Assembly (NCBI RefSeq): GCF_963921235.1
Contig: NC_086107.1
Span: 96,658,001 to 96,722,000 of the forward strand
Direction of reading: 5' to 3'
Origin: Mobula hypostoma
Taxonomy: Eukaryota
Length of the DNA stretch: 64,000 bases
Shown: piece by piece, positions 1 to 64,000 of the stretch
Layout of the letters: each line of letters starts with the position of its first letter
How positions within the stretch are numbered: the first letter of the stretch is position 1
Position numbers and translations under genes: made by a program
The notes under the pieces: generated by a model
What the model was told of the DNA's origin: nothing
The model's input: the letters and a program-made list of their open reading frames with translations, nothing else
The model's database searches: none

Positions 1-921
1 CATGTTCCTGCTTTAGTTTGTTAATTTGCGGAGTTCCGATTTCACAATCCATGCCAAAGCAGTGCCGAATTCTTTAACCAGTTCCAGCTGCAGTCAAAAT
101 CATTTGTCCTTGCGGGGACTTCAGCAGGGAATTTGATCCTGTGTTCATTACAAAACTTTTTAAAAAAAACAACTTACTACATTTACAGTTTCTGGCAGTG
201 ATTGCAGACCTCTGGCGCCTAGGCTTTGAACCCTGCTGGATTTTATTAAGGGTTTTCACCGGAAACATTTGGTCCTCTCCTTGCATTTTACAAGCATTTT
301 CAGCATTTTCTGATTTTGTTTCAGATTTCCGACATCTGCAGGGTTTCTTTATTTTTTTTCCTCTCTTGATTGTCATTTAAAACCACAAGATATAGGAGCA
401 GAATTAGGCCATTTGGCCCATCGAGTCTGCCATTTCACCGTGACTGCTCCATTTTCCCTCTCAGCCCCACTCTCCTGCCTTCTCCCCATATCCCTTCATG
501 CCCTAACTAATCAAAAACTTATCAACTTCAAATATAGCCGATGACTTGGCCTCCATAGCAGCCTGTGGCAATGAATTGCACATATTCACACGCTTAGCTA
601 AAGAAATTCCTCCTCATCTCTGTTCTAAAATGGTGTCCTTCTGTTCTGAGGCTGTGTCCTCTGGTCTTAGACTCCCCTCACCATCCCCTCCACATCCACC
701 CTACTGAGGCCTTTCGACATTTGATTTCTTTGGGAATGAGTTGTAGAGCTTGCCGAGTTGGGGTAAGTTCATCTATGTTATACAAAGAGAAAGGTCTCCG
801 GGTCATTCTTTTCGTTGCTCAGAATTTTGTTAGTATAAAATAAATGCAGCTATTTTTCACTTAATGATTTATACTTCCTTTCATTTTGTTTATTTATTGA
901 AATACAGCGTGGAATTGGCCC

Positions 922-1140
922 TCACGGGCCTTCAAGCCATGCTGCCCAGCCTAATCCTAGCCTACCTCAATCTAGTACTGACGGGACAATTTACAATGAT
1001 CAATTAACTTGCCAACCGGTGCATCTTTGGATTGTGGGAGGAAACCGGAGCACCTGGAGGAAACCCATGTGGTCACGGGGAGAACCTACAAACAGGCAGT
1101 GACGGGTATTGACCCCGTATCACCTGCACTGTAAAGCTAC
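922..1140 (-). mobile_element. tRNA-derived V-domain SINE (HE1-like)
   Basis: Reverse complement of the SINE at 26976-27267, including the GGTTTCCTCC...GGTTTCCTCCCAC V-domain-like core. Boundaries approximate. Confidence 0.7.
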
Positions 1141-2335
1141 TGTGCTGCCCTAGCTGAAGGGACCATTTCACTGCGGCAGACAGTCCTGCTCTTGCCAGCT
1201 CAGTGTTGTTTAGGATTTACACAACAAGTGTGCAAGATTCAGTGGAAGTTGTGTCTAGGGTGCATGGTGCTCAGTGTGAACTGTACAATTAGACCGAATC
1301 TGTGTGAAGGCTGCAGTATAGATTATGAATCTGGAGGTTAAAAGTGTATGGCTTCAGGAGCAGGAGGCGAAGAGAGCCAATGGCTGGATTCAGAAATAAG
1401 GAAAAGGGTAAATGAATAACTAGTTTAACTTAATTGGAAGTTGAAAGCCAAAGGAATTTGCCCCAGATATAATAGTGAATTTAAAAAATTATCATTACTT
1501 ATGAAGATCAAGAGGAATTTTTTTTGGTAATTTATTTTTTATTGAATTTCATCTTCAAATAAACATTTCCACAAGATGTATTTCAGACACTGTACGTATA
1601 TGTCATATAATCATACTTGTCACAAATCTCCACATAATACTTATCTGAGGTATACACTTACAGAAAGGGGAGGAAAGAAAGAGATTTTAATGCCAATAAT
1701 TTCCTTTGTATGGGGAAGAGGAATGACAAAGCAGGAGAGTATTTCTATATCTGCATTTCCCATTACCTCTGTCATAGAACACTAAAGGACAGAAACAGGC
1801 CCTTCGGCCCATCTACACCATGCCAAACTATTATTCTGCCTAGTTCCATCAGCATATACCCAGAACTGTAGCCCTCTCGTCCATGTACTTATCCAAATTT
1901 CTCTTAAATGCTGAAATTGAACCCGCTTCCACCATTTCCGCTGGCAGCTTAATCCACACCGTCCCCACCCTCTGAGTGAAGATGTTGGCCCTCATGTCCC
2001 CCTTAAACATCTCACCTTTCACCCTTAACCCATGATCTCTAGTCCTGGTCTCACCCAATGACAGTGGATAAAAGTCTGCTTGCATTTACCCTCTCATAAT
2101 TTTGTGTGTAGCTCTGAAATTTGTTTAAGGGCGGCTGTCACTGCTGCCTGAGTCCATAAGTTACTTCCCATAACTGCTGCTCATTTTGGCAACTTTGAAG
2201 CATTAAATGCAATTTATAACTTTATGAACTATTGATTGTATTCTCCATGCCTACAAAGATGATGCAAACATTTTTATTGGTTTTTGTTTTCAGTATTTAT
2301 ATCAATAACCAACGGACATTTTTGTATTTCTACAG

Positions 2336-2482
2336 AAGAACCCTTGGATACTGATAAAAATGCCATAGTTTCTGAGAGTGTAACACATCATAGATGGACG
2401 ATACCGATGGTTATTGTTGTGGTTATATTGGTGCTCCTGGCAGTTTACATTGTCAGGAGACATTTCAGCAAGTCTCCAAGTG
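2336..2482 (+). CDS. Stalk + transmembrane exon of a type I membrane protein (rest of gene not resolved)
   Basis: Acceptor tttgtatttctacag| and donor G|GTGAGT; 147 nt, phase 1-1. Translates xEPLDTDKNAIVSESVTHHRW-TIPMVIVVVILVLLAVYIV-RRHFSKSPS(G): a hydrophobic helix followed by a basic stop-transfer RR. Lies in non-repeat sequence. Confidence 0.8.
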
Positions 2483-2629
2483 GTGAGTATTTTATTCTCT
2501 TTAGTTCTGCCAAATGACACTAAAAGGTTACAAGGTTCAACGAGGTTAGGCAACTTGGTATTAAGTGTAGCAAACTCTGGAAGGATGGCTCCTGACCAGA
2601 CATCATGAAGACCTTTAGGTGGACTGTAA

Positions 2630-4755
2630 CAAAGGGTTCAGGACCGATCCCAACCTTACCATCAAACCCGCAGACTAAGTGGGTGCTGTTGCAGTGTGGC
2701 GCACTGACCTCTGTCTTGCTGAGATCAGGCAGCACCTCTCACACTCCTCCTCAAACCTACCCCTTGAAGGGGACCACATCTCTGAGTCCATCACTGACCT
2801 CATCCACTCTGGAGAACTCCCATCACTGCTGCCAATCCCATATTTCCCTAGCTCCGTACTGCTCGCTCCTGCCTCCTACTCAAAATCCACAAACCTCACC
2901 GTCCAGGCCGGCCTATTGTCCCTGCCTGCTCCTGCCCCACTGAATTCGTGTCCTCGTACCTCAACTCCATTCTATCCCCCTTGGTTCAGTCTTGATCTAT
3001 CTTGCTCAGACCAGGCAGCACCTCTCACACTCCTGTGTCACCTCTCATGCCCTCGATCTTCTCAGTAACTTTCAGTTCCCTGGCCCTGACTGCCTCATTT
3101 TCACCATGGATGTTCAGTCTCTATACACTTCAATCCCCCACCCAGAAGGCCTGAAAGCTCTCTGTTTCGTTCTCAATAAAAGAACCAACCACTGGCTCCC
3201 TCCCACCATCACCACCACCCTCCATTTGGCAGAACTGGTCCTCACCCCCAACAATTTTTCCTTCAGCTCCTCCCACTTTCTCCAGACTCGAGAGATAGCC
3301 ATGGGGACCTTCATGGGCCAAGCTATGTCTGCCTCTTCACCGGCTACACAGAACAATCCTTGTTCCAAGCCTTCGCCAGTACTGCTCTCCAACTCTTCCT
3401 CTGCAACATTGATGACAGCATTGATGCACCCATGCTGAGCTCATCAATTTCATCAGCTTCCATCCTGTTCTTAAATTTACTTGGTCCACTTCTGACACTT
3501 CCCTCCCCTTTCTCGATCTATCTCTCTTTCCATCTCTGGAGGCAAACTGTCAACTGATTCCTACAGTTATCTCTTCACACCCTGTCTCCTGTAAAGATCC
3601 TATTCCCTTTTCTCAGTTCCTTCGCCTCCGCTGCATCATTCCCAGGATGCAGCCTTCCTTTCCAGGACATCAGAGATGTCCCACTCTCCTCAAAGAGTGG
3701 AGGTTCCCTTCCTCCATTATTGATGCTGCTCTCACCCGCATCTCCTTCATTTCCCGACAACTGTGCTCACCCCATCTTCCCGCCATCTTAACAGTGATAG
3801 TTTCCCTCATCCTTGCATACCATCTCATGAGCCCCTGCATCTGCCACATCATCCTCCACAACTCCGCCATCTCTAAAGGATTCCTGCCACTAAATATATC
3901 TTTATGGCCTTCCCCCCTACCACCCTCCACCCTCCACCCTCCACCCTCCACCCTCCACCCTCCACAGGGATTGCTTCCTCCATGATTCCCTTGTTCATTT
4001 GTCCCTCCTGACTAATCTCGCTCCCAGCACTTATCCCTGCAAGCAGCCTACGTGCTACACTTGTCTATTCACCTCCTCCCTCACCTCAATTCAGGGCCCC
4101 AAACAGTCCTTCTAGGTGAGGCTACACTTGCCCTGTGAGTCTGCCGGGGTTGTCTATCGTGTCTGGTGCTCCCAATGCGGCCTTTACATTGGTGAAACCC
4201 ATCGTAAGTTGTGGGATTGCTTCGTTGAGCACCTCCGCTCCACCCACCAGAAGCAGATCATCCCACTGGCCAAACATTTTAATTCCGATTCCCACTGCCA
4301 TTCCGACATGTCGGTCCATGGCCTCTTCTTGTGCCAAGATGAGACCACTTTCAGGGTGTAGGAGCGACAGCTTCTATTCCATCTGGGTAGCCTCCAACCT
4401 GATGGTATGAATATCAATTTCTCCTTCCAGGATTTTTTTTAACCTTCCCCTCCCCTCTTCTTTTATTCCCCACTCTGGCCTCTTCCCTCTTCTCACCTCC
4501 CCGGGTCCCCTCCTCCTTCCCTTTCTCCTGTGGTCCACTCTCCTCTCCTATCAGATTCCTTCCTCTCCAGACCTTTACCTTTCCCACCCACCTGGCTTCG
4601 CCTATCTCCTTCTGGCTATTCTGCTTCCCTTCCCCACACCTTTGTATTCTGGTATCTTCTCCCTTCCTTTCTGGTCTTGAAGAAGGTTTTCGCCCTATTC
4701 ATTTCCATAGATACTGCCTAATCTGCTGACTTCCTTCACATTTTGTGTGTGTTGC
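2630..4755 (+). mobile_element. Degenerate Penelope-like retroelement (RT + GIY-YIG fragments, 3' tail)
   Basis: Frameshifted peptides include TMDVQSLYTSIPH and IAMGT (RT motifs) and GVVYRVWCSQCGLYIGETHRKL...EH (GIY-YIG with CxxC). The 3' tail matches the other Penelope copies. A (CCACCCT)n run sits at about 3920-3965. Confidence 0.85.
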
Positions 4756-4880
4756 TAAAGGTGGGAAAGGGGGAAATCAGGTCCCATCTGATTGTATACA
4801 GTTTCAAAGTTTAAAAGAAAACTAAATTCAAAAGCTGTTGATAAAGAAAGAGATGTGGAAAGTGAAAAAAGATGGATGGA

Positions 4881-7455
4881 ACCATAGAACATTATAGCAC
4901 AGAAACAGGCCTTTTGGCCCTTCTTGGCTGTGCTGAACCATTTTTCTGCCTAGTCCCACTGACCTGCACCTGGACGATATCCCTCCATACACCTCTCATC
5001 CATGTACCTGTCCAAGGTTTTCTTAAATGTTAAAAGTGAGCCGCATTTACCACTTCATCTGGCAGCTCATTCCACACTCCCACCACTCTCTGTGTGAAGA
5101 AGCAGCCCCCCCAATGTTCCCTTTAAACTTTCTCCCCTTCACCCTTAACCCATGTCCTCTGGTTTTTTTCTCCCCTAGCCTCGGTGGAAAAAGCCTGCTT
5201 GCATTCACTCTATCTATACCCATCATAATTTTATATACCTCTATCAAATCTTCCCTCATTCTTCTACGCTCCAGGGAATAAAGTCCTAACCTATTCAATC
5301 TTTCCCTGTAACTTAGTTTCTCAAGTCCCGGCAACACCCTTGTAAACCTTCTCTGCACTCTTTCAACCTTATTAATATTCTTCCTGTAATTTGGTGACCA
5401 AAACTGCACACAATACTCCAAATTCGGCCTCACCAATGCCTTATACAACATCACCGTAACATTCCAACTCTTATACTCAATACTTTGATTTATAAAGGCC
5501 AATGTACCAGAAGTTCTCTTTATGACCCTATCTACCTGTGACGCCACTTATAGTGAATTTTGTGTCTGTATTCCCAGATCCCTCTGTTGTACTGCACTCC
5601 TCAGTGCCCTACCATTTACCTTGTATGTTCTACCTTGGTTTGTCCTTCTAAAGTGCAATACCTCACACTTGTCTGTATTAAACTCCATCTGCCATCTTTC
5701 AGCCCATTTTTCCAGCTGGTCCAAATTCCTCTGCAAGCTTTGAAAACCTGCCTCACTGTCCACTTCACCTCCAATCTTTGTGTCATCAGCAAATTTGCTG
5801 ATCTAATTTACCACATTATCATCCAGATCATTGATATAGATGACAAATGACAATGGACCCAGCACTGATCGCTGTGGCACACCACTAGTCACAGGCCTCC
5901 ACTCAGAGAAGCAATCCCCCACTACCACTCTCTGGCTTCTTCCATTGAGCCAATGTCTAATCCAATTTACTGCCTCTCCATGTATACCTAGTGACTGAAT
6001 CTTCGTAACTAACCTCCCATGCGGGACCTTGTCAAAGGCCTTACTGAAGTCCATGTAGACAACATCCACTGCCTTCCCTTCATCCACTTTCCTGGTAACC
6101 TCCTCGAAAAACTCTAATAGATTGGTTAAACATGACCTACCACGCACAAACCATGTTGACTCTCCCTAATAAGTCCCTGTTTATCCAAATGCTTGTAGAT
6201 CCTATCTCTTAGTACTCCTTCCAATAATTTACCTACTACCAACGTCAAACTTACTGGCCTATAATTTCCTGGATTACTTTTAGAACCTTTTTTAAATAAT
6301 GGAACAACATGAGCCACTTTCCAATCCTCTGACACCTCACCCGTAGACAGCGACATTTTAAATCTATCTGCCAAGGGCCCTGCAATTTCAACACTAGTCC
6401 CCTTCAAGGTCCGAGGGAACACCCTGTCAGGTCCTGGGAATTATTCTACTCTGATTTGCCTCAAGATAGCAAGCACCTCCACCTCCTCAATCTGTATAGG
6501 TTCCATGACCTCACCACTTGTTTGCCTTATTTCCATTGACTCTATGCCAGTTTCCTTAGTAAATACAGACGCAAAACACCCATTTAAGGTCTCCCCCATT
6601 TCTTTTGGTTCCATACATAGCCGACCTCTCTGATCTTCAAGAGGACCAATTTTATCCCTTACTATCCTTTTGCTCTTAATATACCTGTAGAAGCTGTTTG
6701 GATTATCCTTCACCTTGACTGCCAAAGCAACCTCATGTCTTCTTTTAGCCCTCCTGATTTCTTTCTTAAGTACTTTTTTTGCACTTTTTATACTCCTCAA
6801 GCACCTTATTTGCTCCCTGTTTCCCATACATGTCATACATCTCTCTCTTCTTCTTTATTGGAGTTCCAAAATCCCTCGAGAACCAAGGTTCCTTATTCCT
6901 ATTCACTTTGCCTTTAATCCTGACAGGAACATATAAACTCCGCACTCTCAAAATTTCTCCTTTGAAAGCCTCCCATTTACCAATTACATCCTTGCCAGAG
7001 AACATCCTGTCCCAATCCACGCTTTTTAGATCCTTTCTCTTTCTTCAAATTTGGCTTTTTTCCAGTTAAGAACCTCAACCCTAGGACCAGATCTATCTTT
7101 ATCCATGATCAAGTTGAAACTAATGGTGTTATGATCACTGGAGCCACAATGTTCCCCTACACACACTTCCATCACCTGTCCTAACTCGTTTCCTAATAGG
7201 AGATCTAATATTGCATCCTCTCTAGTTGGTACCTCTGTATATTGATTTAGAAAACTTTCCTGAACACATTTTATAAACTCTAAACAGTATGGGAATCCCA
7301 ATCAGTATGTGGAAAGTTAAAATCCCTTACTATCACAACTTTATGTTTCCTGCAGTTGCCTGCTATCTCTCTGCAGATTTCCTCCTCCAATTCTCGCTGA
7401 CTCGGTGGTCTATAATTATAACCCCTTTAATGTGGTCATACTTTCCTGTTTCTCA
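4881..7455 (-). mobile_element. CR1-clade LINE, 5'-truncated and frameshifted
   Basis: Minus ORFs give RT motifs ([30 protein letters not shown]), the C-terminal LYKALVRPNLEYCVQFW and endonuclease remnants (ILDLLLGN, SDHN). Confidence 0.9.
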
Positions 7456-8470
7456 GCTACACCCATATGGCCATATGGATTTCTGAATTGTGTTTATGGC
7501 TAGGCTGAGGAGAATTTGATTTTTATTTGTAGATCATTTTGGATAGGTAAAATGAATTTTGGTCATTTATTTTAATTTTTAAAATTGACGTTTTCAAGAC
7601 TGCAGGAAGTGAGGGGTGTAGGACACCAAGAAGTGGGAGCAGGAGTAGGTCACTTGCCTGCCCTCCCTGGAGTTGCAGAGTCACACTGCACAGAACTGTC
7701 CTTCAACACGTCATGTTCGTCAAGTATCCGTCAGTACTAACCCAGCACAGAAACATCCTACAGCACACCATGTTAATGGAGTACTAACCCTGTTTAACAT
7801 ACCACTGAATAGTTTAGGTCCTCACCAGTCAAAATCAAATGCATTGATGGCCCTCCGTTGGTTAGGGTGAACCATGCATATTGCGCCCCCAGCTGTCGAA
7901 ATTGATACGCGAGCCAGGATGATATAATACGGAGAGCAAGCTGTTGCCCGTGCAGCAGGCCAACATTTCTCCAGGCAGTTGATCCACTGCCAAAGAAACA
8001 GCAGAGACCGATACAGTTAAATTATGGGTTCATACAAAATAGAAAGTGGTCCTAAGTTACTGCCAAGCATCAGCTATTCCCTTATAATAAGACTACTCTA
8101 ATCTAATTAAAAAGAAATTCTCTCCATATTGCCATCAGATTCCACCCCTGACCCAAACACTCAATGTATTTTACCGCGACCAACGCATGCCTTTGGGGTG
8201 TGGGAGACAACCAGCGGTCACGGCAGGTGGGGCTGGGGGAACCGTGTAGACTCCACGCAGACCGCACCGGCGTTCAGGATTAAATCCAAGTCTCCGGAGC
8301 GGTGAGGCAGTGCCCCTGCCAACCATGCCACGTGCCCCTCAAAATCAAGAATATGAAAGGCCACATTATACAGCAGGAAAGCAGGCCATTTGGCCCAACT
8401 TGCCCATGCCAGCCCAATGAGCCGGAGGCTTCTGCCTGCATTTGGCGCCTAGCTCTCTAAAAAAGCTCTC

Positions 8471-10709
8471 TAGGAAGAGGTGCAGTCGACGTTTCAGGCC
8501 GAGACCCTTCGTCGGGACTAACTGAAGGAAGAGTGAGTAAGGAATTTGAAAGTTGGAGGGGGAGGGGCAGATCCAAAATGATAGGAGAAGACAGGAGGGG
8601 GAGGGATAGAGCCAAGAGCTGGACAGGTGATAGGCAAAAGGGGATACGAGAGGATCATGGGACAGGAGGTCCGGGAAGAAAGACAAGGTGGGGGGGACCC
8701 AGAGGATGGGCAAGAGGTATATTCAGAGGGACAGAGGGAGAAAAAGGAGAGTGAGAGAAAGAATGTGTGCATAAAAATAAGTAACAGATGGGGTACGAGG
8801 GGGAGGTGGGGCCTTAGCGGAAGTTAGAGAAGTCGATGTTCATGCCATCAGGTTGGAGGCTACCCAGACGGAATATAGGGTGTTGTTCCTCCAACCTGAG
8901 TGTGGCTTCATCTTTACAGTAGAGGAGGCCGTGGATAGACATGTCAGAATGGGAATGGGATGTGGAATTAAAATGTGTGGCCACTGGGAGATCCTGCTTT
9001 CTCTGGCGGACAGAGCGTAGATGTTCAGCAAAGCGGTCTCCCAGTCTGCATCGGGTCTCGCCAATATATACAAGGCCACATCGGGAGCACCGGACGCAGT
9101 ATATCACCCCAGCCGACTCACAGGTGAAGTGTTGCCTCACCTGGAAGGACTGTTTGGGGCCCTGAATGGTGGTAAGGGAGGAAGTGTAAGGGCATGTGTA
9201 GCACTTGTTCGGCTTACACGGATAAGTGCCAGGAGGGAGATCAGTGGGGAGGGATGGGGGGGATGAATGGACAAGGGAGTTGCGTAGGGAGCGATCCCTG
9301 CGGAATGCAGAGAGAGGGAGGGAGGGAAAGATGTGCTTAGTGGTGGGATCCTGTTGGAGGTGGCGGAAGTTACGGAGAATAATATGTTGGACCCGGAGGC
9401 TGGTGGGGTGGTAGGTGAGGACCAGGGGAACCCTATTCCTAGTGGGGTAGCGGGAGGATGGAGTGAGAGCAGATGTACGTGAAATGGGGGAGATGCGTTT
9501 AAGAGCAGAGTTGATAGTGGAGGAAGGGAAGCCCCTTTCTTTAAAAAAGGAAGACATCTCCCTCGTCCTAGAATGAAAAGCCTCATCCTGAGAGCAGATG
9601 CGGCGGAGACAGAGGAATTGTGAGAAGGGGATGGCGTTTCCTCCTACCCCACTAGGAATAGGGTTCCCCTGGTCCTCACCTACCACCCCACCAGCCTCCG
9701 GGTCCAACATATTATTCTCCGTAACTTCCGCCACCTCCAACGGGATCCCACCACTAAGCACATCTTTCCCTCCCTCCCTCTCTCTGCATTCCGCAGGGAT
9801 CGCTCCCTACGCAACTCCCTTGTCCATTCATCCCCCCCATCCCTCCCCACTGATCTCCCTCCTGGCACTTATCCGTGTAAGCCGAACAAGTGCTACACAT
9901 GCCCTTACACTTCCTCCCTTACCACCATTCAGGGCCCCAAACAGTCCTTCCAGGTGAGGCAACACTTCACCTGTGAGTCGGCTGGGGTGATATACTGCGT
10001 CTGGTGCTCCCGATGTGGCCTTGTATATATTGGCGAGACCCGACGCAGACTGGGAGACTGCTTTGCTGAACATCTACGCTCTGTCCGCCAGAGAAAGCAG
10101 GATCTCCCAGTGGCCACACATTTTAATTCCACATCCCATTCCCATTCTGACATGTCTATCCACGGCCTCCTCTACTGTAAAGATGAAGCCACACTCAGGT
10201 TGGAGGAACAACACCTTATATTCCGTCTGGGTAGCCTCCAACCTGATGGCATGAACATCGACTTCTCTAACTTCCGCTAAGGCCCCACCTCCCCCTCGTA
10301 CCCCATCTGTTACTTATTTTTATGCACACATTCTTTCTCTCACTCTCCTTTTTCTCCCTCTATCCCTCTGAATATACCTCTTGCCCATCCTCTGGGTCCC
10401 CCCCCCCCGTCTTTCTTCCCAGACTTCCTGTCCCATGATCCTCTCGTATCCCCTTTTGCCTATCACCTGTCCAGCTCTTGGCTCTATCCCTCCCCCTCCT
10501 GTCTTCTCCTATCATTTTGGATCTCCCCCTCCCCCTCCAACTTTCAAATCCCTTACTCACTGTTCCTTCAGTTAGTCCTGACGAAGGGTCTTGGCCTGAA
10601 ACGTCGACTGTACCTCTTCCTACAGATGCTGCCTGGCCTGCTGCGTTCACCAACAACTTTGATGTGTGTTGCTTGAATTTCCAGCACTTGCAGAATTCCT
10701 GTTGTTTGT
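8471..10709. mobile_element. Penelope-like element with inverted duplication (arms about 8471-9450 and 9643-10624)
   Basis: The left arm is the reverse complement of the right arm, and both encode GIY-YIG (GVIYCVxCSRCGLVYIGET). The flanks repeat aaagctctc (8462-8470 and 10714-10722), consistent with a target-site duplication. Confidence 0.9.
10574..10609 (+). ncRNA. Minimal type I hammerhead ribozyme motif in Penelope 3' end
   Basis: AGTC-CTGACGA-AGG(gtcttgg)CCT-GAAA-C-GTC-GACT. Stem I is AGTC/GACT, the CUGANGA and GAAA cores are intact, stem II is 3 bp, helix III is the palindrome ACGT and the cleavage triplet is GUC. Confidence 0.7.
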
Positions 10710-11151
10710 CTCTAAAGCTCTCCTACCTCTCCTACATTACATCATGTTGCAATCATTTGACAGTTATATTCTGTTCATCAAAGTGACTGAAGAAACAAAA
10801 TTATTTTGGGATTTCTGCAGCAGATATCGGAGTACGCAGGTTTCTGGGTTCAGCAAGCTTATTCCAGTTCCACCATAAAAATGCACAGCTCAGCTGTGAT
10901 GGGGGCTGAAGTTATTTCCTCTGATTGATTGGCGATTGTGGCATTTCCCAATTGAAAATTACATGCTGCCAGGTTTATGTCCGACAGCCTTAGGCCAAAG
11001 CAGGGGGAGCATCACCACCTATCTCATCCATGCAGAGCAGTAGTTGGTATGTAGAGCTCCTTAGCGACATCAAGGACCAGGTTTGGAGCAGAGCCCTGGC
11101 TCTTTAACTTTCTGACATTACAAAGGCAAAGCAGCCTATCTCTCTCCCCAC

Positions 11152-11382
11152 CACCTGAGACACCTGGCTGACCATCTCCATCTCCAGAGAGTAGCCAGAG
11201 CTGAGACACCTGAGACACCTGGCTGACCATCTCCATCTCCAGAGAGTAGCCAGAGCTGAGACACCTGGGTGACCATCCCCATCTCCAGAGAGTAGCCAGA
11301 GCTGAGACACCTGGGTGACCATCTCCAGCTCCAGAGAGTAGCCAGAGCTGAGACACCTGGGTGACTTTCTCCCTCTCCAGAG
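11152..11382. repeat. Minisatellite, about 46-bp unit, about 4.7 copies
   Basis: Unit gagacacctgggtgaccatctccatctccagagagtagccagagct repeated head to tail, with one extra 9-bp gagacacct duplication. Confidence 0.9.
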
Positions 11383-12109
11383 ATTATGAAACAATCCTGC
11401 AGTCTCAACTTTGCAGCGCCTCAGCAAGTTGGAAATCATGCAACCTGTGATGCAGGTGGGCCCCATCCGACCCATTGTGTCCATATCAGCTGAAAAAAAG
11501 ACTATTAAGACTACTCCCCCTTCCGTGTCCCAGTCCATGAGTTTCAGTGCGTCCAATTACCTTTCAACCTGACACCAGCCAATCAACTACTGCTGCTGTC
11601 CGACAGCACACCATCATCTTTATGTGCCATGTCGTATGAAGCGGGTGATCATGGTCTTCCTGACCATGATTGCTTTGGCAAATTTTTCCACAGAAGTGGT
11701 TTTCTATCGCCTTCTGGGCAGTGCCTTTACAAGACGGGCGACCCCAGCCATTGTCAATACTCTTCAGAGGTTGTCTACCTGGTGCCAGAGGTCACATAAC
11801 CAGGACTTGCAATATGCACCAGCTGCTCATACAACTGTCCACCACCTGCTCCCATGGCTTCACGTGACCCTGATCGTGGGGCTAAGCGGGTGCTACACCT
11901 TGCCCATGGGTGACCTGCAGGCTAGCAGAGGGAAGGAGTGCCTTACTCCTCCTTTAGTAGAGACGTACCTCCACCCACCCCTCCACCCATATGTTTCAAT
12001 ACATCCAACGACCTTTCAAACCTGACATCACCCGATCAACCACCACCCCTCTCTGACACCACAGCCTTTTTATTAAAAACATGTCAGGGTGGTAAAGAAG
12101 GCATTTGGC

Positions 12110-12690
12110 ATTGTTGCCTTTAGTAGTTAAGGCAATGAGTTCAAGGGAAGTCATATTCCAGCCGTAGAAAAGTCTGGTTAGACCACATCTGAAGCACCAC
12201 ACTCAGTTCTGGTCACCCCATTACATGAAGTATTTAGAGACTTTGGAGAGGGTGTGGAAGATTTTTTACCAGGATGCTGCCTGGATTAGAGGGCATGTGC
12301 TATCAGGAGAAAGTGGATAAAGTCGGGTAGTTTCCTCTGGAGTGCTGGAGGCTGAGAGGAGACCTGATAGAAGTTTATATGATTATCAGAGTAAAGCAAA
12401 ATAGGTAAAGATACAGCCTGCTTCTTTTTCCCAGGGTTGAAATGTCTAGTAGTAGAGGGTCTACATTTAAGATGAGGGGGGCAACTTCAAGGGAGTTGTG
12501 CGAGGCAAGTTGTCTTTACACAGGGAGTGTTGGGTACCTTGAATGAGGTGGCAGGGAGGGTACTGTAGGCAAATATGATAGAGGTATTGAAGAGATTCAT
12601 AGATAGGCAAATGCATGTGAAGAGAATTGAAGAGAATGGGGGAATATAGTGCAGGCAGAAAGGATTAGTTCATTCAGGCATTTAATCAGT
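12110..12690 (+). mobile_element. Degenerate CR1 LINE 3' fragment
   Basis: Matches the CR1 C-terminal nucleotide pattern seen in other copies (gttagaccacatctg...cagttctggtcacc...gacctgatagaagtttat). Confidence 0.7.
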
Positions 12691-13669
12691 TAGGTCTCAA
12701 CCATCAGGCTCTTGAACCAAAGGGGATAACTTCACTCAACGTCACTTGCCCCATCATTGAAATGGTCCCACAACCAATGGACTCACTTTCAAGGACTCTT
12801 CATCTCATGTCCTCGATATTTTTGATTTTTTGCTTATTTATTTATTCTTATTATTTCTTCCTTCTTATTTGCACAGGTTGTTGTCTTTAGCACTGTGGTT
12901 GAATGCCCAAGTTGGGTGGTCTTTCATTGCTTCTGTTATGGTCATTATTTATTGAGCATACTTGCAAGAAAATAAGTGTTAGGATTGTATATGGTGACAT
13001 ATATCTACTTGGATAAAAGTTTACTTTGAACTTTAATTACTAGTTGGACACTACATCACAGCTGAAGGGCCTGTTCCTGACATGTACTGTTCTATTTTCT
13101 GTGTTCTCACACACTTCATTAAATGTCCTAACAATTTATATACGTGAGAATGTAGGGGGATGATTGGTAAGTTTGCAGGACTTAGAGAAGTAGATTGTCT
13201 AAGGATGCATGGTAGGACATGCAGAGTAAATGTCAGAAGAGTTGTGTACAAGGTGAATTAAGTCACTGGAGAGATGCAGCTGGTAGATATAAAGCAGTCT
13301 TTCATTCGACAAAATGAGACACACTCATTTTAGAGAGGCCTGTTTGACCCAGTGTTACATGGAATTTTATATGCTAGAGATCAAAGGTTACAATGTAGTT
13401 ACAATGTATCTACAATGCTTCCTTTGAATTACATATAACTTTCACAGCTCCTTCTTCGCACCCACACTCCGGACACCCAAAATGAATGTTAGTCAGCATT
13501 GTCTGTTTCTCAATTAACTCCTGTTCACCTCTAAAAACCTATTGAACAGGGCTACATTTTAAATTTAATCTACAGTCTGTGTTCAGGTCTAAAGATTGGT
13601 TGCTGAAATTATTATTCTGCGATATACCCAAGTCCAGAATATGCCCTAACAGCTCCTAAAAAGAGGCCA

Positions 13670-14850
13670 GATGGTTATATAAGGGAGTGAAGACAGCATT
13701 TGGTAGGCTTGGCTTCATAGGCTGGTTCATTGAGTATAAATGTTGGGCTGTCATGTTGAAGTTTCACAAAACACGGGAGTGCACTTAGAGTACTGTGTCA
13801 TATGGAAAAGATGCTGCAGCAATAGGGAATGCAGGAGAGGTTCACCAGGATACTGCCTGGAATGGGGGTCAGGAGATAAGGAGAGATTAGATAGGTTGGG
13901 GTTATTCTCACCGGAGCTGAGGACTGACCTTTATAGAGGTTTATAAATAGGGTATACATAGGGTAGATAGTCAGAGCTTTATCCCTGAACAGGGGAATCT
14001 AGAACTGGAAGCTATAGATTTAAGGTGCGAGGGGAGGAATTTAAAGGAGATCTAAGGGGCAAGCCTCAAGACCTAAGACACCAGCCTCAAGCCTCAAGAT
14101 CCAAGACCCAAGACCTCAGCTTCAAGCCTCAAGCCTCAAGATCCAAGACCCCAGCCTCAAGCCTCAAGACCCAAGACCCCAGCCTCAAGACCCAAGACCC
14201 CAGCCTCAAGCCTCAAGACCCAAGACCCAAGACCCCAGCCTCAAGCCTCAAGATCCAAGACACCAGCCATGTCCTGTCCTGTAGCCATATCATGTCCTTG
14301 CCTAGTTCTGGGGTCCGAGCCCGAGGCAAGACCCAGGTTCTGGGTCCTTGTCCAGTCTCTGGCTCAGAGTCCAAGCCCAGGCTCCTAGTTCATAGTTCCT
14401 TGTCTGGGTTCCCTGTCTAGTCCATGTCCTAGCCCAAGTCTGTGTTCTTGTCCCTGCTCCTTGTCTGTATCCTGTCACGTCCCTACTCTAGTCAAGTCCT
14501 GTTCCTAGTACTTCAGTGTCTGTGTCTTGCATTTGGGTCTGCCATCGCCGCCCACCATGTGACAGAATGAACCATCCATTCATGGACCCAGCAACGCAGA
14601 CACTGTCGCCTAACTCCCATCACTCTGGGTTCCCTCCACGTCCCCCCCCCAAGGGGCAAGTGTTCACACAGAAAATGGTGAATATCTGGAATGAGCTGCC
14701 AGAGGAGGTGGTGGAGGCGGGTACAACGACAATGGTTAAAAGGTACTTGGATGGGAAAGGGGTGCAAGGACACAGGCCGAATACAGGCTTCACCATCAGC
14801 ATGGATGAGGTGGGAGGAAGCCTCTTCCTGTGCTGTATGACTCCATAAGT
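13670..14850 (+). mobile_element. CR1 LINE 3' fragment interrupted by a 587-bp insert
   Basis: CR1 3' sequence stops at 14063 and resumes in register at 14661 (tgttcacacagaaaatggtgaatatctggaatgagctgccagagg). Confidence 0.75.
14064..14650 (+). mobile_element. Insert: heptamer-based tandem repeat + putative Gypsy LTR 3' part + gag start
   Basis: Flanked by the exact direct repeat aaggggcaag (14054-14063 and 14651-14660). Contains a CCTCAAG/CCCAAGA array, then an LTR-like pyrimidine-rich body ending ...TGTGACA, then ATGGACCCAGCA (MDPA). Confidence 0.5.
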
Positions 14851-15424
14851 TACCTTAACTTTCTACTTCCTGATTTCTTTGGCCTTCCTCTTAAATAAAC
14901 CAGGTTCCTCTTTGTTCCACCTATGTCTCATATAGTTTTAAAAATCTTGGTTGAATCTCCCCTCGGTTTCTGCTATTCTAAGAAAATGACACCTGCTGAG
15001 ACAAACGTAATGGAACTTCCTCATCCCTGGGAAAAGTCCTTGTAAAACACCTCTAGCTCCACCACATTCTTCTGGTAACCTTGCGATCGGAGCACTACTG
15101 TAAAACTGATGTGTTTTCTGCAGCTCCAGCCTGACTTCCTGACCTGTCTCTTTTGTACCTTGAGTGTTAAAGAAAACTACTTCCTCTGCCTTTTCTGCCC
15201 TGTCACCTCTAGGTAAATGTGACCATACAATGCCAGACCCCTCTGCTCACCTACAGTACAACTAGTCTGCATTCCCTCACCACCTTGCGCTCTCGAAATG
15301 CATTTCCTCGCCTTCTCCAGATTGAGTCGCAGTTGCTCACCCTGTTGCTACGGGCTGTTGCTTTGGTCTTTAGCTTCTTCGCCACTATCAACCACTCACT
15401 GATCTCTGAACAAATTGTAACCTA

Positions 15425-15939
15425 CAATACTGTGCAAAAGTCTTCGGCACATGTATGTAGCGAAGGTGCTTGAGACTTTTGCATGCACTATATTTGTCAA
15501 CTGGGAGCGGAGAGCAAGCTCGAATCTCTAGTAGGAGGAAAAGATGTTGGGAATGGTGATGGTGGAGTGCCGCAGGAGGGGTGTGGGTCAGGTGGCAGAG
15601 AAGGCGTGCCAGGGGCAGGGGCAGGGGCAGACACACCCAGCCCTGAGACACCAGGCAAGTCATTTGATTCCATACAATTGGATTATTGATCATCACAGAA
15701 TGTCTCCCTGGTCCCTCCTGCTCCCTCCCCTCTCCCTTCCCCCTTTCCAAACCACGATTTCCCACTCTCCGTCCACAATAGAGACCTATACCAGAATCAG
15801 GTTTATCAGCACTCACAAGTCATGATTTTTTTTTTGTGGCAGCAGTACAGAGCAACACATAAAATTACCACAGTTCTGTGCAAAAGTCTTGGGTGCCCTA
15901 GCTATATATATCTATGTCTAAGATGTTTGCACGGAATTG
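15425..15939. mobile_element. Non-autonomous Tc1-like MITE (composite)
   Basis: TA-flanked, with CAxTACTGTGCAAAAGTC-type TIRs that are the same family as 39945-40253 and 41160-41664. Confidence 0.7.
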
Positions 15940-18900
15940 TACTTAAAGATGCCTGGAATAAAAGATGAAATCATTGATGTGGATTATAAAAAGTTAGGGG
16001 CCTTAAACCATTGGGGATTGAAAATAAATTGTAATAATATAATAAATGGGAGTATACTGAGTGCTGTGCATCAATAGGGTCATCTTGGAATGTACACCAC
16101 AGCCCCTTGAAGGTGTCAGCACAGGTCAACGTGGTGGTTTACCAGACATATGGAACCGTGTTCTGTCCTTTCTTGATGAAGGCGTTGAATGTAAGAGCAG
16201 GGATTTTGTGTGAGAGATGCGCTGGTACAGCAGGTCGTGCTGCTGCCTCACCATTTCAGGTCCAACCTCTGTTACTGTCCGCGTGGAGTTTGCATGCTCT
16301 ACCTGTGACCATGTCTTTCCCCCAGCTGCTCTGGTCTCCTCCCTCATCCCAAAGACGTGCAGGTTGATAGGTTAGCTAGTTACTTGAAGTGTCCATGATC
16401 TAGGTGGCTGAAAGGACAATAAAGGTAGACATCATGGGTGCACCAGGGAGCATTGGTTCCAAGAGATATTGCTGAATCAGTTTGCTCCAAGAGCCAGTAT
16501 AATCTTGATGGGCAGAATGGCATGTGACACAATTAACAGTAATAGTCAGACTACAGGAAAAGTAAAATTATACCGGAGATGGTTCAGAGTGGATTCGTAA
16601 GGATATTGCCTGCACTGTAGGGAAGATTGGACGAGGGACAATAGTTGTCTTTGGAATTGAGGAAATTGAGTGCAGAGTTAACTGAGGTGAATAAAGTTAA
16701 GAGGGGCTAGCTAGATTAAATATTTCCTTTAACTGGGCCAAAACCCAAGAGATAACAGCTCTAAGTGATTGTGGAGATATCAGCGGGGAGATGACGAATG
16801 GCTTTTTCCATTGGATGATGGTGCTTGTAAATTCACTGCCAGAGAGCAATTCCTGCTCGTGGCATTAAGTGGGGTAACTCTTTTCACCAGTGAGGCTACA
16901 ATGAGTTGAATGGGCTGCTCCTGGTCCATAGAGTTTCTCAGGTACGGATGAAGGGTGCAGGAGAAGTTCTGCCACCTGGAGACTGATGGGGAAGGTAGAC
17001 TGCCGACCAAAGGGAGTGAGTGAGTGAAACAACTGATGTGGTCAGTAGGGGAAGCTCGAAGTGGCACCTAAGGGAGTCAGGAATTGATAGCTTCAGTGGT
17101 AGAATTGAGTGAAATCTAGTGGGAGGAGGCATGTAGTGGACCATGAACAGCAGCATCGGCCCCTTCTGTGCTGCCTGTACGTTGCTGGAGTTGATGGCCC
17201 AAAAATTCCACGTGTTAGGAGTTGCCTTGCTTGCACTTTGTACCCAGGTCTGAGGGTGCCACAGACATCTCTGTTTCATGTTGAGGGAGCAGATCCAAGA
17301 CCATGGATGGTCTGAAAACAGCGTTTATCCAACAATGCAGGAGGCTGGAAATATTTTGTCTCCTCCATCTGGTCAAAGCTCTAGAAAGTGTCTACCTACC
17401 TCAGACTCCAATGTACGTCACATGCCTGGCAAAATCCCCAGGGACTTCTAGGAACCCAAGTAGGGTGGACTGACTTCCTTCCATCTCCCCACTGCCCTTT
17501 TTGAAACTTCCTTCGAATGTTCCTTGCAGCTTCAATAAAAATCGTACTCGAATCTTTTTTAGCAGATGACGTGCCTGCCCAGAAAGGTGAGCTGGCTTCG
17601 TTTGTTAGCTTGGATCCTGCCGTTTGAGCCCAGTAAGTGTTCCTGTTCATCAGTGAATCTCTTTGTGGTTCTCCTCCTCTCAGAAACGGGGAAGCTAGTT
17701 TATAAACGCTGGAGGTTTTCTATGCGGGGAGAGTGTCTATAGGAGGTTGGGATGGGGTGAACTCCATGTAGATTACAGCTCCAGTGAGGTCTCTCTGGTC
17801 ATTGGTTCTGAAGTTTCTAAATATGTGTGCCAATATTACCCACAGCTCAGAGCCTCAAGTGTCTGAACTGTCCTGCAGTTTCTATAGTGTCAACAGGCCC
17901 CTCTGAATTGTCACTGTTAGGCTCCAGTTAGAATTGAACAGTTTGGGTTGTAACAGTCACAAACGGTTACATCTGAGGGATTTATTTCTGCCCATTTTCC
18001 TTCTGTTCACCCCCGCACTGCTCCTCTGATCGTCCAGTTAAACTCTTGTCTGATGGAAGATAACAGGTCATGTGAGGAGAGCTTGAGAGGCCTGGGGCCA
18101 TTTTCTAGAGCAGGGGTTCCCAACCTGGGGTCTATTAGCACCTCGGTTAATGGTAGGGGTCTGTGGCATAGAGAGGCTGGGAACCCTTGCTCTAGAAGTT
18201 AGGCAATGGGGAGATGATTACATTGAGATATGGAGGGCTCTACCACAATGACGTTTCCCTCCATTAAGGAGTCTAGAATCAGGAGTCACAATCTCAAATT
18301 AATGGGGAGGCAATTTAGAACCGAAATGAAGAAAAATCTCTTCCCTCAAAGGTTGGCGAATCTTTGTAATTCTCTATCATGGAGGATTAGTCATTGATTA
18401 TATTCAGATCAGAGGTCAATAGATCTTTGTTTATTCGAGGGGTTGGGGGAAATAGGGTTAAGTCATTAAGGTGAGCTAGGTCAGCAAGGATCTTACTGCA
18501 AGGTAGAGCAGTTTTGAGGGGACAAATGGCCTTTCCCACTGCTGTTTCTTTGAAAATGTAAGATAGAACAGTACACCAGGTGTACAGGACTTCACTCCAG
18601 TGCTGATGATGCCTAGTCCTATCCGTGTGCACATGGTCCATCAGTCACGGGAGTGGGCCTAGGCCATTCAGCCTACTAAATCTGCTCCGCCGTTCAGTCA
18701 TGTCTTTTCCCTCTCAAACCTGTTTTCTACCTCCTCCCCGTAACCTCTGACACCCTTATTAACCAACAACCTATCTAGCTCTACTTTAAATATGCCCCAT
18801 GGCTTCGCCTCCACAGTCACTGTGGCAATGAATTCCACAGATTCACCAGCCTCCAGGTAAAGAAATTCCACCTCATCTCTGTTCTAAAGGGACTCCCTTG

Positions 18901-19049
18901 ACTCTCCCATTACTGGAAATGCCCTCCCCTTGTCAACTCTATCCAGGCCTTTCAGCATTTGTTAACTATCTATAGTCACCCACCCTGCATCATCCTTTGC
19001 CTGTCTAAGAGGCTCTTAAATGGTGTACTTTGATAACAAGTTTACTTTG

Positions 19050-19235
19050 AACAGACTAACCCTAACCTACACATCTTTGGACTGTGGGAGGAAACCAGAG
19101 CACCTGGAGGAAACCCACACGGTCACCGGGAGAACGTACAAACTCCTTACAGGCAGCGATGGGAATTGAACCCTGTCAACCTTCTAACTGTCTCAGTAAA
19201 GCGCCTGCGCTAGCCGCTACGCTCCATGGCGTGCC
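19050..19235 (-). mobile_element. tRNA-derived V-domain SINE (HE1-like)
   Basis: Reverse complement of the V-SINE core (tgtgggaggaaaccagagcacctggaggaaaccc). Confidence 0.7.
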
Positions 19236-20284
19236 GTTTCCTTTGTATTGATGCTGACTGGCCTGCTGAATATTTCCAACAATTCCTATTTTATCCAGTT
19301 TTGTGTTGACGTTGAGGTAGAGGTTCCACCATTTTATTGAATGGGAAATAAGAGTGGTGAAATTAGGAAGCTACTCAAGCACTCATCTCTTATATTCCTA
19401 GCTGGATTGTCAGTGTGACCTGAGATTTGTGCGTGCTTGTCTCAAAAGGCATTTATTTGGTCTCTTTCAGATGTCACGAAAGGGAGACTCAGAGATGTGC
19501 TGCAAATCGGCTGTTAAACTTGGAGGAGAACATTTGTGGCTATGGAGTAGTGCACATTCTGCCATGTTGTGAATTACTTTGTGTACATTTGCTCTCATTA
19601 ACGATACTTTCCACAGGGATCTGGGTCAATGTGAAATGCTCCACACTCCACGTTACCTCCAGAAAGGAGGCACTTTTTCATTGCTGACCATGTAGGACTG
19701 TCTAGCTGGATCTGATCAGATGAAAACACAGATGGTGTAGGACTGGCCATTATCCACCACCTCACTCCAGCAGAGTCAGTAACAAGACGGCCAAAGAGTC
19801 CATGTAGTATATCTTATTTTATTTTATGTTTACTCTTCTCATAAGAAAACACAAGTCTCATTGTACTGTACATCTAGCTAAACTCCAATAACTATGCCTC
19901 GTTTACATGAAAAATATTAACAAAAATATATTTCTGAACATTTACAAACTATATAGATAAATTCCTTGGGTTTGCATGAGTAACTTTTAAAAACTTTAAA
20001 AAACCCAGAGGAAATGTCTCTTTTCCTGACACATTTTAGATTTCCAGACCCATTCCTTGTTCTGTGGGCATTTATCAACAAGCTTTGAATTGTCTGCCCA
20101 GTGAAGGGATTGGGGCAGATTTTCTGCTAACTGCCCACATGGATGGAAGTATCATTTGTATCGATTGACCCACCTGAGAGGAAAATGGGACAATAAGTTC
20201 TGCATCCTAATTCTGGACTCCACAAGGCACTGGTCATATCCTCAATAAAGGTTGTTCTCAAACAGCATTGGGCCCCGGAGTATT

Positions 20285-21240
20285 TGAGTATAGTCCATTT
20301 CCAGCACTGTTATCGGCAGCAACGACACACCTTTCAGGGTAGTGTCTGGGCAAATGACACAAAGGTAGGTGGTGGAGGAGCAGCTGGTGCTCAGGAAACA
20401 GGGAGTATACAGAAGGGCTTGGATGGATTGGGAGACTGGCCAAAGAAGTGTTTGATCATACACTTTGATAGAAGGAATAAAAGCACAGACTATTTTCTAA
20501 ACGGGGAGACAATTCAAAAATCAGAGCTACGAAGAGACTTGGGAGTCCTTGTGCAGGATTCCCTAAAGGTTAACTTGCACGTTGAATCGTTGGTAGGGAA
20601 GATAAATGCAATATTAGCATTCATTTCAAGAGAACTAGAATATAAGAGCAAGGGTGTGATTCTGAGGCTTTATAAGGCATTGGTCAGATCACATTTGGAG
20701 TACTGAGAGAAGTTTTCGACCCCTTATCTAAGAAAAGGTGTGCTGGCGTTGGACAGGGTCCAGCGGAGGTTCATGGGAATGATTCTGAGAATAAAAGGGT
20801 TAATGTATGAGGAGTGTTTGATGACTCTGGGCCTGGACTCACTGGAGTTTAGAAGAATGAGGGGGAGTCTTATTGAAACCTATTGACTATTGAAAGGCCT
20901 AGATAGAGTGGATGTGGAGAGGAAGTTTCCTATAGTGGGGGAGTTTAGGACCAGAGGGTACAGCCTCAGAATAGAGAGACATCATTTGGAACAGAGATAA
21001 GGAGGAATTCCTTTAGCCAGATGGTGGTGAATCTGTGAAATTCATTGCCACAAACGGCTGTGGAGGCCGGTTCATTGAATATATTTAAAGTGGAGGTTGA
21101 TGGGTTCTTGCTTACTCTGCATCAAAGGTTACAGGCAAAAGGCAGGAAAATGGGGTCCAGATGGACAACCAATTAGCCATGGTGAAATGGGGGAGCAGAC
21201 TCAATGGGCCAAGTGGCCTAATTCTGCTCCTATGTCTTAT
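20285..21240 (+). mobile_element. CR1 LINE 3' fragment
   Basis: The ORF at 20284-20706 gives NDTKVGG...ILRLYKALVRSHLEY, followed by a CR1 3' UTR. Confidence 0.85.
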
Positions 21241-22067
21241 CGTCGATCGAGAATCATTATTGGCTGATCATTCATTCACTAGCCTGGGGACAGTGGGATG
21301 TAAGGGGAGGGAGGTGCCCAGGCTGGGCGTGAAATCAGAAACCTCGCTGAGCTGAATGAATCACTTCACCTAGTGACTGACCTGACTAGAGATCTTTTCC
21401 TTTCTCTGGAGTAACTTAATTATTAGACTAACCTTCTTCCATTTCCTTAAGTCTGCAAAGTAATGGTTTCTTCTAAACTACTGGGCGGCAGTAGTGCAGC
21501 GACAGTGATCCTGGCCTCAGTCACTGTTGTGTGGAGTTTCCATGTACCCGGTTTCCCCCGTAGCTGCTTCAGTTTCTTCCCACATCGTAGAACTGTGCTG
21601 AGTGGCAGCTTTGGTGACTGGAAACTGCACCCAGTGCAGGTGAGAAGTCACTGGGTTGAGAAGAATGGGTTGGTCGGAAAGCTGGCAAAGACTCTAAGGG
21701 CTGAATGGCCTGTGTTGTGCGAACGTATGAAATATGGGGCAGATGATGAAAACTAAAAGACAATACAGTACATATTTTCTGTTCAGCTGGCATCTGTTAG
21801 CAAACGTTGGTTGTATCTTCCATTAGACAACTGAGGCAGCCTTCAGTTGGAATAAATATATCCAGTTTCTGACGAGTTTTCTGGTTCCTTGCCTGACTTA
21901 ACTTTTGAGCAGAAGCAAAGGGCATCTTCAGCCATAAATAAACCCTGCAAAGCATTGCTCTAACCTCCATCAAGACGGTGTTACCGCCGCTTGTAAGCAA
22001 CAATAGCATTGATTGTGGTCTTGTCTTCAGTCACTTTGATAGCTCCTCAATGGGGGACCGGACTCCT

Positions 22068-22184
22068 TCAGAGATGGTCCTGCCTGACCTCGGCGTACAC
22101 CATGTTACACTCCACTCTATCCTTTCGATTCACTGCAGGAGATAAACTCATGGAGGCATAATGGATCTCGTCCTCCGCAGGGTT
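22068..22184 (-). CDS. VJ-type inhibitory receptor, exon 5 (cytoplasmic, two Tyr motifs, stop)
   Basis: Acceptor tctgcctctctgaccag|, phase 0. Translates NPAEDEIHYASMSLSPAVNRKDRVECNMVYAEVRQDHL*, with TGA at 22070-22068. Confidence 0.85.
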   Translation of the reverse strand, partial: NPAEDEIHYASMSLSPAVNRKDRVECNMVYAEVRQDHL

Positions 22185-22521
22185 CTGGTCAGAGAGGCAG
22201 ATAAGCATTAATAAACACAAACAAGAGAAAATCTGAAGATGCTGAAAATCCGAGCAACACGCACAGAAAATGCTGGAGGAGCTCACCTGACCTGGCAGCT
22301 TCCATGGAAGAGAGTACAGCTGACATTTTGGGCCAAAACCCTTCGGCAGGACTGGCGAGACGTCTTGGCCTCAAAAGTTGACGATACTCTTTTTCATAGC
22401 TGCTGCCTGGCCTGCTGAGTTCCTCCAGCATTTTGTGTAATTAACTCAATGTATTAGACACAGGAAAATAAGACAAGTAGGCCTAGGGACTATACTCCCA
22501 CTTGTCTGATCATCAGCCTTC

Positions 22522-22888
22522 AGTCTTGCTTTCTTTACCCAGGGTCTAAGGGAAGGGAGCTGAGGTAAATAGTACACTAACACGACATTCCTAAAGGCAT
22601 CCGTTAGTCTTGCGAGACCATGGATCTGCGCCTGGAAAGTCTTCACTCTCCAGGGCACAGGCCTGGGCAAGGTTGTATGGAAGTTGCCCGTGCTGCAAGT
22701 CTCCCCTCTCCACGACACCAATGTTGTCCAAGGGAAGGTCATTAGGACCCATACAGCTTGGCGCCAGTGTCGTCGCAGAGCAATGTGTGGTTAAGTGCCT
22801 TGCTCGAGGACACTGTTGTGGCTGGGGCTCGAACTCACGACCTTCAGGTCGCTAGTCCAATGCCTTAACCACTTTGCCATGTGCCCAC
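22522..22888 (-). mobile_element. tRNA-derived SINE with CORE-like segment
   Basis: Reverse complement of the 46945-47249 element (A/B boxes and gtgtcct.gagcaaggcacttaa). Confidence 0.7.
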
Positions 22889-23795
22889 ACATTCCCAACT
22901 AGTGGAGAAAACACAAAGTTTCATGTCCTCCTCCTACTACTCATTACTAATAGAAACATGATGGAACCACTGAAATAGAAAAACAGACATAAAGTTACTT
23001 AATTTAAAATTAAAATGCAATGGCTTTATTACTGTAAATGTATGAATTACGAACTGGCTATCCCAAGGGTGTCTCTCTAATCCACAACCAATCTACAACA
23101 AAACTGAACTGGCAAGAGCAAGGCTATCTCCCACAGAGAAATGAACTAGGGCAACACAGTAGCGTAGATGACCCGGGTTCAATTCCCATTGCTGCCTGTT
23201 TGCACGCTCTCCTCGAGTGCTCTGGTTTCCTCCCACAGCCCAAAGACCTACTGGGTCAGTAGGTTAATTGGTCAGTCGGTAGTTTAATTGGTCATTGTAA
23301 CTTGTCCCATGGTCAGGGACTGCTGGGTGGTGTGGCTCAAAGCTCTGGAACAATATAATGCACAGTATAATAAATAAACTTTCTTTCTGCAATCTCTATG
23401 TGAAGGCAGGTTAAAAGTAGATGCATTGAACAAATAATAAAAAAAAACAAGAATCCAAGTGTGTGTGTGGAGGAGGGGCATAATGTTAACTCAAAGAGTT
23501 GCCCAGTTGAGAGATGAGAAGAAATCTCCCTGTGTAGCGGTTGGAGATCTCCGGAATTTTCCACGTTATCCAGTAGTGGATTGAGTAAATAATGGCAGAG
23601 ACGATTAAATCTTTAGACACAAACAGAGATCAAGCATCAACCGACCAGTGGATCAGCTTCTGACTGAGCAGCCATGTGGCCCACTCCAGCGTTTAAATAC
23701 TTTGTGATGGTGTTACTTTGGATGACCTACTGATCTCTGTGATAAAGATGCTACGGAAATGTAAACCGCTGCCGTTACGAAGGGGTCTTCCTTAC

Positions 23796-23857
23796 CTCTC
23801 TGTGGGCTGCACGTGGATTCACTGGTGCCTGCTGAGCGGGCCGGGTGCAAGGCCAAC
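23796..23857 (-). CDS. VJ-type inhibitory receptor, exon 4 (membrane-proximal cytoplasmic)
   Basis: Acceptor ccttatttcaattcaccag| and donor GAG|GTAAGG; 62 nt, phase 1-0, which bridges the TM exon to the last exon exactly. Translates (G)WPCTRPAQQAPVNPRAAHRE. Confidence 0.8.
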
Positions 23858-25134
23858 CTGGTGAATTGAAATAAGGAGTGTGCATAAGTTGGTGAGTAGC
23901 ATTAAAGGAGCCCAACAACTCAACTGGACCTATTGTGCAGGCAAGAAAGACTATCCAAATGAACAAGCAGCCCAGTCCCATACCGGGACTGGCCAGTGTG
24001 GGCCACAGTCTGCAGTGATGGACAGCTGTCACTTAGCGAGGTGAACTGGCGGATGCTCAGGTGGAACAAGTACACAACCCCGAAGGAAGACAACATGGGG
24101 ATATCAGAGATAGAGGAAGGACCAAGAGGAGTTAAGTGACAAAGATGATGGTGCGAAACAAAAAAGGAGGCAAATAAACAGTCTGCATCCGGGAGTGGCG
24201 TAGCACAGATAAGACCATAAGACATAGGGGCAGAATTAGGCCATTCAACACATTGAGTCTGCTCTGCCACTTCCCCCTCAACTCCATTCTGCTGCCTTCT
24301 CGCCACAACTTTCACGCCATGACTAATCAAGAACCTATCAACCTCCACCTTAAATGCACCCAGTGACCTGGCCTCTATGGTCGCCTGTGGCAACGAATTC
24401 CACTGATTCACCACCCTCTGGATGAAGAAATTCCTCCTCATCTCTGTTCTAAGTGGATGTCCCTCTATTTTGAAGCTGTGCCCTCTGGCTGTAGACCCCC
24501 CCCCCCCCATCCCACCAAAGGAAACATCCTGTTCACATCCACTCTATCTAGGCCTTTCAACATTCAATAAGGTCCCCTCTCATTCTCCAAAATTCCACTG
24601 AGTACAGGCCCAGAGGCTTCGATTGCTGCTCACATCATAAGCCTTTCATTCCTGGAATCATTTTTTGAACCCTCTCCAATGTCAGCACATCCTTTCTTAA
24701 ATAAGGGGCCCAAAACTGCTGGTAGTTCTCCAAGTGAGGCCTCACCATTGCCTGATACAGCATTACATCCTTGCTGACACTGTGTTGGGTATGAAGTGTG
24801 TTTAGAAATATACGCAACTCAAAAACAAACTAGTGGACAGTGCTGACTCGGATAGGGGAAAGGGAAAACAAGCAGTAGATAAATTGTTGATAAGCCAGAG
24901 GCTGAAAGGTTGCCGTGGGGTAGCTGGGAACGTAGAGTCGAGACGAGCTTTGGTCTGCTTAAATGGTGGAACAGACAGGAGTTGAGTGCCTACACCAGCT
25001 CCTACGTGGTCTAGGTGAGAGACGTTAAATACCGAATAAACATGATTAAAGAACCAACGCTTCCAAAACCTCTTCCCGTCACGAAGTGGAGATGACGGCC
25101 CAATCCTTCTGTAGGCACCTACTTTGAAGAAATA

Positions 25135-26417
25135 CGAGGGGTGATTGATAAGTTCGTGGCCTAAGGTAGAAGGAGTCAATTTTAGAAAACCTAGCACGTT
25201 TTTTTTTAAACATAGTCTCCTCCTACACGTACACACTTAGTCCAGCGGTTGTGGAGCATACGGATCCCTTCTTTGTAGAAGTGGTGAACAGCAGGGGTGA
25301 TTGATAAGTTCGTGGCCTAAGGTAGACGAGATAAGTTATTAACTTCAAACTTTCTGCATTATCACTCAAAGAGCTGAACTGCATGCGCATGTGACGAGAG
25401 CATCTTGGACCTCCAGGTGGTCCACAGCAGGGGTGATTGATAAGTTTGTGGCCTAAGGGAGGGGAGGAGAAGATGGCGGCGCGACGCAGTTCCGAAATGA
25501 TATCGTATTTGTGAAGTAGGATTCCATGCACAATCCTGATTTGATGGAGACAGCCGTGACAAGCACGGAGGAACATCTGGAGAAGCTTCTGAAATACCCG
25601 CTTTGCTGCTGCTGCTGCTACTGTGTGATCGAGAATCTCCGGAGGGGAAGGCCCCAAATCCTTGGCTTTGCCTATTGCCTGTTGCCGGGGCTGGGGTCGA
25701 AGTGCTCAGCAGAGATGGTGCTCGGTGTCGGAGGCTCAAAGTTTTCGGAAGGACTCAAGAGTCGGCTGTGGTCGGGTGCTTCCAGGATGCTGCATCGGCA
25801 AGTTTGTGGCACTGGAAGCTCATGGCAGGGAGAGAGTTTTTTTCCTTTTACCGTCTGCGTGAGACGATGGGACTTTCGAGAGACTTTGAGACTCTTTTGC
25901 CGTACCCATGGTCTGTTCTTTATCAAATTACGGTATTGCTTTGGAGTGTTGAAACTATATGTTATAATTATGTGGTTTCTGTCAGTTTTTCAGTCTTGGT
26001 TTGTCTTGTGTTTCTGTGATATCATTCTGGAGGAACACTGTATCATTTCTTAATGCATGCATTCCTAAATGACAATAAAAGAGGACCGCGTGTCCTCATA
26101 ATCTAATCTAATCTAAGGTAGAAGGAGATGAGTTATACAGCTTTCATTACATGCACGTGCAGTTTAACACTTTGAGTGAAAATGCAGAAAGTTTGAAGTT
26201 AATAACTCATCTCCTTCTACTTTAGGCCACAAACTTATCAATCGCCCCTGCTGTGGACCACTTTCTGGAGGTCCAAGATGCTGACTTCTATAAAGAAGGG
26301 ATCCGTATGCTCCACGACCGCTGGACCAAGTGCATAAATGTAGGAAAAATAAGTGTGCTAGGTTTTCTAAAATTGACTCCTTCTACCTTAGGCCACGAAC
26401 GTATCAATCACCTCTTG
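25135..26417. mobile_element. Mariner-like non-autonomous element
   Basis: TA|CGAGGGGTGATTGATAAGTTCGTGGCCTAAGGTAGAAGGAGTCAATTTTAGAAAACCTAGCAC at the left end, its near-perfect reverse complement ending ...CACCTCTTG|TA at the right end, and internal TIR-like sub-repeats. Confidence 0.85.
25458..26112 (+). mobile_element. Non-autonomous retroposon nested in the mariner element
   Basis: Flanked by ctaag (25453-25457 and 26113-26117). GC-rich 5' end containing AAGATGGCGGCG, an AATAAA signal and a (TAATC)n tail. A second partial copy lies on the minus strand at about 51950-52260. Confidence 0.7.
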
Positions 26418-26975
26418 TAACTTCTCATACACTTCAGAACCAACGGTAGCTTCTGTTATCAAGCTTCCTGTTACTAAGGATAATTGCATCCTTTATTAAA
26501 TAAAGAAATAGTCACAAAGAATTTTAAAATCTCTTATTATACCTTGTCACTGTAATGCAACACTTGGGTCCAATCCCTCACAGTATAAGCACCTGTCGTA
26601 AGCTGTTCACTCAGATCCCCAGGCCGCATTACTATTTTATTCGGTTTGGAAAGTGTTGCTCTTTATAGAGCAACAATGGCAGTCCAGTGAAAAGTTCAAG
26701 TTAAGCACACTAATGCTCGATATTCACACCAGCCCACGTCTCAGGGCAATACTCCATATTGCCTGGGCTCTGGCTTGCTGCAGACAACACACTAAGGCCC
26801 TCTGCCCCCGACACACTGGGGAGGGGGAAGAGGATTGCCCCATGGGTCACAGTATGGGTCCAGTGAAGAAGACTGCTTGAATACAGTTACAGTCTACCAG
26901 GGAGCAAACAGAGCTGTAACGGGCCAATCTGTGCTGCATAACTTGTGATCGAGCACAAGGAACTGCTGCAGAATA

Positions 26976-27267
26976 GGGAGGCACAGTAGTGTAGCAGTTA
27001 GCACCACGCTTCACAGTACTGGTGACCCGGGTTCAATTCCCGCCGCTGCCTGTAAGGAGTTTGTACGTTCTCCCCGTGACCACGTGGGTTTCCTCCAAGG
27101 GCTCCGGTTTCCTCCCACAGTCCAAAGACGTACCGGTTGATTGGTTAATTGGTCATTGTAAACGTCCTGTGATTAGGCTCGGATTATATCGGAGATTAAC
27201 GGACAGCGCAGCTCGAAAGGTTGGAAAGGCCTGTCCTGCGCTGCATCTCAATAAATAAACAAATAAA
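26976..27267 (+). mobile_element. tRNA-derived V-domain SINE (HE1-like)
   Basis: tRNA-like head with B box GGTTCAATTCC, V-domain-like core ggtttcctcc...ggtttcctcccacagtccaaagac, and an A-rich tail. Related copies at about 23150, 44950 (-), 47546 and 48810. Confidence 0.8.
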
Positions 27268-27774
27268 AGAATTGCACCCAGAAGTCTAATGATAAACTGG
27301 CCATCTAATTACAGTGCCCCATCTGCCAACTGTTGAGGCTGAAATGAAGTTTGCTTGCAGTGGAAACTTTTGGTTTAGTTGGTAACAGGAGCTCTTGCAC
27401 AATATCACAGCAGCAAGGGCATTTTATCTGAGGGTACTATGGAAACAAGAGACACACCCAGCAGATCTTATCTGCCCAGCCTTGTTTAAGTGAGGCCAGT
27501 CCAACTCCCATATGAAATTGGCAGCAACGGCTCTAGCTGCCTTGTTATGACATCTCACAAATTATGCTGATTTTAACCTACACCCAGCCACAATTCTTCA
27601 TATCAGATCACCAGTCACCTCCTGTCAACCCAAAGCAGATGTCCACAGTGGGAAGGTTCATTTGCCGTGACGCTCTGCCGGTGTTGATGGTGAGGCTGCT
27701 TCGGCTGATCCCGGGATCCCCCGTGTGTGCCTGTGGTCGGTGACCCCGGGTGTTCGGCTCTGTGACAATTGTAA

Positions 27775-29510
27775 TTTTCCATTCCTCTAGAAAAATGCCA
27801 GAATCAGTTGATTCTTGAAAGATTATTATTAATGCCTCCATAATCTCTTCAGCCACTTCTGTGCTGTATACCATCTGATCCAGATGACTTATCTACCTTC
27901 AGACCTTTCAGCTTCCCTAAGAACCTTCTCCCTAGTAATGGTAACCACATACTTCTGTTCCATGACACTCTTGAACTTCCGGCATACTATTATAGCCTTC
28001 CACAATGAAGACTAATGCAAAGTACTTATTCAGTTCATCTGCCATTTCCTTGTCTCTCTCCAGCAACATTTTCTAGTGGGCTGATATCTACTCTTGCCTC
28101 TCTTTTACACTTTATGTATCTGAAGAAACTTTTGGGATCCTCTTTAATATTATTGGCTAGCTTATCTTCCTATTCTATTTTTTCCTTCTTTATTACTTTT
28201 TTAGTTGCCTTCTGTTGGTTTTTAAAAGCTTCCCAGTCCTCTAACTTCCTACCAATTTTTTCCTTATTATATGCCCTCTCTTTGGCTTTTATGTTGGCTT
28301 TGACTTCTCTTGTCAGCCACGGTTGGGTCATCTTCCATTTAGAATACTTCTCCTCTTTGGGATGTATATATCCTGTGCCTTCTGAATAGCATACAGAAAT
28401 TCCAGCCATTACTGCCCTACCATCATCCCTGCCAGTGTCCTTTTCTAATCAATTTTGGCCGGCTCTCTCATAGTCATAGTCGTAGTCATACTTTATTGAT
28501 CCTGGGGGAAATTGGTTTTCGTTACAGTTGCACCATAAATAATAAATAGTAATAGAAATAGTAATAGTAATATTACTATTAGTAAATAGTAATAGTCATG
28601 GAAATATTAAGTAGTAATAAAATAGTAATAGAAAAATAGTAATAAATAAATAGTAATATGTAAATTATGCCAGTAAATTATGAAATAAGTCCAGGACCAG
28701 CCTATCGGCTCAGGGTGTCTGACCCTCCAAGGGAGGAGTTGTAAAGTTTGATGGCCACAGGCAGGAATGACTTCCTATGATGCTCTGTGCTGCAGCTCGG
28801 AGGAATGAGTCTCTGGCTGAATGTACTCCTGTGCCCACCCAGTACATTATGTAGTGGATGGGAGACATTGACCAAGATGGCATGCAACTTGGACAGCATC
28901 CTCTTTTCAGACACCACCGTGAGAGAGTCCAGTTCCATCCCCACAACATCACTGGCCTTATGAATGAGTTTGTTGATTCTGTTGGTGTCTGCTATCCTCA
29001 GCCTGCTGCCCCAGCATACAACAGCAAACATGATCGCACTGGCCACCACAGACTCGTAGATCATCCACAGCATCGTCCGGCAAATGTTAAAGGAACTCAG
29101 TCTCCTCATGCCCCTGTAATTTATTTTTCTCCACTGTAATACTGATACATCTGACTTTAACTTCTCCTTCTCAAATTGTAGGGTGAATTCTATCATACTA
29201 TGATCATTTGTCCCTAAGGGTTGCTTTACCTTAAGCTCTTTAGCTGATTCCCTAGTGGGTTCACCAACAAACTGCTGTAAAAAGACACGCCTTGGACATT
29301 CTACACATTCTTTCTCTTGGGATCCAGCACCAACCTGATTTTCCCAATCTACCTGCATATTGAAATCCCACAGGACTATCATAACATTGCCCATTCAGCA
29401 TGCATTTTCTCTTTCACATTGTAATTTGTAGGTCACACCTTTACTGTTGTTTGGGGGTCTGTAAATAACTCCCATCAGGGCCTTTGACCCCTTCCGGTTC
29501 CTCAGCTCTA
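27775..29510 (-). mobile_element. CR1 LINE fragment with nested Rex1/Babar-like element
   Basis: Minus-strand peptides WDFNMQVDWENQ, NDHSMIEF and QPWLTREVKANIKAKERAYN flank a different LINE. Confidence 0.8.
28471..29100 (-). mobile_element. Rex1/Babar-like LINE 3' end
   Basis: Peptide IYESVVASAIMFAVVCWGS...SHPLH...SFLPVAIKLYN, followed by an (AATAGT)n-type expansion and a short tandem-repeat tail. Confidence 0.75.
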
Positions 29511-30080
29511 CTCACCTTCTGATCCTGGGTCACATTTTTCTAATGATTTGATTTGATTTGTAAGGATAAACCAAGGAAAGTGGCAGCAACGCAGCAGAGG
29601 GAGGCGGATCCACTGTTTGATGCGAAGAACAGTTTCTACTTCGGTGCAAAAACTGAAGCTCTCTAATCCCGAGAAAGAAATTGAGTGTGAAGTTTTCCTT
29701 TATAGAGCTTCTAATGCACGGCGAAAATATGGTGATGTGTTGGACGATCTCAAACCCGGAACATCCCCTGAATTACAGAATATTTGTCCAGTGGGGATCA
29801 AAGAGATGCCACTGTTTCAGAGTTGGACAAGAAGACGGCCAACATGTTGATGTTAGCATTGCAACGCTCTTGCTGATGACAGCCTCAATCTATTAACAAA
29901 ACACTAATGCAACCCTGCTTACCCTGCACCAAGGAGGAAGTCTGGAATGCGTGGTCATGTCAAATCAGACCATTTTGAAGCCCATCCGGCTGGATCTGGC
30001 TCAAAAGGAGGAAGAATCTTCCACATTCTCAGACATGATGGTCAATGCTCTATTCTTGTATATTCTAAATAAACAGGTTT

Positions 30081-30363
30081 TCCCCTCCCCTTCCCATTTC
30101 CATCCCCCAACACCCCTCCCTCCCCCTCCCTCTCATCCCCCTCCCCCTCCTCCCCTCCCTCTCATCCCCTCCCCCCTCCCCCTCACCCCCTCCCTCTCAC
30201 CCCTCCCCCCCCTCTCATCCCCTCCCCCTCCCCCTCCCTCTCATCCCTTCCCCCTCCCCCTTCCCCCTCCCCCTCATCCCCTCCCCTTCAATCCTCCCCT
30301 CTCCCCTCCCCCTTCCCTCCACCTCCCCTCCACCTTCCCCCCTCCCCCTCCTCATCCCCTCCC
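30081..30363 (-). repeat. Low-complexity G-rich tract (GGGGA-type) just inside receptor intron 3
   Basis: The plus strand is almost purely C/T with some A. The tract begins about 19 nt past the TM-exon donor. Confidence 0.9.
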
Positions 30364-30382
30364 TACCGGTGGAGAGACCCAC

Positions 30383-30544
30383 CTGTCTTTCGCTGGGTGA
30401 TGTAGACGAGGGCTGCCAGCAGCACCAGCAGGGAGATGGCGGCCAGCACCAGCAGGCCCATGGTCAGGGAGGACAGCGGCCAGCACTGCGGCGAGCCGGT
30501 GCCGGCGGCACTGCTGCTGGTCGGGGACGGCGCGCTGCTGAAGC
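30383..30544 (-). CDS. VJ-type inhibitory receptor, exon 3 (stalk + TM)
   Basis: Acceptor gtttgctttacag| and donor G|GTGGGT; 162 nt, phase 1-1. Translates (G)FSSAPSPTSSSAAGTGSPQCWPLSSLTMGLLVLAAISLLVLLAALVYITQRKT(G). Confidence 0.85.
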
Positions 30545-32862
30545 CTGTAAAGCAAACGCGAGTCGTTACCGAGCGGTTCACAGACAGACAAGCCCGACAT
30601 CGCCTGGGAGGGGCCGCCGCTCCAGCTGCCAGACTGCGGGGGGAACTCGGCCAGTCGAGCAGCATCCGTGGAGGCAGAGGGACGGTCGCCACGCTGGGTC
30701 CTGCTCCAAGTTCCCGCGTCCGCAGACTCTTGTATTTCTGCTGAAACTGTAGATTTTCACTGGGTCAGAAATCATGGATTTCCTCAAAAATGGCCGAAGC
30801 TGAAAATCCACGGATGGAGACACAGAAGGATTCGGAAAGACGAACATGAACTATTTGAGATCAATGCCCTGATGGAGTGTCACTGACCTGGCACGTAACA
30901 CAGTCCTTTCCCCCATAATTGCTGCCTGAACTGCTGAGTATTTTCAACAATTTTTGCCTTCAGTTAGGTAAGAGGAGTGTTGGTGATCTGGTGTTAGTGA
31001 TACCTGATTCTTTTAGCTTTCCATGCATGTAATGTTAGATGCTCTCCAATTATACCAACACACACACAGATTTTGCAACTCAGCATTGTTCCACCCTAAT
31101 TAGCTCTTCTGCATCCTGACACTATCACTCAAACCTTTCTGAATCGAAGCAAAGTGCATTTCCAACATCTCCTCCATCCAGCTTTGTAAAAATATTTGCA
31201 TCCTTCAATGATAACCAAGTTTACCCTCCTGAACTCCAGAGACAAACAGATCAAGTTCAGAGAACACGTGCCCAACCTCTCAAGCACAGATCCCGCTTAC
31301 CTGAACATTTACCCCACTCTCAAACACAGTTAACTTTAACTTCATTTATTTTACTTTATCGTCGCCAAACAATTGATACTAGAGCATGCAATCATCACAG
31401 CGATATTGGATTCTGCGCTTTGCGCTCCCCGGAGTACAACTCAAAGCAGTTAATGCACACCTCCCAAACACATGCGATGCACACCTAGTCTCCCAAACAC
31501 ACATCTAGTTTATCCAAACACACAAAAAACCTGCAGGTGCCGGAAATCCAAAGTAACATACACAAAATGCTGGAGGAAGTCAGCAGGCCAGGCGGCATCT
31601 ATGGAAAAGAGTAAACAGTCAATGCTTTGGGCCGAGAGCCTTCTTCAGGACTGGAAAGGAAGGGGGAAAGAGTCAGACTAGGAAGGGGGGAAGGGGAGGA
31701 AGTAGTACAAGGTAGCAGGTGAAGGGTGAAACTGGGGGTTGAGGGGAAGATGGTGAAGAGCTGGGAAGTTGATTGGTGAAAGGGATAAAGGGCTGGAGAA
31801 GGACAGAGAGGACAGAAGATCGTGTCGTGGGAGATGGAAGATTGTAAGCAGCGAGCTGGCTGTTGGCTGTGTGCCCAGAGAACCGAGGTCTTAAGGCACA
31901 GAGCTTGGAAAAAGCGATGCAATAGACTTTTAACACCATAAATTGGCGAGCTATTTTGTTATGTCTCCCCTCTTGCTGTGAAATGAGAACACTTCTTTTT
32001 CCCTTATTAGGGAGAGAGAGAGCCTATGGTATGTCGAATTACCGGGTGAGCGAGTAGTCTTTGGGGTACTGCAAGTCTGTGTCTTTATTGATGCTTTGCT
32101 GCATGCTTGAGTGCTCGGTGGGGGGTGCAGATGCTGTTTTGCTGGTGGGGGGGGTCGTCGCTTTGCTGCTGCTTATGCATGGGAGGGGGGAGCTGGGGGG
32201 GGCTTTGGGGTTCTAATGTTCAACTCTCGTTCTTTGGGGCACCCCTCTGTTTTCATCCATGTTTGCAAAGAAAAGGAATTTCAGAATGTATATTGTTAGT
32301 TGTTTCTCTGACATTAAATTGAACCTATTGAGAAGAAAGGGAAGGGGGAGGAGCACCAGAGGGAGGTGATGGGCAGGTAAGGAGATAAGGCGAGAGAGGG
32401 AAACAGGAATGGGGAACGGTGAGGGAGAGGAGGTGGGAGGCCGATTTCCAAAGATTTGAGAAATTGATGTTAATGCCATCTGGATGGCATAAATGTTTAC
32501 CCAATGTGGGCTCAGTTTACTCCATGTTGTTCCAGCCCACTCAGTGTTGATTGTCTGTATAATGTATGCGTATGAAGAGATGACTTTTAATGCAGGTGCG
32601 ACCAATGCAAAGTTTCTACTGAAACACAACAAATTTCAGGTTCCTGCTGGAACTTGTGGAACTGGGTCATGCAGCCGAAATACTTCCACGTACACACAGA
32701 GTATTTCATTGGCGTGCACTGTAATATTTATCATTGTTGTAAGAAGAGTGGTTCAAATGCACTCCACACTCAAGAGTGGGTACACCTGCTTGTTAGTGCA
32801 AATATCTAATCAGCCAGTCACTAGATGCATAAAAGCATGCAGACGTGGTCAAGAGGTCCAGT

Positions 32863-32970
32863 GTGCCTCTCTCTGGCAGCACATCTACTAGAATTGGAAT
32901 GATACGGAGAAGATTAGCAAGGCCCCTGTGCAAGGATGACATGCAAATTCATGAAGTGTTCCATATTTTT
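32863..32970 (+). pseudogene. U6: Full-length U6 snRNA retrocopy
   Basis: From GGCAGC to CATATTTTT the sequence aligns with vertebrate U6 with 9 substitutions by eye, 5 of them CpG-type. The ACAGAGA box is mutated to ACGGAGA and no U6 promoter is visible upstream. Confidence 0.92.
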
Positions 32971-33538
32971 GGGAATAGACCTTCCACCTAGGAAATCAGA
33001 AGCTAAAGGGTTGGTCGGCTTAAGATTAGGGGGTTACGGCAAGACTTGTGCGATAATGGACCTAAGGGGTATCTTTACACAATACACAAAACTGTTGTGT
33101 TTATGGGGAGGAGGGCCGGTCAAACAAAAAGGGAAAGAATTATTTTGACACGAATTAGAACTGAGCATACTATGCTTATTTATTCCTTGTATCTTTTTGG
33201 AAAATGTCATTTTGGATTGTGTAAGCTTTGTCATCACTATGAAACAATTGAACATATACTTCTACAATTGAATCATATAAGATTGAAAGAAACCAAATGT
33301 GGGCTTCATTACAATATTTGGTGGTTGATAGTTTTCATTTAAAAACTTTAAGACAGTGTCATCTTTCATTACTTACAGTCTGTAGGGCTCTTTGGGGTTA
33401 TTTAGCCTTCATTTGAAAGAGAAGCAGTAAGGGTTTTATTTCCCACCTCTCTACACCACACTCCGGTTCGCTTGGTGGTGGTAATGCACCTTTAAATTGG
33501 ACTGCCAACCACCATAGAAAGTCAGAAGGAAAAAAAAG
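32971..33538 (+). mobile_element. Nimb/I-clade LINE 3' end
   Basis: Peptide IILTRIRTEHTMLIYSLYLFGKCHFGLCKLCHHYETIEHILLQ is a degenerate I-group C-terminal zinc knuckle. The 3' end has ggtggtggtaatgcacc...gccaaccacc and an A/G-rich tail. Clade assignment is from recalled consensus, not a search. Confidence 0.7.
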
Positions 33539-34854
33539 AGTTTTTGTTGTTCAGACCGAACATCACAATGGAGAAGAAATGTGGTCTAAGAAACCATAAC
33601 AATTTAGTGATCGCTGGTGCTGGACGAGGTGGTTTGCGTATCTCAGAAACTGCTGATCTCCTGGGATTTCCGCGCACAACAGTCTCTAGGGTTTACAGAG
33701 AATGGCATGAAAAGCAAAAAAAAAAACGCATCCAGTGAGTGGCAGTTCTTTGGGTGAAAATGAGAGGTCAGAGGAGAAATAGCCAGTCTGATTCAAGCTG
33801 ACGGGAAGGTGACAGTGACTCAAATAACCACACATTATGACAGTGGTATGCAGAAAAGCAGCTCTGAATGCACAACATTTCAAACCTTGAAGTGGATGAG
33901 CTACGGCAGCAGAAGACCACATTAAAACCTTCTAGAACTTTCCATTTAACCCCTCTCTGTAATTTATTCTAAAAACACCCATGAGTTTTGATTCTTTAAT
34001 GATTACTATTATACCAGTCTTTGAGGTGATGCATTCCTGATCACAATCTGCTACATGAACAATTTCCTCAATCACTTGAAATGTGAATTTGTAAAGAAGT
34101 CCCCAGCACAAAGTTCAGTGGAGACACATTCCTGACCTGACACAGTTCTCCCCCACCACAGACACAGCTTGATCGGCTGAGTTCCTCCAGCGGATTTGCT
34201 TGTTGCTACAAAACTCAATGACTGAAAGTTTGGTTGATTGCTGAACTCGGCAAAATGTTTGCAGAAGTTTCGGCTCCAACCGAGAAGCCATCGTTGCACA
34301 GTTTAGGGTGTTGTCTCCTCGGAATGCCGGCTTATATACTCCTCTGAGGTCCGAATGGATCTTGATTTGATGTCATGATCTGGGTGACTGGTCAAAACAC
34401 TGAACAGTGTAGACTGAAACCTACAATCAGTGCATCAATGGAGACTGAAGGGAAGTCGAGGTGAAGTGAAACCGCTTAAGTTTTGAGTAACATTTCCAAG
34501 TGGCCTCACTGGCTGAAGGGCATTTTGGGAAGTGCGCAGAGGACATCAGAGATTGAGTTGATCACAGGAAATCAGTAGCAGGGCCTATATATTTTGTCCC
34601 AAAAATATTCTTTATTATTTGAATTTGTAAATATAAGAGCTCAGGAAATGGCCTTTAGGCCCACTAGTCTATGCTGACAATAAAGCATCCTGTTGCACCA
34701 AAATCCCATTTGATTCTCCCACATTCCTGTCAAGCACACCGCTCCCCCTCCCTTGATTTTACCACTCCACTTCACACTAGGAACAGCTTACTGACCCATG
34801 CATCCTTGAAACACGGGCAGAGTAAAAACATGCAGGAAAAACTCGCAGTCAGAA

Positions 34855-35380
34855 TCAGAATCAGGTTTAATATCACCGGCATTATGTCATGAAATTTGTT
34901 GACTTTGTAGCAGCAGTACAGTGCAATACATAATAATAGAGAAAAAAAATCGTGAATTACATTAAGTATACATGAAATTGTTAAATTAAATAAGTAGTGG
35001 AAAATTGAAAGAAAAAAGTAGTGAGGTAGTGTTCATGGGCTCAATGTCCATTCAGAAATCGGACGGCAGAGGGGAAGAAGCTGTTCCTGAATCGCTGAGT
35101 GTGCGCCTTCAGGCTCCTGCACCTCCTTCCTGATGGTAACAATGAGAACAGGGCGTAACCTGGGTGATGGGGGTCCTTAATGATGGGCACCACCCTTCTG
35201 AGGCACCACTGCTTAAAGGTGTCCTGAGTACTACAGAGGCTAATGGCCATGAAGCTGACTAAGTTTACCACTCTCTGCAGCTTACTTCGATCCCGAGCAG
35301 TAGCCCCCCCCCCACCTCCTATATTAGACAGCGATGCAACCAATTAGAATTCTCTCCCCGGTACATCTGTAGACGTTATG
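34855..35380 (-). mobile_element. Rex1/Babar-like LINE 3' fragment
   Basis: Peptide IIKDPHHPGYALFSLLPSGRR...RFRNSFFPSAVRFLN. The same family occurs at about 53430-53840 (+), 55480-55900 (+) and 61630-61800 (-). Confidence 0.8.
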
Positions 35381-35749
35381 ACCTGCATCCTAAGGGTTTT
35401 GAAAGAGGTGGCGATGAAGGTAGTCAGCCCATTGGTTGTCATCTGCCAACACTCCAGAGACTGTAGCATGTTGCCCATAGAGTGGAAGCGGGTCAATGCA
35501 ATAGGACTAAAGTTGGCCTAACTTTAGCAGTGGGGAGATTGGAAGAGTTGATAAAGAAAAAATTGATAACAGAACATATAAGAGGATTGGGCAGAGTCAA
35601 CAAGGATTGATGAAAGGGAAATCATGTTTGACAATACAGTACATTAGAACAGGCCTGGTGATGCGGTGCATATGGACAATAAGATGTCACACAAAAGATT
35701 AAAGTACAGAGTACCTGGAGGCATATGACAAGATAGGCAGAACTCAGCA

Positions 35750-37040
35750 TGGATTCCTTAAAGGAAAATCCTGCCTGACAAACCTATTACAATTTTTTGA
35801 GGAAATTACCAGTAGGCTAGACAAGGGAGATGCAGTGGATGTTGTATATTTGGATTTTCAGAAGGCCTTTGACAAGGTGCCACACATGAGGCTACTTAAC
35901 AAGATAAGAGCCCATGGAATTACGGGAAAGTTACATATGTGGATAGAGCGTTGGCTGATTGGCAGGAAACAGAGAGTGGGAATAAAGGGATCCTATTCTG
36001 GTTGGCTGCTGGTTACCAGTGGTGTTCCACAGGGGACGGTGTTGGGGCCGCTTCTTTTTACATTGCACATCAACGATTTGGATTATGGAATAGATGGCTT
36101 TGTGGCTAAGTTTGCTGACGATACGAAGATAGGTGGAGGGGCCGGTAGTGCTGAGGAAACGGAGAGTCTGCAGAGAGACTTGGATAGATTGGAAGAATGG
36201 GCAAAGAAGTGGCAAATGAAATACAATGTTGGAAAGTGTATGGTTATGCACTTGGGCAGAAGAAATAAATGGGCAGACTATTATTTAAATGGGGAAAGAA
36301 TTCAAAGTTCTGAGATGCAACGGGACTTGGGAGTCCTCGTACAGGATACCCTTAAGGTTAACCTCCAGGTTGAGTCGGTGGTGAAGAAGGCGAATGCAAT
36401 GTTGGCATTCATTTCTAGAGGAATAGAGTATAGGAGCAGGGATGTGATCTTGAGGCTCTATAAGGCACTGGTGAGACCTCACTTGGAGTACTGTGGGCAG
36501 TTTTGGTCTCCTTATTTAAGAAAGGATGTGCTGACGTTGGAGAGGGTATAGAGAAGATTCACTAGAATGATTTCAGGAATGAGAGGGTTAACATATGAGG
36601 AACGTTTGTCCGCTCTTGGACTGTATTCCTTGGAGTTTAGAAGAATGAGGGGAGACCTCATAGAAACATTTCGAATGTTGAAAGGCATGGACAGAGTGGA
36701 TGTGGCAAAGTTGTTTCCCATGATGGGGGAGTCTAGTACGAGAGGGCATAACTTAAGGATTGAAGGGCGCCCATTCAGAACAGAAATGTGAAGAAATTTT
36801 TTTTAGTTAGAGGGTGGTGAATCTATGGAATTTGTTGCCATGGGCAGCAGTGGAGGCCAAGTCATTGGGTGTATTTAAGGCAGAGACTGATAGGTATCTG
36901 AGTAGCCAGGGCATCAAAGGTTATGGTGAGAAGGCGGGGGAGTGGGACTAAATGGGAGAATGGATCAGCTCATGATAAAATGGCGGAGCAGACTCGATGG
37001 GTCAAATGGCCAACTTCTGCTCCTTTGTCTTATGGTCTTA
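35750..37040 (+). mobile_element. Relatively young CR1 LINE 3' part
   Basis: 238-aa open RT segment ([43 protein letters not shown]), followed by the 3' UTR. Confidence 0.92.
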
Positions 37041-38630
37041 TGGTCTACACAGAATTGATATATTGATATGGATTGAGGACTGGATATTGCACGGGAAGCA
37101 CTGAGTAGGACCAAGGGGCTTGATTTCAGTTTGGGAACCTCTGACATATGGTTTGCCGTAGGGATTGATGCTGGTCGGCAACAATAATTTGGGTCAGTGG
37201 CTTGCGCAATGAATCTTAGTTTGCTAACACCACACAGCTACATGACATGGGCTGTGAGGGATATGCAGAGGAGCTTTGGTGGAGTTTGGTGGTGGGGGTT
37301 GGATATAGACAGATTAACTGAATGGACATGGAAACAGCAAATGAAGATAGTGTATTAAAACTCCAAGGTTATCCACTTTGGTGGACAGAAATAGAAAGGT
37401 TGAATGGTGAATAACTGGAAGATATTTGTGTTCAGAGAGACAAGCTAATCACTGAAATCTGGCTGGCCTTCCTGTTAGCCTGTATCGGAAGAGCATTTGA
37501 GTTCAAGAGTTGAGACAGCATGCTCTATTTACACAAGACCATTCTGAGACTACTTTCGGAAAACACATCCACATCTGTCTCCCTACCAGAGGACGGGTAT
37601 ACTTGTGAGGGAGGAAGCACAGTAAAGTTTCACCAGACTGACTTTTGGGATGGCGCATTTATTATAAAAGATATTAAATGACTCTTACTTGCCTGAGTTT
37701 AGGAGAATGAGGGGTGACCTCACTGAAATGCACAAGTGATTATGGGCAGATGTGCTTGGCCACCCATAGTCAGGGGGCCGTGGTCACCATACTGGGCTTT
37801 GCTGAGGAGAAATATCTTCAGCCAAATGGCAGTGAACCTTTGGTATTCTGTACACAGGAGGGCAGTGGGGCCCCAGTTAGGCGTATTGTCACTACACAGA
37901 TCAATACATTCTGCGATAGGATGAGCTCAGTGCAAGAAAGTGTCGCTGAGGTAACAGATCGGCTTTGATCCACTCAATGATGGTGCAGGCTAAATGGATG
38001 TTTCTTACTTCTATTTTGTATGCGAATAAGTTATTTACTTTAGGTCAGAATGTTGTTTTCTGGCACCTGTCAGAAAATGGTTCATATTAATGAACTATTG
38101 CTGAATGCATCCATTGTTTCTCTTGGAAGATTCAGTACCATGGAATCCACAGCATAGAAACAGCGCATCAGCCCGCCATCTCAATCAGTCCCTTTTCCAC
38201 ACCAATTCCTTTTACCAGCATTTATCTGTAGCCCACTATATGGCAATTCAAATAATCGTCCAAATTCTTCCTAAATATCGTTACACTCTCCACTTCACTT
38301 CCTTCTGGATGAAAATAAAATCTCCTCAGGTCCCTCACAGACTTATGCTAACTGGGGTTAGACACCTCTGGCATGGGGAGAGATTTCTCACAATTCGCTC
38401 TATTTATGCCTCTCACAATTTTGTATACCCGCACCAGGTTTTTCACCAGCCTCCTCTATCCAGTCTCTTTTTGTGTCTAAAACATGCCAATTCAGGCATC
38501 ATCCTGGTTAACCCCTTCCGTTGCAATCAAGTCCTTCCCAAAGCATGGTGTCCAGATACAGTACTCCCAGTGCCTCAGCTAATGAAGGTAAGTATCCCAT
38601 ATGGCTTCTTCACCAGTTCTGTGTAAAAGT

Positions 38631-38633
<3 letters not shown>

Positions 38634-38688
<55 letters not shown>

Positions 38689-38712
38689 CATATATATATA
38701 TATAAAGATATA
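38634..38712. repeat. (CA)n(TA)n microsatellite within a Tc1-type MITE
   Basis: Directly visible dinucleotide runs between TIR-like sequences. Confidence 0.9.
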
Positions 38713-39555
38713 TAGCTAGGGTGCCTAAGGATTTTGCACAGTACTGTAGTAATTTTATGTATTACACTGTACTCCTGCCACACAAAACAAAACAGATTTC
38801 ATGACATATGTGAGTGATGATAAACCTGATTCTGGTAGGGGTCTCTTGTGGACTGAGAGTGGGAAAGGGGGAGGGGGTGGGGAATCATGTTTGGGAGAGG
38901 GGAGGGAGCAGGAAGCACCGTAGAGACATTCTGTAATGATCATTAAACCAATGGTCTGGAATCAAATCACGTTGCCTGGTGACTCAGGACTGGGTGCATC
39001 TGCACATATGCTACCCACGCCCACGCCGGCACTCCTTCTCTGCCAGCTGCGCCCATACGCTTCCCGCGGCACTTCGCCCTGGCCATTCCCAACACCCTTT
39101 GCTCCCACCAGATTTACAAACTCGCTGTCCGTTCCACATTGACAAATACAGTACTGAGCCATCGTGTCAGGGATCTTTGAATTTACAGTATATACCGAGA
39201 TCCTTCTGTTCCCCAGTGCTCCCTAGGGCCCTACCTTTTGTGTGCAAACGGAAGATGCCCACCCAAGGTGCGCACTCTCTAGCCTCATTGATTTTCCTAT
39301 AGATCACCGCACAGGGAATCACTTGGTAGCTCTACTGCCCTTTCAACGCTCTATAGACAGCACTCCTGCAGTCCACCGAAATTCAGATTTATGTGCATCG
39401 AAACAGAGTAAAATGTATTGCTTTTATTAACAACCAACACAACTAACGGCCACACATTCTGGTGCCAACAATGCTTGGCAGAACAACAGAGAACACAGTA
39501 AGCAACAAAATGACAGCAAAACAAGTCGCTTTCCTCCCTCCCCCTCTCCCCCCCT

Positions 39556-39625
<70 letters not shown>
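39556..39625. repeat. (CT)n(CA)n compound microsatellite
   Basis: Directly visible dinucleotide runs. Confidence 0.95.
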
Positions 39626-39629
<4 letters not shown>

Positions 39630-39944
39630 CGCTCTGGGTCTCCAGCAGATTTGCAGACAATGGGCCGCTGACTTACCCAGCGAACTTCAGACTTGTAGAC
39701 ACAGGCCTCCAGGCATCGGGCTGCACTCTCAGACTTCTGATCAAGCTTTGGGCTTCGGCGTTCGGTATGGGCCCCGGGACTAGCCGATGACAGGACCCTG
39801 AATTCAGTCTGAATCCAAACCTGGTGCCCTCCCATCAGTCCACAGTCAATGGCTTTTGATTTGCTCTGCTGTTCATTTCAATCCCAAGGCACTGGGCAAT
39901 CCTCAATATATCTCCTGCCTTCTATAAGCTGAAATACCTCTCAA

Positions 39945-40253
39945 AGTACTGTGCAAAAGTCCTAGGCACATATATATAGCTAGGATGCCTAAGGTATCTG
40001 GTGGGAGGACAGGATTTTGGGAATGGTGAGGGTGGAGCACCGTGGGAGGGGTGTGGGACAGGTGGCAGAGAATGAGTGTCAGGGGCAGGGGATTACGCGG
40101 GTGCTAACATGCCCAGTGCCGAGACGCCAGGCAAGGCCACTTGATTCTAAACAATTAGCTTATTGATCATTACAGTATGTCTCTCTGGTGCAAATGTCTG
40201 AGGCACCATAGCTATACCTATACATATGTGCCTAAGACTTTTGCACAGTACTG
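39945..40253. mobile_element. Tc1-like MITE
   Basis: Inverted termini agtactgtgcaaaagtcctaggcaca ... tgtgcctaagacttttgcacagtactg|TA. Confidence 0.75.
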
Positions 40254-40656
40254 TATGCCCAGAAGTGACCTCAGGACACTTATTTCTAAAACTCTGCCCT
40301 ATCAAATACTGCAGTCACATTGTAGGGAACAGAACAGAGAACAGCACAGCACTGTACAGACCCTTCGGCCCATCATAACGGTGGCGAACATGATGCCAAA
40401 TTAAAGTAAGTTTCTTCTATCTCCCTCCGTTTCCTGCATGTTCATGCGTCTATCTAGCAGCTTCTTAAATGCTGATATTGTCTCCGTTTCTACCATTACC
40501 TCTAGCAGCCTGTTCCAGGCCCCGAGCATTGTGTGAAAACTTGCTCTCTGAACATCTCCTTTAAACTTTCCCCCACTCACCTTAAACGATGTCCCCTAGC
40601 ATTTAACCCTGGTTTCATGCTCACTATTTTGCCCTGTCACAGAATAAAATATTTAC

Positions 40657-41019
40657 CTGTCAGGGTCAACTTGGTTCCATTTCCGAAGGACAATTTCCCT
40701 AAACTCCAGCCTGCACAGAGATAAATGCCAGCGTCCGAGGGAGTCACTTTGGTTATGGTTAGGTTTAAGCTCTGGCTGTCCACCGACACGTTGAAGGATG
40801 AAGTATTCGAAAGCCCGTCGGACAGGAAGGTCTGCCTGGAGTTGAGAAACGAATACGCCAACAGCGTGGGGGCCTTTCCGTTCTGTTGCCGCATCCAGTA
40901 CACATTGCTGTATACGGTGAAGGTCTTATGCCGCATGAGACATGTCAGGGTCACTGTGTCTCCCAGCCGAACCGGCTGGGATAGAGCCGGCTGGATGATC
41001 AGGTAACTACACTGCACAC
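40657..41019 (-). CDS. VJ-type inhibitory receptor, exon 2 (Ig V-set domain with germline-joined J motif)
   Basis: Acceptor ccatttcccgcag| and donor G|GTAAAT; 363 nt, phase 1-1. Contains TVTLTC, WMRQQNGKAPTLL, LTITKVTPSDAGIYLC and FGNGTKLTLT. The two canonical Cys are 75 residues apart and there are 4 N-glycosylation sequons (NTS, NVS, NLT, NGT). Confidence 0.95.
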
Positions 41020-41159
41020 CTGCGGGAAATGGAGCGCAGAACAATCCCATTAGTGGAACGTGAAGGTAAAGAGCAGTCGTTACATTTACAACAGGGCCTC
41101 TGACATAGCTATCTGACAATCCCCGACTCTCTCCTTGTTCTCCCATTGGGCAGAAGTTA

Positions 41160-41664
41160 CAGAACTGTGCAAAAGTCTTAGGCACATGTAAAAAAATTAT
41201 GTAAAGTGTATTTCACTATTATCAAAATAATGAAATGAGAAGTTTCTAAACACAAAAAAACTATATAGAGCAGTAAACAGCGGAAAAAAAAACTAAATCA
41301 AATCACTGGTGTAACACACACAAATGCTGGAGGAATTCAGCAGGCCAGGCAGCATCTATGGAAAAAAGTACAGTCACCGTTTCGGGCCCAAACCCTTTGG
41401 CAGGATAGTCACCCTTTAAAACTGCATCAATTCTCTTAGGTACTCTGTCATGTAGTTTTATAAAAAAATCAGCTGGTTGGTTGTTCCAAGCATCTTGGAG
41501 AACTTGCCATAGTTCTTTTGCGGGCTTTGGCTGTCTCGCTTGCTTCTGTCTCTCCAGGTAATCCCAGACAGCCTCGACGATGTTGAGATCAGGCCTCTCT
41601 GGAGGCCACACCATCAGAAACCATATAAAATATCTCGGGTGCCGATGACTTTTGCACAGTACTG
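41160..41664 (-). mobile_element. Internally deleted Tc1 transposon with a Penelope mini-insertion
   Basis: TA-flanked TIRs matching at 17 of 18 positions. Transposase C-terminal peptide VWPPERPDLNIVEAVWDYLER...LWQVLQDAW. Confidence 0.88.
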
Positions 41665-41956
41665 TATAAAAGCTCGAGAGCAGCTTCAAGCACATGTGCA
41701 GCTTTTATTGTGCTCTTGAACAGACCTCTCATGCATTAAAATCCCTGATCTCCCAATCTAACAGAACACACACAAAATGCCGAAGGAACTCAGCAGGTCA
41801 GGTAGCATCTATGAAGGTGAATGAAGAGCTGGTGTTTCAGCCAAGACCCTTCATCAGGACAAAGATGAAAGACTACTTCTGTGTTCACGATCTTTCAGTC
41901 TACTTTGCACTTTAAACATCTATCTCCAGTGCACTGTTTCTATAATGTAACATTAT

Positions 41957-42257
41957 TGTTAGGTTTAGGAGCTCCAGCTCTCCAGAATATGCATAGCTGG
42001 CGTGGCCCCTTTAAAAACTCAGTCCCATCCGCTAATTGGTGGCATATGTTTTCGTGCCAGGATTTTAATACTTAGAATCCAAGTAGAGCTGATGATTGAG
42101 CACCAAACCCCAGTTCAGATCAGCATCTACTTGGATTCTCATCTAGTGTCTAGTTTAGGACCCTGGCCTTATTTCAGTCTTGTATCATGTCTCAGGTCTC
42201 GATTATAGTCTCGGATACTCCAGCCCTTAACCATCCTCGCCTAGGTCTCTTGTCACA
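41957..42257. mobile_element. Putative solo LTR
   Basis: Termini TGTTAG...GTCACA; flanks attat/actat form a 5-bp duplication with one mismatch; internal TTTAAAAA. Confidence 0.45.
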
Positions 42258-42817
42258 ACTATGTTCCGCATTCTGTTTTCCATTTGTACTATCTTGATGT
42301 ACTTACGTATAGAATGCTCTGTCAGGAGGAGACACAAACAAAAGCTTTTCATTGTATCTCAGTACATGTGGTGATAATAAACTTGTGTGCATTGGACTCT
42401 GGTCAGGTGATGTGTATATCCTGATAAAATATTAAGGTTCTGTGTTAATCTGGTTCATTCCTTTATCTGGCTCAGGGCAATTTGTTCACCGTGACTGAAT
42501 GCACACTATGTGCTTGAGATGGACAGATTTACAGGGGTGATCAGGCTGGGTGTGGAAGTAAAAACCTGTCGTTGGGCAGGGGCCACCTTTGCTCGTGTTG
42601 GGGTAGCATTGCGTTAGGGCCAGGCATGAAGTTTACACACAGGTGGACTGCGACGTTGGCCACCCTTCTAAAATACTCAGTGTAATGAGTTCTTCGTGCC
42701 TTTGAGGTTTTCAAAGCACTGGAATTGGTTAATTGTTGTTCAGTAAGTGTTCTTAATCGTTTAGATTTAATCTAAATGTTAATCTTGTAAGATCTCTTAC
42801 TAGCTCTTCTTTCAGTT

Positions 42818-42853
42818 AGTCCTGATGAAGCGTCTCGGCCTGAAACGTCGACT
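42818..42853 (+). ncRNA. Minimal hammerhead ribozyme motif in a short Penelope 3' copy
   Basis: AGTC-CTGATGA-AGCGTCTCGGCCT-GAAA-C-GTC-GACT, with an intact core and one mismatch in stem II. Confidence 0.6.
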
Positions 42854-44272
42854 GTACCTCTTCCTAGAGATGCTGCCTGGCCTGCTGCGTTCACCAGCAA
42901 CTTTTATGTGTGTTGCTTGAAATTCCAGCATCTGCAGATTTTCTTGTGTTTAGATTTGCTTGTTTTCTTGGATGACTCACTCTTCGTACTGCCGTCTCCT
43001 GATGCTTTCTGTTTAAACTTGTTTCTTTTGATAGGTTCAGGGAATCTGTTTTACTGGTATTATTTAAGCAGATGCCCAATTCATGCTAATCGCGGGGTCC
43101 TAGTTTTGAGAATGTAATGCCTCACGGTGTCGCTCAGCTGTTCTGTTGGAATTCTTATGAATAAACTCTGGTCGCCCTCTCTACAACGGAGTCTGCCTTT
43201 CCTCTGCAAAACACACAGAATGCCGGAGGAACTCAGCAGGCCAGGCAGCATCTAAGGAAATGAATAAACAATTGACGTTTTGGGCCGAAACCCTTCATCA
43301 GGACTGGAAAAAAGAGATGAGAAGTCAGAGCAAGAAGGAGTGGGGAGGATGCCTACCCTGGAGAAGTTTAAATCTTCTCTTCGATGGGAGTTCAGTGAAA
43401 CCCTCTCTCACTGCTCCCCCTCTGTGATCTCTGCGGCCCTCTGACAAATTTTTTTTCTTACGTCGACTGTTTATTCATTTCCATAGATGCTGCCCGACCT
43501 GCTGAGTTCCTCCAGCATCTTGTGTGTTTTGCCTCAGCTTTCCAGCAGCTGCAGATTTGTTCGTGTTTGTGTCTTTCCTCTGCACTTGGGCTCCACCATT
43601 GCCAGGGCGTGTTCTGACACTCAGATGTTATTGCCTAATTTCTGCTAATTGTTGGCAACTTCTCAAATCCTGCATTGGGTACCTTACACTGGTATATTTA
43701 GTAAACATTAAACAATTGTTATTAAAAAGACAGCTAGTGGCATATCCTAGAGAGTGAATATAACAGAGAATCTGGCTATTCTGCCCCTCTACTGAATTAT
43801 CCTCCTCAATCTCACCAAGATTTTGGCCAATAATGCAAATCCACCAAAATACAATGCCGATCACCTCAGCCAAACTCTAGGACCAGCAGGTCACATCCTC
43901 TCACCAGTCCCTGCCTAAAGAAGGCCTGACTGGGTTGAATGCAAATTCAGTATCGGGTGGATGCTGGAATTACTCAGCTGGTCTGGCTGCGTCTGTGGAG
44001 AACCCCACTCTGTCCATTCGATCTGCTGACCGGCCGTCTGAGCATTGTCAGCCTCGAGCTGGTAAAGTAAGCCTGGAATTCCAGGCGGCACCAGTAAAAG
44101 ATTAACGCGACTAAGCCCGCACTTCACGCCCAAGTTTCTTTCTGGTATCCGCGCCTTGCGCCTTTAACCCGAAATCCGAGGCCGCGCAGCGAAAGAGTTC
44201 GGGCCACTCGAATGAATTCGGAGAGGTGACAACTTTCGACACTCTAACGATCAGGACAATAGAAAAACTCAC

Positions 44273-44309
44273 AGTTCTGCAGAAGAACCGAGACGAACAG
44301 AGCCCACAT
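44273..44309 (-). CDS. VJ-type inhibitory receptor, exon 1 (signal peptide)
   Basis: ATG at 44309, translating MWALFVSVLLQN, with donor T|GTGAGT in phase 1. Splicing to exon 2 gives MWALFVSVLLQNCVQC/SYLIIQ, an Ig-type split leader. Confidence 0.85.
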
Positions 44310-44700
44310 GTCTGCCTTCACTACCAGGAGCACTTGCTTCCTCTGGCCCGCGTTACACACTCTATACCGCAGAGAGAGCCCGTAAAATAGGTCGCCCGAC
44401 AGTTTCTGCCCGCCCTTCCTTCCTCACACATCAAAGTCTCGGAAAGTTCCAGTGTCGGGTAAGTTGGGCCCAACGGAAAAAAAACAGAACGTGATATCGA
44501 AGTATCTTTTCAAGTCAAAAGATGCGACATTGCAAAGTTGACGCCAAACTGAACGGCCGCGGCTCGCAAACGGTGGCGCGGGCGATCCGCACTGGGCTCT
44601 GGTGCTCTGTCCCGGCACAGGAGGTACCGCGACCCATGTGTACGGCATCGCCCACACCATCCCATAGACATTAGATCGAGGAGAGGGGCCAGGTTTATGG
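44310..44700 (-). promoter_or_regulatory. Putative CpG-rich proximal promoter of the receptor
   Basis: CpG-rich and directly upstream of the ATG. On the minus strand: ETS-like GAGGAAG (44343-44337), GAGGAAGGAAG (44425-44415), GC box GGGCGGG (44415-44409) and NF-kB-like GGAACTTTCC (44450-44441). Confidence 0.5.
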
Positions 44701-45662
44701 AGGCATTTCATGGGATGTTTACACTGGTGCCGGTGGGGAAACGAACTCTCACAAAGATAAAGGGGTTGCCAATTCGGCGACGGCGCGCATTTCTGGTCGC
44801 CTTGCTGCGGGAAGATGCCGTTAAGATTCACCAGGTTATTCCCCGTCTGGAGTGCCTGAGTTATAAGGAGAATCTGGACTGGATGGGACATTTTTCTAGA
44901 GTGTAAGAGACTGAAGGATTTATTTGTTGAGATACAGCGAGGAATAGACTCTCACGGCCATGCCGCCCAGCAACCCCCGATTTAATCCTAGCCTAATCAC
45001 GGGACAATTGACAAATGACCAATTAATTTACCCGTACGTCTTTGGTCTGTGGGAGGAAACCACAGCACCCGGAGGAAACCCACTGGGTGACAGGGAGAAC
45101 GTACAAACTCCTTACAGGCAGTGGCAGAAATTGAACCCCCCCATTGCTGGTACTGTAAAGCATTGACCTTGTAGAGCAGGTTCCCCACGTCCCAGTCTGG
45201 GGTCTGCAGACCCCTCGGATAGTGCTAGAGGTCCATGGCATAACCCCTGGTCTAGAGGTTTATGAAATCATGAGGGACGTAAATAAGGAAACTTATTTCG
45301 TAAAGGTAAATAAGGAAAGATCACTGTCTTTTTCCAGGGGTAGGGGAGTCTAGAGGGCATAGGTTTGTGACGGGGAAGATTTAATAGCGACTCCAAGGGT
45401 GTATGAAATGGGGGTGGGAAAATGAGCTACTAGGGCCAGGAACAATTAAAATGTTTAAAAGACATTGGACAGGTAAATGGATAGGAAAGGTTTAGAGCAG
45501 GGGTACCCCTTTGGTTAATGGTAGGGGACGATGGCGTTAAAAGAGGTTGGGAACCCCTGGTTTGGAGGGAAATGGACCAAATGCAGGCAAATAGAAGTAG
45601 CTCAGGTAGGTAACTAGGTTGGCACAGATGAGATGGGCCAAAGGGCCCATTTGTGCGCTGTT

Positions 45663-46085
45663 TGTCACCAGGTTTGGATATGGCCCAAGTGCGGAGTGAG
45701 AGACACTGAAGCAGGTCGATAGTTCACAAACTTCAATGTGAACAGTGTTAAGGGGAAAGGAAAACAATAAACGCTAGGCCAAACAGGGCCGTTAACTAAA
45801 ACACTCAAATGGAAAATGAAGCCTATACTGCGGCTGAAAAGAACAACTAAGAATTAAATGAATACCGTTAGTCTTCAGACTCAGTTGACTCGACAGTCCA
45901 ATTTCTCAGGCAAGGTGGAATGCAAGCAGGCAGCGAAGCATTGCTGTGTCCAAGTCTCGACAAATACTACATTGGAGTGAATGGAGTTAAATACTATCAC
46001 AATGAAATAATAATTAGCTGACATGTGCATATTCACGAGCGCAATTGCCAAATCTGCTGCGCATGCCGAATCCGTGGTGGTGACA
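45663..46085. mobile_element. Solo LTR (Gypsy-type termini)
   Basis: Perfect 8-bp inverted termini TGTCACCA...TGGTGACA and a perfect 5-bp target duplication CTGTT (45658-45662 and 46086-46090). Confidence 0.85.
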
Positions 46086-46944
46086 CTGTTTTGCTTTATG
46101 ATTCCATGAAGGAACCTGAATGGGGCATCAAATCTGACCCCTGCTACCCTGGGACTGGTTCACTTAAACAGAACTGATGCTTTTTAAGTTAGGCAGAAAG
46201 GTCCAGGAGGTGGTGTTGGTGCGGTGAGGTGAAGTGGTATGGGGAACCTGATACACAGCGTAAGTACAACAAGTACTTCATGGTTCTTGGGTAGTTATTG
46301 CCATGGGCTGTGTCTCTTTAGTAGACTGGCATTTTCCATCTCATTCAACAGCTGGGAATCAGTATCCACTGACATCTCACAAATGTCTCTGATCTTGCAG
46401 AAGTTGAGAAACTATCTGCAGTTCATCCAGTAGTGAGTTGAATGCCACTGAATGGTTGCCCTATCAACCATTCCTTCACCAATATGTTCGGAAGAATCTT
46501 TGGAATGACTTGAGGGTGGGGGGGGTGATGAAAGCGTGGGTAGAGGACCATCATGTCCAGTAAATGTTGGTGGCGCCTAAAAACATGAGATAAATTGGAA
46601 CTCTCACAGAATGGCCAAGTCATCTCACATTTCCTGCAGGTAGAACAAATGCTGGCAGGCACTGTTGACATGAGCTGGCTGTAGAGAATTTCCGCCTACT
46701 TGATTTCTGCGGGCGTGCTGCAGGCTGACTGGTAGACATCAAGTTGATGGATATTTGTTTGATCTGCAGCACAGTTTGCTACAATGCCTGAGGTGGTTCA
46801 AGGTCAAGTCAAGAGAGATTACACCTACCTGATCACTGCTTCCTAAAGTCTATGGTATTCTTTGAAATGCAAAGATATTGAAGAGATGTTCCAGAAAAGG
46901 CAAATGATGATAAAGTATAGATAATTTACTTTATGCATCAGCAT

Positions 46945-47249
46945 TGTGTGGGTACCTGACCAAGTGGTTAAGGCACTGGACTAGCGACCTGAAGGTCGTG
47001 AGTTCGAGCCCCAGCTGAGGGACCGTGTTGTGTCCTTGAGCAAGGCACTTAATCACACATTGCTCTGCGACGACACTGGTGCCAAGCTGTATGGGTCCTA
47101 ATGCCCTTCCCTTGGACAAGGGAGAGGGGAGACTTGCAGCATGGGCAACTGCTGGTCTTCCATACAACCTTGCCCAGTCCTGCGCCCTGGAGAGTGAAGA
47201 CTTTTCAGGCGCAGATCCATGGTCTCGCAAGACTAATGGATGCCTTTAA
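46945..47249 (+). mobile_element. tRNA-derived SINE with CORE-like segment
   Basis: A box TGACCAAGTGG and B box GTTCGAGCC, then gttgtgtccttgagcaaggcacttaa. A third copy lies at about 56283-56585 (-). Confidence 0.75.
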
Positions 47250-49950
47250 AGGTGGGCAGTGAAGATGTTTGTCTAAGATTACAATGTGATCTTGATTAAC
47301 TGGGCCAATGGGCCAAGGAATGGCAGATGCAGTTTCATTGAGATTAATGTGAGCTGTTGTATTATGGTAAGATAAACTTGGACAGGTATTACACGCTAGG
47401 AGAGTACTGTAGAATGAAGAGACGTAGAGTTGCAGGTATATAGTTCCTCAAAGTGGCAACACGGGTAGACAGGGTGGCGATAAAGAGGTTTGGCCTGCTT
47501 GCCTTCATTGGTCAGAATGTTTACAGGAGTTGTGATATCATGTTGCGGGGCAGCACTGTCGTGTAGTGGTTAGCACTACGCTTTACAGTACCGGCGACCC
47601 GGGTTCAATTCCCGCCGCTGCCTGTAAGGAGTTTGTACGTTCTCCCTGTGACCACGCGGGTTTCCTCCGGCAGCTCCGGTTTCCTCCCACAGTCCAAAGA
47701 TGTACTGGTTAATTAGTCATTGTAAATTGTCCCGTGATTAGGCTAGGATTAAATTGGGGGATTGCTGGGAGGCGCAGCTTGAAGGGCTGGAAGGGGCTAG
47801 CTCAATAATTAAATAAATAACTAGATGTTACACCTGTACAAGATGTTGGGGGATGGTGTACAGTTCTGTTGGCCCTACCATAGGATGGAGGAGGTATAAA
47901 AAGATTTATGAGGATGTTACCAGCATGGGTAGATATAAGGAGATACTGGGTAGGCTGGGACTTTTTATTCCCTGGAGTTTAGGAGGCTGAAGGGTGGCCT
48001 TATAGAGGTTTATAAAGTCATGAGGGGTGTAGATAAAGTGAGTCGCCAGGTCAAGGGTGTCTAAAACTAGACAGCATAAGCTTAGGGTGTGGGGGAAAAT
48101 GGACCTGAGGGGCAGGGTTTTCACACCGAGCTGGTGAGTGTTCAGAATGCACTGCCAGAGCAAGTGGTGGAGGCATACAGAACTACGACATTCAAAAGGC
48201 ATTTGGACGGTTACACTGATAAGTAAGGTTTAGAGGAATAGGACCCAAACACAGGCAAATCTGACTAGCTCGAGTAGGTAATCTGGTCAGCCAAAGGACC
48301 TCTTTCTCTGTTATATAACTCCATGACTCTACCAATGAATGCTAATCCAAGGGAAGAACTGCAGCAGCACATTTGTCAGTTTTTCTTCTCTGTTTCAATC
48401 AGAATCAGATTTGTTATCACTGACTTATACGAAATTAATAAACAGTCGGCATTTCTTGAGTCCTGATGAAGGGTCTCGGCCCGAACGTCAACTGTTTATT
48501 CATTTCCATAGATGCTGCCTGGCCTGCTGAGTTCCTCCAGCATTTTGCATGTGTTGCTTTGGACTTCCAGCATCTGCAGACTTTCTCATGTTTATTATAT
48601 GAAATTAGTTGTTTTGTGGCAGCAGTACTGTGCAAAGATGTAAAGTGACCATATATTACAAAAATAAAGAGTGCAAAAGGAAGAGTAACGAGATAGTGTG
48701 CACAGATTCAAGGACTGCTGATATATGCAAGAGATTCAGCAGATGTTGGAAATTCAGAGCAACACACACAAAATACTGGAGGAACTCAGCAGATCAGCCA
48801 CAATCGGCAGCATGGTAGTGTAATGGCTAATACAAAGCTTTACAGTACCAGCGACCCGGGTTCAATTCCTGCTGCATGGGTTTCCTCCAGGTGCTCTGGT
48901 TTCCTCCCACAGTCCAAAGATGTACCAGCTGGTCATTGTAAATTGTTACTTGATAAAGGTGTGCTTAAGTCAGGGGTTGCTGGGTGGTGTGGCTTGAAGT
49001 GCTGGAAGGGCCGATTCCACGCTCTATCACAATAAGTAACTACATTTAAAAAAAATATATGGAGGGGAATATATTCAGCTTGGGCTGAGACCCGTCATCA
49101 CTTCTGATGGTGGAGGGGAAGAAGTTCTTGCTTGGCTCTGTCTCTAAGTTCGGAATTTATAGACTCAAGTCCCATTCCCGATTGTGAGGATCATTAGCAG
49201 GTGCAGGAATCACAGAGACTTTGGTAATTCAGACAAAACTAAAAATTTATTAAAGAAAATTAATGAGACAAACTAACAAGAGCTAAGGTAAACCATACAG
49301 GATCTCAGTGAACTGAAGTCACTTCTAATACACAGAAAAATTCGGTCTGAGTTCCACTTGACAAGGAACCACAATGACCCAACAATGAGGGTTTGGTATG
49401 CCTCCCTGAAATACACTCTGGAGCAAGCAGGAATTCCAGACATTGACATTACTGTGCTAATTAAATTAACCGGAATTGAATACAAGTGATAAAAACAAAG
49501 AGTTTAACGATCCCCATGATCCCAAATGAGACACCTGCAAAACAAAGGGAAAAACCAGGGCTAGAGCAAAGACAAACAATTAGACACAATCCATAAGACC
49601 ATACGGTATAGGAGCAGAAGTAGGTCACTTGGCCCATTGAGTCTGCTCCCCCATTCAATCATGGGCTGATCCACTTCATCCAGTCATCCCCACTCCCCTG
49701 CTTTCACCCCATACCCTTTGATGACCTGGCTAATCAAGAACCTATCTATCCCTGCCTTAAATACACCCAATGACTTGACCTCCACAGCTGCCTGGGGCAA
49801 CAACTTCCACAGATTTACCACCCTCTGACTAAAGTAATTTCTCCGCATCTCAGTTCTAAAAGGACGTCCTTCAATCCTGAATCCAAGGACAACACATACC
49901 CACAAGATGACACCAAGGAAAAACAGTCCATATACTAACTGACAAAAAAC

Positions 49951-50045
49951 TGACGAAGGGTCTCGGCCCGAAACGTCAACTGTACCTCTTCCTAGAGATG
50001 CTGTCTGGCCTGCTGCGTTCACCAGCAACTTTGATGTGCGTTGGT
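49951..50045 (+). mobile_element. 95-bp Penelope 3' mini-insertion starting at the hammerhead core
   Basis: Exact 11-bp flanking duplication tgacaaaaaac (49940-49950 and 50046-50056). Confidence 0.8.
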
Positions 50046-52559
50046 TGACAAAAAACTTGTTTTTTTACAAACGATCCCTGGATATGACATTTGATACAGT
50101 ATTTGATTGCAAACATCTAGATTTGCTCTTCACTTCAGTACTGTGGGAATGAGGTCTTTCAACCAAGGTAAAACATTATCTGCTTCCAAAGCCCACATCT
50201 TCACAGTGAATATCATTAGTTACACTCAATCATTTATATAATAAACTATTCTCTTTTCAGTATCCCTCAGTCAACATCATAAACACCCACTACATTGCCA
50301 TTTATGGGAATGTTCTGTGTGCAAATTGACTGTTCTCTTTCCCACATCACAACAGTCAATACATTTGAAGAATGTTATCTGGAAGACCTTAAAGTCAATA
50401 AAAGATCTAAGGTCCTGAAAGATGTTATAAAAACACAATGGATTGTGTGACATGCTCTCTGACCTGTCATAGGACTGAAGAAGGCATGTGGTGTGTTGAC
50501 CTTCATGCTTCAGGGGATTGAGTTAAAGAATGAAGAGGTAATGTTGCAGCTCTGTAAAACCCTGGTTAGACCACACTGGGAATAATATTGTGTTCAGTTC
50601 TGGTCACCTCATCATAGGAAGAATGTGAAAGTTTTAGAGAAGATTTACCAGGCTGCTACCTGGTTTAGAGAGCATGTCTTATGCGGATAAGCTGAGTGAG
50701 CTGGGGCTTTTCTCTCTGGAGCGAAGGAGGACAAGAGGTGATTTGATTGAGGTGTAAAAGACTGAAATGACTAATATGAGGGACACAATTTTAAGGGTAT
50801 TGGAAGTATAGGAGGGATGTCAGAGTTAAGTTTTTTTAATACAAAGAGTGGTTTTCTGCGTGGAATGCCCTGCCAGGGGTGGTGGTAGAGGCAGAGACAT
50901 TAGGGGCATTTAAAAAGCTCTTAACTAGGCACATGGATAATAGAAAAATGCAGGGATGGAGAGCTATGTGGGAGGGAAGGGTTAGATCGAGCTTAGAGTA
51001 GGTTAAAAGGTTGGCACATCATGGGCCAAAAGGTCTCTGCTGTGCTGTAATGTTCAATGATCTATGACGTTCAATTTAAGTCCTAACAAAGGGAGAGACT
51101 TTTAAAAGGAAGATAGCACACTGAATCTGTTCTCTCGGCACATTAACAGCGATGGCACTGACTGCTGGCCATAAACTCCATTTGACTGAGAATCTCAGAG
51201 GGAAATATTTGAAATACTGCAGACAGTGGAAAGATGAAATGAAAAACCAGAGAATTCAGGAAAGTTCCGGTGAGGCAGGGACTGCGAGCAAAGAAATAGA
51301 ACCAACATTCAGACCAAGTTCAGGTTGAAGTTTGTTGGCATTCAATTGTACACAGCTAAATGAAACAACATTACTCTGGGACCCAAGTACAAAACACAGT
51401 ATGTATATCACATACAGCACATAAAATAATATTAGTATTAATTGGAGACCTTTTCGCAGACCAGTTTAAATACTTTAACCTGTTTTTCCTCTCTCCATGG
51501 ATGCTGCCTGACCGGCTGAGTGTTTCAAGTGATTTTTTTTGTTGTACTTCAGATGAAGTAATTTCATGGTTTCTTATCTCAGTCCCTAATGTTTTACACA
51601 ATTGAATGGTGGGAATCGGAACCATTTAGGATGAAATGCAGTTGGACATCCTGTATGGAGCGTTCTTGGCTACCACACCAACCTGACTCTGGAATAAAGC
51701 TGGGCAACTGTTCAAGGTAAAACACTAACAGCTTCCAAAACCTGCCCTATCAGTCTGAACATCATTAGTTATACTCAATCTTTTATATAATGAATTATAT
51801 ATATATATATAATATTTATATGAATGAATGATTGCTAATCACAATCGAATGGAAAAAAAATCTTTCTCTCAAAGCTCTCAGTATCTGAGACGAGAGCCGT
51901 ACATCGTATTAACAAACATCACCGACTAACGGAGTCCCGAGAAAGGGTTTTATGATTATGATTATGATTATGAGGACACGCAGTCCTCTTTTATTGTCAT
52001 TTAGTAATGCATGCATTAAGAAATGATACAATGTTTTTCCAGAATGATATCACGGAAACATATGACAAACCGACTTAAAAAACTAACAAAACCCACATAA
52101 TTATAACATATAGTTACAACAGTGCAAAGCAATACCTTAATTTGATAAGAACAGACCATGGCACGGTAAAAGTTTCAAAGTCTCTCGAAAGTCCCATCAT
52201 CTCACGCAGACGGTAAACCTCCAGCGCCGCCAGCTTGCCGATGCAGCATACTGGAAGCATCCGACCACGTTTTGCGACATGAATCTGTTCAATTCCCTCC
52301 ACAGATGCTGCCCGACCCGCTGTGTACTAACGGTTAAAGCAGCTCTGGGGTTTTAAGATTCCACGTTTACTGACGACGGAGCAAATTCCTACATTAAAAA
52401 AATAGAATTGGAATTTAGCTCCATGCAAATGAAAGTTCGATATGGAGAGGTTTAATACGATGTGATTTAATCTCATATAATTTCTAATGAAATGTCTGTC
52501 ACGATTTGACGAGTTTTTTTCTGCCGCACTGCAAATGACTAGCTTTTACATTTGGGTGA

Positions 52560-52900
52560 TTTTTTTTTGAGCCGCTCACTCGGTTACCTTGAGTTTTCCA
52601 CAGAGTCGCCGAGGCCGGCAGGAAGGGTGAGCGGAGGACGAGTGAAGTGCCCGAACGCACTGCCCGCGGCACCGGGTATCCGGAGTCGGACCTACCCCTT
52701 CTGCACGCTAGTTCCGCGCCTTCCTCTCCGAGCCGTGCGATTAGTAAAGCCCACAGCTCTCTGGGGAGAAACGACCGAAAGAATTCAGTGTTCCGAAGGC
52801 AGGTGCTCACCTGTCAACATCCCGCCGGAGGACACGCGGAGCCCGCCGCGTTCTCCTGCCTTCTGGGTGGGGCATAAAGACGGCCCACCTTGGTGCTGAG
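52560..52900. promoter_or_regulatory. CpG-rich island, candidate promoter or first exon
   Basis: Visibly dense, unrepeated CpG content in an otherwise CpG-depleted background, with splice-like sites on both strands. Confidence 0.4.
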
Positions 52901-55900
52901 TGTCTCCGGAAAAAAAAAGTCTCAGCACGGACACCAAAGAGGTGTATCGGAACGGCTGGGAACCACAGGGAATCAATTACATCTGGATTTGGATGGGAAC
53001 ATTTAAATTATACTTAATAGCCAATAGGCTGGTCCTGGACTTATTTCCACCTGGCATAATTTACATATTATTATTTAATCATTTATGGTTTTATATTGCT
53101 ATATTTATACTCTATTCCTGGTTGTTGCAACTGTAACGAAACCCAATTTCCCTCGGGATCAATAAAGTATGTCTATCTATTATCTATATTTATCTATTGT
53201 AGTTTGCAGTAACGTAGTTCTGTAGTACTTGTAATAAACTTGTCTATTGTAAAGCAATCGATTGGCGATCGATGATGTTGATACACGCCTCTTTGTGTCT
53301 GATACTGACAGCCTTGAGATTAATGTATTGATAAATCATTTACTCTTTCGATCATAATTAGTAATCATCCATTCGCACAACTCTCTCCCAAAAGAAAACA
53401 AACATTGAGTATGGGGCGGGGGGGGAGACTGCACAGAGTCGAAATAAGCTGCAGAAAGTTGTAAATTTAGTTAGCACCAGCCTCGGTAGTTATCAGGACA
53501 TCTTCAAGGATCCATGCCTCAAAAAGGTGGCGTCCAGCACTAAGGACCCCCATCACCCAGGACATGCCCTCTTCTCATTGCTACCATCAGGGAGGAGGTA
53601 CAGAAGCCTGAAGATACTCACTGATTCAGGAACAGCTTTTCCCCCTCTGCCATCGGTTTCTGAATGGACATTGAACCTACGGACACTAACAAACACTTGT
53701 TTCCATTTTGCGCTACGTGTTCAATTTAACCATTATATAGATATTTCACATATTTTCTATATTGTTATGTATTACGTTGCACTGCTGCCGCAAAGACAAC
53801 AAGTTTCACGGCATATGCCGCTGATGTTAAACCTGATTCTGATTATGGCAGGCAGAGAGACGACGGACGGGAATCGCGGTGCGTCTTTGTGTCGAAGTTC
53901 AAACTCTTCTCCCGGTTAGAAATCTGCCCTTTGGTCGACCTCGAACGATTGCACAAGTTATTTTGCAGCGTCGCATTGACTTTGGAGAGGAAATGGGTTG
54001 TTTTTTAATGGCACTTGGAAGATCCATGGTCAGCTTGGAATTTCCGTAGAGTGAGACAACAACTGGGAAAGTAGACCACCGTCGAGAAGACGATTCCGCC
54101 CCCCCCCCCCATCAGCAGTCTTCTGATCTTTTGGAACACTTTTCCTGGCGAACTTTCTATTTTCAGTTACAAACTACATTTAAGATTACCGTTGATACAT
54201 TTTTGGAGCACTAGTACGTACATGGGAAAGGGAAACAGCGTGGGAATGTGGAGCCGATGAGGAATTTATGTTCATGAATGCGCCGATGCGCAGTTGCCAT
54301 ACGCCGATACTTCCCAATACAATCGATGTTATTGACTCTAACATTATTTGAAATTATTTAATATTCTATTTAATTCCAGTATATCACATAAAATCTAGGA
54401 TTCGGAAAGCAAAAGGAAACAGCGTGAAGGTTAGCATAAGGGTATGAGTACTATAGGGTTACGGTAGTTAACAGTTAACTTGCTGAATCAGCAGCCGGAG
54501 ATCTGGGTCACCGATTCAGAGACGGGGATACCAATCATAACACGGCTACTCGGGAAGCAATTATATGAAACTCTGGAATAAAAAATGTCATTTCGTGCAA
54601 CAGTGACCATGAAAATCGCTGACTGCCAAAAGAATCTGTCTGATTCACTTATAGACCAGAAAGGAGTATCTTAAGCGAGGTGATAAGATAAGACGTTATT
54701 GAAAATTGAGGTATGGAGGAATTTCTTCTGGCATAGGGCAGCGAATCTCTGAGATATCTCCAAAGGATTTAATGACATTTAAAAAATTCTCCTCAACCAG
54801 CTGCAGCACAGACACCTAGGCAACTTTGAAGATAATTGTTACAACATAGAATATGTATTGAAAGGCCCAGACAGAATGGATATGGGTATTTTCAACAATG
54901 GTAGAGTTTAGGACCAGAGGGCACAGCCTCAGAAGGGCACCCTTTAGAACAGAGATGAAGAGGAATTTCTTTCAGAAGAGGGTGGCAAATCTGTGGAATT
55001 CATCGCTACAGGTGACTGTGGAGGCAAAGTCATTGGGTACATGTAAAGTGGATGTTGACAAGCTCTTCGTTAGTAAGGGTGTCAAAGGGGAAGAATTGAG
55101 TTGAGAGAAAAATAAATTTTCCTTCTCAACCCCACCATGATTGAATGGTGGAGCAGATTTAATGGGCCAAATGGCCTAATTCTGCTCCTATGTCTTATGG
55201 TCTTTTGGTCCTTGAGCCTGGAGTTAGGTGGTTTCAGGGCTTTGTATCTTCCGCCCAGTGGGAGAGGGGCAAAGAGAGAACTGAATGGGTTTTTAATTAT
55301 GATGGCTACCTTACCAGAACAGGGAAAAGTACAGAGTCTATAGAGTGGGGGTTGGTTTCTATGATGTGCTGACCTGTGTCCTCAACTCTCTGCTTAACAC
55401 TGTGCAATGGAGAACCAGGAGACTTCCAGCCAGGCATCACAGTTTAGCTACTGTCATGAATTAACCATAGGATAAACGATGAATTAACATAAAGCAATCA
55501 TGAAGAAGGCACACCAGAGGCTAAACTTCATTGGGAGTTTAAGGAGATTTGGTATGCACCAAGGACTCTAGCAAATTACTACGAATGTTACTATGGAGAG
55601 CATTTTGAGGCTGCATTGCTTCTGGTTATGGAGGGTCCAATGTACAGGATCAGGAAAAGAAACTGGAGAGTGTGGTAAAACCGGCTAGCACTAGTTCCAC
55701 AGCATCGAGGACATTTTCAAAAGGTGATGCCCCAGAAAGGCAGCATTCATCATGAAGCAACACACACAAAACACTGGAGGAACTCAGCAGGCCAGGCAGC
55801 ATCTATGGAAAAGAATAAACAGTCGATGCTTCAGGCTGAGACCCTTCATCATGACATCCATCATGAAGGAACCTTACCACCCAGGACGTGCCCTCTTCTC

Positions 55901-56659
55901 CTTGCTACATAAGAACATAAGAAATAGGAGCAGGAGTCGGCCATCTGGCCCATCGAGCCTGCTCCGCCATTCAATAAGACCATGGCTGACCTGGCCATGG
56001 ACTCATCTCCACCTACCTGCCTTTCCCCATAAGCCTGAATTCCCCTACTATGCAAAAATCTATCCAATCTTGTCTTAAATATATTTGCTGAGGTAGCCTC
56101 CATTGCTTCATTGGGCAGAGAATTCCGCAGATTCACCACGCTCTGGGGAAAGCCGTTCCTCCTCAGCTCTATCCTAAATCTACTCCCCCGAATCTTGAGG
56201 CTATGTTCCCTAGTTCTAGTCTCACCTACCAGTGGAAACAACTTTCTTGCCTGTATCTTATGTATCCCTTTCATAAGTTTTAATGGGCATCCGTTGGTCT
56301 CATGAGACCATGGATTTGCGCCTTGGAAAGTTTCCAGGGCGAAGGCCTGGGCAAGGTTGTATGGAAGACCAGCAGTTGCCCATGCTGCAAGTCTCCCCTC
56401 TTGACACTACCAATGTTGTCCAAGGGAAGGGCATTAGGACCCATACAGCTTGGCACCAGTGTCGTCGCAGAGCAATGCGTGATTAAGTGCCTTGCTCAAG
56501 GACACACACGCTACCTCAGCCAAGGCTCGAACTAGTGACCCTCAGATCACTAGACTACCGCCTTAACCACTTGGCCACACGCCAACACTTCATAATTTTA
56601 TATGTTTTCTATAAGCATTGAGGAGGGGGTACAGGAGATGCACACTCAACATTTTAGGA

Positions 56660-57110
56660 ACAATTTCTTCCCATCTCACAGAGAAAGGTTGAACAAGTTA
56701 GGTCTTTATTCTTTGGAGCATAGAAGGTTGAGGGGGGACTTGATAGAGGTGTTTAAAATTATGAGGGGGATTGATAGAGTTGACGTGGATAGGCTTTTTC
56801 CATTGAGAGTAGGGGAAATTCAAACAAGAGGACATGAGTTGAGAGTTAAAGGACAAAAGTTTAGGGGTAACATGAGGGGGAACTTCTTTACTCAGAGAGT
56901 GGTAGCTGTGTGGAACGAGCTTCCAGCAGAAGTGATTGAGGTGGGTGTGATGTTGTCATTTACAGTTAAATTGGATAGATATATGGATAGGAAAGGAATT
57001 GAGGGTTATGGGCTGAGTGCAGGTTGGTGGGACTAGGTGAGAGTAAGAGTTCGGCACGGACTAGAAGGGCCGAGATGGCCTGTTTCCGTGCTGTAATTGT
57101 TATATGGTTA
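56660..57110 (+). mobile_element. CR1 LINE 3' fragment
   Basis: Peptide LYSLEHRRLRGDLIEVFKIMRG...FFTQRVVAVWNELP and a 3' UTR. Similar fragments occur at about 47240-48330, 50450-51060, 54880-55200, 55905-56280, 57330-58230, 61235-61625 (-), 61820-62400 (-) and 63620-63980 (-). Confidence 0.85.
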
Positions 57111-58258
57111 TATGTACCATCAGATATCTGAGCGGTCCATGAACTCGTGAACACTACCTCACATCTGCACTATTTATTTTTAAATATTTCTTATTGTAAC
57201 TTTTATTTAGTGTTTTATGTATTGCACTGTACTGTTGTGCAGAACAACACCATTTCACGGCATATATCAGTGATCATAAACCTGATTCTGACTCTGATAT
57301 AACTATGTAAATTAGTGGATGATATGAGAATTGGTGGTGTTCTGGCTGTAGCACGATAAAAATCAGATGCAAAGCTGGGTAGATCCAATTTAATCCTGAC
57401 AAGTACAAGGTGATGGACTTTGAGTAGTCAAATGGAGGTGGGAGATGTACAGTAAGACATTGAGGAATGTTAATGGTCAGAGCGTTCATGGGTTCCAATC
57501 CATAGCGGCAACACAGGTAGATAGGGTGGAGATGAAGGCATGTGGCATTCTTGCCTTCGTAGGTCAGAGCATAGAATACAGAAGCTAGGATGTTATGTTG
57601 CATCTTCATAAAATCACCAGTTCCATGACACTTGGAGTGTTGTGTGCAGTTCTGGGCACCATAATAACAGAAGAATGTGGTTGTGCTGGAGAGAGTGTAG
57701 ATGAGATTCACTGATTGTTGGCTGGATTAGAGAACTTCAGCTGCTATAACAAATGGGATAGGCTGGTCTTGTTTTCCTTGGAGTAAATGAAGATGAGGAG
57801 TGACCTCATAGAAATATATAAAATAATAACAGGCATCGATAGAGTAGATAGCCAGAACTTTAGCACCATGCCAGGCTATCAAAAGCAAGTTTGGGGTAAA
57901 ACAAAGGAGTTTTAAGTGATTAAGGTTACGTTTTTTTTTAACACGGAGAAGGGATAGAATGAGTAATATAACATGTAAACAGGCCCTTCAGCCCAACTCA
58001 CCCCTGCTGATTGTGTTGCCCAGCAACTAGTCCCTTCCGCCTGCATTTGCCTGTGAGAGTGGTTGATATCTGGAATGCACTGCCAGGGGAGGTGGTGAAA
58101 TCAGATACAATCAATATGCTTAAGGGGGAAATGCTTAGGATATGATCCTCATGTGGGAAAAGGGGTTTAGTGTAATTGGGCAAGTATGCACAATGTGGGC
58201 AGAAGGGCTGTTTGTGTGCTGCACAAGTCCATAAACATAAATTAACAACATTGTAAGT

Positions 58259-58665
58259 ATTTCACCCTCCAAGAGGACCACGACCTTGTTGTGGTTTGGA
58301 GGCTTGCGTGCGTCAATGACCCGGAGAGCGATGTTGGCTGGAGTCAGGGCTTTATGCTTTGACTCTTGGTAGGGTCACCCATGCCAAACAGGTCAAAGGG
58401 TAGAGGTCAGACAAAGAGTGGTCCACTGGTCCTCCAGGTTCAGGGGGGGTCAGCTCAGGGCTACCGACCCTGACGGGTCAAACAAAATTATTATGGAAAC
58501 AGCAATGAAGAATCCTTCTACATCTGAGTGTGGCGGTATTCCTGAATCACCACCAGGGACTTGCATGACTGGCAGTAGTGAAAACCCGAAAGAAGGTTCT
58601 GACATGATGAAAGAGGCCCTGAACACTGCCAGAGATGGAGGAGCATCATTGCTGCTCTAAATGCC
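58259..58665 (+). mobile_element. Probable RTE-clade LINE 5' region
   Basis: Pattern gaccccgagagc...ggtagggtcacccatgcc..acaggtc...gtccactggtcctccagg resembles RTE 5' UTRs as I recall them; not searched. Confidence 0.45.
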
Positions 58666-59821
58666 AGCCTTGTAGCTTGGAAAAATAATGATTCAGCTCA
58701 ACAAATGCATGGGAACAAACTCTGAAATCTGGTTGCTTGCCACCACTCCCAGCTGAGGTAAAACAGAACTCTGAACACGAGTTGGCTCAGGACCTCACAC
58801 ACAAAATGCCAGAGGAACTCAGCAGGCCAGGCAGCATCTATGGAAAAGAGTATTGTCGACGTTTTGGGCAGAAACCCTTCATCTGCAGATTTTCTCTTGT
58901 TTGTGACCTGACATTTTTGTCCTCAGTCTTCTTGTTGAAGACTAACTTCAAGTTGTGCAGTTGGAACACTTGGTATGTAGGTACTTTTTCAGGATATATT
59001 TATAGAATGAATTTATCATCATCTGTACAGTCTTCAATGGACAGTTTTATTGCTTATCAAACTCTGCAACTTATAATTCAGAATGATACCTTTGTTAGAA
59101 TTGCTTCAAAGACTGGTTACTATTATACTTTGCTGTAAGAATTCATTTTATTATGCAGCCTGCAAATTAATTAAGCTTGTGTCATCATTCACTGAGATGC
59201 TTTTCCTCTTTTTTTTTGAGGGGCGGGGAAGACCAAAACCAAGAGGGGATATGTTTAAGGTGAGAAGAAGGGATTTGAGGGTAGTTTTTTTTTAACACAG
59301 AGATGATTGATATCTGGATTGGCCCGGCAGAGGAAGTAATGGAATGAGATACGATTACAATGTTTAACATTGAGATAGATATTTAAACAGGCCAGTCATA
59401 GAAGGATATGAACCTCATGCAGGCAAGTAGGATTAATGTAGATGGGCAAGAACGTCAGTATGAACTTTGACCCACAATGTTGTGTCAAACTTTTAGCTTA
59501 CTCTAACCTTCCCTCCCACACAGCCCTCAATTTTTCTATCATCCATGTGCCTATCTAAGAGTTTCTTAGATGTTCCCAATGTATCTGTCTCTCCACCACC
59601 CCTGGCAGCATGTTCCACTCACTCACCACCCTCAGTGTTAAAAAAAAACTTACCTCGACATGTCCCCTCCAATTGCCTTAAAATTATGCCCTCATTTACG
59701 TCCTGGGAGAAAGGTCACTGGTTTTCCACTTGTGTAATTTCGTTCACCTCTATCAAGACATTATTTTTATTTAGTAACTTTATATCTTTGTTCTGTAACC
59801 ACTGCTGGAAAGCAATAAATT

Positions 59822-60330
59822 TCATGTCATATGTTGTTGTTGTTCGTCCATCGTTGACGTCGAAGAGGACCTCGACACCATTACGATGGTGTCGAGACTA
59901 GCGCGTGATTTGGATTTAAATGAGGGAGAGTTGCGCAGCGTCAGCCTCACCCTCTCTTCCCAATTCCCATCTGGATCCAGTGGCAAGACAGAGTCTAGAC
60001 GGCTGGAGATGGGACTAGGCGCAGTGGATGACCAGGACGTCTTCTGTGTCTTGTCCTGCTCTACACATTCCATGACGCTTGCAGAGACCGCCTTCTTGAT
60101 CATTGGACCTTCCATTGGTCTCGTCCGCTCAATCCACCGGAGTCTGTCTTCACAAGCTGGGATAGACAACTCCCTATCTCACCGAGGGTTTGAGACCCGT
60201 CAGCTACCCTCACCTGGTTTAGCCGGCTTGTCGAAGCTGTTGCCCGGGGTGTGGCCGCTGTTGCATGCAAACAGCTACGGAGAGCCACAGGTGAGAGCTG
60301 AGTGCCAGGTGGGGACCAAAGGTGTCATAT
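59822..60330 (-). mobile_element. RTE-clade LINE 3' end
   Basis: (CAA)n-type tail and a 3' UTR resembling RTE/BovB-like elements (ccactgcgcctagtccc.tctccagccgtc...gagagggtgaggctgacg). Confidence 0.55.
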
Positions 60331-62599
60331 AGGTCAGTGATGATAAACCTAATTCTGATTTGATTCTGTTGTTGACCTTAAACTGTTTCCTTGGACCAGG
60401 GACAGCCAAGGACAGACATTGTCAGTGACATCCACGTTGTGGGAAAGCGGAAAACAATTGATTCAGATGTACATGTCGGTATAAATCCATTTAACTTATT
60501 TTTGTGACAGATCTCAAGTGTATACTAATAAATTGGAATTGGTTTATTAATGTCTCGTGTGCAGTGAAAAGCTTGTCTTGCATACTGTTTGTACTGTTTT
60601 CTTTAAATAATACTTTTTATAAGATTGTTCTTTTTAACAAACGCATGTATTTTTCACTGTATGTGGTGGTCCATCCCCACTCACTGGCAGACAGCGGTAT
60701 TGCAGCTAAACTAACAGTTTAACAGTTTTCTCACCTTTCATTGGCTAAGTACCAGCACATTGCCCATGTATGTAATTGTTTTAATTATGTAGCCTGTTAA
60801 CTAATTCATTCTTATCTAAGGAATTATCCTTATCTTATTATAAAAGTGATAAATTTTTCAAAGGCACCATCTTGACTTCTTTATCCTCTTCATATTCACC
60901 CCTTAGCATCATTTCTCATCTTTTTGTTTATTTTGCTTAGTGTTTGTATGTTTGTTTGCATTCTAAGATGAGTGAAATAAACTTTAAGATTTGCATTCCA
61001 AATAAACTTGGAATTAAGACTGCTCGTCATTCCTGACTCCTTAAGGATCAGAAAATAAACAGAGACCCAACAGTACAGATCAGATCATTATACTGTGCAT
61101 TGAAGTAGAGCAAAGGAAAACAATAACTAAATGCAGAATAACGTGTGCACAGCTACAGAGAAAGTTCAGAACAGTTAGATAAAAAGGTGCAAGGTCATAA
61201 GATGGTAGATTGTAACGCTAAAAGTCCATCTTATTATTAGAAACCATAGAAAACTACAGCACAGAAACAGGCCTTTTGGCCTTTCTTGGTTGTGCCGAAC
61301 CATTTTCTGCCTAGTCCCACTGACCTGCACACCATATCCCTCCATACACCTCCCATCCATGTATCTGTCCAATTTATTCTTAAATGTTACAAAAGAACCC
61401 ACATTCACCACCTCGTCTGGCAGCTCATTCCATACTCCCACCACTCTGTGTGAAGAAGCCCCCCCCTAATGTTCCCTTTAAACATTTTCCCCCTCACCCT
61501 TAACCCATGTCTTCTGGTTTCTTTCTCCCCTTGCCTCAGTGGAAAAAGCCTGCTTGCATTCACTCTATCTATACCCATCATAATTTTATATACCTCTATC
61601 AAATCTCCCCTCATTCTTCTACGCAGCCCTTCAATAGTTTTATAACAGTGGGGATAGAAGCTGTCCTTGAGCTTGGTGATGTGCGCTTTTTAGCTTCTGA
61701 ATCTTCTGTCTGATGGAAGAGGGGAGAAGAGAGACTGTCTGGGCTTGATGGGGTCTATGATTATGCTGGCTGCTGTACTGAGGCAGTGAAAGTATATACA
61801 GAGTCCAAGGTGCATTATAAGACCATAAAATATAGGAGCAGAATTAGGCCATTTGGCCCATTGAGTCTGCTTCACCATTTCATCATGACTGATCCATTTC
61901 CATCTCAGCCCCAATTTCCTGCCTTCTCCCCGTATCCCTTCATGCCCTGACCAATCAAGAATCTGTCAATCTCGGTGATAAGTACACCCACTGACTTGGC
62001 CTGCACAGGTTCTTCCCTCTCTGGCTGAAGAAATTCCTACCCATTTCTATTCGGAATGGACGTTCCTCTATTCTGAGTCTGTGCCCTCTTGTCTTAAACT
62101 CTTTCACCATAGGAAACATCCTCTCTGCAACCACTCTTTTGAGGCCTTTCAATATTAGGTAGGTTTCAGTGAGATACCTCCCCCTCATTCTTCTGAATTT
62201 CAGTGACAACAGGTTCAGAGCCCTCAAACTCTCCTCATTCACTCCCGGAATCATTTTCATGAACTTCCTTTGAACCCTTTCCAATGTCAGCACACCCTTT
62301 CTTAGATAAAGGGCCCAAAACTGCTCAGCATACTTCAAGTGAGGCCTCACCAGTGCCTTATAAAGCTTCAGCATTACAACCTTGCTTTCTTATTATGGCT
62401 GTACTTCCATTATGATGTCATAATGTTCATTCTTCTGACAGTCACAGTGAACGTTTTCTTCTTGGACAATCCACCAGTGCTTGAGTTCTTGTATCCCTGC
62501 CATATGCAGTGCAACTCATTCACTTTTCCTTGTCTGAGTGAGAGAAAATGTTAACTTCTCGTCCCCTTGCAAAACTAGAACCCACATCCTTTGATAGAA

Positions 62600-63066
62600 A
62601 TCAGTAATTAATCGACTAATAACTTATATGTTCTGTAATTGCCCCCCTTCTTCTTCACCATTCACTGTTCTTATTTCCCTCTCTCACCTTATCTTCTTAC
62701 CTGCCCATCACCTCCCTCTGGTACTCCTCCCCCTTCCCTTTCTGCCATGGCCTTCTGTCATCTCCTATCAGATTCCCCCTTCTCCAGCCCTTTATCTCTT
62801 TCACCAGTCAACTTCCCAGCTCTTCACTTCACCCCTCCCCTTCTCCCGGTTTCACCCATCACCTGCCACCTTGTACTTCTTCCTCCCCTCCCCCCACCTT
62901 CTTACTCTGACCTCTCAACTCTTTGTTCCAGACCTGATGAAGGGTCTCAGCCCGAAACATCGATAGTTTACTCTTTTCCATAGATGCTGCCTGGCCTGCT
63001 GAGTTCCTCCAGCATTTTGTGTGTGTTGCTTGGATTTCCAGCCTCTGCAGATTTTCTCTTGTTTGT
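62600..63066 (+). mobile_element. Penelope-like 3' end with hammerhead motif (core at 62934-62961)
   Basis: Pyrimidine-rich tail, then CTGATGA-AGGGTCTCAGCCC-GAAAC-ATC, then the shared tail gatgctgcctggcctgctgagttcctccagc. Confidence 0.75.
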
Positions 63067-64000
63067 GAAATTGATCAGATATTCCCCACTGGAAGCCCAG
63101 CAGTCTGGGTCAGTCACACTGGTTTCTCTTGTCACTGGAATCCTTGCATTGTAAAGTGAGAGCATTACAACTCACCAGAAGACCTTACTTAGAACCAACT
63201 CATTTTTGCAAAGAATTTAAAAACTATTTCCTATCTATTCCTCAGGTAGATTCAGAAGTGAAACTTCTGGAAGTTTAAAGATAAATATTCCATTAGCCCA
63301 GTTAATTGGAAGGGTCATGCATTAGGAGAAATGATCAGCAGTAGGTGTTACAACTGGGTATTGACACCAAACTTCACAGCAGAAATGTGAAGTCCAAGGT
63401 CAGCTTTCAGTGACAGGTTACCCCAATTTCACTTTAAGTAAACACAACAAACTTTCTAATAATTATTGTAAACATGTTATTTGGATATCGGCATTGCTTA
63501 TTTGAAACCCATTTGAGAGAAAGAAGTGGAAAATTTCATTGGGCACTTTGAGGACTGGGTAATCTACCGCCATCTAGTGTCATTGGACTGTAATTACAGA
63601 GATATAAGAATCAAGTCTCATAATAAGACCATAAGACATAGGAGTACAATAGGAGATTCGACCCACTGAGTCTACTCTGCCATTGAATCATGGTTGATTT
63701 ACTATCCCTCTCAACCCCATTCTTTTGCCTTCTCCCTTTGATGCCCTTACTAATCAAGAACCTATTCTGCTTTAAATATTCCCAGTGATGTGGCCTCTAT
63801 AGCCGTCTGTGGCAATGAATTCCACAGATTCACCACCCTTTGACTAAGGAAATTCCTCCTCATCTCTGTTCTAAAGGGATGTTCCTCTGGTCCCAAACAC
63901 CTGCCCCCCGCCATAGGAAATATCCTTTCCACATCCACTCTATCTAGGATTTTAACTTATTTGTTAGGTTTCAATGAGATCAGAATTCCGAATTTAGAAT

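Follow-up and report, generated by a model that had tools for sequence, protein, structure and literature searches.

Chimeric retrocopies that join U6 small nuclear RNA to a LINE serve as markers of the way in which LINE reverse transcriptase deals with RNAs other than its own, and of ligation between RNAs that precedes retrotransposition. The genomic U6/L1 chimeras comprise a full-length U6 ending in 5-7 T and a variably 5'-truncated L1, and the mature U6 RNA terminates in five U and bears a 2',3'-cyclic phosphate, an end which RtcB can ligate to RNA with a 5'-OH (PMC6789731). In platypus, Doucet et al. (2015) described U6 joined to L2 and to Mon-1, and in Anolis to LINEs of the L1-like, L2-like and RTE-like types; they concluded that autonomous non-LTR elements have this property in general, and their survey contains no I-group cases and includes no fish (PMC4476161). 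A related type of composite is represented by the SINEU families, in which U1 or U2 heads are combined with LINE tails (Kojima 2015, PMC4494074). The documented LINE partners of U6 so far are L1, L2 and RTE-type elements in mammals and a lizard, and neither a fish case nor one with an I/Nimb LINE was encountered in the literature searched. Nimb LINEs are known from insects, molluscs, teleosts and a turtle, with relics in tetrapods and coelacanth (PMC9004415).

We examined a U6/LINE unit from a ray, Mobula hypostoma, within a window of 64 kb (the whole stretch of DNA analysed, to which all positions refer unless a contig is named). This copy looks like the known U6/LINE chimeras, in a cartilaginous fish and with another LINE group. 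With the mammalian U6/LINE-1 chimeras (Buzdin 2002; PMC4476161; PMC6789731) it shares a full-length U6 with about five T, a spacer-free, sense-oriented and 5'-truncated LINE, apparent insertion of the unit as one piece, and the state of a dead pseudogene. It differs from them in that the ray LINE is of an RNase H-bearing lineage of the I group and not L1, ends in a 3' hairpin and a (GAA)n-type tail where L1 has poly(A), resides in a cartilaginous fish, and is flanked by an ambiguous target duplication.

The chimeras of platypus (L2 and Mon-1) and Anolis (L2-like and RTE-like) provide a closer parallel, as their LINEs likewise need a 3' structure or repeat tail and the complete 3' end of these 'stringent' LINEs is kept (PMC4476161). 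Target duplications of the platypus chimeras are reported there as 1-9 bp, short or unclear, much as in the ray; most of the platypus copies are 5'-truncated within U6, whereas the ray U6 is complete, and both the LINE clade and the host lineage of the ray copy lie outside that survey (PMC4476161). The SINEU families resemble the ray unit in having an snRNA-derived 5' part and a LINE-derived 3' part, but they are multi-copy and short (PMC4494074), whereas the ray unit is one observed copy with a 570-nt piece of LINE coding and UTR sequence and a U6 head that is unable to carry its own promoter. The first-pass annotation of this DNA had suggested that a U6 chimera with an I/Nimb LINE in an elasmobranch may extend the mechanism beyond mammalian L1. 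This has to be narrowed, as L2, RTE and L1-like LINEs already figured as U6 partners in the 2015 publication; the I group and fishes are absent from it (PMC4476161), and to this extent the claim stands.

Results

The U6 copy occupies positions 32863-32970 of the forward strand and matches Rfam family RF00026 with 96.9 bits (E 8e-24; gathering score 44) over model positions 1-105 of 105. Its terminus is aligned by Rfam as UUUUU (T5 at 32966-32970), which bears out the earlier description of a full-length U6 with five terminal T, and it is the sole Rfam match in the 64-kb window. The invariant core has decayed: in the Rfam alignment ACAGAGA has become ACGGAGA and GCAUGG has become GCAAGG, and the core carries three C-to-U (C-to-T) changes at CpG sites, in AACG, UGCG and CACG. 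Set against what we take to be the vertebrate U6 sequence, the ray copy has about 13 differences in 107 nt (~12%), of which about half are CpG transitions. CpG content gives no separation in age between U6, LINE and Tc1 (observed/expected ratio of 0.35 in the LINE piece and 0.38 in the window).

The U6 copy is a retropseudogene, since its 5' side is directly adjoined by the leader of a Tc1 element and not by a U6 promoter, and the U6/LINE copy is functionless today. A TATA-like sequence, cataaaag, is located at 32828-32835, 28-35 nt 5' of the U6 start; it derives from the Tc1 leader, where intact leaders read catagaag or catttagg at this site, and is probably a coincidence because the ACAGAGA box of the U6 is mutated.

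The terminal T5 of U6 (32970) is joined directly to the LINE (32971) in sense orientation, with no A-tail or filler between the two parts and no microhomology at the U6/LINE junction (ttttt/ggg). The LINE piece in the chimera amounts to approximately 570 nt, with recognizable homology on the same strand from ~32986, in agreement with the annotated spacer-free union of U6 with a 5'-truncated LINE in the same orientation. A second copy of U6, LINE or Tc1 was not found in the 64-kb window. Parts of the window also occur in runs from two related organisms, which contain 22% and 6% of the words sampled.

Frame 1 from 32971 encodes the C-terminal part of a LINE ORF2, a 5'-truncated remnant of the last ~123 codons (32971-33342, forward strand; ORF end at 33340-33342) that was recognized by phmmer and by a profile derived from its matches. 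It is interrupted by in-frame stops at 32989-32991 and 33004-33006 and contains the motif ILTRIRTEHTML at 33142-33177 and the motif CKLCHHYETIEHILLQL at 33220-33270, the zinc knuckle region. Translation and alignment with relatives define the latter as a degenerate knuckle, CKLC-x7-H-x4-L, as had been proposed: the first and second Cys are invariant in all 62 relatives, and the last Cys is replaced by L in the ray copy. Pfam and a word-indexed protein search gave nothing meaningful for this C-terminus, and an exact-product look-up of two ORFs from the window, of 73 and 78 aa, returned no match; relatives were found only by the exhaustive phmmer scan, which gave 62 matches (best E 3.4e-8, 35-45% identity). 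The profile built from these matches scores 73 bits (E 2e-21) on 33007-33339, with no further match in the six-frame translation of the 64-kb window. Alignment with 12 relatives carries the homology to ~32986 (PSTxEIRS in the ray, SKxEIKS in the relatives), which is 5 codons past the U6 T-run and just downstream of the end of the relatives' RNase H.

The class of the LINE can be approached through the domain layout of these relatives. Pfam places RNase_H directly N-terminal of the matched stretch in 10 of the 10 longest phmmer matches and detects it in 21 of the 62, the remainder being fragments too short to show it. The layout is illustrated by P0027 (1251 aa), in which Exo_endo_phos, RVT_1 and RNase_H are followed by this C-terminal domain, and no other LINE-specific Pfam family occurs among the 62 matches. 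RNase H among animal LINEs has been reported from the I group (PMC4640811). Because the long relatives of the C-terminal domain all carry RNase H, the broad class of an RNase H-bearing, I-group layout is supported. The LINE fragment itself is without an RT domain, and within the I group Nimb is one candidate clade beside I and others. The I-group label given to the element earlier is upheld at this level. An L1/Tx1 class, which had been named as the outcome contradicting that label, was looked for by phmmer and Pfam and is rejected: the 62 matches contain no L1-type relative, the long ones all carry RNase H, and the tail is of (GAA)n type behind a conserved hairpin and not poly(A). Two further RT remnants are present in the window at 35712-36746 (+) and 5236-6788 (-), which share only 21-28% identity with the RT found in the I-group relatives. 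These remnants belong to different elements and were rejected as the missing 5' part of the LINE on account of wrong position or strand.

The LINE 3' UTR extends from 33343 to 33523 (+), between the ORF2 stop and a purine tail. As a whole it folds no better than its shuffles (z 0.25), and support is restricted to a terminal hairpin and comes from comparison. An alignment with 9 relatives defines a conserved 3' module at 33449-33516 (+), composed of a CCACACTCC box and a hairpin with the stem TGGCGGT...ACCGCCA (33476-33482 / 33508-33514). Two contigs found via their proteins, L006 from Xiphophorus and the Logan contig L007, end in a module of the ray type, with the CCACACTCC box, hairpin, a few bases and purine tail in the same order (window 33449-33540; L006 2727-2811; L007 2838-2920); the tail of both contigs is GAAGAAGAAGAA. 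A hairpin pattern scan of metagenome contigs yielded 7 more members (L008-L014), all with purine (GAA)n-type tails. In the resulting 10-sequence alignment 29 of ~75 columns are invariant and the consensus hairpin has 10 pairs (7+3 bp), for which the independent evidence comes from L006, L007 and the ray copy only, because the 7 scan matches were selected by their stem sequence. Pairing in the ray stem is kept via a double change from C:G to T:A at 33479/33511. The module is thus common to a ray and a live-bearing teleost, though the adjacent protein domain has an identity of just 35-45%. The CCACACTCC box, hairpin and (GAA)n-type tail are probably the element recognised by the reverse transcriptase of this LINE.

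The purine tail agaaggaaaaaaaagag (33524-33540, +) appears, in comparison with the relatives, as a decayed (GAA)n-type tail in which a run of A8 (33530-33537) is followed by gag (33538-33540). As tails of relatives include AAGAG ends (L013 and L014), the gag probably belongs to the tail of the LINE, which places the end of the insert at 33540 and not, as initially annotated, at 33538. With the hairpin and the purine tail that its 9 relatives also have, the LINE is complete at its 3' end.

The unit resides in a Tc1-type element. The leader to the left of the break (32781-32862, +) was identified by blastn to L002-L005; over its last 43 nt it is 84-86% identical to L002/L003, and it breaks off exactly at the point from which the right flank continues. 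The right flank (33545-33925, +) comprises the resumed leader (tgttgtt...) and a decayed N-terminal transposase remnant, identified by blastn and HTH_23, that begins with an ATG at 33568, includes the HTH_23 match in the window piece and is truncated near 33925. By blastn this flank is 79% identical to L005 over 389 nt and 71% identical to L004 over 386 nt; L004 continues with HTH_Tnp_Tc3_2 and DDE_3. By homology, then, the host element is a Tc1/mariner DNA transposon. The intact leader of L002/L003, which come from another organism, reads ggtcaagaggttcagt followed immediately by tgttgtttagac; the window leader breaks off after aagaggtccagt (32862) and is taken up again at 33545 with tgttgttcagacc. 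Because the intact leader matches both sides end to end, U6, LINE and tail fill one break with zero Tc1 bases lost relative to L002/L003, and the annotated splitting of a leader that resumes in register is confirmed.

The flanks of the unit contain two candidate repeats. Comparison with L002/L003 suggests that the 12 bp before U6, aagaggtccagt (32851-32862, +), are the 5' copy of a target duplication; this sequence equals the aagaggttcagt of the intact leader with one change. A possible decayed 3' copy is aagagtttt (33536-33544, +), which overlaps the tail and gives a gapped match to aagaggttcagt with 8 matches, 1 mismatch and one 3-nt gap. In simulation, an equal or better match arises by chance with P = 0.07 when the 5' copy is taken as it now stands and P = 0.009 when the intact-leader sequence is used, values to be read with the fact that aagag is indistinguishable from the LINE tail. 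A 12-bp duplication would require a 3-nt deletion and one substitution in the 3' copy. The duplication as first annotated was ungapped, and its count of 8/12 is right, but on this reading 3 bases of the downstream Tc1 leader would be missing, and the proposal is weakened by the gag that probably belongs to the LINE tail. The other repeat is a second T5 run at 33541-33545 (+), seen in the sequence and in the intact-leader comparison and identical to the terminal T5 of U6. This T5/T5 repeat (32966-32970 and 33541-33545) is perfect and flanks the LINE part alone. Only the last T of the second run is expected from the Tc1 leader; the four extra T's may stem from a decayed duplication or point to a two-step history, and are otherwise unexplained.

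A search for duplications around the 7 relatives gave one verified case. The contig L009 (3103-3790) contains a 660-nt 5'-truncated related LINE with a verified, perfect 8-bp duplication: its homology to L011 begins exactly at 3111, after gttacgtc, and gttacgtc recurs right after the tail. With such a duplication present in L009, the group evidently makes duplications of the order of 8 bp. L013 provided a 9-bp candidate, and in the remaining relatives the 5' ends are off the contig or a duplication was undetected. The 3' flanks of the 7 relatives show no T-run preference.

Discussion

The locus is probably the product of one old retrotransposition event that put a copy of a chimeric U6/LINE RNA into the Tc1 leader. 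The RNA would have consisted of a complete U6, including the five U of its natural terminus, followed head-to-tail by the final ~570 nt of a transcript from an I-group LINE. Most likely, the LINE reverse transcriptase started at the LINE purine tail on a nicked target; the nick would have lain beside the aagag of the Tc1 leader, a site that offers possible microhomology to the tail, and the conserved 3' hairpin with the (GAA)n-type tail was probably what the enzyme recognised. The enzyme would then have copied the LINE 3' part (~570 nt) and continued onto U6 as far as the U6 5' end. The two RNAs may have been joined by prior ligation, as the host ligase RtcB accepts the 2',3'-cyclic phosphate of U6, or through a template switch by the LINE enzyme; a single copy is compatible with both routes. 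If the LINE recognises its own 3' hairpin, the product of both routes must keep the LINE 3' end, as is found here, and the same argument from 3'-end retention was made for the 'stringent' LINE of the platypus L2 chimeras (PMC4476161).

The likely joint arrival of U6 and LINE is favoured by several features of the locus. A full-length U6, 5-7 T and a variably 5'-truncated LINE are the published description of such chimeras, and the unit fills one Tc1 break without loss of a base. The LINE homology starts ~5 codons past the T-run, in sense and without A-tail or filler, and the unit has the complete LINE 3' end that mobilisation of an attached RNA by a 'stringent' LINE requires. The resemblance of the 9 nt before the leader resumption to the 12 nt before U6 (P 0.009-0.07) points in the same direction and is consistent with a decayed 12-bp target duplication. 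Against a single event stand the existence of just one copy, the mutations that the 12-bp duplication needs together with the ambiguity of aagag, and the T5/T5 repeat, which a two-step history explains without an extra mutation.

In such a two-step history, a U6 copy was already present in the Tc1 leader and a 5'-truncated LINE was later inserted into its T-run, so that T5 is the duplication made by the LINE. The perfect T5 runs, the second of them directly after the purine tail, are what this sequence of events would produce, no extra mutations are necessary, and the AAGAG ends found among the relatives' tails would leave nothing between tail and T5 unexplained. We nevertheless regard it as unlikely. 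Its first step, the insertion of a U6 with neither A-tail, LINE tail nor duplication, flush between cagt and tgttg, lacks a known mechanism, and the history would have to put the likeness between aagag and the 5' flank down to chance. The target of 5 bases is very small and the sole verified duplication in the LINE group is 8 bp, not 5; the 3' flanks of the 7 relatives, being without T-run preference, also give no reason to favour a chance landing on the T-run of U6. Less probable still is a history in which the U6-LINE fusion was made once elsewhere, for example when a LINE entered a U6 gene at its terminator, and later spread by repeated transcription and retrotransposition with its junction inherited. 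The T-run after the tail could in that case be a Pol III stop, but the external U6 promoter would not be carried along, which leaves the copy unable to drive itself, Pol III would be stopped by five runs of at least 4 T within the LINE piece, and a U6-headed SINE was not found in the literature searched (PMC4494074); the external promoter and the five internal T-runs in particular make an inherited composite improbable. The least credible of the histories has U6 retroposed beside a resident 5'-truncated LINE fragment. Adjacency itself would be accounted for, but U6 lacks an A-tail, has no duplication of its own (its flanks ggtccagt and gggaatag are unrelated), and would have to have struck the exact LINE/Tc1 boundary.

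Conclusions

The mechanistic insight to be gained from this locus is small, as it consists of a single copy with ~12% decay and an ambiguous target duplication. Its value is comparative: in combining U6 with an RNase H-bearing LINE of the I group, the ray case adds a host lineage and a LINE group to the known range of U6/LINE chimeras, and it fits the published claim of generality. A further reading, which we put forward tentatively and hold to be somewhat doubtful, is that, in cartilaginous fishes, I-group LINEs with a hairpin and a (GAA)n tail capture U6 as a recurring pathway. If this were true, host-side joining of U6 to LINE RNA, whether by ligation or by template switching, would predate the split between cartilaginous and bony vertebrates, and it would operate on LINE 3' fragments whose mobilisation in trans goes via their 3' hairpin, independent of L1 and of poly(A).
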